Of a stretch of DNA of 46,490 nt, positions 1 to 46,490 are shown piece by piece (the stretch's first letter is position 1; the number at the start of each line of letters is the position of its first letter). This DNA comes from a virus (taxonomy: Duplodnaviria; Caudoviricetes), in the IMG/VR virus record IMGVR_UViG_3300025296_000026, positions 1-46,490 of that record; one strand, 5' to 3'. The notes beneath the pieces are model-generated. The model saw only the letters and a list, made by a program, of their open reading frames with translations, made no database searches and was not told the DNA's origin. The position numbers were made by a program, and so were the translations under genes.

Positions 1-54
1 TATCGCGCAGGATGCACAAGGGGCTCCCCTCGGGAATTAACAGAAAGGATTAGC

Positions 55-233
55 ATGACAGCATCACCGCCACGGGACATTACCGTTGAGGATTTACTCA
101 AGATTATTGGCGACAAGGAAGTGCAGAGTCTGATTATGTGAAATCAGTTTGCGCGGCGGCATGGACAGACGAAGCAAAAGAGACCTATAGAACGATGATG
201 ACGAGCTTGCCACACTTACAACCAAGGCCGTAG
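55..233 (+). pseudogene. Apparent out-of-frame fusion of two small tail-associated genes
   Basis: ATG 55 follows the RBS GAAAGGA and gives MTASPPRDITVEDLLKIIGDKEVQSLIM* (stop 141), a truncated paralogue of 242..418. A second frame without a good start reads AESDYVKSVCAAAWTDEAKETYR...PRP* (stop 233). Confidence 0.5.
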
Positions 234-241
234 GAGTAACA

Positions 242-418
242 ATGATTGAAACGCCGACCCTCCCCGACGTAACGATTGAGGACTTACTGAAGATCATAGG
301 CGATAAGGAAGTGCAATTAGCGAGACAGTCCGCGCATATCAAAGCCTTATCCGATAGGATCTTATCAAGTTCGGAAGTAGACGAACCTAGAAAGGCGATC
401 AAACAAGTCAGTGGATAA
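242..418 (+). CDS. Small coiled-coil protein (58 aa)
   Basis: Not in the ORF track. RBS AGGAG, then MIETPTLPDVTIEDLLKIIGDKEVQLARQSAHIKALSDRIL...SG*. Shares a motif with 55..141. Confidence 0.7.
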   Translation: MIETPTLPDVTIEDLLKIIGDKEVQLARQSAHIKALSDRILSSSEVDEPRKAIKQVSG

Positions 419-599
419 GCGACTAATCGTTGTGCGTGATTTGAAAGAACTAGGCAAGGTTTTGAATCTGCCAGAAAAAGTCGAAGACCTTGAGTCTGTC
501 GATGAACAGATAGAGATGTTTGATCATGGCAACAGTGGACGGCGATTGGTCAGAGATGAAACGTCTAGTTCTCACTCGGATGGACGAACACCGAGGTAA
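411..599 (+). CDS. Hypothetical protein
   Basis: GTG start overlaps the upstream stop; long 3' overlap with the next gene. Confidence 0.4.
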   Translation: MDKRLIVVRDLKELGKVLNLPEKVEDLESVDEQIEMFDHGNSGRRLVRDETSSSHSDGRTPR

Positions 600-780
600 G
601 CTAGAAGAGTTAGACGATAAGGTTTCCTCTATCAATACGCGACTTGCGATTCTTGCGGACCGCGAAGAGCGCGAGATGGTACTTGCGAAGTCTACGAGTA
701 TGAAAACAGCAGGTGTAATAGGAACCGTAGTTTCGGCTATCGTCGCAGGCTTGATCGGTGCGTTTGGCAGTGGCGACTAG
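526..780 (+). CDS. Holin-like protein (coiled coil plus one C-terminal TM helix)
   Basis: Heptad region followed by hydrophobic AGVIGTVVSAIVAGLIGAF; lies just upstream of the endolysin. ATG 526 preferred. Confidence 0.6.
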   Translation: MATVDGDWSEMKRLVLTRMDEHRGKLEELDDKVSSINTRLAILADREEREMVLAKSTSMKTAGVIGTVVSAIVAGLIGAFGSGD

Positions 781-782
781 AC

Positions 783-902
783 ATGGGCTTTGTCTTAGAA
801 TGGATCATTGTCTCTATAGGGTTCTTCGGTCTAATTATTGGCGTCGAAATACTTTTCTTGTGGCTTATGGTTGTTGTATTAGATAAGCGTGATCATGGAT
901 AA
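783..902 (+). CDS. Small membrane protein (39 aa) in the lysis cassette
   Basis: MGFVLEWIIVSIGFFGLIIGVEILFLWLMVVVLDKRDHG*; fills the gap and overlaps the endolysin start. Confidence 0.6.
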   Translation: MGFVLEWIIVSIGFFGLIIGVEILFLWLMVVVLDKRDHG

Positions 903-1416
903 GAGCATCGACGCGGTATTAGAAAACATCCTAACTCGCGAAGGATGGCCTGAGTACACCGTCCACCCGAATGATAAGGGTGGCCCGACAAAGGGCGGCA
1001 TTACCTTACGTACGTTAGAAGCATGGCGACACAGGCGATGCACTCGCGCAGAGTTACAACGTCTTACAGAGGGCGAAGCGTTAGAGATCTTACAACGTCG
1101 TTATGTTGAAACAAACGGGATAGATAAGATCAAATCATTAACGATACAAGCACAAGTTATAGATGATGCCGTACTGAGTGGTCCGCTTATTGCAGTCAAG
1201 GATTTACAATCAGCGATAGGGCACATTGCGATAGATGGGATTATCGGAGAGAAGACATTAGCGGGAATGAATACGAAAAGCGAAAAGACACTTACAACAG
1301 AAATAGCTATAACAAGAACACTGCGATTAATTCGGCATGTAAGAAACAATCCTGATCAGATAGTCTTCTTAGTAGGTTGGGTACAGCGGTCTCTTTCCTT
1401 CTTGCGACAGGCATAG
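895..1416 (+). CDS. Endolysin, glycoside hydrolase family 108 with C-terminal peptidoglycan-binding region
   Basis: REG...HPNDKGGPTKGGIT catalytic signature, DGIIGEKT, and C-terminal FLVGWVQR. Confidence 0.9.
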   Translation: MDKSIDAVLENILTREGWPEYTVHPNDKGGPTKGGITLRTLEAWRHRRCTRAELQRLTEGEALEILQRRYVETNGIDKIKSLTIQAQVIDDAVLSGPLIAVKDLQSAIGHIAIDGIIGEKTLAGMNTKSEKTLTTEIAITRTLRLIRHVRNNPDQIVFLVGWVQRSLSFLRQA

Positions 1417-1609
1417 CCCACGCGCGGAATCGTTGCCAGATTCCCTATACCTTAAAACTCTCAGCAACGCAATCCGAATTAAAATACAGGCTTTACTTTT
1501 TATTCAAGATGTAGTAGGCGTCGGGCTCGTTTCTCGTCAGATTCAGCCTCGCGTGCAGCCTCCGCTCCCACCTGTAAACCGTTGCAAACAATAGCGTTAT
1601 GTAATTCGC

Positions 1610-1638
1610 TTTACTTGTAGTTTAATTCATGTAATAAT
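1610..1638 (+). promoter_or_regulatory. Sigma70-type promoter at the start of the early region
   Basis: TTTACT (1610-15), 17 bp spacer, AATAAT (1633-38), with extended TG at 1630-31. Confidence 0.6.
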
Positions 1639-1644
1639 GATGTT

Positions 1645-2270
1645 GTTGATGTTCTTTGAAACTGAATAGCAGGACAGCAGGGAACGGGCCTCAACTCGAA
1701 ACTGCAACGCTGCAAAGGGTAAACGGCGAAGTCAATAGGCTGAGAGCTACTAGCGCAATCGTGAAGAGTCCCATCGGACGAAGCGATAGCAGGGTGCGAC
1801 ACTCAGGTAGCACAGATCGAAACCTTCAAACGAACCCGAACGCTAGACTGCAAGCGTAGCAAAATAAAGCAGAATCCTTACGGTAGCATTCAACGCACTA
1901 AGCGCATAATGCTGTATGGCAGGTGAAGGCGATAGGCTACAGGATCGAGGCACTCCATAGAGTGAAGGTCTTACAGTCTCAGGAAGCACAGACTGAGGCG
2001 GATAGCTCATATGAGATAGCGTAGTAAGTTAGTTACTCTTACTTACTTCGTTCTTATCATACGACCGAGGAACCTAACGGCGCTAGGTGTTGCGAAGTAG
2101 TCAGAACAGTCTCTGCTAGAGACTTGCTAGATGATAGCAACAGCGTATCGCGAAGAACTTCCTATAGTTGAAACGATACGGACTACAGAATAAGACTGCA
2201 ACGTGAGCGGCGTGAATATGTTGTTCGAGGGTCTGTTGTGGCAGACCCTCTATAGAGCATATTCGCTCTA
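1645..2270 (+). ncRNA. Large structured non-coding RNA or leader (about 600 nt, family unassigned)
   Basis: No credible ORF between the promoter and the first RBS; many stems, a multi-branch junction at 2097-2186, and an internal 15-nt repeat. Confidence 0.6.
1651..1668 (+). promoter_or_regulatory. boxA-like antitermination element
   Basis: GTTCTTTGAAACTGAATA resembles rRNA-leader boxA (GYTCTTT(G/A)AAA) and sits just after the predicted transcription start. Confidence 0.6.
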
Positions 2271-2288
2271 ACTAAGAAAGGCAAGATA

Positions 2289-2525
2289 ATGACAAACGAA
2301 GAAATCACTAATCTATTCAATGAAATCATAGCAGAGGAAACACCGATTATGGTTAAGCTAAAAGATGTAACGAAGGGCGAACTTATACGTATAGGAAAGT
2401 CTGTCTATGTGAAAGAAGACTACGATAGGACAGAAAAGAAATACATGGTTACTCGGTGGGATGATCATACAGCGTATCGATACGTTAAAGGTTCTAAGGA
2501 TGTAGAGATAGACTTCACTTTCTAA
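2289..2525 (+). CDS. Small early protein, paralogue of 2956..3180
   Basis: RBS GAAAGG; shared motif KLKDVTKGELIR...YVKEDYDRTEKKY. Confidence 0.8.
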   Translation: MTNEEITNLFNEIIAEETPIMVKLKDVTKGELIRIGKSVYVKEDYDRTEKKYMVTRWDDHTAYRYVKGSKDVEIDFTF

Positions 2526-2559
2526 TAAGAAACAAACAAAGAACGAAAGGAACAGACAA

Positions 2560-2940
2560 ATGCGATGGATAAGGCCAACGTCTAGATTAGCTATCTATCT
2601 CCGGGATGGGATGGCATGTGCGTGGTGCGGGTTCGCCATAGAAGATGGTGCAGTCCTTACATTAGATCACTGCAAGCCACGTATCAAAGGAGGGACAAAC
2701 GAACCCTCTAACCTCGTCACCTCTTGCGTCAAGTGCAATTGCTCTCGGCAGGATCGTTCTATGTCTTCGTTTGCAAAGTCTGTGAGTAAGTATTCAATGA
2801 GTAATGCGAAAGACATTATCAATCATATAGCAGTGACAAGGAAACAAGATCTAAGTAAGTATCGTAAGGAAGCGAAGGATCTTATGAAGCGCAGAGGGAC
2901 AGTAGGAACAACCTTAGAGTCTGCTATTGCGCAGATGTAA
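2560..2940 (+). CDS. HNH endonuclease
   Basis: RDGMACAWCG...LTLDH..PRIKGGTNEPSNLVTSCVKCN. Confidence 0.9.
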   Translation: MRWIRPTSRLAIYLRDGMACAWCGFAIEDGAVLTLDHCKPRIKGGTNEPSNLVTSCVKCNCSRQDRSMSSFAKSVSKYSMSNAKDIINHIAVTRKQDLSKYRKEAKDLMKRRGTVGTTLESAIAQM

Positions 2941-2955
2941 TAGAAAGGAACAAAC

Positions 2956-3180
2956 ATGGAAGCAATCAAAGTAAAAGACGTTAGGCGCGGCGAGCTTGTG
3001 CGATTCACTGATGAACTCGGACCCGTTCTATATATCAGAGAGGGCTACGATAGAGCAGAGGGTAAGTACTGGCTACAGAAATGGTCTTACATTGCGCCTG
3101 ATGCGGGAATCTTTTTGGACGGTTCTGAAAAAGTAGAAACGAATATAGAACTTACATTTAACCCGTCTAATAACAATTAA
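2956..3180 (+). CDS. Small early protein, paralogue of 2289..2525
   Basis: RBS GAAAGGA; KVKDVRRGELVR...YIREGYDRAEGKY. Confidence 0.8.
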   Translation: MEAIKVKDVRRGELVRFTDELGPVLYIREGYDRAEGKYWLQKWSYIAPDAGIFLDGSEKVETNIELTFNPSNNN

Positions 3181-3202
3181 ACACACAACAGGGGAACCAA
3201 CA

Positions 3203-3442
3203 ATGAAACTCTATAGGAACATAGTTCGGATTATCGTTGTATTGCTTCATCTCGTAAGGACTATTGATAGATGGGAGATGGAACTGGGTGAACTGGCAGA
3301 TCGTATGGATGACTTAGAAGGAACAGTAGAGCGGCTTGAAACGAGAGGCATGGAAGACATAGAAGAAGAAATAGAAACACGCATTGCGACTGGTCTTTCG
3401 GACTGTCTGAGGGATGCTGCGATTTCGATCAAACCCTACTAG
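3203..3442 (+). CDS. Hypothetical coiled-coil protein
   Basis: RBS GGGGA; acidic heptad repeats. Confidence 0.7.
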   Translation: MKLYRNIVRIIVVLLHLVRTIDRWEMELGELADRMDDLEGTVERLETRGMEDIEEEIETRIATGLSDCLRDAAISIKPY

Positions 3443-3464
3443 GAACGAGAAAAGGATCTAACAA

Positions 3465-4034
3465 ATGGATATTTTTATTACAGTAATCTATAGCGACGGC
3501 ACCCCCACATCCGATGTGGTAACGAATAGAATAGGCGAAACACAAGAAGCCGTTACTAGACTCGCAAGGCCAAACGCAGGGAACCATCTTGCAGACTGTT
3601 GGTATGTTCGATTCAATCTTACGGCATGGGACAAGGATGATCTCTTGCTAATGCCTGCGCCCTTCGCTCGGAATCTTTGCGATAGAGATTTCGTGATGCG
3701 ATTTGAATGTATCCACGACCTAATGGAAGTTCTTCGTATGATGACAGAAGACTACGAACGTGGTAAGTCTAGGATCGAGGGCATAAGATTGAAGCAAGAA
3801 GGCATGGTAGAGAATATGTGTTATACGCCTTGGGATGTTTTACAGTATGTGAAAGAAGAGAACCCGAAGCTAGAAGGCTTCCGGGTATGGGAAGTGAATA
3901 GGAAACAAAAACTAGAACTAGATCACATACATATCTCATACTCATCTCGCAACGATGACGTGATGGATTATGTCAGTAACGATGATTACGATTGTGCTTT
4001 AACCGCTGCGGAGCGTAACTCTACGCTTCGGTAG
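3465..4034 (+). CDS. Hypothetical protein
   Basis: 189-aa ORF with RBS AAAGGA. Confidence 0.75.
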   Translation: MDIFITVIYSDGTPTSDVVTNRIGETQEAVTRLARPNAGNHLADCWYVRFNLTAWDKDDLLLMPAPFARNLCDRDFVMRFECIHDLMEVLRMMTEDYERGKSRIEGIRLKQEGMVENMCYTPWDVLQYVKEENPKLEGFRVWEVNRKQKLELDHIHISYSSRNDDVMDYVSNDDYDCALTAAERNSTLR

Positions 4035-4252
4035 CCCCTATCACAATGCGCGCAGAATGTATATAGAAAAAGATCAGAAAAGCACACTAGACGTATAGCA
4101 CACAGAGCGAATAGCGAGAATGCTGCAAGGGGCGCAGAACTGGCCCTCTGCGGCATTTTCTCTTCTCTGCCCATACCCAAGCATTAAAACGTAGACAAAG
4201 CGCCCCACAGGGCACGCTAGCAGCCCTGTAGAGGCTATGAGGGTGTCAAGAT

Positions 4253-4636
4253 ATGCGGATAACCTACGAAATGATGCACGATAGATGCACGCAATTGAAC
4301 AGGATCGTTAACGGCTATGGCGGTGGACATATGATGGAAAAGGCAAGCCGTAGGGAGGGCTTACTGCAGGACCAAATAAACCAAGACGAGAGCCCTTACG
4401 AGGTAATAGAACAATTAGGATCATGGGCAAACCCAGACGCTAAAGGGCTATACATTCTGAGGAAAGGCCCGTGGAAAGTAGGAAGATTGAAAATGCCAGA
4501 ATACAAAGTGAAGTGTAAGACGAAGAGAGAAGCTTACTCCATTCTGACTTCTATGGTTGATGCTGCGCTAGCGACTGTTATAACAAACCTGCAAATGCGA
4601 AATTTTAGAAAGGAATGGGAAGGGAGAACAACATGA
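4253..4636 (+). CDS. Hypothetical protein
   Basis: 127-aa ORF; ATGA overlap with the next gene. Confidence 0.7.
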   Translation: MRITYEMMHDRCTQLNRIVNGYGGGHMMEKASRREGLLQDQINQDESPYEVIEQLGSWANPDAKGLYILRKGPWKVGRLKMPEYKVKCKTKREAYSILTSMVDAALATVITNLQMRNFRKEWEGRTT

Positions 4637-4998
4637 AAGAAGCAAGAAGACTAGGTATAACATTCAACATTACAGTTATCAATAATAAAGGTATGGCGAT
4701 TAGCAGGACATTCTATTGTGACGTTGGTACTGGCTGTAATGATAGTAACGACTCTATAGATTATATGTTTAGTGTGCTCGCCGAATGGTCCTATTCCTAT
4801 GAGGGCATAACTGCTATCTATGCAACCTTGCGCGGCGTTATGGAAGTTCTCAGAGAAGATGATGGCACCGTAGAGTTTAGAACGAGGGAATTATCAGAAG
4901 ACGATAGCAAGCCTAGAGTCTATCCATCCATAAAGCTTTTTAGGCATGACGTGGACGCAATGTATAAATCTGGAAAGTGGTCACCATGCGGACAATGA
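4633..4998 (+). CDS. Hypothetical protein
   Basis: ATG 4633 after GGGAG, coupled to the upstream stop. Confidence 0.7.
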   Translation: MKEARRLGITFNITVINNKGMAISRTFYCDVGTGCNDSNDSIDYMFSVLAEWSYSYEGITAIYATLRGVMEVLREDDGTVEFRTRELSEDDSKPRVYPSIKLFRHDVDAMYKSGKWSPCGQ

Positions 4999-5207
4999 AA
5001 TATTTACGCAGTGTAAGGAATTGGAAGTCATACGGTAACAAAGAAACAACGCTAGCACGGAAGCGTAGAGAAGAAGGTGAGGCGTATAGTAGGGTCTTAG
5101 GTGAGGCAGGCGGCGAACTGATTGTCTGCGATGATTGCGGGGCTATCCTACATAGCACGGTTCTAGAGAATGAAGCGCACTACAAATACTGTCCGCGTAT
5201 GCAATGA
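4977..5207 (+). CDS. Small Zn-binding protein
   Basis: CDDC...H..YC; the real start may be ATG 4995 (ATGA overlap). Confidence 0.6.
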   Translation: MVTMRTMKYLRSVRNWKSYGNKETTLARKRREEGEAYSRVLGEAGGELIVCDDCGAILHSTVLENEAHYKYCPRMQ

Positions 5208-5424
5208 GAAGGATCATATCTATGCAGGTTATATCTCGGGGTTCTGTTGTATCAATTGCGGATTATTGATAGTCGGTCCGCCGTGGGCGAGAGGCAAGAT
5301 CTTACCGCCGATTAGAAACAAGGAAACGATTGTAGACAATTTGAAAAGGGTTAGAAATGTTAAGCATAAGAACATGCAACGAAGAAGGAACGCGAAAACG
5401 TCACCCGAGCAAGGGATTGCATAG
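5170..5424 (+). CDS. Hypothetical Cys-containing protein
   Basis: H...CCINCG motif; start uncertain. Confidence 0.4.
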   Translation: MKRTTNTVRVCNEKDHIYAGYISGFCCINCGLLIVGPPWARGKILPPIRNKETIVDNLKRVRNVKHKNMQRRRNAKTSPEQGIA

Positions 5425-5623
5425 GCTGTTAGAATGGCTCAAGAATCCCAACGCATTCGACGAACGTTACTTGAGCGAACGTATAGGGTCGAAGCACTTG
5501 TATCCAACTGCGAATGAATCACTCGCAAGCCGATCAACGGAACGCAGGAAGAGTGTACAGATCGCGCTAAATAAAACCGAAGCACTGAGAACTATTCCGC
5601 TCAAGAATGAAAGGCAGGGTAGC

Positions 5624-5693
5624 AATTAATTACTAATAATTAATTATTAATAATTACTTATATATATATATATATATATTAATTATATATATA
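5624..5693. repeat. AT-rich tract with a (TA)~10 run and a 16-bp palindrome; candidate replication origin (unwinding element)
   Basis: Almost pure A/T; TAATTATTAATAATTA (5641-5656) is a perfect palindrome; all three + frames are closed. Confidence 0.6.
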
Positions 5694-5812
5694 CACACAT
5701 GCGCGTAAGGATTCTGTCTCATGGATAGCATAGAAATTATACGTGTAGCACTTGGGATTATTTGCGCGTGGTATGTCATGGAAGTCGCTATCGACGCGAT
5801 GAAGGAAGACGA

Positions 5813-6064
5813 ATGACGAATAACACTCCAGAGAAGATATCAGATATTTACGTGGCGGCAGATCTTATCAAAGACGTAGCGGAGGGACTAAATACGAAAG
5901 GCTTCGCCTGTGAACATTGCGGAACGATGCGGAGGCATTCACTCGTAGAGTATAGGACATCTTCAGAATTGATTCACCTGTCGAAGCGGTTGATAGATTG
6001 CGCCGTAAGAATAAAAGAAGGAAAGCTTAAGCGTATGGAATACCCGAAATCAGCGCATCGGTAA
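5813..6064 (+). CDS. Hypothetical protein with CxxC
   Basis: ATG 5813 after GAAGGA; CEHCG. Confidence 0.65.
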   Translation: MTNNTPEKISDIYVAADLIKDVAEGLNTKGFACEHCGTMRRHSLVEYRTSSELIHLSKRLIDCAVRIKEGKLKRMEYPKSAHR

Positions 6065-6066
6065 AT

Positions 6067-6100
6067 AGAAAGCCCGGAACCCTCCGGGCTTTCTTATTTT
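6067..6100 (+). terminator. Intrinsic terminator
   Basis: AGAAAGCCCGGA-accc-TCCGGGCTTTCT followed by TATTTT. Confidence 0.75.
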
Positions 6101-6113
6101 AGGAGCAAAATAA

Positions 6114-7691
6114 ATGACACAAGAAAACACTATCAATCAATTCCTATCTGCGCGTAAGGTCTCCACTCCTATCATTGCCATAGAAACACCAGATCAAGGC
6201 GCGACGTTTAAGGGTCTATTGAAAGTCTTAGGCACGGCGCGTGTCTATGGATGGGACGCGGTGCAAGGTTTGCGTATCTGTGCGGGTATCGAAGAAGACG
6301 AACACGAGGCAGAATGGGAAGTGCTATTAGCGTCTTGCCACGGTGAACATATGGCAACAATGAATCCTACGATAGCGTTGTCCTGTGTTCGTAACATTCG
6401 ATTAGATTCCTGCGTTGTTATGTTCAACATACAACGTCATTATGATGATCCCGGAGTCGCGCAGGCTATATGGAATCTAAGAGATCTCTATAAGGCGCAC
6501 GGTAAGACATTGGTCCTGTTGGTCCCGGAGTGTAGGTTACCGAATGAACTTCGGCATGATGTGGTAGTCCTAAGAGAGCCACTTCCAGAGTCGAAAGAAT
6601 TGGCACCAATGGTTGAGAACTTAGTAGTAAGAGCGAAAGATAGTTGTCCTGATTTCCCCGACTTAGATAGCAAGACGCTAGACGCTGTTACGAGTTCGCT
6701 TGCAGGGTTGTCTATGCAACAAGCTGAACAAGTCGCGGCTATGTCGCTCCGTAAGACGGGGATCGATCTAAGCACGCTACGAACGAATCAACGCAGACAA
6801 GTAGAACAGACGCCCGGACTTAGTATTGTGCAGTCTGACTCATTGTTCTCTAACTTACACGGTATGGATTCTCTAGTTGGATTCCTGGAATGCGTGATCA
6901 AAGGCAAGCGGAAGCCGAAGACATTTGTATTTGTGGATGAGATAGAAAAAGCATTTGCGGGCGCGTTCGGTCTGGGAGATTCCTCCGGGACAAGCCAAGA
7001 ACAGCATGGGTATATCTTGCAACATATGCAAGATACGAACGCAAGAGGAATCATACTAGTGGGTGGACCGGGTACGGGTAAGAGCGAACTTGCGAAAGCT
7101 TCTGGTAACGAAGGAGATTGTTGGACTGTTCAATTAGATCTTGGCGGTATGAAAGGATCGCTTGTCGGCGAGTCTGGTGCTATGACGCGGCGCGCCTTAG
7201 ATGTGGTAGACGCATTAGGACAAGGCGAGTGTTTCTGGATTGCTACGTGTAACTCTATCGAATCGTTACCGCCCGAGTTACGTCGGCGCTTTTCGTATGG
7301 CACGTGGTACGTAGAACAACCGAACGAGGAGTCACGGGCTAATATGTGGCACCAGTATAGGAAGCGTTTTGATTGTATAGACGATAGCAAGCCTGCGTAT
7401 GCCATCGCGAACTCGTTAGCTTCAGAGTATGAAGGGTGGACAGGCGCAGAGATTAGAACCTGTTGTTCTATGTCTGCTGATCTTGGTATTTCAATATGGG
7501 AGGCATCCAAGTACATCTCTCCTGTCTATAGGTCGAATGCGGAATCTATTGCACGTATTGAACAGTTAGCCGCGGGGCGCTTTCTATCTGCGAGGAACGG
7601 AGGGTTGTATAAGAATACAAAAGTTGCGGTCCCCGATGGTCTTATAAATCAAGTAACGGGTGAGCGGATTATTTCGATGGACGAAAGCTAG
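6114..7691 (+). CDS. Ycf46-like AAA+ ATPase with permuted motif order
   Basis: Walker B FVFVDEIEK (6924-) precedes Walker A GGPGTGKS (7062-7085); also LVGES, sensor-1 IATCN and LPPELRRRF. Confidence 0.85.
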   Translation: MTQENTINQFLSARKVSTPIIAIETPDQGATFKGLLKVLGTARVYGWDAVQGLRICAGIEEDEHEAEWEVLLASCHGEHMATMNPTIALSCVRNIRLDSCVVMFNIQRHYDDPGVAQAIWNLRDLYKAHGKTLVLLVPECRLPNELRHDVVVLREPLPESKELAPMVENLVVRAKDSCPDFPDLDSKTLDAVTSSLAGLSMQQAEQVAAMSLRKTGIDLSTLRTNQRRQVEQTPGLSIVQSDSLFSNLHGMDSLVGFLECVIKGKRKPKTFVFVDEIEKAFAGAFGLGDSSGTSQEQHGYILQHMQDTNARGIILVGGPGTGKSELAKASGNEGDCWTVQLDLGGMKGSLVGESGAMTRRALDVVDALGQGECFWIATCNSIESLPPELRRRFSYGTWYVEQPNEESRANMWHQYRKRFDCIDDSKPAYAIANSLASEYEGWTGAEIRTCCSMSADLGISIWEASKYISPVYRSNAESIARIEQLAAGRFLSARNGGLYKNTKVAVPDGLINQVTGERIISMDES

Positions 7692-7705
7692 AAAGGAATC
7701 AAACA

Positions 7706-8158
7706 ATGTCGCATGTAGCGAATGTAGAAGTAGAGATCAACAGTCTGACATCCTTAGAACAAGCCTGTAAGAATCTCGGGTTGAAATTCAAGAAAGGACA
7801 AAAGACTTACAAGTGGTATGGCAAGTTTATGAATGATTGGCATACGCAAGACGCCGCAGTGAACAACGGATATGACCCTGAGACATTCGGGAAGTGTGAA
7901 CATGCGATCAGCGTGCCTAATGCAGAGTATGAAGTTGGGGTAGTGCTCTCGAAAGGGTCCAAAAGCTATAGGCTTATCTATGACACTTTCGGCAATGGGA
8001 AAGAGATAGCGAGGCAGTTAGGCGGGGTTCATTTGCCTATCCTAAAAAGAGAATATGCGGTGGCTGTAGCAACTAAGCAATTAGCGATGAAGGGCTACGG
8101 TGTAAGTCGGACAGTTACCAAGGATGGACAAATTAAGATCACGGGGATGAAGGCATGA
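7706..8158 (+). CDS. DUF1257 / Ycf35-like protein
   Basis: MSHV..VEVEI.SL..LEQAC..LG and YEVGV...YRLIYD; usual neighbour of Ycf46-like ATPases. Confidence 0.75.
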   Translation: MSHVANVEVEINSLTSLEQACKNLGLKFKKGQKTYKWYGKFMNDWHTQDAAVNNGYDPETFGKCEHAISVPNAEYEVGVVLSKGSKSYRLIYDTFGNGKEIARQLGGVHLPILKREYAVAVATKQLAMKGYGVSRTVTKDGQIKITGMKA

Positions 8159-8340
8159 AAGAAATAAACATTCTTATTGATAGTGATGGAAACATAGAAC
8201 TCACAACGGAAGGATTCCAAGGGAGTGAATGCAGAGACGAAACACGCGAGCTAGAATGGTCACTTGGAAAGAAGACTGGCGACCAACCAACACGAGAGCA
8301 TTACATTACAAAGAAAGCGAAAGCGAATCTATATGGCTAA
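8155..8340 (+). CDS. DUF2997-like protein
   Basis: EINILIDSDGNIELTTEGFQGSEC...T..LE..LG...PT.E.Y. Confidence 0.8.
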   Translation: MKEINILIDSDGNIELTTEGFQGSECRDETRELEWSLGKKTGDQPTREHYITKKAKANLYG

Positions 8341-8608
8341 GGAAACGGCATCGGTTCTTATTAGTGCAACGGGTTGTTCTATGACGTTCATTTACAACGA
8401 TAGTCTAGAGCCGTTGTTGCGCTTGGGTAAGAGTACGGTCCAACGGGTGAGCCATGTTGAACCCTACCAAGATCATAGAACAAAGGAGATGAATGGATGG
8501 GTTGCGGATATGTCTCCGGTCAACGGGCCCGAACTTGGACCATATGAATTAAGAGACGAGGCGTTAAACGCAGAACGAGAGTGGCTTAGTAAGTCTTTCA
8601 ATCTATAG
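8333..8608 (+). CDS. Small protein of the AAA/DUF1257/DUF2997 module
   Basis: FIY...LG...RVSHVEP...WVADMSPVNGPELGPY..RDEAL.AE.EWL; ATG 8333 overlaps the upstream gene end. Confidence 0.7.
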   Translation: MAKETASVLISATGCSMTFIYNDSLEPLLRLGKSTVQRVSHVEPYQDHRTKEMNGWVADMSPVNGPELGPYELRDEALNAEREWLSKSFNL

Positions 8609-8650
8609 GTAAGTTGTAACAATACGATCTTATAAAGGAAAGAGATCATC

Positions 8651-9541
8651 ATGACTATTGACGAACAAAGTGTGAACACTATTGCAGACCGTGCTGTCTA
8701 TCTTGTGCTTGATTGGTCTTGCCTTGGGACATGGAAGAGAGTAGAAACGAAGGAAACCACGACAGAGCTTAGAGCATCGAAGCGTTTGATTAAAAGCGAT
8801 GTGGTGTCGGATTTGAACAAGGTACGAAATAGAACACGAACCGTACTCGCTAAGTATTCGTTAAGCTCTTTGTTCCGTCCGGGCGTCTATGTTGTGCCAT
8901 TGGAATATATCAAGACGGTAGACGAGACATTGCAATATGAATCGGGACAGTTAGAACTGGCAAGGAAGAAGCTCGTCAGCGAGTGGGACGATATTATTAG
9001 CGAGGCAAGAAAGAGACTAGGAGATCTTTTCGACCCACTGGACTATGGTAGCGGGGTTCAGGCATCAGAACGTTTTAGCATGTCGTATAGGTTCATCCCT
9101 ATTGCGTCAACGCCTGACATTATCAAAAGCGTAGCGGCTGATACGTATAAGGCAGACTTAGAACGTTCACGGCAGGCAGCGGAGAAGGAATTAGAAGCCT
9201 TTCGCGAGAGCCTACGGATTACCTTGATCGGCATTATTGAGAACATGCGTGCGAATTTGAATAAGCCAGACGGAGAACGTAGGACATTCGGTAAGCGGTT
9301 CTTTAAGAACCTACATGGCTTCATGGATACGTTTGAAAGTAAGAACCTATCAGACGATGGTGAACTCGGCAAGGTTGTTAAGCAATTGAGAGACGTAGCG
9401 AATGGCGTAGATGATCGCGTGCTTAAGGTGAGCAGGGACGAACAAAGCGCATTAGATACTACGCTTAAAGGTATTAGCGATTGCGTTGGCAACATGGTGA
9501 TAGACGAAGGAAGAAAGATTGATCTCTCGGACGTTGCGTAA
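8651..9541 (+). CDS. Helical protein, DUF3150-like
   Basis: G.YVVP and LGDLFDPLDY motifs with coiled coils; RBS AAAGGA. Family call is tentative. Confidence 0.6.
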   Translation: MTIDEQSVNTIADRAVYLVLDWSCLGTWKRVETKETTTELRASKRLIKSDVVSDLNKVRNRTRTVLAKYSLSSLFRPGVYVVPLEYIKTVDETLQYESGQLELARKKLVSEWDDIISEARKRLGDLFDPLDYGSGVQASERFSMSYRFIPIASTPDIIKSVAADTYKADLERSRQAAEKELEAFRESLRITLIGIIENMRANLNKPDGERRTFGKRFFKNLHGFMDTFESKNLSDDGELGKVVKQLRDVANGVDDRVLKVSRDEQSALDTTLKGISDCVGNMVIDEGRKIDLSDVA

Positions 9542-9548
9542 GCAATAG

Positions 9549-9590
9549 AGAGACAGGCACGAGTTTGTGTGCCTGTCTCTTTCTTTTTCT
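9549..9590 (+). terminator. Intrinsic terminator
   Basis: AGAGACAGGCAC / GTGCCTGTCTCT 12-bp stem followed by TTCTTTTT. Confidence 0.85.
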
Positions 9591-9629
9591 GCTCGGGTGA
9601 CGTTTTTCTTCTTAGAAAGGTCTCGCGTA

Positions 9630-10130
9630 ATGGATAAGAAATTACCCGGTATATTGAACGAGCCTTCTGTAGATCACATCCGAGGCGGTCTTCGTTCTAA
9701 TGCACCGATGATGGTTGCGAATCCCGAAGGGCATAGGAAAGCATTAGCAGACCATTCGTTTCTGTTCCCTGTTGTTGAAGTCGGGCGCGTCTATGATGGA
9801 GACACGCTTATAGACACAGTGTTAGACCTTGGATTTGGTTTGCGTCTTTCTATTTCTTGTCGGCTATATGGGATTAATGCGCCCGAAGTCAGAGGAACCG
9901 AACGCGAGGCAGGTCTACGATCGAAGGAATGGCTTGCAACCTATCTTAATAACGCGATCATAGAAGCGAAGCCTATTCATATGCAAACTATACAAAGAGA
10001 CGGCACACCCGCTGCGACAGGGAAAGAAAAAGGCAAATATGGGCGATGGCTTGTTCGGTTGTGGGTTGGTGGCGAAGACGTGAATGATCGGCTAGTGATT
10101 GAAGGATTCGCCGAAGAGAAATCCTATTAG
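9630..10130 (+). CDS. Thermonuclease (SNase-like)
   Basis: RVYDGDT...DLGF...RLYGINAPE.R...GKYGRWL...N..LV.EG.A. Confidence 0.9.
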   Translation: MDKKLPGILNEPSVDHIRGGLRSNAPMMVANPEGHRKALADHSFLFPVVEVGRVYDGDTLIDTVLDLGFGLRLSISCRLYGINAPEVRGTEREAGLRSKEWLATYLNNAIIEAKPIHMQTIQRDGTPAATGKEKGKYGRWLVRLWVGGEDVNDRLVIEGFAEEKSY

Positions 10131-10142
10131 ATAGGCAGTTAT

Positions 10143-11312
10143 ATGAATGTGCAACAGGTCAAAGAATGGGTGCGGTGGGCGTGGTCTATTGGTGCAACAG
10201 CATGTCCGCACCATAAGGGTTGGATTCCGCCGATACCGTCAGACGTAGAACGAGATGCGGGTCCGTTGCGTTCTAACTTAGAACTTCAATTGCTCGCAGA
10301 AGTTATTGTGAGAGCCTCTGAAGGACAGACGCATGCAGAGATCTTAGAATGGGTGCAGCGTATCGTTGATCCTCCTCCTAATAGCGGCGGGGCTACTTCT
10401 ATCTCTGAGTACACTAGAAAGAATGACGGCAATAGAACAATAGAATCACTTAACCATGATTGGAAGAATCCTATAGGCGCATACCTCTATGGTCCGCATT
10501 GGTTATTCGCTTCTACGTGGTTGCATTTGAATGAGGATGAACTCGATTCTTATCTAACAAGCGAAGCACAGAAAGATGCTACGCATGTAGTAGTCGCATT
10601 GAGCACAGGGCATCGTCCACACTTCAATGAAGTACCGTTCAATTTCTTAGAATCACAAAGGACAAAGGACAGAGTAAGAGACCGATTGCAATATATTATT
10701 AATGCAGGTAAGTCACCGTGGGTCTATCTATGCTCGCAGGAATACTTTGTCCAGATGCTAGCCAGTGATCATACTGCGTTCCTTAGATATGCAGAAGAAG
10801 CAATAGAGACGGTATCTGATTTGTGTAGCCACGCCACGCCATTTAGAGAGCTAGGTGATATCTATGGAGGTTCGCAATTAAAAGAACGAAGACAAATATA
10901 TAGAGCAATGAGAAAAGGCGCGAAGCGTGTAGCATTAGCAGTTCACGAACGCGCATTAGAACAAATCCCTCTCAATGACTTAGAGGGTATAGAAGGGAGG
11001 ACGGTTAGTGCATTGCAGACAGGGTTCCATGTGAAAACGAAAGGAGCGAAATATACAGAGGGTGGACATAACTATAGCGGTTCTATTGAGTTCGCATTAG
11101 ATAATGCAAGGCGTATGAATTCCTATCAACGGCAAGGGAGACTAGACGATCATTGCTCAGGTGTTTTTGAACACTCCATCCCAAACACAGGAACAGACAC
11201 GCGGCCTGCATTTACTAAGTATCATCGTTCATTAGAAGAAGCGAAGCGGTATGGTATGGAATTGATACACGCGGGCGTGGCGTTTGATATGTCAGGACTA
11301 GGCGCAGCATAA
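10143..11312 (+). CDS. Hypothetical 389-aa protein, possibly an alpha/beta-barrel enzyme
   Basis: Long ORF; alternating helix/strand pattern after a Pro/Gly linker; no diagnostic motif. Confidence 0.7.
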   Translation: MNVQQVKEWVRWAWSIGATACPHHKGWIPPIPSDVERDAGPLRSNLELQLLAEVIVRASEGQTHAEILEWVQRIVDPPPNSGGATSISEYTRKNDGNRTIESLNHDWKNPIGAYLYGPHWLFASTWLHLNEDELDSYLTSEAQKDATHVVVALSTGHRPHFNEVPFNFLESQRTKDRVRDRLQYIINAGKSPWVYLCSQEYFVQMLASDHTAFLRYAEEAIETVSDLCSHATPFRELGDIYGGSQLKERRQIYRAMRKGAKRVALAVHERALEQIPLNDLEGIEGRTVSALQTGFHVKTKGAKYTEGGHNYSGSIEFALDNARRMNSYQRQGRLDDHCSGVFEHSIPNTGTDTRPAFTKYHRSLEEAKRYGMELIHAGVAFDMSGLGAA

Positions 11313-11326
11313 GAGAGGATTACACA

Positions 11327-12223
11327 ATGAATGATTTAGCAATTGTAGAGGCAGAAGGATTAATTCCTGTACCGGGAGCGAAAGAACTAGAAGCTAATGT
11401 GCGACGTTATCAAGAAATGCAACATACATTAGATAAGTTACTGCCGAATGAAATAGTAGAGACAGGCAAGGATGGCAAGAAGTATCGCCGCAAAGGTTAC
11501 TGGAAAGCCATTGCACAAGGGTTCTCACTTAACGTAGAGTTAGTGAAAGAAGAACGGCAGGAATTAACTGACGGAGATTTCGGTTATGTGGTGACTTATA
11601 AGGCTACTGACCCGAGAACGAATAGAACATCGGACGGCGACGGCGCATGTTTCGCTAGTGAGAAATCACAAAGACGCGGCGGCATCGGAGGGACAGAGCA
11701 CAATGTCAGGGCGCATGCTCATACTCGCGCGACGAATAGAGCGATTAGCAACCTTGTCGCCTTTGGAGAGGTCTCGGCAGAAGAGATAGAAAACACAGAA
11801 CGGGGAGTGCCTGAGACACCCAAAAGAAAACGACAAAAGAAACTACCAGAGGCAACGTTAGAACAGCATGACGGTCCTGAGTTTGTTAAGGACATTACAG
11901 CAGGCAGCACATGGAGCAATGGTACAACGGTTCATAAGATCACAACGAACAAGAATAAGTATACGACATTGAAAGATGATCTAGTAGATCTTGCGGAAAC
12001 AGCATTGCGACAGGAACGCCCTGTGGAGATTGCCTATCAGATTAAGAAAACGAAAAAGAATGCAGATGGCGAGATTCACGAATACAAAGCGATGACGGGT
12101 CTATCTCTCCTACAAGAAGAGATAGACGAGACAGAGGTGGACCCTGAAACGAACACGGTACAGGCAAGCGATGCGTTGCCAGTGAAGGACAATACACCAG
12201 ACGAAGATGAGATCCCATTCTAA
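11327..12223 (+). CDS. Putative ssDNA-annealing protein with SSB-like acidic tail
   Basis: GDGAC...E and HNVRAHAHTRATNRAISNL...EVSAEE; ends DEDEIPF; lies next to an exonuclease. Confidence 0.65.
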   Translation: MNDLAIVEAEGLIPVPGAKELEANVRRYQEMQHTLDKLLPNEIVETGKDGKKYRRKGYWKAIAQGFSLNVELVKEERQELTDGDFGYVVTYKATDPRTNRTSDGDGACFASEKSQRRGGIGGTEHNVRAHAHTRATNRAISNLVAFGEVSAEEIENTERGVPETPKRKRQKKLPEATLEQHDGPEFVKDITAGSTWSNGTTVHKITTNKNKYTTLKDDLVDLAETALRQERPVEIAYQIKKTKKNADGEIHEYKAMTGLSLLQEEIDETEVDPETNTVQASDALPVKDNTPDEDEIPF

Positions 12224-12224
12224 C

Positions 12225-12347
12225 GTGATTTGTCCTCATTGCGGGAATGACGATCTGCGTCTTATAGAAAGAACCGCAACGGGCACGGTATCAATTACGT
12301 TCGTGTGTATTGTCTGTTCTAAGTCGTGGATTTTTGCTATCATATAG
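12225..12347 (+). CDS. Small Zn-ribbon protein (40 aa)
   Basis: Not in the ORF track: MICPHCGNDD...FVCIVCSKSW. Confidence 0.65.
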   Translation: MICPHCGNDDLRLIERTATGTVSITFVCIVCSKSWIFAII

Positions 12348-12452
12348 AAGCATTCATTGGGTACGGCAGTGAATGTTCTCTCCGGGAGTGGGGCGTTACG
12401 TCTACTTGTGTTTTTGGTATCCCACTGGTAGGCTAACGCCTCGTTCTTTTTC
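12335..12452 (+). ncRNA. Candidate ~100-nt two-hairpin sRNA or attenuator with its own extended -10
   Basis: TGCTATCAT (12335-43); stem 12350-59/12367-76; long stem 12384-12447; then a T-tract. Confidence 0.45.
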
Positions 12453-12490
12453 TTCCTAACAACAAAATGTCACCCGAGCGGGGCGGAGCT

Positions 12491-13072
12491 ATGATTAGAG
12501 TAACTGAACTCTTGCGATGGAGTGGTGAATCAGAACCAATACCAGATTACCCGCATGTAAGAAGGGCAATGGAAAGAGGGACGGCGGTACATGATATGTC
12601 CCTCAACCTTGAGGACCGATTAGATTTGCAGCCTGACAAACCAGTAGAAGACTACATCAACGAATTGCCAGAATGGATTAGAGGCTATGCCAATGCTGTT
12701 AGAAGATTCAACGAAGACTACAGGCCGCAGTGGATAGAGAAGGAGCTAAGGAAAGTAGACATAGAGTTAGGCATTAGTGGGTGCCCTGATAGGGTCTGTG
12801 TAATAGATGAAAAGGTCTCGCTTATTGATTATAAGACAGGCCATAACTACTCGTGGCATAGGTTGCAGTTAGCCCTATATCAGATCTTAGTTGAACGGGC
12901 AGGGATACAAATAGAACAGCGGGTTAACGTGTACCTCTATTCTAGTGGGCGCTATCGCGTGGGCATTCATAACAACATCAAAGACATACACGATGCGTGG
13001 TTAATTATTAACAAGTATAAACGTTATAAAGAGAATAAACCGAAGGTTCTAGGGGAGGGTTGCAAGCCATGA
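12491..13072 (+). CDS. PD-(D/E)XK exonuclease (Cas4/RecB-like)
   Basis: RGTAVH...E...SGCPDR...LIDYKTG...QLALY. Confidence 0.9.
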   Translation: MIRVTELLRWSGESEPIPDYPHVRRAMERGTAVHDMSLNLEDRLDLQPDKPVEDYINELPEWIRGYANAVRRFNEDYRPQWIEKELRKVDIELGISGCPDRVCVIDEKVSLIDYKTGHNYSWHRLQLALYQILVERAGIQIEQRVNVYLYSSGRYRVGIHNNIKDIHDAWLIINKYKRYKENKPKVLGEGCKP

Positions 13073-13824
13073 CAGTAGATATAGAACTAGGGAAAGAAGC
13101 AGGCAGGGAGATAGGTCTAGTCTGGAGTAAAGCAGAGGGCTGTATAGAGATTGATAGAGAGATAAGAAGCGAAAAGGAATGTAGGCACGCACAGGAATCT
13201 ATAGCGGCATACCGTTCTATGCGTGCGGATATGGTCAATGTTTATACGGATATGCTTAGACCGTTGAACGATAAGCGTAATGTTATCTTAAAGTGGAAGA
13301 GACTGGATCTAGGTCTTATTGATAATTCAATTTCTGATTTATCGTTGAACCTCACAAATTATACGAATAAGAAGAAAGAAGATAGCGAAGAACGAGCAAG
13401 GAAAGCATTAGAGGAGGCGATACGAGAGGGCGAGGATTACAAGGACCGTGTGATTACTGATTGCGAAATAGAAGCGTCACTATTAGAACAAGAGGGACTA
13501 GAGAATGAGGCGCATGACGTTAGAGTAAAAGCGGAGAACTTGCGTTCTGTGACACCGATTCCGAACGTAGAATCTAAGGCTACTGAGATAGAGCCTATGC
13601 AGAATTCACCAGTCTACGAACGAGAGACGTACCATGTAACGCTAGTTGATCTAGCGGTTCTATTGCATGCTGTGGTAGATGGAAAGGTATCTATTAATGC
13701 AATAAAGCCAAATCTTTCGTGGTTGAATTCTAAGGTTCGATTGCACGATGGAAAGCTAGACATTCCGGGTGTAATGACAGAAAAGAAAACTAGCTATATA
13801 AGAAAGGCAAGCAAGCATGGTTGA
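13069..13824 (+). CDS. Coiled-coil protein of the recombination module
   Basis: Long coiled coil with C-terminal LDIPGV; sits between the exonuclease and helicase. Confidence 0.7.
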   Translation: MTVDIELGKEAGREIGLVWSKAEGCIEIDREIRSEKECRHAQESIAAYRSMRADMVNVYTDMLRPLNDKRNVILKWKRLDLGLIDNSISDLSLNLTNYTNKKKEDSEERARKALEEAIREGEDYKDRVITDCEIEASLLEQEGLENEAHDVRVKAENLRSVTPIPNVESKATEIEPMQNSPVYERETYHVTLVDLAVLLHAVVDGKVSINAIKPNLSWLNSKVRLHDGKLDIPGVMTEKKTSYIRKASKHG

Positions 13825-15151
13825 TCCTGGCTCACCTTTGTCTGTCCTTACTGATAGGGATCTAGAAGAGGCGGTAATAGGGCAGATAGTAATCCACAAA
13901 GCATGGCCGTTCTATTCTGCACTGGGTATGAATGCTGATCATTTCTGGTCAAATGATCATAAACAGATTATTAACATTGCGTCTCGCTTGGTCTCTGAGG
14001 GCGTATCGCCTGACCCTGTATTGCTTAGGAAGGGCGGCGCGTCTGCTGTTGCTATATCACAGTGCCTAGGTAATACCGTTCCATTGAGTGAGGTGAACGG
14101 CAAGTATATGTTAGATCAATTGCGAGAACTATCACGGGCGCGAAAGATCTACTATGCCTGCCAGGAATTAGAACAAACGTTATCACTAGGGAGTGGGTCT
14201 GCAAAGGATGTAGTGAATGAGCACCTCGTATCTGTAGAGAAGATTGTTAGAGAGTCCACAGATACAGGCGTCGTAATGGACGCAGATGCGCAGCATGCCG
14301 CAGCGTTACACCTAGCAAAGACTCGGCATAGCGCGCAACGTGTTTGGTTAGGGTTAGAAAAGTTAGATAGCGTAATAGACGGTTTAACCTCGGGCGAAGT
14401 TCTCGGGTTAGCCGCGCGTCCTGGTATAGGTAAAACGCTGTGGATGGGGCGGTATATGCGTTCTGTTATGGATTACGAGATGGGCGCGTTAATGTTTTCT
14501 TTAGAGATGCCTACCGCGCAGATTGTTACTCGCCTAATTCAACCTGAGTGGGAATGGAATAGAACCAAAGCATTAGATGAAATGAAAGCAAACAAACCAA
14601 GCGTAGAAGAGTATAGGGAGAAATTTAAGAACCTGCACATATGCGACAGCGCAGGATTACCAGTTGCCGAAATGGAATCTATAACGATGCGCTTACAACA
14701 GCGGCATAAGATAGGCTTAGTTCTTATTGATCATCTAGGGTTAGTTGGTGGGCATAACAATCTGAGACCATACGAAAGAACAAGCGTAAACAGCAGAGAG
14801 ATTAAAGATCTCGCCAAGCGTTGCAAGGTGCCTGTTGTTGTTGCGTTGCAAGTCTCACGGGAAAGCGGGGGCGATGGCTCTGTACCGCTTTCGTTATCTT
14901 CTACTAGGGACTCGGGCGTAACAGAGGAAGTGTGTGATTACCTGATAGGATTACATCGGCCAGATAGAAATAACAATCTTACATCTACGCAACGCTTTGA
15001 ATTCTCCAATGTAGTTATTGCAAGAGTAATTAAGAACAGGCACGGCGCAGTCGGCGAAGAGGTTGCAGTGCATATAGACCCAGAAACCCTAGAATGGGAT
15101 GAACGCAAAGATCTGAAATCACCGAGGCGCACAGTTAGAACAAGCTCATAA
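13817..15151 (+). CDS. dnaB: Replicative DNA helicase, DnaB family
   Basis: AARPGIGKT, FSLEM, LIDHL, Q.SR, RDSG..EE..D, KNRHG. Confidence 0.93.
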   Translation: MVDPGSPLSVLTDRDLEEAVIGQIVIHKAWPFYSALGMNADHFWSNDHKQIINIASRLVSEGVSPDPVLLRKGGASAVAISQCLGNTVPLSEVNGKYMLDQLRELSRARKIYYACQELEQTLSLGSGSAKDVVNEHLVSVEKIVRESTDTGVVMDADAQHAAALHLAKTRHSAQRVWLGLEKLDSVIDGLTSGEVLGLAARPGIGKTLWMGRYMRSVMDYEMGALMFSLEMPTAQIVTRLIQPEWEWNRTKALDEMKANKPSVEEYREKFKNLHICDSAGLPVAEMESITMRLQQRHKIGLVLIDHLGLVGGHNNLRPYERTSVNSREIKDLAKRCKVPVVVALQVSRESGGDGSVPLSLSSTRDSGVTEEVCDYLIGLHRPDRNNNLTSTQRFEFSNVVIARVIKNRHGAVGEEVAVHIDPETLEWDERKDLKSPRRTVRTSS

Positions 15152-15165
15152 CGTCGCAGTACAGC

Positions 15166-15253
15166 GCACACAAAGACCCATAGCATAAGTCTGTAGAGCC
15201 TAGGATTCTAGGTGTCTGCGTTCTTATGGCTATGGGTCTTTTTTTGTTTGTGC
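15166..15253 (+). terminator. Long hairpin with T-tract after dnaB
   Basis: AAAGACCCATAGC-ATAAG pairs with CTTATG-GCTATGGGTCTTT; inner CCTAG/CTAGG stem; followed by TTTT. Confidence 0.7.
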
Positions 15254-15316
15254 TCTGATTATTTGTATAAAAAAAGTAGCGGAAATTATACGTCCAATGT
15301 GCTAACCTTCACTTGT

Positions 15317-15733
15317 TTGATAGTACGTTTCACGGTTACGGGAGTGCCTAGGCCGAAAGGCTCAATGCGTGCCTTTCTTCCGAAGGGTTCTACGCGACCG
15401 ATTATTACGGCATCGAACCCTGCGCTTAAGACATGGGAACAAGCGATAAGAAATGTTGCACAACCCTATGCCTATGTGTTTACGACTTCGCCCGTCAGGG
15501 TCTCTCTACGGTTCTCTATGCAGAGACCTAAGAACTTTCCGAAGAAGAGATCCCGCAGGCATACGAAACGCCCGGATATAGATAAGCTCTCACGAGCGGC
15601 ATTAGATGCGCTGACGGGGATCTTATGGGCTGATGATTCACAGGTCTATTCGTTGCACGCGAATAAGATCTACGCACTATCAGACGAAGCACCATCGGTG
15701 AAAATTACTGTTACTACTATGGAGGAAATATGA
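15317..15733 (+). CDS. rusA: RusA-family Holliday junction resolvase
   Basis: FTVTGVPRPKGS.R...KRPDIDKL.RA.LDALTG..W.DDSQV. TTG 15317 is the likely start; the track's extension overlaps the terminator. Confidence 0.9.
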   Translation: MIVRFTVTGVPRPKGSMRAFLPKGSTRPIITASNPALKTWEQAIRNVAQPYAYVFTTSPVRVSLRFSMQRPKNFPKKRSRRHTKRPDIDKLSRAALDALTGILWADDSQVYSLHANKIYALSDEAPSVKITVTTMEEI

Positions 15734-16311
15734 ACGATCTTGCGGTAGTTACTCCGTCAGTGTTGCCAGTTGGAAAATTTGAAATAGAAGACTTTGACTT
15801 CTCACCCACCTATTTAAAGCCGAGAGATAACTTTGATTTGAATCAGTGGGAACGACTCGGGCAGTTTATTAGACTAACAAATCAAGCGTGCCAATTCTGG
15901 TGGGGCGATTGGTTGAACATGGGCGAAGAGTCATTTGGAGAAAAAGCATCGCAAGCATTAGAACCTACAGGATGGGACGTTGATACATTGCAAGTCTATT
16001 CTTGGGTCTGTAAGAAAGTGCCTGCTGAGAGTAGGATTACTGGGGTGACGTTTTCTCATTATCAATTGCTTGCGAAGTATCCATTAGAATTTCAACAGGA
16101 ATGGGCGCAGCGAGTGGTGTCTGAGAATATGTCAGTTAGAGGATTGCGCTACGCATTAAAGGAATTAAAAGAGCCGACTAAGCAGGATCAGCCGTGCATC
16201 CTTATACGCTGTAAGAACGATGCTGATGCCGATACGGTAGAGGCATTGCTTCCTGAGAATGTGAAAGACACCTGTGTGATAGAAAGAGTTCGGCGAAAGA
16301 TGAAGGCGTAG
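15730..16311 (+). CDS. LmbU-like DNA-binding protein
   Basis: FWWGDWL..GE..FG.K..QA...TG....TL..Y.WV......R...V.FSHY pattern. Confidence 0.6.
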   Translation: MNDLAVVTPSVLPVGKFEIEDFDFSPTYLKPRDNFDLNQWERLGQFIRLTNQACQFWWGDWLNMGEESFGEKASQALEPTGWDVDTLQVYSWVCKKVPAESRITGVTFSHYQLLAKYPLEFQQEWAQRVVSENMSVRGLRYALKELKEPTKQDQPCILIRCKNDADADTVEALLPENVKDTCVIERVRRKMKA

Positions 16312-16313
16312 CA

Positions 16314-16670
16314 ATGATGTTCCCGAAGCCAGAGCCGCAGCAGATAGAACGACAAAGAAAGAAATCAGCAGAACGGTACTGGATTCGCAGAGTACGTGAA
16401 GAAGTCGAGATACGGGACCGTGGTGTATGTCGAGCCTGCGAACAATTGAATCGCAGGCCCGACAATCTCGGCCTACCTATTCAAATGCACGAATTAGTCT
16501 ATAGAAGCAAGACACGTGGCAAGCCCATGCACGAACGGTTCAGCACTGAGAACTGCGTCTTACTCTGCGCGACGTGCCATAGAGATCTACACAATAAGAA
16601 ACTTTCTGTGCATGTAACAAATGAAGCGAAAGGGGCAGACGGAAAGTTAATATTCAAGTTATGGGAATAA
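16314..16670 (+). CDS. HNH-type Zn-binding endonuclease
   Basis: RD.GVCRAC...MHE...ENCVLLCATCH. Confidence 0.75.
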   Translation: MMFPKPEPQQIERQRKKSAERYWIRRVREEVEIRDRGVCRACEQLNRRPDNLGLPIQMHELVYRSKTRGKPMHERFSTENCVLLCATCHRDLHNKKLSVHVTNEAKGADGKLIFKLWE

Positions 16671-17203
16671 ATGAGACACCTGAAGACAGAGATAGGCAAT
16701 CGTTATTCTTTGATTACATAGAACGATGGTCGCCTCGATTAGTAGAACGTGGATTCACGGGGAAGGGGTTAAGTTATGCGAAGCGATTAGATTATATGCT
16801 AGTAAGCAACAACGATCACAACCTTTGTGGATGGGCGGAAATCAAGTGTACATTCCGAACAATTGAATCATTACGCAAGGTCTATAGCATTTCTTTATCA
16901 AAGGTAGCAGTCGGTCGTTCTTATGTAGCCCTAACAGAGGTTCCTGCATGGCTCTTTGTTTGGTTTACGAAAGATAACAAATTTGGTTACGTAGATCTTT
17001 CAAAGGTCAAGACTTCGGCAGGGTTTGTTTACTGGGGCGGGTGGAAAAAGAGAGGGCTACCCGGAGACATGGAACCGATGGTTAGAATTCCCATAGATAC
17101 GTTCGCTATGCAGGAATGCAACTTGGATTATGAACATCTTACTGACAGGCGCAACCGGAACGCTCGGCAAGGCTATCTTATGTCATGTCTTAAAGAACAA
17201 TGA
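16661..17203 (+). CDS. PD-(D/E)XK-like nuclease-fold protein
   Basis: LDY...WAEIKC; C-terminal D.EPMV.IP...F. Confidence 0.6.
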   Translation: MGINETPEDRDRQSLFFDYIERWSPRLVERGFTGKGLSYAKRLDYMLVSNNDHNLCGWAEIKCTFRTIESLRKVYSISLSKVAVGRSYVALTEVPAWLFVWFTKDNKFGYVDLSKVKTSAGFVYWGGWKKRGLPGDMEPMVRIPIDTFAMQECNLDYEHLTDRRNRNARQGYLMSCLKEQ

Positions 17204-18146
17204 GAAGGTTGAGCGTATAGCGGCCTTCGCTCGTTCGGAGTCTAGACTGGCTAGTCTAACTCAGGAGTATGCCTCGCATGATGCCTTTCGGCCATTCCTC
17301 GGCGATGTGAGGGACTATGAACGATTAAGGGATGCCTGCGTAGGCATAGATGTAGTAATACATGCTGCGGCTTTGAAACGGGTGGATGATGGGGCATATA
17401 ACCCGTTAGAAATGCACAAGACAAACGTAGTCGGCAGTTTGAATGTTGCCAATGCTGCGAGAGCCGAAGGCGTTAAGAAAGTTATTCTAATATCCTCTGA
17501 TAAAGCTGTCGCCGCTATTAATACCTATGGAGGGAGTAAGTATCAAGCGGAGAATTGTCTTAGAGAACTGAACACCCATTCAGCGCCGAGAGGTACTCTT
17601 ATATCCTGCGTTCGTTACGGGAATGTATTAGCAAGCACGGGGAGCGTTCTTACTATCTGGGAAGGACAACGTAAGCGGCATGAACGCATCTGCGTCACAG
17701 ACGCTACTATGTCTCGCTTTTGGCTGACCATAGGCGAAGCCGTAGATCATATTTTCAAAACTATAGCGATCATGCGTGGCGGAGAGATTGTTATCCCCGT
17801 CTTAAGAAGCGCAACGCTAGATGATCTTGTACGTGCTTATATGTCCTTATTCGGCGATACGTTTGTTCCGTATGATAAGCACATTAGATCTAGCGGCGTT
17901 CGGCTCGGTGGTGAGAAGTACCATGAATCATTGCTGAACGATGACGAGATAGGAAGAGCTATTGCGACAAAGGGTCTTATTGTCGTACCGCCTGCGTTGC
18001 ATTCATGGACTACTCAAGAATGGGAAACGGATCATAGCGTAGTGATCCCGTTATCATATACAAGCAATTATCGTGATTGCTTAAGCTATACACAAAAGGA
18101 ACTACGTTCGTTATTAGAGCAAGTCCTACCCTCTATCAATGGCTAA
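17130..18146 (+). CDS. pseB: UDP-GlcNAc 4,6-dehydratase, PseB/FlaA1 family
   Basis: TGATGTLG, GDVRD, HAAALK.V, YNP.E..KTN..G, SSDKAV, YGGSK, VRYGNV..S.GSV, GEK.HE. Confidence 0.88.
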   Translation: MNILLTGATGTLGKAILCHVLKNNEKVERIAAFARSESRLASLTQEYASHDAFRPFLGDVRDYERLRDACVGIDVVIHAAALKRVDDGAYNPLEMHKTNVVGSLNVANAARAEGVKKVILISSDKAVAAINTYGGSKYQAENCLRELNTHSAPRGTLISCVRYGNVLASTGSVLTIWEGQRKRHERICVTDATMSRFWLTIGEAVDHIFKTIAIMRGGEIVIPVLRSATLDDLVRAYMSLFGDTFVPYDKHIRSSGVRLGGEKYHESLLNDDEIGRAIATKGLIVVPPALHSWTTQEWETDHSVVIPLSYTSNYRDCLSYTQKELRSLLEQVLPSING

Positions 18147-19017
18147 CAAGACGACAAAGATTGTCGGCATTGTTGGATTAGGATCTATGGGGCAGCGGTA
18201 CGCGTCGTATTTGAAAGGGTGCAAGGATACGATTGTTATCGGGTGCGATGTAAGACCGGAAGTACATACAGATGATTACGTTTGTGTTGATAGCGTAGAA
18301 AATTTATTGAACACCGTAGAACCTGACGTAATGATCATTGCGTCACCCGCAGAGCATCATCTAGAGATCTTATATACCGTTCATGATGCCGTGCCTTCGT
18401 GTTCGATTCTTATAGAAAAACCGCTAACCAATAGGCGATTAGAGTTAGAAGATTTCGAGCGGTGCCGCGCCTTTGGTGGGTCTCTTATTGCGGTTGGCTA
18501 CTGTTGGCGATTCCATCCATACACCAACCATTTGAGACGAGTTAGAAACGGCATACGAAATATTACGTTGTACTCAGGAAGCGATATGCAGACATGGCCC
18601 GGACATCACTACGCCGACCCATTGCGTGAATTCAGTCATGAGCTAGATCTTGTGGTGTATCTAACTAAACGCATTACATTAGGAAGTGCAGCGCTGTCGC
18701 CGAGCGGGTTATATGTCATGAATGGAGAACACGCACAGGGCAAGTGGGAGGTAAGAATAGCGCCTTTTGTGAAGGATTATGGACGATGGATCAAAGTAGA
18801 CATGCACGACAAGTCCTCTGTTACTTATCACTGGGACGTAACCAAGGAAACCATTGATGTGATGTATAAGAAACAAGCGAACCAATTAGTGCATGCAAGT
18901 AGGGTAAGTCACTTATTATGCCCGCTGTTGTCTGGCTTAGAGACCACGTTATTAGTAGACGAGATAGATGCAAGGATAGAGGGTCAAGAAACATGGTTAC
19001 CAAAACGCCCTATGTGA
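18139..19017 (+). CDS. Gfo/Idh/MocA family NAD(P) oxidoreductase
   Basis: GLGSMG, IASP...H, LIEKP, VGY..RFHP, E.SHELD. Confidence 0.88.
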   Translation: MANKTTKIVGIVGLGSMGQRYASYLKGCKDTIVIGCDVRPEVHTDDYVCVDSVENLLNTVEPDVMIIASPAEHHLEILYTVHDAVPSCSILIEKPLTNRRLELEDFERCRAFGGSLIAVGYCWRFHPYTNHLRRVRNGIRNITLYSGSDMQTWPGHHYADPLREFSHELDLVVYLTKRITLGSAALSPSGLYVMNGEHAQGKWEVRIAPFVKDYGRWIKVDMHDKSSVTYHWDVTKETIDVMYKKQANQLVHASRVSHLLCPLLSGLETTLLVDEIDARIEGQETWLPKRPM

Positions 19018-19907
19018 TAGCCGAGGCAGGTTCTTGTGGAGATAGTAACTTAGACAAGATGATCCAACAGGTAGAAGAGTGCGCGGGCGCGGGTGCCGAT
19101 GCCGTTAAATTCCAATGGACTTCTAATCCCTTCGCAATGGCGAAGCGCAGAGGGAAAGCATTAAGCGCAGGTTATGCGGGAGTCTATAAGAAATATATTG
19201 CATGGCCTGAAGCATGGCACAAAGAGCTTTCTAATAGGTGTAACGAGTTAGACATAGACTATATGTGCGCTGTCTATCTAGAGCAAGATGTAGAAGTAAT
19301 TGCGCCCTATGTCGCGCATTATAAGATCTCTAGTTTTGAAGCATTAGATAGGTCGCTCTATAGTGCGACAGATAGTTACAGGCGCGAGGGGCAACTTTTA
19401 TTTGTATCTGTTGGGATGTGTTCGGACAGTGAGATTAGAACGATACAAAGTCACATAGAAGCCAACGCAATACATTATGCTCGTCTATTGTATTGTGTTA
19501 GTGCTTACCCTGCGCCGTTAGAGTCATTAGACCTATACAAGATCCAAAGTTTGAACCTTGCGGGGTTCTCAGATCATACGAACCCGAATTACATTACAAG
19601 CGGAATGATTGGCTTCCTTTGTGGCGCTGATTATATTGAAGCGCATATGAGATTAGAAACGACGGACACTTCTAATCCTGACTTCAAGCACGCGATGACC
19701 TGCGACGAATTAGCAGAGTATATAGGAGAGATTCGCATCGGGGCGTTGTCTCTCGGAGGGAAGCGAAGCGAGCGGTACATAATCAAACTATCAAAAGACT
19801 CTCAAAAGATTATGAACAGGAAGGCTGAAGCCGAATCCTTAATGAGCCAGTATAGAGTTTTGAATCGACCGTCTCTAATTGATAGAGGAGGGAAAGAGAG
19901 TGCCTAA
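18993..19907 (+). CDS. Nonulosonic acid synthase, NeuB/PseI/SpsE family
   Basis: VIAEAG, GADAVKFQ, KISSFE, CVSAYPAP, GFSDHT, IEAH. ATG 18993 preferred. Confidence 0.9.
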   Translation: MVTKTPYVIAEAGSCGDSNLDKMIQQVEECAGAGADAVKFQWTSNPFAMAKRRGKALSAGYAGVYKKYIAWPEAWHKELSNRCNELDIDYMCAVYLEQDVEVIAPYVAHYKISSFEALDRSLYSATDSYRREGQLLFVSVGMCSDSEIRTIQSHIEANAIHYARLLYCVSAYPAPLESLDLYKIQSLNLAGFSDHTNPNYITSGMIGFLCGADYIEAHMRLETTDTSNPDFKHAMTCDELAEYIGEIRIGALSLGGKRSERYIIKLSKDSQKIMNRKAEAESLMSQYRVLNRPSLIDRGGKESA

Positions 19908-20346
19908 TGTAGCGTTACGACCTGCGATTGCCGAAGACGCCGAGGCTGTCTTCACTTGGCGTAACGATGAAGAAGTAAGAGCGTTGTCGCGTGATTCCAA
20001 GCCTGTAGAATGGGACGATCATCTATCATGGTTTTCTAATTGCTTGGTTGGTGCGAATAGCGAGTCGGTATGGATTATAGAATACGAAAACATTTCGATA
20101 GGCAGTGGGCGCATAACTAAATATGAAGAAGATGACCGCGCAGAGATTAGTATTGTTTTATCCGAGGAATATAGAGGCAACGGATACGGTAGTGAAGCAT
20201 TGAAACAATTAGTCCATATCGTCCGCGGAATGGGTCGGTTGCCTGTCGCGTGGGTAAGACCTTCTAATGCACGGTCCCTAGCTGCATTCAAGCGGGCGGG
20301 ATTTGATTTCGCTAATCAATTATTAGAACTTCATCACAATGAATGA
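19900..20346 (+). CDS. GNAT N-acetyltransferase, PseH-like
   Basis: LRPA...D....F.WRND..VR..S......DH..WF; RGNGYG; N.RS...F..AGF. GTG 19900 follows GGAGG. Confidence 0.85.
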   Translation: MPNVALRPAIAEDAEAVFTWRNDEEVRALSRDSKPVEWDDHLSWFSNCLVGANSESVWIIEYENISIGSGRITKYEEDDRAEISIVLSEEYRGNGYGSEALKQLVHIVRGMGRLPVAWVRPSNARSLAAFKRAGFDFANQLLELHHNE

Positions 20347-21316
20347 GTATAGCTTACTATCCAGATCATTAGATATCCGACCAAAAGAAAAGCCGTTCGT
20401 AAGTGCGGCATTTGATGGATATGTAATGAAGCATAGCGGAGGTTCACGATGGCATGTGAGTAGTTGGATTGATTACTCGTTAGCTTACACAAAGGGCGCA
20501 ATTGATCGTTCTGTGTTAATCATTTGCGATGATTCTATTGTCGGTGTCTGTCCTGCGGTGCAATGTGGGGAATGTTTGGGCATGGGAGATGACGCCTGTG
20601 CGGGACCGCTGTTAGACGCGGATGTTGATATAGAAGCAGTTTGTAATGTGCTCATTTCATATTTCAAGGATTGCGGGATAGGGTCTATTGATTTCCGATG
20701 GGATCGTTATCCTTTCGATTGTAGAGCGATCATTGCTCGGATAGCATCGTGCTTCAATGTGAATCAGTATGAATGGGAAACGGCTATCGTGCCCTTGTCT
20801 TTGTCGAAAGACGAGCAATTCTTACGTATAAGGAACAGCTATCGTTCTTTAATTACTAAAGCAAAACGTAAGCGTTCTATTGTCTGGGGCACCGCTGCGT
20901 TGTTTGAACACTACCGGTATTGCCATCAGTCTGTCGCAAAGCGCCCAAGGCCACCAGAAACATACGAACATCAACGCCGAGCTTTAGAGTCGGGTTCTGC
21001 ATTCATTGTCGCGGCGACGAATGAAGAACACCCGTATCTAATGGAGTGCTATAAGAAAAACAAGCCAGAGATACGATCTATTCTTGCATGCAATTATGTG
21101 ATGGTTCACAAAGGGCATGGTTATTATGCAAGCGGACCAAGTATAGAGAAGAATTTACAGCACGCCTTACAGTGGGCGGCAATGGAAATTCTTATGGGTC
21201 ATTTAGATGGATGTAGTTATGAGCTTGGATGGTTAAAGGGTGACGGCATAGGATTTTTCAAACGCGGCTTTGGTGGGTCTATTGCGTATGTTGATGCGAT
21301 CAAAGGTAGTTTGTGA
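20339..21316 (+). CDS. FemAB-like (double GNAT) acyl/aminoacyl transferase
   Basis: IR.SYRSLI.KA, YYASG, H.LQW..M, YELG, GIGFFKRGFGG. Confidence 0.75.
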   Translation: MNEYSLLSRSLDIRPKEKPFVSAAFDGYVMKHSGGSRWHVSSWIDYSLAYTKGAIDRSVLIICDDSIVGVCPAVQCGECLGMGDDACAGPLLDADVDIEAVCNVLISYFKDCGIGSIDFRWDRYPFDCRAIIARIASCFNVNQYEWETAIVPLSLSKDEQFLRIRNSYRSLITKAKRKRSIVWGTAALFEHYRYCHQSVAKRPRPPETYEHQRRALESGSAFIVAATNEEHPYLMECYKKNKPEIRSILACNYVMVHKGHGYYASGPSIEKNLQHALQWAAMEILMGHLDGCSYELGWLKGDGIGFFKRGFGGSIAYVDAIKGSL

Positions 21317-22047
21317 CTAAGAAGGTGATTGCCATCGTGCAAGCGAGACTAGGAAGTAAGAGGTTTCCTGGTAAGAGCCTCGCTAGTTTTCATGGTTCGC
21401 CAATGATCTACTCGGTCTTAGATAGAGCCTGCTCCACCAAAGGCATTGCTCATGTTGTCGCCGCAGTCCCAACAAGAGATACGGCATTGATAGATTCTAT
21501 TGAGCGTTACGGTAGAGTCTCAGGCAACAGTGTGTCAATTGTGTACGGACCGGAACGTAATGTCTTACTACGGTTTTTTCTTGCCGCTACGACTTATAAG
21601 GCTGACGTTATTATGCGTATAACTGGTGATTGTCCGTTATGGGTTCCTCGTGCGGGAGAAGAAGTGCTAGCGGCTTATCTAAGTGACCCTGACAAAAGAG
21701 AGTTCTGGTCAAACGATACAAGGAACAGCGGATGGCCTGACGGAACAGATGTGGAAGTCTTCTCTATGTCTCTATTGCGTCGTGCTTGTCGCGCAAGAAA
21801 GCTTACAGACGCAGACTTAGAACACGTGACAACATGGATGCGAAGGACATTAGATAGAAAGGTCGGCGTTGTTCATAGAAGCAAGGATCTACTTTCTCAT
21901 TTGAAATTTTCAGTGGATACGCGCAAGGATTTATTAGATATTTCGACAAGTGAAGCGAAGCGATTAATACAGATCATAGAAGATGGAGGAACAGCACGTG
22001 CCAAAGGGAAGAAAGAAGACTTACAAGAGCTTACCGAAAGAAGTTAA
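21313..22047 (+). CDS. Acylneuraminate cytidylyltransferase, SpsF-type
   Basis: IVQARLGSKRFPGK, GPE.NVL.RF, RITGDCP, PDGTDVEVFS, EHVT, FSVDT..D. Confidence 0.9.
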   Translation: MTKKVIAIVQARLGSKRFPGKSLASFHGSPMIYSVLDRACSTKGIAHVVAAVPTRDTALIDSIERYGRVSGNSVSIVYGPERNVLLRFFLAATTYKADVIMRITGDCPLWVPRAGEEVLAAYLSDPDKREFWSNDTRNSGWPDGTDVEVFSMSLLRRACRARKLTDADLEHVTTWMRRTLDRKVGVVHRSKDLLSHLKFSVDTRKDLLDISTSEAKRLIQIIEDGGTARAKGKKEDLQELTERS

Positions 22048-23335
22048 GAACCTACTATGCACGGAAGATTATCAACTATTAGCCCGTGCGTTCTATTGTA
22101 CTCCGGGCGGATCTCAGGCGAATAGTAAGAGACACGGCCATGTCATAGATAGAACATCTCCTGCGTATGCTATTAGAGGTGAAGGTCCGTATATAGAATT
22201 ATCGAACAAGCGTAGATTGATTGATCTTGCAGGGGCTAATGGGGCTGTTCCGCTTGGGTATGCAGATCCGCAGGTAGAATGCAACGTTCGTTCGCTAGCA
22301 CAAGAGCAAGGCGGTAGCCTCTCATTGCCATCGCCGCTAGAGATAGCAGCATCGGAGGCTATGATTAAGAATCTTACTGATTCTATGAGCGGCAACCATA
22401 TGATAACGAACCCACTAGTTAGATGGGTAAGGACAGGGAGTGAGGCGGTAAGTGCTGCGGTCGCTATCGCGCAGGAAGAAACAAAGCGAATCGATGTAGG
22501 ATGCCTAGAGGGTTCTTATCACGGTTGGCACCCGTGGACACGACAAGCCAAGACATTACCTGCATTCTCATGGTTTAAGAAAGCCAAGACGGACAACGTA
22601 ATAGAACTATTACGGAGGGAAGATGTTGCTGTTGTGTTGATTGAATCGCCACGATTTGATCCCGTGGATGATTCTTATAAGAAGGCTCTAGCTGTTATCA
22701 GAGAGGCATGTAATGCGACAAAGACCTTATTGGCATTCGATGACGTTGTGTTTGGGTTCAGGTTCGCAGAGGGCGGTCTAACTCAAGTATCAAAGGTAAA
22801 GCCTGACCTGATTTGCTTTGCCAAGGCATTAGGCAATGGTTATCCTATCGGGTGCGTTGTGGGCCGCGGTGCGCTTATGGACAAGCATAAGTATAGGGTT
22901 AGTAGTACGTTCGGCGGAGAAATGACAGGATTAGCCGCAGCGATGGCTGTATTAGAAAAGCACGAGCCTCATGGGATGGTAGGAAGAAACGATTATAGAT
23001 TATCTGACACGTGCAGAACATTACGAGCCATAGGTGCAAAGCTCATTCTACGATTGCGAGAGGTCTTAGAAGGAACGCCGATTGATGTAGTAGGAAATCC
23101 GCAGCATTTCAAGTTTGTGCCTCGCGATAGTGCTTCTGATTCGGCGCATAGAGATCTTATGCTGTTCTGTAATCTTTGTTGGATGTTTAGCGACATAAGG
23201 CGCGGCGAATTGGGCGTGTTGATTCATAAGGATGCTAACAATGCAAACCTAGCGATGAATGATGGCGTTATAGATAATATCTGCGAAATCATCACCCGCG
23301 CATCTTCCATAGTGAGTAATTCTAACTATGAGTAA
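21983..23335 (+). CDS. Class III PLP aminotransferase (GSA-aminomutase-like)
   Basis: PGGSQ..SK, LGY, TGSEA...A, YHGW, FDDV..GFR, PDL..FAKALGNG.P (PLP lysine), SSTFGGE. Confidence 0.88.
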   Translation: MEEQHVPKGRKKTYKSLPKEVKNLLCTEDYQLLARAFYCTPGGSQANSKRHGHVIDRTSPAYAIRGEGPYIELSNKRRLIDLAGANGAVPLGYADPQVECNVRSLAQEQGGSLSLPSPLEIAASEAMIKNLTDSMSGNHMITNPLVRWVRTGSEAVSAAVAIAQEETKRIDVGCLEGSYHGWHPWTRQAKTLPAFSWFKKAKTDNVIELLRREDVAVVLIESPRFDPVDDSYKKALAVIREACNATKTLLAFDDVVFGFRFAEGGLTQVSKVKPDLICFAKALGNGYPIGCVVGRGALMDKHKYRVSSTFGGEMTGLAAAMAVLEKHEPHGMVGRNDYRLSDTCRTLRAIGAKLILRLREVLEGTPIDVVGNPQHFKFVPRDSASDSAHRDLMLFCNLCWMFSDIRRGELGVLIHKDANNANLAMNDGVIDNICEIITRASSIVSNSNYE

Positions 23336-23840
23336 TAACCCTGATCATATTAAGGACTTAATCGCAGACCCAAAGAATAGGCGTAAGCATACGCCTCGCA
23401 ATGTGGGTATGATTGTTGATGCACTGCACAAGGTAGGAGCGGGGCGATCTATTGTTATCGATGAAAAGAACGAAATACTCGCAGGGAACGCCACTATAGA
23501 GGCCGCAGGCGAGGCGGGTATAACAAAGGTCAAGGTTATAGAAGCAGAGGGTAATGAGATTGTTGCAGTGAAGCGCAGAGGACTAACAGATGCACAAAAG
23601 AGAGATCTAGCACTCTATGATAATAGAACGGGCGAGTTAGCCGAGTGGGACGTCGATCAACTCCTACAAGATGTCGAGTCTGGCCTTGATCTCTCTACAC
23701 TCTTTTCCGATGATGAACTGGAATCGTTAATGAAAGATGCGACCCGTGCCGCACCTGATGAGTTTACTGAAGTCGATGAGGCGCTTCCTGTCGAGCATCA
23801 TTGTCCTAAGTGCGGATATGAATGGAGCGGAAGTTCGTGA
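23328..23840 (+). CDS. ParB-like N-terminal domain protein with C-terminal Zn ribbon
   Basis: DP.N.RKH, RSIVID....LAGN, DNRT.EL..WD, CPKCGYEW. Confidence 0.85.
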   Translation: MSNNPDHIKDLIADPKNRRKHTPRNVGMIVDALHKVGAGRSIVIDEKNEILAGNATIEAAGEAGITKVKVIEAEGNEIVAVKRRGLTDAQKRDLALYDNRTGELAEWDVDQLLQDVESGLDLSTLFSDDELESLMKDATRAAPDEFTEVDEALPVEHHCPKCGYEWSGSS

Positions 23841-25117
23841 AGATCGTAACGACTTATCGCGTGCCGACTGTATCTTCTATTCGACAGATACCACCGAATG
23901 GCTTGAAAGCCGTCTCTACGTTTTCTGGTGGGGGTGGAACATGTTTGGGTATGACCTTGGCTGGCTATGATGTCGTATGGGCGAATGACTGTGACTCGCA
24001 CGCGCGAGAGACTTATACAGCCAACCTTGGTAAGCCTATTGATGGGCGTCTTCTTAATGATGTGACCGTTGCAGATATTCTGTCCGAGACAGGGCTGAAG
24101 GAAGGCGAGCTAGACGTATTTGAAGGGTCGCCACCCTGCACAAAGTTCTCGACGGCAGGACGTCGCTCAAAGGGATGGAATCGTAAAGAGATTCATGCCG
24201 GAAGAAAACAAGCCAACACGGAGGATTTATTTTTTGAATGGCTGCGGTTAGCGAAAGGTCTACGTCCCAAGGTTTTTGTGGCCGAGAATGTTGCTGGTCT
24301 GGTGAAGGGAGTTTCAAAGGGATATTTTAAAGACATCCTAAAAGAGATGAAGTCATTGGGTTATCAAGTTACGGCACGACTGTGTGATGCACAGTGGTTA
24401 GGTGTTCCACAGCGACGCAATCGCATCATTTTCATTGGAGTACGAGATGACATTGGACGAGCGCCTGTTTTTCCTAAACCGTTATTCCGTCAATGGACTG
24501 TGCGACAAGCCATAGGCCACCTGTTAACGTCATCATCATTTGCGCTTAAGAATCAGCCGTCAACATTTGATGGGTCGCCTGATTTACCAGGGGCCACTAT
24601 TGCCGCTTCTGATTTCAGTGGGAGCGAGAAGTCATGGCGTAGGAATATGGTCGAGGTTAGAGGCGACCGCAGCGGATATAGAAAGTTCGCCATCATTACT
24701 GATGAACCGTCTACGACCGTCCAGGCTGCCGGGTTGGATAATGGATACCCCACACAGCACACGCTGAAAATAGATTTCAAGGACAGTTATAAGTCTGCAC
24801 AGCCATCAATGCAGAACGTCGCAGATAAATCATCTCCAACAATCAGAAGCGGTCGTTCTTTTCAGATAGAACAAGAAGTTGAAGTAGAACAAATTGTAGG
24901 GAATGGTCAATATAAAACCATCCGACGGCACCTCACGATTCCAGAGGTCAAGCGTCTATGCTCGTTTCCTGATGACTATGTGCTAGACGGGTCGTTTGGA
25001 AAGCAATGGATGCGGCTTGGAAATGCCGTGCCGCCCATGATGGCGTACCACATTGCTCGCGCCATTCGGACGGGAATCTTCCGTCGAGGCGTCGGTGGTC
25101 GTATATTAGAAGACTAG
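23837..25117 (+). CDS. DNA (cytosine-5) methyltransferase
   Basis: FSGGGG, GSPPC, ENV, VPQRR.R, R..SFPD, GNAVPP; GTG start overlaps the upstream TGA. Confidence 0.93.
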   Translation: MKIVTTYRVPTVSSIRQIPPNGLKAVSTFSGGGGTCLGMTLAGYDVVWANDCDSHARETYTANLGKPIDGRLLNDVTVADILSETGLKEGELDVFEGSPPCTKFSTAGRRSKGWNRKEIHAGRKQANTEDLFFEWLRLAKGLRPKVFVAENVAGLVKGVSKGYFKDILKEMKSLGYQVTARLCDAQWLGVPQRRNRIIFIGVRDDIGRAPVFPKPLFRQWTVRQAIGHLLTSSSFALKNQPSTFDGSPDLPGATIAASDFSGSEKSWRRNMVEVRGDRSGYRKFAIITDEPSTTVQAAGLDNGYPTQHTLKIDFKDSYKSAQPSMQNVADKSSPTIRSGRSFQIEQEVEVEQIVGNGQYKTIRRHLTIPEVKRLCSFPDDYVLDGSFGKQWMRLGNAVPPMMAYHIARAIRTGIFRRGVGGRILED

Positions 25118-25207
25118 TTAAGATCCGACGTATTGCCAATCTATTATCGATAGATGGGAAGAATCCACTGGTAGTAAGGCAGAAAAGATCTAAGGTTTAT
25201 ACGTCTA

Positions 25208-25501
25208 GTGCCTATGAATGCAGACGTTCCAATTACACTAAAAGCCTATAGAGCAGGACTCGCCCATGCCAGAGAGTTAGGACGAATAGCAAAGAACGGT
25301 GGCGCGTTCCTCTGGGATAATCCCGAGATCTCACGAGATAGAGCCAAGGCGTGGGCTAAAGGATGGAAAGATACCCACGGACCAAACCCGCGTAGCATTC
25401 TCGATGATATGAAACCACTCACTCACAAACAATTAATTGCTAAGATTACACGCCATGAGATTGCTATACTAGGTACACGTGTGCCGTATCCTCGTGAGTA
25501 A
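25208..25501 (+). CDS. Hypothetical protein
   Basis: 97-aa ORF in operon orientation. Confidence 0.55.
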   Translation: MPMNADVPITLKAYRAGLAHARELGRIAKNGGAFLWDNPEISRDRAKAWAKGWKDTHGPNPRSILDDMKPLTHKQLIAKITRHEIAILGTRVPYPRE

Positions 25502-25523
25502 GAGATAGAGACGGGTATCTATA

Positions 25524-25973
25524 GTGGACAACAAAAAGAAATCAGGCGGCGATAAGAAGACGCGGGCACCTAAGAAGGGCATCGGTGAGTGGACACCTAC
25601 GTTTCTAATGGCCATACGTAATATGCCGAACATACGAGTGGCATGCTTGCACGCGGGGGTCTCACGGTCTGAAGCTTACCGATTGCGAAGTGTGAACCCG
25701 GAGTTTGAACAGGAATGGGCTGAGGCATGGCAAGATGGATTAGATGCAATAGAAGCGAAGCTCATGGCTCGTGCGATGAAGAGCGATACGATAGCAGCGA
25801 TTTTCTTATTGAAGAACAGACGCCCGGAGATCTTTGGTGAGAATGTTAACGTGAATGTTAGTGGGTCTCTTACGATTGATGAAGTAAGACAAGGGAACGC
25901 ACGATTAAATGATAAGCTTGCACAGATAGAGCATGGACTCGGAGAACGAAAGATCGCTGTCAGCAGAGAATAG
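25524..25973 (+). CDS. terS: Terminase small subunit (HTH)
   Basis: FL......N...AC..AGVSR...Y......EF...W..A and IFLLK..RPE; directly upstream of TerL. Confidence 0.8.
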   Translation: MDNKKKSGGDKKTRAPKKGIGEWTPTFLMAIRNMPNIRVACLHAGVSRSEAYRLRSVNPEFEQEWAEAWQDGLDAIEAKLMARAMKSDTIAAIFLLKNRRPEIFGENVNVNVSGSLTIDEVRQGNARLNDKLAQIEHGLGERKIAVSRE

Positions 25974-27363
25974 CTCACCCGCAATGCTAGCGGCGGAAGA
26001 TTCTAATAGTCGTCAAGCGTTAGAAAGTTTGACGCCATTAGAAGCGACGCTCTTACGCTACCGTTGGCGGTTTTGGGCAAGGCCATCACAGCGGGCTCCA
26101 GAGTGGGACTGGGGTATCTGGCTTCTTATGACAGGCCGCGGGTTTGGTAAGACACGGGCAGGCGCGCAATGGGTTATAGAACAAGCACAGACCCCAGGGA
26201 ATAGGATAGCGATTGTCGGGCGCATTCCTGCTGATGGTCGTGATGTAATGGTCGGCGGTGAGTCTGGGATCTTATCTAACTCGCCACCTGATTTCCTGCC
26301 AGAGTATTCTCCAAGTCAAAGACGGTTACGATGGCCGAACAAGTCAGAGGCTAGATTATTCTCTAGTGAGAAACCCGAAGATCTAAGAGGCCCAAACTTT
26401 CATTGTGCGTGGGTGGATGAACTTGCGAAGTATGATCATGCGCAAGAAACCTGGGATACCTTAGTCATGGCGGTGCGCCTACCGTCTAATCCTAGGATTG
26501 TCGTCACGACAACGCCGCGCCCTATACCGATTATTAAGCAGTTAATAGACGATAAGCATTGTCACGTTACGCATGGGTCTATCTATGAGAACAGAACGAA
26601 CCTATCGGGGAAATTCTTTGAGCGATTAATCAAACGATATGAAGGCACCTACTTAGGGCAACAAGAGTTAGAAGGATTGTTGATTTCTGACAGACCGGGC
26701 GCGTTATGGACGAGAGATCTTATAGAGAAACATCGAATACGCAGCGAGCCGAAAGAGTTAGTGCGAATTGTAATTGCCATCGACCCGCCTGCCACTTCGG
26801 GAGAAGGGAGTGCCGAGGCGGGAATCGTGGCAGTAGGATTAGCAGCGGATGGGATGTCTTATGTCTTAGCTGATACAAGCTTACACGGGACGCCTGACGA
26901 ATGGGGCAGGCAAGCAGTTAGGCTCTATGATAGATACGATGCTGATCAAATAGTGGGTGAGGTTAACAACGGCGGTGAGATGGTAGGGTTTACTGTCAAA
27001 GAATGCGCGAAAGCCCTACATAGAGATGGCGAACGAAAGTCGAGCGTTGTTCCGTATGTGCCTGTTAGAGCAAGTAGAGGGAAGTTAACCAGGGCAGAAC
27101 CGATAGCAGCGCTATATTCCCAGGGTCGAGTTAAACATGTGGGTGTCTTAGCAGAGTTAGAAGATCAATTAACCGCATGGGTTCCGGGTGAGAAATCACC
27201 AGATAGATTAGATGCGCTTGTCTGGGCGTTGACATCTCTTATCGTCTATGGGAATACGGACATAGAAACCTGGGGCGGTAATGAACCGAGCGAGGGTAGC
27301 GAACACGTACAGTCCACTGCTATCAAAGAGGGCGCATGGTTCCCTCCTGCCTCACGATGGTAA
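25933..27363 (+). CDS. terL: Terminase large subunit
   Basis: GRGFGKTR, LRGP....AWVDE, TTTP, AIDP, EVNNGG, SPDRLDA. Confidence 0.95.
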   Translation: MDSENERSLSAENSSPAMLAAEDSNSRQALESLTPLEATLLRYRWRFWARPSQRAPEWDWGIWLLMTGRGFGKTRAGAQWVIEQAQTPGNRIAIVGRIPADGRDVMVGGESGILSNSPPDFLPEYSPSQRRLRWPNKSEARLFSSEKPEDLRGPNFHCAWVDELAKYDHAQETWDTLVMAVRLPSNPRIVVTTTPRPIPIIKQLIDDKHCHVTHGSIYENRTNLSGKFFERLIKRYEGTYLGQQELEGLLISDRPGALWTRDLIEKHRIRSEPKELVRIVIAIDPPATSGEGSAEAGIVAVGLAADGMSYVLADTSLHGTPDEWGRQAVRLYDRYDADQIVGEVNNGGEMVGFTVKECAKALHRDGERKSSVVPYVPVRASRGKLTRAEPIAALYSQGRVKHVGVLAELEDQLTAWVPGEKSPDRLDALVWALTSLIVYGNTDIETWGGNEPSEGSEHVQSTAIKEGAWFPPASRW

Positions 27364-27766
27364 GTGAACGCGGCTATATGCCGACATCAAAGCGTTCTAA
27401 CTGGGAGACGCCTATGGAATTCTTTGATTACATAGATAGGCAGGTCTGGTATCAATACGGGCAACGCAACGAACATGGCACCACGCGGCAGGGTATTGGT
27501 TTTGTAATCCGCCCTATGGCAGAGGGATACGCACATGGATAAGAAAGGGCATAGAAGAACGAGCGGGCGTGTTCTTATTGCCTGCGCGAACTGACGTGCG
27601 ATGGTTCCATGATTACTTATGGAACGAAGCACAAATGCAACCGAGGGAAGGCATTCATATTCGATTCTTACGTGGGCGGGTTAAGTTTGTGGGGGCTGAC
27701 GCGAGCGCGCCGTTTCCGTCGATGGTTGCCTATATAGGACGAACGAATGAGAAAGATCGGCGATAA
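27357..27766 (+). pseudogene. Disrupted phage DNA N6-adenine methyltransferase
   Basis: WETP.EFFD in one frame; WFCNPPYG (NPPY 27506-17)...LLPARTD..WFHD...RFLRGR.KF...APFPS in another; the expected LD-x-A SAM-binding segment is missing. Confidence 0.8.
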
Positions 27767-28109
27767 GATAGAAGCCGACGGCAAAACATTCTATGTGGTG
27801 TATACGGGAGAGGCTCAGAGTGCGACGCGGACGCAGGGATTAGAACAGCGAGAGAAGCTCTGGGTATGGCCAATTGTTAGTAAGGTTTTTCAATCTAACC
27901 CGCATCGGGACTGGACACAATCGGATATCTTGCAATCAGTGAAACGGAAACAACCCAAAGGACAACGACTTGTAGATCGCCATATGATTAACAGTGCTAT
28001 CCAGTATGAAGTCCGTCGAGATAGGATTATGAAAACGGGTACAGTCAAAGTAATACGAAAGGCAGGCGGCAAGCAATTGTCCACGTATAGATGGGTTGTG
28101 AGTTCATAG
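27747..28109 (+). CDS. Hypothetical basic protein, possibly winged helix
   Basis: 120-aa ORF; helix-helix-wing-like pattern. Confidence 0.6.
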   Translation: MRKIGDKIEADGKTFYVVYTGEAQSATRTQGLEQREKLWVWPIVSKVFQSNPHRDWTQSDILQSVKRKQPKGQRLVDRHMINSAIQYEVRRDRIMKTGTVKVIRKAGGKQLSTYRWVVSS

Positions 28110-28130
28110 GGAACGTGTCATAGTTCGTTT

Positions 28131-30506
28131 ATGTCTATCTCATTAGGACAACGCTTATCTATTGCCGGGAAAGCTATCACGGGGATCTTTTCGGACGATA
28201 GCGCGAAGCAAGCGCAAGGTCTCTTAGGCGGCATCTTATCGGGTAGCACGGGCGACCCGCCGTATAGGGGCGCATCGAATATCCTTGCGGCATATTCGAC
28301 GATGCCGTGGTTACGCGCGGTCTCTCAACGAGTAGCCACATCGGTAGCGGCATCAACGACACAATGGCGTCTCTATGCGCCGAAATCAAGGGAACGTAGA
28401 GATGTTAGAAGGATACAGCGTGCAGCAGATAGTAAGACACGGCGCGGTCTGATTCGCCATCATAAGGGTTTGGAAGAGTTAGAAAGCCACATCTTACTTG
28501 AAGCATTGAACAAAGCGAATTCTTACATGGTAGGGCAGTCGCTTTTCAAACTTACGCAATTGCACTTAGATCTTGTCGGTGAGTCCTTTTGGATTAAGGA
28601 ACGTAATGCCTTCGGTGCGCCGTATGAATTCTGGCCTGTGCCTCCTGATTGGATAGAAGCGACACCGACACCTGAGAACCGTTCATATCAGGTAAGCTTT
28701 GGCGCGTGGCAAGGCGCAGTGCCTGAAACAGAGATCTTATGGATGGCAGATCTCGATCCGTCTAATCCGTACGGTCGCGGGACTGGCATGGCTCGTTCTT
28801 TGTCTGATGAATTAGAGACGGACGAATACGCAGCAAAGCATACGCGGCAATTGTTCTTTAATCGCGCGCGGCCCGATATGATTATCTGGCCGAAGTCTCA
28901 AGGGGCGCATGACGTAGGATTACAGCAGGACCAAGTAAGAAGGCTCGAAGAACGATGGTTAGATGGGCACCAGGGATTCTGGCGCGCGTTCAAACCCTTC
29001 TTTGTGGGCAGGGAGATTCAAGTCCATGAAGTGAATCAGTCATTGCAAGAGTTACAGTTAGTTGAATTGCGTAAGCATGAACGCGATACGATTGTGCAAG
29101 TGTTCGGCATCCCTCCTGAACTCTTAGGCATTCTCAATAATAGCAATAGGGCAACAATAGAATCGGCTGATTACTTGTTTAGTCGGTGGGTTATTACGCC
29201 GCGTCTGGAGTTCTTACGCGCGCAATTACAAGAACGTTTGATCCCTGAGTATGATGATCGCCTAGTGTTGGATTTTGTCTCGCCTGTGGAAGAAGACAGG
29301 GCGCATATGTTAGAAGCGGCAAAGGCTGCGCCGTGGGCGATGAAAGTCGACGAATGGAGAACCTTACAAGGGCAAGAAACATTAGACGATGAAGCAGGAC
29401 AGGTTCATATGATGCCTATGAACTTAATCCCTGTAAGAACGCCGAGCGTGCCTCCTGCGCCTATACCTGCAACCGTCGCAGGCGAGACACCACCTGAGGG
29501 CGACGTTATTACTAATACATGGGATCGAACGATAGCAGTTCTTAAGAGGGCAGGCGATAAGACAGGGCTAGCACAAGCCGAGAAGGAATCCGCATTAGAT
29601 AGATCGCGATTGCCTGAGATCTGGCAAGAACTCGCAGAGCAGGAGCCTTCTGTTGAACGCATGGTGCGTTTGCATATTCAAAAGATTAGCAAGGGATTGG
29701 ATAATGACCAATTAGCAAAGCTGAAAACCTTTAGTGAGTTAGAACGGTTGATTGATTTCGAGGGTTGGATTAGAGACTTAGATGACGCGATGCGCCCGCG
29801 ATGGAAGCGTGCCTATTGGACAGGGTTAGAATTCGCCGCACGTAAGTTAAACATTACGATAGAACGCGGACAGAGGAAGCAGAAACAAGAGCCCGCGATT
29901 GTTCCTATCGAGCCGACGTTTGATTTCAATACGGCGAATGCGGCAGCGGTGAACTGGGCAGAAACACGCGGCGGGCAGTTTGTCTATGAGATCAGCGAGT
30001 CGACAAAGAAAGCTTTGCGCGTGTCATTATCAAATGCGCTCAAGAACGGTCTGGCTTCTGAGAAGCTAGCCCAGGACATCTTACGTCTAGAGATTGGATT
30101 AACAGAACAACAACAAGAAGCCGTAGCACACTACGGCGAGAAATTGAAAGAGTTAGATCCTGAGATTTCCGATGCGAATCTCGTGGGTGCCGTAGATGAC
30201 TTCAGACAGGCCAAGATTCAATTACGTGCCAATACGATAGCACGGACTGAGTTGGCTATAGCGACGGCGAATGGTAGAGAAGAATTGTGGCGAGAGGCTA
30301 TCAAACAAGAGGTATTAGATGTCACAGAGTTACGCAAATCTTGGTTAGCGGCAAGCTATGATGTATGCCCTATCTGTACAGGGCTTGCAAACCAAGAGTC
30401 TATTCCATTCGATTCATACTGGACTGAAGGGTTTCGTTCTTATCAACGGGAACCCGCGCATCCGAATTGTCGGTGTACTGTAGTGCTTGATGTAGTGGAG
30501 GGATAA
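28131..30506 (+). CDS. Portal protein fused to a MuF/gp7-type head morphogenesis domain
   Basis: HK97-like portal (FGIPPELLG....NRA) followed by RA.TIARTE, K.W....D.CP.C and HPNCRC. Confidence 0.9.
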   Translation: MSISLGQRLSIAGKAITGIFSDDSAKQAQGLLGGILSGSTGDPPYRGASNILAAYSTMPWLRAVSQRVATSVAASTTQWRLYAPKSRERRDVRRIQRAADSKTRRGLIRHHKGLEELESHILLEALNKANSYMVGQSLFKLTQLHLDLVGESFWIKERNAFGAPYEFWPVPPDWIEATPTPENRSYQVSFGAWQGAVPETEILWMADLDPSNPYGRGTGMARSLSDELETDEYAAKHTRQLFFNRARPDMIIWPKSQGAHDVGLQQDQVRRLEERWLDGHQGFWRAFKPFFVGREIQVHEVNQSLQELQLVELRKHERDTIVQVFGIPPELLGILNNSNRATIESADYLFSRWVITPRLEFLRAQLQERLIPEYDDRLVLDFVSPVEEDRAHMLEAAKAAPWAMKVDEWRTLQGQETLDDEAGQVHMMPMNLIPVRTPSVPPAPIPATVAGETPPEGDVITNTWDRTIAVLKRAGDKTGLAQAEKESALDRSRLPEIWQELAEQEPSVERMVRLHIQKISKGLDNDQLAKLKTFSELERLIDFEGWIRDLDDAMRPRWKRAYWTGLEFAARKLNITIERGQRKQKQEPAIVPIEPTFDFNTANAAAVNWAETRGGQFVYEISESTKKALRVSLSNALKNGLASEKLAQDILRLEIGLTEQQQEAVAHYGEKLKELDPEISDANLVGAVDDFRQAKIQLRANTIARTELAIATANGREELWREAIKQEVLDVTELRKSWLAASYDVCPICTGLANQESIPFDSYWTEGFRSYQREPAHPNCRCTVVLDVVEG

Positions 30507-30511
30507 GAACG

Positions 30512-30772
30512 ATGGGATGGTTAGGTATCGGCGCGAAGCTTTTACCGTATATTGTTGAGGCTGTGGTTTGGGTAGAAAAGTTTATCAAGGCGAAAGGGCA
30601 ACCGAAGCAGGATGCGGCTGTTCATATGGTGCAATCTATCTTAGGACTAGCGGAACAAGGCGCAGATAAGAACCTGCTTTCTAACCGCGCCGTAGAAGAG
30701 GCGACGCGATCTGTCATTGATGCCGTTGTGAAATTAAACAACGTTATTGCATCGAAGGGCGGGAATGAGTAG
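30512..30772 (+). CDS. Small amphipathic protein
   Basis: LP.I..AV..VE......G..K..A pattern; possibly membrane-associated. Confidence 0.65.
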   Translation: MGWLGIGAKLLPYIVEAVVWVEKFIKAKGQPKQDAAVHMVQSILGLAEQGADKNLLSNRAVEEATRSVIDAVVKLNNVIASKGGNE

Positions 30773-31442
30773 ACCGATAGCACCATATGAACTCAGTCCA
30801 TCAAATGCTGAGACGGTCATACGAGACGGCAAGGTTATCTTATCCACGCCGAGGAAGAAAGTTGCGATCACAGGCGCAGGGAAATCATTACGCCGTTTAC
30901 CGTGGTTAGATAGGGACTATGAAATCTGGGGCTTAAACAATTTTTGGAATGCTATGCGAGATCCGCAGGGTCGCTTACGCGCGGATCGATGGTTTGAATT
31001 GCACCCGCCTACAGAGGATATACAGGATGAATTCGATATGCAGTGGTTGCGCGAATGTCCTGTGCCTATCTATACGACAGAACCCTTTGATAAGAACCCA
31101 AACGCGGTAGTCTTTCCTTTGCAGGAATTATCTATTAAGTATCGCGATTACTTCTCGTGTACGTTTGCCTATCAAATAGCCCTGGCCATAGACGAAGGGT
31201 TTGAAGAAATAGCGGTGCATGGATTAGAGCTTGTCCACGGGACACAACGAGAAGCGACGGTAGAACGTGCTTGTGTGGATTGGTGGCTCGGGTATGCCGA
31301 AGGTCTCGGAATTACGATAGACATTCCTACGGGCGATCACGTGCTGAAACACTGGGCGCGCTATGGGTTTGATTATTGGCAAGAGGCTAACATTGTTCGG
31401 CAATATGTTGGTTCCTTCGTGGATAGGAAGGTTGCGGAATAA
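30765..31442 (+). CDS. Putative glycosyltransferase 1 (Maf/DUF115/CstII-like Rossmann fold)
   Basis: KKVAITGAGKS, EIWGLNN, FELH, YFSCTFAYQIALAI.EGFEEIAVHGLEL. Confidence 0.6.
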   Translation: MSRPIAPYELSPSNAETVIRDGKVILSTPRKKVAITGAGKSLRRLPWLDRDYEIWGLNNFWNAMRDPQGRLRADRWFELHPPTEDIQDEFDMQWLRECPVPIYTTEPFDKNPNAVVFPLQELSIKYRDYFSCTFAYQIALAIDEGFEEIAVHGLELVHGTQREATVERACVDWWLGYAEGLGITIDIPTGDHVLKHWARYGFDYWQEANIVRQYVGSFVDRKVAE

Positions 31443-31466
31443 AGATAGACAAGGTGAATGATTGCG

Positions 31467-31542
31467 TGTCATGGTAGCCACTGGGTTGGTGCTAGTGGCC
31501 GGGGCATTGGTTCACTTCCTCCGGGCTGATGTCCCGGTCTAC
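31467..31542 (+). promoter_or_regulatory. Extended -10-like box and two-hairpin leader upstream of the capsid operon
   Basis: TGTCATGGT; stems 31477-84/31492-99 and 31499-513/31523-37. Confidence 0.5.
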
Positions 31543-31560
31543 TACGCGGGAGATTGAAGT

Positions 31561-33162
31561 ATGAAAAGACCCGAGCAAGAGATTAGTAATCTTACGGAAT
31601 GGCGCAAGGATGCCGAGGCGGGTACGGCGTCAGATCAAACAATCCTACGTAAGCAATTCTTAGGCGAGGTTGAAATAGCAGAGGGACGACTTGTTAAGTT
31701 TGTTATTACGACAGGAGACGCAGATAGGGAGAACGACGTTATTAGCTCACAAGGGTGGGACGTTTCTAACTATCTTAAGAACCCTGTAGTTCTCTTCGCC
31801 CATGATTATGATTCGCTTCCCGTGGCACGCGCGATTAGTCTTGAACAAGAAGGCGATACGTTGATCGCTGTTGCGGAATTCGCAAGTGCCGAATTGAATC
31901 CTATGGCAGAGCGTGTCTATCAAATGCTCAAACAGGGGTTCTTACGCGGGGCGTCTGTAGGATTTCGCCCTGTAACGTTTGCATACAACGAAGGGCGTGG
32001 AGGCGTCGATTTCGCGAAGCAGGAACTCTTGGAATTTTCTATTGTCCCGATTCCCGCGAATGCGTCGGCGTTGATGGCGGCAGGCTTAAAGGAACATGAT
32101 GCGTCCATCTTAGTTACATGGGCGAAGGATTTACTAAGAGCCTATGACCCGGAAGCCTTAGAAACAAAGGCACCGATTAGTGATCAGTTAGATGATTTCC
32201 TAGATGTTATCCGTAAGATGATGAATGACATCAAGGTCTCGGTAAGAGAGACGATTAGAAACGTTGACGAATTTCAAAACACGTTCCAATATACTACGCC
32301 GCGTAGCATTGGCGATGATGAACGTATTGCGAAAAAGGATAAGGGTATTGCACCTAAGAACGTCTCAGAAGAAACTGCGCCGATGGATGCGCCGTGGAGA
32401 AAGCCATCGCTCGGTGACTATGTGGACCAACCGTGGGATGACTTAGATAGTGGAGAACGGAAACGAATAGCGGGCCACTATGCGTGGGCAACGAGTGCAG
32501 AGCCAGAGGCGTTCGGAGAAATGAAACTCCCGCATCATAGGCCAGAGGATGGCTACGTTGTATGGCGTGGCGTTGTGGCAGCGTCGGGGCGATTAGATCA
32601 AACTGATTTCCCATCTGCTGACATGGAAGCGGTCAAGAACCATCTAGCAAAGCATTTCCGCGAGTTTGATAGAGAGCCACCGTGGGAACGTGATTCGGCT
32701 TCATGGTCGGCGTTTGTTAAGGCGAGAAAGAGACGCGAACAAAAGTCTAACACGCCGATCAAAGACATAGAGCTTGCGGCTTTGTTGCATGATTATGGAT
32801 TTGAAGATGAGGCAGTCGGCCTAGTTATGGGAGACGCGACGAGCGATGTGCAATCACATTCGTGGGCTGATGCCTATCAAGCACAAATGCTTAGCGCCTT
32901 ACAACGTATTGAGGGACGTTTGAAAGAAACAAGTGTGCAGGCTTTACAGGAGGTGCAACCAAGAACCGAGGGATTAGATAAAACGGAGTTAGACGCGCAT
33001 GATTTCGTATTAGAACTCGATGATCACTCGGATGACTTGGTAGAGATAGACTCTGCGGATCTGGTGGGGGCGATGCGTTCCGCATTGCGCGATTCTGTAG
33101 GCACCGTCGTGGGGGCGGAAATGAAATCCGCTATCAATGCCCTACGCGGACGACTCGATTGA
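31561..33162 (+). CDS. HK97-type prohead protease with a long C-terminal extension
   Basis: DRENDVI, NPVVLFAHD, SVGF.P, LLEFSIVPIPAN; extra domain containing KLPHH. Confidence 0.9.
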   Translation: MKRPEQEISNLTEWRKDAEAGTASDQTILRKQFLGEVEIAEGRLVKFVITTGDADRENDVISSQGWDVSNYLKNPVVLFAHDYDSLPVARAISLEQEGDTLIAVAEFASAELNPMAERVYQMLKQGFLRGASVGFRPVTFAYNEGRGGVDFAKQELLEFSIVPIPANASALMAAGLKEHDASILVTWAKDLLRAYDPEALETKAPISDQLDDFLDVIRKMMNDIKVSVRETIRNVDEFQNTFQYTTPRSIGDDERIAKKDKGIAPKNVSEETAPMDAPWRKPSLGDYVDQPWDDLDSGERKRIAGHYAWATSAEPEAFGEMKLPHHRPEDGYVVWRGVVAASGRLDQTDFPSADMEAVKNHLAKHFREFDREPPWERDSASWSAFVKARKRREQKSNTPIKDIELAALLHDYGFEDEAVGLVMGDATSDVQSHSWADAYQAQMLSALQRIEGRLKETSVQALQEVQPRTEGLDKTELDAHDFVLELDDHSDDLVEIDSADLVGAMRSALRDSVGTVVGAEMKSAINALRGRLD

Positions 33163-33172
33163 TAGTGGGAGA

Positions 33173-34444
33173 ATGATAATGAGCAGAGGTATGACGAAGG
33201 ATGAACTCGCAGATTTCGTTAAGAACGTATCATTGCCGTTGATCAAAGATCAGCTTGGCAGCGATCTATCTAACATCGTGAGAGAAAACGTTGAGAAGAT
33301 GGCAGCGGATCAAAGTGGTCCGTGGGCGTCGAAGTGGGCGCATCGTCTATCTAATGATAAGCCTGTAACTGAACGTCCCAAGGGCGAAGCCTTTGGACGT
33401 GTTGTCCGCGCGATGGCAGCGGCGAAAATGAATAAGCTTGGCGGTGAGGGCACCGTTGAGATTCTTAGAGGATGGGGCGACAATGATCTTGCTGACGCGC
33501 TATCATCGGCGAGGTCTAAGGCACTGGCAGCAGGTGACGCGACGGCAGGCGGGTTCCTTGTTCCTACGCAGTTTTCTAACGAAGTAATTGAACTGTTGCG
33601 GGCGCAGAGCGTAGTAAGAAGGCTCGGCGCGAGAACCGTGCAGATGCCAACGGGGACGTTGAAGTATCCGAAAATTGCCACGGGCGCAAGTGCGGCCTAT
33701 GTTGGTGAGAACGTGAACATTTCTAAGTCCGAAGAAACTTTCGGGCAGGTAACATTGACCTTTAAGAAGTTGGCAGTTATGACGCCAATTTCTAATGATC
33801 TCTTACGTTATAGCTCGCCGTCTGCTGATGCGATGGTCAGAGATGATCTCGTCTCTTCTATGGCAACGAAAGAGGATTCCTCGTTCATTCGCGGTAATGG
33901 GACAGACGCCACGCCAAAGGGTCTATTGAATTGGTGCGTAGCTGATCAAAAGATTGCCGCGAATGGCACTGTCAATCTGGCGAATATCACGGATGATCTC
34001 GGGCAATTGGTAGTCAAACTCAAAGAGGCGAATATTCCTATGATTTCGCCAGGATGGATTATGGCACCACGGACCGAACAGAAACTTGCCACTATCCAGA
34101 ATGCGAATGGCGTGTTTGCATTTAGAGACGAAGTTATTCAGGGAACGCTGTGGGGTTGGCCTGTTGGCGTAACGACCAATGTTCCTATCACGCTAGATAC
34201 TACGGGCGCAGGGAATGATAACGAATCAGAAGTCTACCTCGTAGACTTTGCCCAGGTTCTTATTGGTGAGTCGCAGAACCTATTAGTAGACTCTTCGCAG
34301 GAAGCGGCCTATCACGACGGGTCTAATGTGCAGGCGGCTTTCAGCTTGGATCAAACTGTGGTTCGTGCGATTGCTGAGCATGATCTTGGCATGCGGCATG
34401 ACAAGGCTGTCTCGATTCTTACCGGGGTAACGTGGACACCCTAA
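33173..34444 (+). CDS. Major capsid protein, HK97 fold
   Basis: GGFLVP......IE.LR, A.YVGE, F..G.GT...P.G, W.M.P, G.PV; start at ATG 33173 or 33179. Confidence 0.93.
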   Translation: MIMSRGMTKDELADFVKNVSLPLIKDQLGSDLSNIVRENVEKMAADQSGPWASKWAHRLSNDKPVTERPKGEAFGRVVRAMAAAKMNKLGGEGTVEILRGWGDNDLADALSSARSKALAAGDATAGGFLVPTQFSNEVIELLRAQSVVRRLGARTVQMPTGTLKYPKIATGASAAYVGENVNISKSEETFGQVTLTFKKLAVMTPISNDLLRYSSPSADAMVRDDLVSSMATKEDSSFIRGNGTDATPKGLLNWCVADQKIAANGTVNLANITDDLGQLVVKLKEANIPMISPGWIMAPRTEQKLATIQNANGVFAFRDEVIQGTLWGWPVGVTTNVPITLDTTGAGNDNESEVYLVDFAQVLIGESQNLLVDSSQEAAYHDGSNVQAAFSLDQTVVRAIAEHDLGMRHDKAVSILTGVTWTP

Positions 34445-34488
34445 GTGAGATAGATAAGGGCTATTACTTTTCTTAGCGAGGTAGGGAT

Positions 34489-35109
34489 ATGATTACGAGA
34501 GATGTGGCACAGATTCGACCGATTGCCGCTGTTGACGTGGAGACCTATGATGCGTCTTGCGGCAGCAACGATGGAACGACTGGCAATGAAGTAAAGGGGC
34601 GTATTATTGATAGGCTCGGACTCGGACGTTCTTATACGTCCGCGTTACTCCATGCTCATGGATGGGGAGACATTGGTACAAGTACGGCAAGCGGCACAAA
34701 GTTTATGACCGTCGGCGCGAGGTTGCTACATAGCAGCACGACGTGTTCTGATGACTTTGATGAACTCTCGACAGGCAATAGACCTTCTAACGAAGCGCTA
34801 TTTCTTACTGGGAATACCACGTCAACGCTTGCCTCGGGTTTCATGGCTACGTCTACGAGTGTAGGAACCTTTGGCGTCTTTACCGCTACGGCCACAGGGT
34901 CGGCGGCGGGCGATTCGTTTGGCTTCTACGATCTAACTGGGGCGCAGCGATTCATACAGGCAGCATTGTTATGGAATACGAATGCTTCTAGCTCTGGTGG
35001 CAGTGTCCTAGAAGCAGGCGTAGACCTTGGGTTTGGTGCGGTGGATGAAGTGCCACATCAAACGACGAGCACGGCAGCAGTCTATGTGACGACGTGTAAT
35101 GACGCATAA
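34489..35109 (+). CDS. Ser/Thr-rich capsid decoration/cement-like protein
   Basis: Directly follows the MCP; G..IDR.G and DL.GA.RFI beta-sandwich pattern; about 25% Ser+Thr by hand count. Confidence 0.65.
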   Translation: MITRDVAQIRPIAAVDVETYDASCGSNDGTTGNEVKGRIIDRLGLGRSYTSALLHAHGWGDIGTSTASGTKFMTVGARLLHSSTTCSDDFDELSTGNRPSNEALFLTGNTTSTLASGFMATSTSVGTFGVFTATATGSAAGDSFGFYDLTGAQRFIQAALLWNTNASSSGGSVLEAGVDLGFGAVDEVPHQTTSTAAVYVTTCNDA

Positions 35110-35117
35110 GCATTGGC

Positions 35118-35354
35118 ATGGCTCTTATAACAGTCGAGGTAATAGGCAAACCGCTTATCTTACAGGGACGTGTTACGTTTCAAGTAGGCGAACGGTTTGG
35201 TTTAGACTCACACTGTAAAGAGTTCAAGGATATGATAGAGCGGGGATGGGTTCGTATCTGCCCATCTCCGCCTTCTATAACTGCGCTTACCAACCCAGTA
35301 GGCGATAAGCAGATCACAAGAAAGAAAACGCGGAGGAAGGGATTGCATGTCTAG
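35118..35354 (+). CDS. Small head-associated protein
   Basis: Position after the capsid genes; GE.F......MIE.GW motif and a basic tail. Confidence 0.6.
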   Translation: MALITVEVIGKPLILQGRVTFQVGERFGLDSHCKEFKDMIERGWVRICPSPPSITALTNPVGDKQITRKKTRRKGLHV

Positions 35355-36294
35355 CCATCTAACAGCGAAAGAAGCCGAACCCGGATCTGGGGTACAGTTT
35401 GATCATGCTGCGGAGAAGGATTATCAAATAGAAATTGTCGATAAGATAGAGGGCCGACTCAAGTGTACGCCGAAGCGAGAGAAGGTAGCGATCATAGGCT
35501 TTGCTACGTCGAGTAGAGACCTTGCGCCCTTTGATGATCCGTCTTATGAGATATGGACATTAAACCAATTGTATCGGCATGTTCCGAGGGCTACTCGGCA
35601 TTTCGACATTCATTGCAACTGGGAAGAGGATAACGTCGAAGGCACTGATCATAGAGGATGGATACGAGAGGCACCGATTCCTACCTATATGATAGAGGCT
35701 CACGATGATCTCCCGAACGCGGTGCGCTTTCCTATTGAGAAGGTAATCAAAGACGCAGGCATAGATTACTTCACAAGCACCGTCGCCTTTGAAGTTGGAT
35801 TAGCTCTCTATGAGGGATTCAAGGAGATTTCCTTATACGGTATTGACCTTATCGTAGGCACTGAGTATTCGGTACAGAAAGCCTGTCTAGAATTTTGGTT
35901 AGGGATTGCCCATGCGCGAGGCGTGAATGTGCGTATCCCGGAACAGAGCGCATTGTTACATCAGTCTTATCGGTACGGGTATGAACAGGAACCGGATTGG
36001 GGACCGCTGCAAATGGTAGAAGTATCAAAGCGCATAGACCATCTAAGTAACGAACGGAATAAGCAAATGGCATTGATTAATGCGTTAGACGGCGCACTTG
36101 CCGAAGATGATAGATGGTTTGTTAAGAAGATAAATGGGATAACACCCGAAGAACGCATTAAGACTTTGAACGGCCAGAGAGGGCAGGCGATGGCGTCATT
36201 GGCAACGATAGATGGCGCGATCCAAGAAACCACCTATTGGCGGGATCTCTATACGTTACGCGGTCGCGGTGCGGCTGTTAATCCTATGGTCTAA
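35347..36294 (+). CDS. Putative glycosyltransferase 2 (paralogue of 30765..31442) with C-terminal coiled coil
   Basis: KVAIIGFATSS, EIWTLN, HFDIH, YFTSTVAFEVGLALYEGFKEISLYGIDL, EY..QK...EFWLG.A..RG. Confidence 0.62.
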   Translation: MSSHLTAKEAEPGSGVQFDHAAEKDYQIEIVDKIEGRLKCTPKREKVAIIGFATSSRDLAPFDDPSYEIWTLNQLYRHVPRATRHFDIHCNWEEDNVEGTDHRGWIREAPIPTYMIEAHDDLPNAVRFPIEKVIKDAGIDYFTSTVAFEVGLALYEGFKEISLYGIDLIVGTEYSVQKACLEFWLGIAHARGVNVRIPEQSALLHQSYRYGYEQEPDWGPLQMVEVSKRIDHLSNERNKQMALINALDGALAEDDRWFVKKINGITPEERIKTLNGQRGQAMASLATIDGAIQETTYWRDLYTLRGRGAAVNPMV

Positions 36295-36296
36295 CT

Positions 36297-36968
36297 ATGA
36301 TCTCTGTCTGTACGAGTAGCACCGATGAACAATTAGCGGCGCTCGGGGATCTTATGATGGTTCTTGGCGTCACGGCGTCGTCGTCCGGGATGGACCTTGC
36401 ACTTACACAGGCGTCCGATTGGACTACGCGATTTGTAGGGTATGACCTTCGGCGGCAGGTATATGAAGAGACCGTGGCGAGTTATGGTTCGCAACGTCTT
36501 ATGTTAAGTCAAACGCCCATACGATCTGTGCAACGTTTCTTCAATTCGACAAGTACGGCTGATGCGACAGAGTTTGAATCGAGCGAATATCGTGTATCTG
36601 ATAAGGAAGCGGGTTTCATACAAAGAGATCAAGGATATGAATGGACAGCACAACGGCGATGGGACTTAGGCAGTTATGTTGTTCCGAATAGCGAAACGCG
36701 CCCGTGGCTTGTAGTCTACGAAGCGGGTTATCAAATAGGAGAAACAAGTTCAACTAGTGACAAGTGGGCAACAACGAGTACGTCTAATTCCTTGCCACCG
36801 ACAATAGAACGCGCAGTCCTCTTGCGCGCGGCGGAAATGTATCAAGGATCGGCGGGCGTTAAGCAATTGAAAGTTGGCCCGCTCTCGGTTACATACTCAA
36901 GCGAATCAGCAGATGGTAACTCGGACAGCCCATCTGCCTTACTTAGACCATTCATGCGGATTGATTGA
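36297..36968 (+). CDS. Head-tail adaptor (gp6/gp15-like)
   Basis: L...PI..V, VVYEAGY, LP..IE.A, VG.LSVTY, L.PF; synteny. Confidence 0.8.
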   Translation: MISVCTSSTDEQLAALGDLMMVLGVTASSSGMDLALTQASDWTTRFVGYDLRRQVYEETVASYGSQRLMLSQTPIRSVQRFFNSTSTADATEFESSEYRVSDKEAGFIQRDQGYEWTAQRRWDLGSYVVPNSETRPWLVVYEAGYQIGETSSTSDKWATTSTSNSLPPTIERAVLLRAAEMYQGSAGVKQLKVGPLSVTYSSESADGNSDSPSALLRPFMRID

Positions 36969-36969
36969 T

Positions 36970-37317
36970 ATGTTTAACGTGAATATATTTTCTCCGCTAA
37001 TGAAACAAAGTGTCACGGTGGAACCGTTTCAAAGCTACGATAGCTATGGGTCGCCGAGCTATGGGACGGCTGTAGAATACGAGGGCGCGGTAGTAGGAAA
37101 GACGGAGAAGATTATCGGCGCTGATGGGCAAGAGGTTCTTAGTCGTCAGACGGTCTATCTAAAGTCAGACGCCGCGTTACGTCCATCCGATAGGATTACG
37201 TTATCAACGGGCGATATAGGTTCAACGGAAAGCTATGCGATTAATCCCGAGATCTTATCTATCGGTCGTTTCCCATTTGGAAGATCGCAAGGATGCACAG
37301 TTGTCTACCTTAAATAA
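36970..37317 (+). CDS. Head closure (stopper) protein
   Basis: D.YG.P.Y, G.E..S...VY, DRITL; synteny. Confidence 0.75.
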   Translation: MFNVNIFSPLMKQSVTVEPFQSYDSYGSPSYGTAVEYEGAVVGKTEKIIGADGQEVLSRQTVYLKSDAALRPSDRITLSTGDIGSTESYAINPEILSIGRFPFGRSQGCTVVYLK

Positions 37318-37322
37318 TTACT

Positions 37323-37592
37323 ATGCCGCTTTATAAGATCTCAGACATGGCAAGCAAGGTTCTCGCGCAGTGTGCGAAGGATTACGGTATGAATAAATCT
37401 GAAGCCCTTGCGTGGTTAATACGAGAGACAGCCTCGCCTACCGTGCCGAAGCGCGGCAAGGTAAGTAGAACGGAAAGCATTGAATTGTTCTTAAGTGCCG
37501 AAGAAACAAAGATAGTTGAGGCGCTAGCACATACTTATGATTGCACGCCGTCAGCAGTCATAGAAGCGTATCTACAGCGCGCCGCGGGATAA
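37323..37592 (+). CDS. Tandem ribbon-helix-helix-like protein
   Basis: Two strand-helix-helix units (A...GMNKSEAL and LS.EE...VE.LA......S.VI). Confidence 0.5.
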   Translation: MPLYKISDMASKVLAQCAKDYGMNKSEALAWLIRETASPTVPKRGKVSRTESIELFLSAEETKIVEALAHTYDCTPSAVIEAYLQRAAG

Positions 37593-37596
37593 GAAC

Positions 37597-38031
37597 ATGC
37601 CAGAGGTTCATGTTGAAGATATGTTATCTCGTCGCTTGCGCGCCCTAGCGAAGCAGGCACCGAAGTTTGCCGCGCAAGCACTGAACAAAGAAGCTATCAA
37701 GGCTATGAGGGTTTCTGCACAATTGGTTCCGGTTTCACCTAATGGGGGAACATTGCGGCGGAGTAGGAAAGTCCACCATGCTAAGCCGCCAGAGTTGAAA
37801 GCGATGCTTACGTATGGGACTGAGTACGCTATCTATGTGCATGAGATTCCGTCGCCGCCTGCCAAGTCTCCGAAAGGCCGAAGCGCAAGGCATCATCCTC
37901 CGACGCAGTGGAAATACTTAGAACAGCCGATCCAAGAAGCTGCGGTCGGATTCCGTGGACGTGTGGCGACTGACATTGAACGTCGTATTAAGAAGTGGGC
38001 GAGCCGATTAGATAAGGGCTCTAAGAAGTAG
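37597..38031 (+). CDS. HK97 gp10-like neck protein
   Basis: VPV...G.LRRS, YA.YVHE, KYLE.P. Confidence 0.8.
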   Translation: MPEVHVEDMLSRRLRALAKQAPKFAAQALNKEAIKAMRVSAQLVPVSPNGGTLRRSRKVHHAKPPELKAMLTYGTEYAIYVHEIPSPPAKSPKGRSARHHPPTQWKYLEQPIQEAAVGFRGRVATDIERRIKKWASRLDKGSKK

Positions 38032-38035
38032 ACAC

Positions 38036-38431
38036 ATGCTGCTTGATGATATTGCGGATCTCTTATCGACGGGTGGCGTTACCACGACCATCTATAAGGG
38101 ATTTATGCCTGAGAAACCTGACACGGCGATCTTACTTACGGAGACGGGCGGGCAAGGTCCGATTCACGCGATGTCCACAGGACCGGGACAGGCAAAGTTA
38201 GAGGTCGCAGGCTTGCAGGTTCTCGGGCGTTCGGCAAGTTATCAAACTGCAAGAACGAACATGCAGTCCGTTATGAATCTTTTAGACGGTTTGAATGAAC
38301 GAACAATTAACGCCACGCGCTATTCATATGTTGCAGCGCAACAGGTTCCGTTTTCTATTGGCCACGATGGCGCGGCGAGGTCAATGCTCTCGGTCAATTT
38401 CCTTGCTTGGAAGGACTTATCCACGGGGTAG
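38036..38431 (+). CDS. Tail terminator / completion protein
   Basis: MP..PD..I...ETGG, Q...R, Q.P...G.D...R....NF. Confidence 0.75.
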   Translation: MLLDDIADLLSTGGVTTTIYKGFMPEKPDTAILLTETGGQGPIHAMSTGPGQAKLEVAGLQVLGRSASYQTARTNMQSVMNLLDGLNERTINATRYSYVAAQQVPFSIGHDGAARSMLSVNFLAWKDLSTG

Positions 38432-38433
38432 TC

Positions 38434-38829
38434 ATGGCGACAGTAATCTATAACGATGCCAAGTTCTTTTTAGGCGGGTACAATCTAAGCGCCGACCACA
38501 ACGAAATCGGACTAGAGTATTCGTCTGAGATGTTAGATGTTACGACAATGGGCGATGATACGCGCATTAGAAAAGGCGGGCTAGAAAGTGCGACGGTGAA
38601 TGGTTCTGGCTTCTGGAATAGCGGCACAGGAAACGCGGGCGAGGCGTTGTTTGGTCTATTAGGTAAGAATCAAAAGATTCTGACTTTGTTCCCTGATGGG
38701 ATTGTTGAAGGAACATCAACGCTAAAAGGCTACGCGATGAAGTCGGTGCTCGCGGAGTATAACATAGGAAATTCTGTAGGGTCGATGCTGACGTTTGATC
38801 TTACTGCCGAAAGTGCGGGGACTGATTAG
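38434..38829 (+). CDS. Tail tube-like protein 1
   Basis: LS............LDVTTMGDDTRIRKGGL; paralogue of 39228..39641. Confidence 0.7.
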   Translation: MATVIYNDAKFFLGGYNLSADHNEIGLEYSSEMLDVTTMGDDTRIRKGGLESATVNGSGFWNSGTGNAGEALFGLLGKNQKILTLFPDGIVEGTSTLKGYAMKSVLAEYNIGNSVGSMLTFDLTAESAGTD

Positions 38830-38839
38830 GAGTATAGGA

Positions 38840-39211
38840 ATGGCAATTATTAGATCGGTTCCCCTGAAGGACGCGACGGCTACGGCACTAACATCATGCG
38901 GAGTAGGAACAGCCTATGATGTCGGGGCAGTAACGGCAGGCGAAAAGCTCTATGGTGGATTGCATGTTTTATCATCATCCACGGGCGGAATCACCGTTAG
39001 AATTCAAGGCTCGTCTTCTAGTGGATTTGGTGCGGGAAAGTTTACGAGTCATATTTCATTCTCTGCACAAACGTCGTTAGGTGGGCAGTGGGCGACTCCG
39101 CTAAGCACAGGGTCGGTAACGTCGACGCATCGTCAGTTCTGGCGTGCTGAGTGGGGTATGACAACAAGCGGGGAATCTTATAAGGTTCTCCCGTGGATGG
39201 GAATCCAGTAA
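38840..39211 (+). CDS. Ser/Thr-rich beta-sandwich tail decoration protein
   Basis: RBS AGGAG; LHV.......V..Q.S....F and RQFWR; many Ser/Thr clusters. Confidence 0.6.
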   Translation: MAIIRSVPLKDATATALTSCGVGTAYDVGAVTAGEKLYGGLHVLSSSTGGITVRIQGSSSSGFGAGKFTSHISFSAQTSLGGQWATPLSTGSVTSTHRQFWRAEWGMTTSGESYKVLPWMGIQ

Positions 39212-39227
39212 GTTAGAGAGGGCTATT

Positions 39228-39641
39228 ATGGCAACGCTTGTGTATACGAATGCAAAGGTAGAGATCAACGGGACGGATCTATCTTCGCACGCTTCAGAAG
39301 TGACTTTGAATTATGCGTCAGAAATGCAAGACGAGACCGCGATGGGCGATGATACCCGAGTTAGAAAAGGGGGGCTAAAGGATTGGTCTGTCGATGTAAC
39401 ATGGCATCAGGACTTCGCGGCGGGTAAGGTTGATGCTACGCTATTCTCGCTTGTGGGCACGACGGTCTGCGTTGAACTTAGACCACAGAACATTTGTTCA
39501 ACGGCGATCAATCCTATATTTAGCGGGATCGGTGTAATTGAAAGTTATCACCCGATGAGCGGAACGGTAGGCGCATTACTTGACGCGCCGACGGCTATCC
39601 AATCAGCAGGAACACTAGCACGGGCGACCGCTGCGACGTAG
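39228..39641 (+). CDS. Major tail tube protein 2
   Basis: INGTDLS....VTL........TAMGDDTR...GGLKDWS......QDFAA.....NP. Confidence 0.8.
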   Translation: MATLVYTNAKVEINGTDLSSHASEVTLNYASEMQDETAMGDDTRVRKGGLKDWSVDVTWHQDFAAGKVDATLFSLVGTTVCVELRPQNICSTAINPIFSGIGVIESYHPMSGTVGALLDAPTAIQSAGTLARATAAT

Positions 39642-39644
39642 CGT

Positions 39645-39950
39645 GTGAGAGCGACAGGCTATAGCGGGGAATTGAAACACCGCTATCAAATAGCGGCGAG
39701 GGTCGGATCGTGGTCTGTGGAACCTGTGACTGGATCATCTGGTCATAGTTTCCATGTTTCTATGAAAGTGTTAGAAGTTATAGATCCGTGGTTTTCATAC
39801 AAGCCCTTAGATCTTTATCTTACGTTCGGGGCATCGGTCTGGGTGTGGCATGATGTAGATCTTAGCGTGCAAACTAAAAATGCTACACCCGCCGAATCGT
39901 TACACGCTGAACTGTTGCACCCACCCACAATCGAACAACGGAGGGAATAA
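39645..39950 (+). CDS. Hypothetical tail-region protein
   Basis: Tightly packed ORF between the tail tube and chaperone genes. Confidence 0.6.
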   Translation: MRATGYSGELKHRYQIAARVGSWSVEPVTGSSGHSFHVSMKVLEVIDPWFSYKPLDLYLTFGASVWVWHDVDLSVQTKNATPAESLHAELLHPPTIEQRRE

Positions 39951-39953
39951 CCT

Positions 39954-40382
39954 ATGCCTAGTCCGTGGACAGTCTCACCCGAAGAAACAAAGATCGATCT
40001 AACATGGAAAGATGAAGAGATAGATAGAGAGTTTTGGATCAAGGTAAAGAAGCGCCTGAGTATTGGCGAGAGTCGTAGCACGATGAAATCTATCAGCCGT
40101 GTAAGAAGTATCTTACCGGGGCAAGGGCAAGAGGCTGAACGGCCAGAGGCGCAATTTGATTGGACAGAGTATTCATTTGCGCGTGCTATGACGTATCTAT
40201 TAGATTGGTCCTTTGCCGATGATAACGGAAATAAGATCCCATTAAAACGAAGCACAATAGAAAGCTTACATCCTGCGCTGTTCGATGTTATTGATACGGC
40301 TATCAATGATCACGATGTTAGTCTAGCAACGAATGAATCAAAAAAAACAAAGAGTTCTGGCAAATCGCCCAAAACGACATAG
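39954..40382 (+). CDS. Tail assembly chaperone (gpG-like)
   Basis: L.DWSF.D..G..IP motif; lies upstream of the tape measure gene. Confidence 0.8.
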   Translation: MPSPWTVSPEETKIDLTWKDEEIDREFWIKVKKRLSIGESRSTMKSISRVRSILPGQGQEAERPEAQFDWTEYSFARAMTYLLDWSFADDNGNKIPLKRSTIESLHPALFDVIDTAINDHDVSLATNESKKTKSSGKSPKTT

Positions 40383-40516
40383 CGATTATGAAACGTATGA
40401 ATTGGTCGTGGCCTGAGTATTGCGCGTTACCGATTACTTATTTGCCGCCGTTGATTGATTACATTAAACAGTGCGATAACGAACAGCGCAGACAGGCTCG
40501 GGCACGTAGACGGTAG
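40340..40516 (+). other. Programmed -1 frameshift site and gpGT extension
   Basis: In-frame A AAA AAA (40340-46); the -1 frame reads NKEFWQIAQNDIAIMKRMNWSWPEYCALP...RRR* to 40516. Confidence 0.8.
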
Positions 40517-40525
40517 AGGGTTCTT

Positions 40526-43500
40526 ATGGCGACGAATGTAGGACATATCGAGGCGATCTTAGAACTTAAGAATCGTATGTCCGCTCAGTTAGATAAGGCT
40601 TCGACCGATGTTAAACGATTCAAAGGCAGCTTAGATAAGCTATCAGAGGTTTCGGTGCAAGTCGGTGCGGCTCTTACCGCAGGTATAACCGTGCCCTTAA
40701 CAGGGATAGCGGTCCAAGCGGTCAAGACGTTTGCTGCCTTTGAAGGCGAGATGCAATCCGTCCGCGCAGTAGTGGGAGATATTACAGAGAAGGAATTTGC
40801 GGCATTAGAAGACAAGGCCCAAGATATGGGCGCGACTACGGTATTCACAGCGGCGCAATCAGCCGAGGCGATGCGGGCGTTTGCGTTGGCGGGCTTTGAA
40901 TCTAACGAAATCATGTCGGCGCTAGAGTCGACTTTGAATATGGCGATGGCCGCAGAGATAGGTGTAGGAAGGGCGGCGAGTATTTCTGCGGGGATTATTC
41001 GTGGGTTCGGATTTGAAGCAAGAGACTCCGGGCGCGCTATGGACGTTCTTACTGCGGCCTTCACAAATGCAAATACGGAAGTCACAGGATTAGGTGATGC
41101 GTTTAAGTTTGTTGGTCCCATAGCAAAGAATCTCGGGCTTTCATTTGAAACAACAACAGCCGCATTACAAATAATGGCGAATGCCAATATCAAAGCAGGG
41201 ATAGCGGGAAGAGCGTTCAGGATGGCATTACTTCGCCTTGTTGCTCCGCCAAAGGAGGCATCTGATGCCCTCGCTCAATTAGGTGTAGCGGCGACAGACG
41301 CAGAGGGACGATTGTTACCGTTTGATAAGATCATCCAACAACTAGAACCGCATTTGAAAGAGACTGCCGAGATGTCTGCGATCTTCGGCACTGAGTCACT
41401 TACGCCAATGATTGAGGTAGTCCGAGCAGGGGCCGTGTCGTTGCGAGAGATGACCAGGGAATTAGAAGGTGCCGGAGGGACAGCGCAGCGCACAGCGGAT
41501 ACGATGAAAAAGAGTGTGAATAATCAATTCATACTTATGAAAAGTGCAATTGATGGAGTCTTTACGGCTATTGGTCAAGAGTTAGAACCTGTGCTTCGGT
41601 CTCTCATGAAGGCAGGAACAGCACTTGCGGGATTAGTTAATACGCAATTGATAGGCGGATTCAAAGCATTGAGCCCCACGTCGAAGATCCTTGTGGGTGC
41701 TTTCTTAGCAATGGCAGCGGCAGCGGGCCCGGTATTGCTTGCCGTGAAGGGTATAGGTCTTGCGTTGGCTTTCATTGGACCTGCACTCCTAGCGGTGGGT
41801 GCAGCGGTAACGTCACCACTGACAGCGTTTGTCGCACTCGGGGCAATTCTTACAACTATATTGTTACAGAATGAAACCTTTGTCGAATTGCTGAAAGCGC
41901 AAACACGTTTCTTATTCGCTCTCGGGCGTGGTGTGGTGTTCCTTGTCGGGCTGTTTGTTGATGCCTTCCTTGTCACGATTAAAGAAGTCGTCGATAGCTT
42001 GATAGGATTCTTAGACATTGGCGGTGATGTCACCTCGTGGATTCAAAGTGTAACGGGATGGTTTAATAAGGGCGCTGATGTTCTTATGAATTACTCGGAA
42101 AGCACAGAGGACACGAGTGCTGCATTAGAGGATGTTGCGCCCGCCGCTGATGAGGCGACGGATTCAATTACAGACTTAACCGATGGGATAGTGGGAAGCA
42201 TTCCACCAATAGAAGAAACATTAGAAAACTGGGAAAAGATGGCGCGCGTGTGGAAGGATGGCGCGATCCCGGAAGCGAACGACATGGTGCGGGCTCTCGC
42301 CGCGGTTGGCGGAGTGACACGCTTGAGCGAAGAGGAACAACGATCACTCAATTCTACGTTAGATAAGGCTATAGAAAAGTATGCGTTGCTCGGCAAGGCT
42401 ATTCCTGACGATATCCTTTCCGCATGGGTAGAGACGTTACAGGCTCCTGAGCTTGTAGATCCCTCGGTAGGCATGGGCGTCTTTGATAAGTTAGCAGAGC
42501 CGCCGAGCTTGGCTGACATGCCGGGATGGTTTGAATTAGGCGGACAGATATATGAAGAGTTAGATCTTGGATTTGTAACAGCAGTGCCGTCTGGTGGATT
42601 GTTTGCGGGCGCGACGTTAGAACCGCCGCCTGACTTCCCAGAACATATGTACACGACGGGAAAACGGATAGGGAATAATCTTACGAAAGGATTTATAGAC
42701 ACACTTGTCGCAGTGCCACAGACAGTCCTTGATGCCTTTACAGGTGGCGGTGGCGTAATGGGCGCTATGCAGGGCATAGGGTCTATGTTCGGCGCTACGA
42801 TTGGAGAAGGAATCGGTAGCGGTATAGGCAAGCGATTCTCTGAAGGATCAGGATTAAAGAAAGCATTCGGCGAAATGCTTGGTCCTGTCTTAGGTGCGGT
42901 CGGGGCGTTAGCGGGCCCGCTTATTGGAAAATTAAAGAAGTTATTCAGTGGGCAAACAACAACAGAACGAATCAAAGAGGCTGTATCTATACACTGGGGC
43001 AAAGCGATTAGTGACGGACTAAGAGATAGCATGGCGGCGACTGCCGACGAGATAGGGTCTGACTGGGGCGGTATGATGATGCACCTGTCCGAACTCTTTG
43101 AAGAGGCGGGCGGCGTGATGGCGTTCGGCTTAGATGAAGCGATAAGAAAGACAAGGGACTTCTTTTCTGCCGTTGAGCAAGGTGTTCTTACTACCGAGCA
43201 AGCCTCTACGTCCTTCGGTGAATCGTTTGCGCTTATCTCGCAGGCGATGATAGATAGTGGTGAAGTCGCTACGAAAGAGTTCAGAGAGCTTATAGAACTA
43301 TACAAGGAATTCGGATTTGAATCTGCCGAGGTCTTAGAATTCATACATGGTCAGAGCGAACGAGTTTTCAAAGGCTTAGAAGCGATGATCAAACCTGTTG
43401 CCGAAGAGGTTGCGGGACTAACGGGAGAATTCAAAGACAATGAGTTTGTAATAAACCATGCCCTGGATAGGAACGGCGAGTCACTAAGGTCATTTGCCGT

Positions 43501-44413
43501 CGTCGCGGCAGGCGCTTTCGGCGCAGCGATTGAGGCGGGCGTTGGCTTCACAGAAGCGGCACGCATGGCAGAACCAAGTATTAGTGCGTTAGACACGGCA
43601 TTTTCTGACCTTGGCATAACAAGCGGCAGTGTCGCCTTTGATCATCTGAGTCGGTGGAATGGACTTATCTTACAGAACGAAGATCTTATTACGGGCGTCG
43701 AAGCTTTTGATGATGTTCTTATTGGCCTATCACATACCGGTGGACTGACGGGCGAGTCTCTCGCGGCGATGGGTCAGCTAGGCACGGACCAATTCCGTCG
43801 ACTTATCGAAGCGGGATTTACCGAGCAAGAAGCGTTGCTCTTAATGGGCGACAATGTTTTCGCTCTCGCTAGAGCGTATGAAGAGTTAGGACTTCCAATA
43901 GACGAAGATACGCAAAAGCTCTTAGACATGGCGATTGCGAATGGGCAGATTGATCCCGGTGAACAGATAGAGGGATGGGAACTTGTTGCTCAAGCGATAA
44001 GAGATCTTGGCACTTTGATAGAGGGATTAGTTACTAAGATACAAACTGTTCCCGACGCTGACGTAGATGTTCGCTATGATGATCCGGGACATACGCCGAA
44101 TGTTCCTACTCACGTTAACGTGGAGATTGATTATAAGGGTCGACGCACTGGTTCACATCCCACAGGCGTAGGCGGGCAAGAGTGGGAAATGTTCAGGCAT
44201 GGTGGCGTTGGTGATTTCGGCACAGGAACGCTTGCGATGCTACATGGGCAAGAAGCAGTGATTCCATTAGAAGGCGGAAGCGTGCCAGTTGACATATTAG
44301 ATAGACAAGAGGGAGACGGAGAAAGTGAAACGATAGCGGAATTACAATCAATACGAGTAGAGTTAGAACAGTTACCGTTACATATTCGCGATGCCCTTCT
44401 CACTAGTGAATAG
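40526..44413 (+). CDS. Tape measure protein, TP901 family
   Basis: 1295 aa, Ala/Gly-rich helical; T.FTA.Q.AEAM...A.AGF core; C-terminal GG......AMLHG.EAV.P. Confidence 0.93.
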   Translation: MATNVGHIEAILELKNRMSAQLDKASTDVKRFKGSLDKLSEVSVQVGAALTAGITVPLTGIAVQAVKTFAAFEGEMQSVRAVVGDITEKEFAALEDKAQDMGATTVFTAAQSAEAMRAFALAGFESNEIMSALESTLNMAMAAEIGVGRAASISAGIIRGFGFEARDSGRAMDVLTAAFTNANTEVTGLGDAFKFVGPIAKNLGLSFETTTAALQIMANANIKAGIAGRAFRMALLRLVAPPKEASDALAQLGVAATDAEGRLLPFDKIIQQLEPHLKETAEMSAIFGTESLTPMIEVVRAGAVSLREMTRELEGAGGTAQRTADTMKKSVNNQFILMKSAIDGVFTAIGQELEPVLRSLMKAGTALAGLVNTQLIGGFKALSPTSKILVGAFLAMAAAAGPVLLAVKGIGLALAFIGPALLAVGAAVTSPLTAFVALGAILTTILLQNETFVELLKAQTRFLFALGRGVVFLVGLFVDAFLVTIKEVVDSLIGFLDIGGDVTSWIQSVTGWFNKGADVLMNYSESTEDTSAALEDVAPAADEATDSITDLTDGIVGSIPPIEETLENWEKMARVWKDGAIPEANDMVRALAAVGGVTRLSEEEQRSLNSTLDKAIEKYALLGKAIPDDILSAWVETLQAPELVDPSVGMGVFDKLAEPPSLADMPGWFELGGQIYEELDLGFVTAVPSGGLFAGATLEPPPDFPEHMYTTGKRIGNNLTKGFIDTLVAVPQTVLDAFTGGGGVMGAMQGIGSMFGATIGEGIGSGIGKRFSEGSGLKKAFGEMLGPVLGAVGALAGPLIGKLKKLFSGQTTTERIKEAVSIHWGKAISDGLRDSMAATADEIGSDWGGMMMHLSELFEEAGGVMAFGLDEAIRKTRDFFSAVEQGVLTTEQASTSFGESFALISQAMIDSGEVATKEFRELIELYKEFGFESAEVLEFIHGQSERVFKGLEAMIKPVAEEVAGLTGEFKDNEFVINHALDRNGESLRSFAVVAAGAFGAAIEAGVGFTEAARMAEPSISALDTAFSDLGITSGSVAFDHLSRWNGLILQNEDLITGVEAFDDVLIGLSHTGGLTGESLAAMGQLGTDQFRRLIEAGFTEQEALLLMGDNVFALARAYEELGLPIDEDTQKLLDMAIANGQIDPGEQIEGWELVAQAIRDLGTLIEGLVTKIQTVPDADVDVRYDDPGHTPNVPTHVNVEIDYKGRRTGSHPTGVGGQEWEMFRHGGVGDFGTGTLAMLHGQEAVIPLEGGSVPVDILDRQEGDGESETIAELQSIRVELEQLPLHIRDALLTSE

Positions 44414-44416
44414 GAG

Positions 44417-46105
44417 ATGCCTACCGTTACACCGACCGTTTCGTTAAACGTCTATTTTTCTGGCATCGGATCGTCTTCGACCGATATCGCTGCTGACGTT
44501 ATGTTAGGCGTTGCGCCGTTGCGCGGCACGTATGGAATAGGCGGCAGCGGTCCACTTGCACGTATCGCGCAGACTGGGGTTCTTACCTTTGCCTTAAACA
44601 ACAGCGTGTCTAATAGCGGCGGGGTTCAAGGCTACTATAGTCCCGGGCATGTTGACGCACGCGCAAACTGGGATCTTGGTCTTATCATATCGGTTACGTT
44701 TTCGTATAGTGGAACAAACTATATTAAGTTCATCGGCACCCTTTCATCTATCAAACCAGACGCGGGCGCTTATCAACGGCAGGCGGTCTTATGTACGGTC
44801 GTTGATTGGATGGATGAAGCCGCGCGCAGCAAGGTCAAAGCAATTGCAGTTCAAACAGGGCAACGCTCTGACCAATTAGTTTCCACGATTGTATCGAATG
44901 CCGTAGGACGGCAACCAATAGCAACAAGTTATCAAACAGGCAAAAGCACCTTTGACTACGCATTAGATAATCTGCGCGACAATTCGACAACGGTGATGCG
45001 TGCCTTGTCTGATGTTGTGATGTCAGAGATGGGCTATTTGTATGTTAAGGGCACCACAGACGCCGCAGGTGCAAAGGGCGGACAATTAGTTTTTGAAAAC
45101 AGAGAAACACGTCCGATCAAAGGCGATGCTGATCATACCTTTTCTAATGACATGGTACGGTTTGATGTGCAGCGCAGTCGGGCTGACATTATTAATCGAA
45201 CTTATGTATCAGTCCATCCAAGAACCTTAGACACTGTAGCGACCACGTTGTGGGAATTAACTTCCACAGAGGTCGTGCCTGTCGTGCCTGCATTAAGCAC
45301 TACCACGATAGTTGCAGAGTTCACCGAATCGCTTATCAATGGTGTGAATTTCGGCGGGTCTTCTGTTACTACGGCGAGAGGGAAGCAAGTTGCGACGACG
45401 AATCTAACAACGCCATCGTCGGGCACGGATTGGATAGCAAATTCCGCAGCAGATGGGTCTGGTTCTAATCTTACGTCTAGCGTAACTGTTAGTATCGCAA
45501 CGACGGCAGCTAATACCGCGACATTGACATTAGTCAATGCAGGCGCAGCAGATGCGTATCTAACTACGCTGCAATTGCGAGGGATAGCGTTACGCGATGA
45601 AACAGTTACGACAAGCACGGCAAGCGATAGCACGTCTATTACAGACTACGGAGAACAAGATATTCGTATAAACATGCCCTATGAAAGCTCACCGTATAAT
45701 TCGTTAGGCGTTGCGGAATGGGTAACGGGTGTGAATGCCTCGCCGCGATTCCTAGTGCGTTCTATGGAGGTTGTAGGAAACACCTCTGGGGCAATGCTTA
45801 CACAAGCCCTTGTTAGAGAGCCAGGGGATAAGATAGGCGTTGATGAACTTGTCACGGGGATCTCTAATCGCACGGCATGGTTACTTGGCACGGCGGGATC
45901 GTCTGAGTTAGACGAAACGGCGTACCTCGATTTCAATCCTGCTAGTGGCGATTTCTTTATCAATGGCGTGCAGTTTGATCTAAGTCCTGGGAACATCTTA
46001 CGAGTGAGATGGAATCTTGCGCCTGCACAACAACAGCGGTTCTGGATATTGCAACAAGCAGGCGCGTCTGAATTAGGAACGACGACAGTCTTAGGATGGG
46101 CCTAA
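44417..46105 (+). CDS. Tail tip / hub protein
   Basis: Follows the TMP; E.G..Y......L.F..R and S...YG; beta-rich. Confidence 0.75.
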   Translation: MPTVTPTVSLNVYFSGIGSSSTDIAADVMLGVAPLRGTYGIGGSGPLARIAQTGVLTFALNNSVSNSGGVQGYYSPGHVDARANWDLGLIISVTFSYSGTNYIKFIGTLSSIKPDAGAYQRQAVLCTVVDWMDEAARSKVKAIAVQTGQRSDQLVSTIVSNAVGRQPIATSYQTGKSTFDYALDNLRDNSTTVMRALSDVVMSEMGYLYVKGTTDAAGAKGGQLVFENRETRPIKGDADHTFSNDMVRFDVQRSRADIINRTYVSVHPRTLDTVATTLWELTSTEVVPVVPALSTTTIVAEFTESLINGVNFGGSSVTTARGKQVATTNLTTPSSGTDWIANSAADGSGSNLTSSVTVSIATTAANTATLTLVNAGAADAYLTTLQLRGIALRDETVTTSTASDSTSITDYGEQDIRINMPYESSPYNSLGVAEWVTGVNASPRFLVRSMEVVGNTSGAMLTQALVREPGDKIGVDELVTGISNRTAWLLGTAGSSELDETAYLDFNPASGDFFINGVQFDLSPGNILRVRWNLAPAQQQRFWILQQAGASELGTTTVLGWA

Positions 46106-46117
46106 GAACGAAGAATT

Positions 46118-46126
46118 TGCTATCAT
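46118..46126 (+). promoter_or_regulatory. Extended -10 element
   Basis: Intergenic TGCTATCAT, identical to 12335-43. Confidence 0.45.
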
Positions 46127-46154
46127 AAGCTAAGTGCTTATTTTGGAGTAAGTT

Positions 46155-46490
46155 ATGGCCTGGACAAGTCCGCGCACATGGGTCTCGGGTGAGTTAGTAA
46201 CTGCGGCATTGATGAATACTTATATCAAAGACAATCAAGTAGCGCTCGACACGTTTCTCGGCGGTCAGAATCTCACGGATAATGCCGTGCTTATGGGTAA
46301 CGGCACGTCGCCTATTACGCCTGCGAGTGGCGTGTATGGATACGATTCAACGGCTGCACTGAAGATCGAAGGGGCGGACCCATATCTGTCACTAAAAGAG
46401 ACGACAAATACCAAAGAGTGGAAGATACAGGTTGTTGACGACAGCAGCGAGTCATTGATTCAGATTCCGACTCCAACTGGTGGCACGACA
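46155..46490 (+). CDS. Tail fibre / receptor-binding protein, N-terminus only (runs off the window)
   Basis: RBS GGAG; MAWTSPRTWVSGELVTAALMNTYIKDN, a typical fibre anchor; open to the window end. Confidence 0.8.
   Translation, partial: MAWTSPRTWVSGELVTAALMNTYIKDNQVALDTFLGGQNLTDNAVLMGNGTSPITPASGVYGYDSTAALKIEGADPYLSLKETTNTKEWKIQVVDDSSESLIQIPTPTGGTT

Follow-up and report, generated by a model that had tools for sequence, protein, structure and literature searches.

A phage Ycf46-like AAA ATPase family with the Walker B block placed ahead of Walker A

Introduction

Among the closest described systems to the protein studied here are the Ycf46 ATPases of cyanobacteria and plastids, which belong to the same family and have the same partner genes, encoding Ycf35 (DUF1257) and a DUF2997 protein. 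Ycf46 is assigned to a three-gene stress operon that is induced by stress, with a reported KaiC interaction and an effect on carbon concentration (PMC13683863), and a start with the residues MSH is described for Ycf35 (PMC13060386). The cyanobacterial genes are chromosomal and their motifs stand in the normal order, as in a cyanobacterial MAG copy (L080).

For AAA+ proteins, it is taken as a fixed rule that Walker B follows Walker A and, to our knowledge, all other AAA proteins have the normal order with Walker A first. In P-loop sheets, the active-site loops lie on top, with the short links at the bottom (PMC7758060). Motor-type P-loops are given the strand order 2-3-4-1-5, and the topologies described are all numbered from the Walker A strand (PMC7758060; bioRxiv 10.64898/2026.08.08.743454). 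Here, we describe a phage ATPase, and the family to which it belongs, in which the two blocks are exchanged.

Results

The DNA analysed, referred to as the window, is a viral record of 46,490 bases that is present in marine metagenome runs, with no RNA run among those listed, and carries the genes of a tailed phage (terminase, portal, prohead protease, capsid, tail, tape-measure, DnaB, RusA and nuclease genes). In its early/replication arm, a single open frame on the plus strand (6114-7691) encodes a 525-aa protein, P0001, which its ORF, Pfam matches and a profile map identify as a Ycf46-like AAA ATPase of two domains, the second of which is permuted. As in other Ycf46-like modules, a degenerate N-terminal AAA domain is followed by an intact one, and DUF1257 and DUF2997 genes are neighbours. 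PHROG and NCBIfam returned no functional name, and the Pfam AAA match of the ATPase is restricted to aa 313-363 (model positions 1-51 of 131). Because Pfam sees only this third of the AAA domain, rewired enzymes are easily mis-annotated as fragments. Elsewhere in the window, a run of sugar-nucleotide genes (17130-23335) lies between the replication and packaging genes and encodes a Polysacc_synt_2 dehydratase, an oxidoreductase, a NeuB synthase, a GNAT acetyltransferase, a cytidylyltransferase and a class-III aminotransferase, a set that we take to resemble the pseudaminic/legionaminic acid pathway; at 23328-25117, a gene with a ParB-like nuclease domain precedes a C5 cytosine methyltransferase gene.

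The ATPase has one Walker A motif (GGPGTGKS, aa 317-324, nt 7062-7085), and the only hhhhDE sequence (VFVDE, aa 272-276) is found 40 residues upstream of it. The latter is part of FVFVDEIEK (aa 271-279, nt 6924-6950), with DSSGTS (289-294) and MQD (305-307, ending at nt 7034) further along. Past Walker A, the helix containing VGES (351-354) leads directly into the sensor-1 strand FWIATCN (374-380, nt 7233-7253), after which come LPPE (385-388) and RRRF (390-393). Of the five D[DE] pairs of the protein, which start at 58, 107, 271, 419 and 519, none falls between Walker A and sensor 1, and no second Walker B was found. An earlier note, made from the letters alone, had placed the Walker B block, Walker A and sensor 1 at these positions and had claimed intact catalytic residues in one frame, and both statements are borne out by the 525-aa ORF and the motif scan. 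Its view that Walker A precedes Walker B in the canonical Ycf46-like order agrees with the normal-order relatives.

The first domain, D1 (aa 1-230, 6114-6803), is AAA-like and degenerate, with normal strand order in the model and profile; it lacks GK[ST] and DE and is predicted to be inactive. The second domain, D2, opens with an entry segment and helix α0 (aa 236-263, 6819-6902, from model and profile), which here runs into the Walker B strand and not the Walker A strand. The moved block (aa 268-308, 6915-7037), delimited by profile and Cdc48 alignment, comprises β3 with D275 and E276, the pore-loop-2 region and α3. It is followed by the Walker A block (aa 309-369, 7038-7220), consisting of β1, the P-loop with K323 and S324, α1, β2, pore loop 1 (GSLVGES) and α2, and by a segment (aa 370-402, 7221-7319) that holds β4 with the sensor 1 residue N380, α4 with the arginine-finger motif RRRF (R392) and β5. 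A helical lid subdomain with GWTGAEI (aa 403-497, 7320-7604), recognized in models and profile, leads to a C-terminal R-x-hydrophobic-x-hydrophobic tail (7665-7688), in which R518 is invariant in an alignment of 119 sequences and which is also carried by the DUF3150-like partner. All these parts are on the plus strand. The exchanged units are unequal, β3-α3 measuring about 40 aa and β1-α1-β2-α2 about 61 aa.

The exchange was mapped with a profile built from 29 normal-order relatives that came out of locus searches. Profile positions 16-243 correspond to aa 15-260 of the ATPase (N segment), 323-359 to aa 272-308 (B segment, E 1.7e-9), 259-318 to aa 309-368 (A segment, E 2.6e-21) and 362-499 to aa 372-503 (C segment). 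The segments are thus arranged N-B-A-C, the two middle ones abutting and exchanged with no repeat and no loss, and since the normal-order profile gives significant E-values for the swapped segments, the block order is real and not due to chance. An identical exchange was seen when the permuted-family profile was aligned with both domains of solved Cdc48 (2 alignments), and D1 is collinear with the normal-order profile and has a five-strand pattern in the model. A circular permutation has new termini, with the C-terminal part at the N-terminus; in this protein the end segments are collinear with those of relatives. The N-terminal and the sensor-1/lid parts are unmoved, in agreement with the earlier proposal of a swap of adjacent internal units.

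Homologues with the Walker B block first were sought and found family-wide. All 119 top homologues have this order (115 by pattern, 4 by eye), as do 80 of 80 loci from viral locus searches and 42 genome loci, the other genome loci being 31 of normal order and 14 unclassified ORFs, of which 13 are fragments. The N-B-A-C arrangement with matching breakpoints was present in 235 of 236 full-length relatives, the remaining one having a degenerate Walker B. It was also present in 150 of the 150 best representatives at 50% identity, so that there are at least 150 permuted clusters at this level. When 12 divergent members were used for searching, 159 of the 162 added ORFs were permuted and the others were partial or degenerate. 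Spacings are regular: in 480 of 504 relatives, sensor 1 follows Walker A at a distance of 60 residues, and I/V/L/M-G-G and Walker B are 27 residues apart in 405 of the 439 relatives in which both were located. In total, 517 distinct sequences of the permuted type were collected, and the permuted ATPase is a large family rather than a single odd gene. The 11 matches longer than 920 aa (longer or fused forms) were all of normal order and none was permuted, which is weak evidence.

The recorded hosts include Acidobacteriota, which predominate, as well as Nitrospirota, Planctomycetota, Armatimonadota, Myxococcota, Chloroflexota, Bacillota and Thermotogota. Permuted members include gp103 of the isolated phage Tunturi_3 (XOB77284.1) and a protein of Nitrospira moscoviensis (WP_053379210.1, complete genome) with a cluster-mate in N. 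tepida; as both a phage and a bacterium in culture carry a member, the family is testable now. A divergent permuted sub-lineage (L046:5995-7503 and L323) has the Walker B sequence DEGGK and an altered sensor-1 region and may be losing or changing its activity.

Apart from chain order and pore loop 1, D2 has the hallmarks of the classical AAA clade: a GxxGxGK[ST] Walker A after a strand, an hhhhDE Walker B that aligns with that of Cdc48, a sensor 1 and second region of homology with an arginine finger (ATCN..LPPELRRRF), and the helical lid subdomain. The clade's chain order, β1 (Walker A)-β2-β3 (Walker B)-β4-β5, is not followed and, because β3-α3 comes before β1, we file the protein as a rewired descendant of the AAA clade and not as a regular member. 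The RRRF finger motif is two residues shorter than RxGRFD and, we assume, recalls the finger of Vps4/spastin/katanin. Pore loop 1 lacks an aromatic residue, with Leu in GSLVGES in place of the Trp/Tyr/Phe of Cdc48 D2, a feature common to the normal-order sisters.

In the 119-sequence alignment, K323, D275, E276, N380 and R392 are invariant; in an alignment of 149 sequences, K323, E276 and N380 are invariant and D275, R391 and R392 are kept in at least 90%, and the Walker B DE is retained in 235 of 236 full-length relatives. With its catalytic K, D, E, N and R kept, the protein is predicted to be a likely active remodelling motor. By analogy with AAA biochemistry, K323 and S324 would bind ATP-Mg, E276 would activate water, N380 would act as the sensor and R390-R392 would act in trans in a hexamer, with D1 as a non-catalytic scaffold ring. 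We hold with good confidence that this is a Ycf46-like AAA ATPase that has its Walker B block first, a predicted normal active site in three dimensions and a likely role as an ATP-driven ring motor that remodels complexes with its DUF1257, DUF2997 and DUF3150-like neighbours.

It is conceivable, and in our view unlikely, that the order is real and the fold kept but that nucleotide binding is weak or missing, the protein then forming a scaffold or decoy ring. Such a reading would fit the last P-loop Gly, which is replaced in 148 of 235 permuted proteins (by Ala in 133) versus 0 of 44 normal-order ones and has changed about 15 times on a tree of 73 permuted proteins, as well as the DEGGK sequence of the L046/L323 sub-lineage and the shortened finger motif. 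The replacement of the Gly could be a sign that some members of the family bind nucleotide less well, and its loss is possibly a consequence of the new α3-β1 link. However, K, D, E, N and R are invariant or nearly so across sequences that are only about 40% alike, and the ATPase of this phage keeps the textbook GPGTGKS. Inteins, which favour sites such as the P-loop and sensor 1, occur in 5 of 150 permuted representatives at precisely these places (P-loop in two, sensor 1 in three), which also speaks against a ring that has given up ATP.

AlphaFold modelled the whole ATPase with a pLDDT of 93.3 and D2 alone, with its five strands, with 94.0. The whole model matched the D1-D2 shape of p97/Drg1 (Z 19.6, rmsd 4.6, 402 aligned), and the D2 model matched Vps4 (Z 16.2, rmsd 3.0, 214 of 278 aligned), the values for Vps4 and spastin together being Z 16 and rmsd about 3 over 204-214 of 278 residues. 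In-order Foldseek alignments of D2 gave an rmsd near 10. Both the D2 aligner matches and the Foldseek value would fit a block that is out of register, though neither demonstrates it directly. Comparison of the model with canonical AAA+ domains, as suggested by the earlier note, showed the resemblance of D2 to Vps4/spastin and yielded no residue map for the moved block.

As an independent test, mean-field covariation was calculated from 381 permuted sequences (Meff 274; 29,674 pairs). The pair ranked 1 of 29,674 is T270-G369, which joins the start of β3 to the end of α2; these residues are 99 apart here and 2 apart in the normal chain (profile positions 321 and 319), and are chain neighbours in the normal form only. 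The top 50 pairs include T308-D366, H304-D366, H304-W375, I277-A377, V272-W375, L315-V400 and F273-A327, and the covariation packs α3 on α2, α4 and pore loop 1. With strand limits chosen by hand and each strand score taken as the maximum over offsets, the best four of ten strand pairs were the normal neighbours β3-β4, β3-β2, β1-β5 and β1-β4, for which the chance expectation is 1 in 210. The β3-β2 pairing is the weaker one (best listed pair at rank 373), and some expected contacts rank low (274-339 at 26,845; 275-377 at 15,825; 313-376 at 4,435), poor scores occurring mainly at invariant positions and for β3-β2. From covariation, and with support from the models, we infer the normal spatial sheet order β2-β3-β4-β1-β5, which would be traversed with the chain-order topology 3-1-4-2-5 instead of 2-3-4-1-5.

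Three links on the non-catalytic bottom edge of the sheet would be rerouted, namely α0 to β3, α3 to β1 and α2 to β4. Each would keep its direction and move by at most two strands, and the helices would stay on their face. In terms of sheet positions, the new links would run from 1 to 3 and from 2 to 4, next to the old link from 3 to 5. Since the link directions are kept, no helix would change face, which would explain why the swap is tolerated. Covariation does not distinguish contacts within a chain from those between chains, and the Walker B block could accordingly fold into a neighbouring subunit, each active site then being built from two chains. We regard this domain swap as very improbable, because the models of the monomer are compact and of high confidence (pTM 0.89 and 0.91) and the links, short and of fixed length (27 and about 40 residues), fit a path within the same chain.

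The assembly was checked in assembled contigs, not raw reads, from 4 of the 20 metagenome runs that contain the virus. In run X17, positions 5800-8200 lie in one contig with 18 letters differing from the window, run X16 covers 6460-8200 and run X19 5800-7540, each in one piece, and run X1 is identical to the window and is possibly the source of the record. No joints, gaps or loose ends were found at the junctions in the contigs of these four runs. Within the ATPase gene, the runs differ at 15 positions, and 15 of 15 SNPs are synonymous. Although the window is metagenomic and assembled contigs are its sole basis, an assembly artefact, or an upstream DEIEK left over from a separate degenerate domain, the two outcomes that the earlier note had named as fatal to its claim, can be put aside as having next to no probability, being refuted by the contigs of three other runs (X16, X17, X19) that cross all junctions unbroken, by the lack of a second Walker B together with the fixed Walker A-sensor 1 spacing, and by an order common to 517 distinct relatives, including those of Tunturi_3 and N. 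moscoviensis.

For phylogeny, proteins were thinned at 62% identity and 73 permuted and 44 normal-order ones were cut into the N, A, B and C segments, 12 sequences whose motifs were missed by the search pattern being left out. Each of the four segment trees separated permuted from normal-order proteins fully (support values 1.0, 0.93, 0.95 and 0.97), so that the moved block shares its lineage with the rest of the gene. In a partitioned tree, with the root placed arbitrarily on a clostridial copy, this split has a support of 100, and the sister of the permuted clade is a group of eight normal-order proteins, five of them from Planctomycetota (support 99.5). The monophyly is partly built in, because permuted sequences entered the set through their similarity to this ATPase. 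Judged from these sequence trees, the permuted ATPases descend from within the Ycf46-like family as one clade joined to a normal-order subgroup; the normal order, being that of all other AAA proteins, is the ancestral one.

The swap would have arisen by one event in a mobile-element lineage, most simply by an internal tandem duplication and the subsequent loss of complementary copies. The changes that mark the clade, RRRF for RxGRFD and the frequent replacement of the last P-loop Gly, would have come later or concurrently. No duplication intermediates were seen among the 517 permuted-type sequences, which are best matches only and could miss rare ones; their longest Walker A-sensor 1 spacing is 63.

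The ATPase family is a hot spot for homing elements. Inteins occupy four sites, in carriers of normal (P0124, P0125, P0126, P0129, P0130, P0131) and permuted order (P0136, P0195, P0199, P0215, P0247). One site, where the Walker B strand starts, coincides with the left breakpoint of the swap; the others are pore loop 1, sensor 1 and the P-loop. At 6 of 80 viral loci with the normal-order ATPase (L214, L216, L218, L219, L224 and L225), the gene breaks off within Walker B, after the D codon and before the E codon, and in the four checked the reading resumes about 810 nt later. The insert carries a 186-aa ORF that is HNH endonuclease-like by eye, and a group I intron was detected in L214:5952-6760 (Rfam, 72.6 bits). 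Normal-order genes have an intein where the left breakpoint lies and an intron within Walker B, but the idea that the swap was selected as an escape from homing elements is weakened because inteins occur in permuted members as well. Homing elements may still have been the source of the original DNA break.

In this phage, all four partner genes follow the ATPase gene on the same plus strand. A DUF1257 (Ycf35-like) gene (7706-8158), whose product starts with MSH, has a Pfam match just under the cut-off (E 3.4e-4) that relatives pass; a DUF2997 gene (8155-8340) matches at E 4.6e-13; a conserved gene for a small protein of about 90 aa, w/o Pfam family (8333-8608), belongs to cluster c3; and a gene for a DUF3150-like helical protein of 296 aa (8651-9541; cluster c0; Pfam E 0.0038, under the cut-off) ends in the shared tail. 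Among 120 permuted loci, DUF3150-like genes occur at 112, DUF1257-like at 82, DUF2997-like at 72 and c3 at 33; the corresponding counts at 102 normal-order loci are 59, 69, 50 and 29. At permuted loci, the tail was found on 87 of 104 DUF3150-like proteins and on 47 of 119 ATPases, and at normal-order loci on 36 of 53 and 30 of 98, respectively; among unrelated ORFs it occurs in 104 of 1,374. At 11 permuted loci, the module also contains a SWIM zinc-finger-like gene of cluster c21 with weak Pfam matches (for example L082:8733-9257 and L095:4549-4836), which was not identified in the module of this phage.

Discussion

Because the permuted ATPase has the same partners as its normal-order sisters, the two most likely share one function. 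From this comparison, that function is most likely ATP-driven remodelling within an uncharacterised mobile-element module. Our tentative guess, which we hold to be less likely than not, is that early in infection the tail-bearing DUF3150-like partner presents complexes on which the ATPase acts.

The matched solved chains that were inspected all have the normal order (2 alignments shown), and among them none with the Walker B block before Walker A turned up. Searches of the open literature yielded no report of this family or of a non-circular permutation in an AAA+ protein. The main text of the Tunturi paper (PMC11924767) contains neither 'ATPase' nor 'Walker', and the term 'permut' in PMC6957218, PMC10853773 and bioRxiv 10.64898/2026.10.19.760177 concerns other proteins.

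The permuted ATPase would be a new topological variant of a known family. Its nearest relatives are the normal-order Ycf46-like ATPases encoded by phages and by elements of Planctomycetota (among them L049, L052 and Rhodobacter phage RcTiptonus gp60, QXN72530.1), which share the degenerate D1 followed by D2, the DEIEK..G..DSG Walker B block, the GSLVG[EQ]S pore loop and the partners, but have Walker A first, an RxGRFD or RAERFD finger and a GK[ST] P-loop in 44 of 44. Set side by side with these close sisters, which have the same partners, the permuted family could show what chain connectivity does to folding, ATP coupling and pore-loop motion in ring motors. Cdc48/p97/VAT, Rix7/NVL, Vps4 and spastin share all motif blocks and the lid, p97/Drg1 resembling the ATPase in its D1-D2 shape and Vps4/spastin in the shape of D2; theirs is an aromatic pore loop, and the ATPase is without an N-domain.

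Natural motif reordering in a P-loop NTPase is also known from the YlqF/YawG family of circularly permuted GTPases. Nug1 is named as a circularly permuted GTPase (PMC9196750). In such GTPases the permutation is circular and creates new termini, whereas the permuted ATPase keeps its ends and two of its internal blocks have changed places. Non-circular permutations are described in the HK97/BPP-1 capsid fold and in DNA methyltransferases and are called rare (PMC5701804); these represent the same class of event in unrelated folds. The permuted family probably represents an active AAA+ motor, natural and widespread, whose nucleotide-binding core is permuted in a non-circular way, in which a 3-1-4-2-5 topology outside the described types was fixed once in mobile elements, spread over at least 150 clusters at 50% identity, and chain order is free as long as the crossover directions are kept. 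It also offers a test case for how new topologies arise by multi-step rearrangement.
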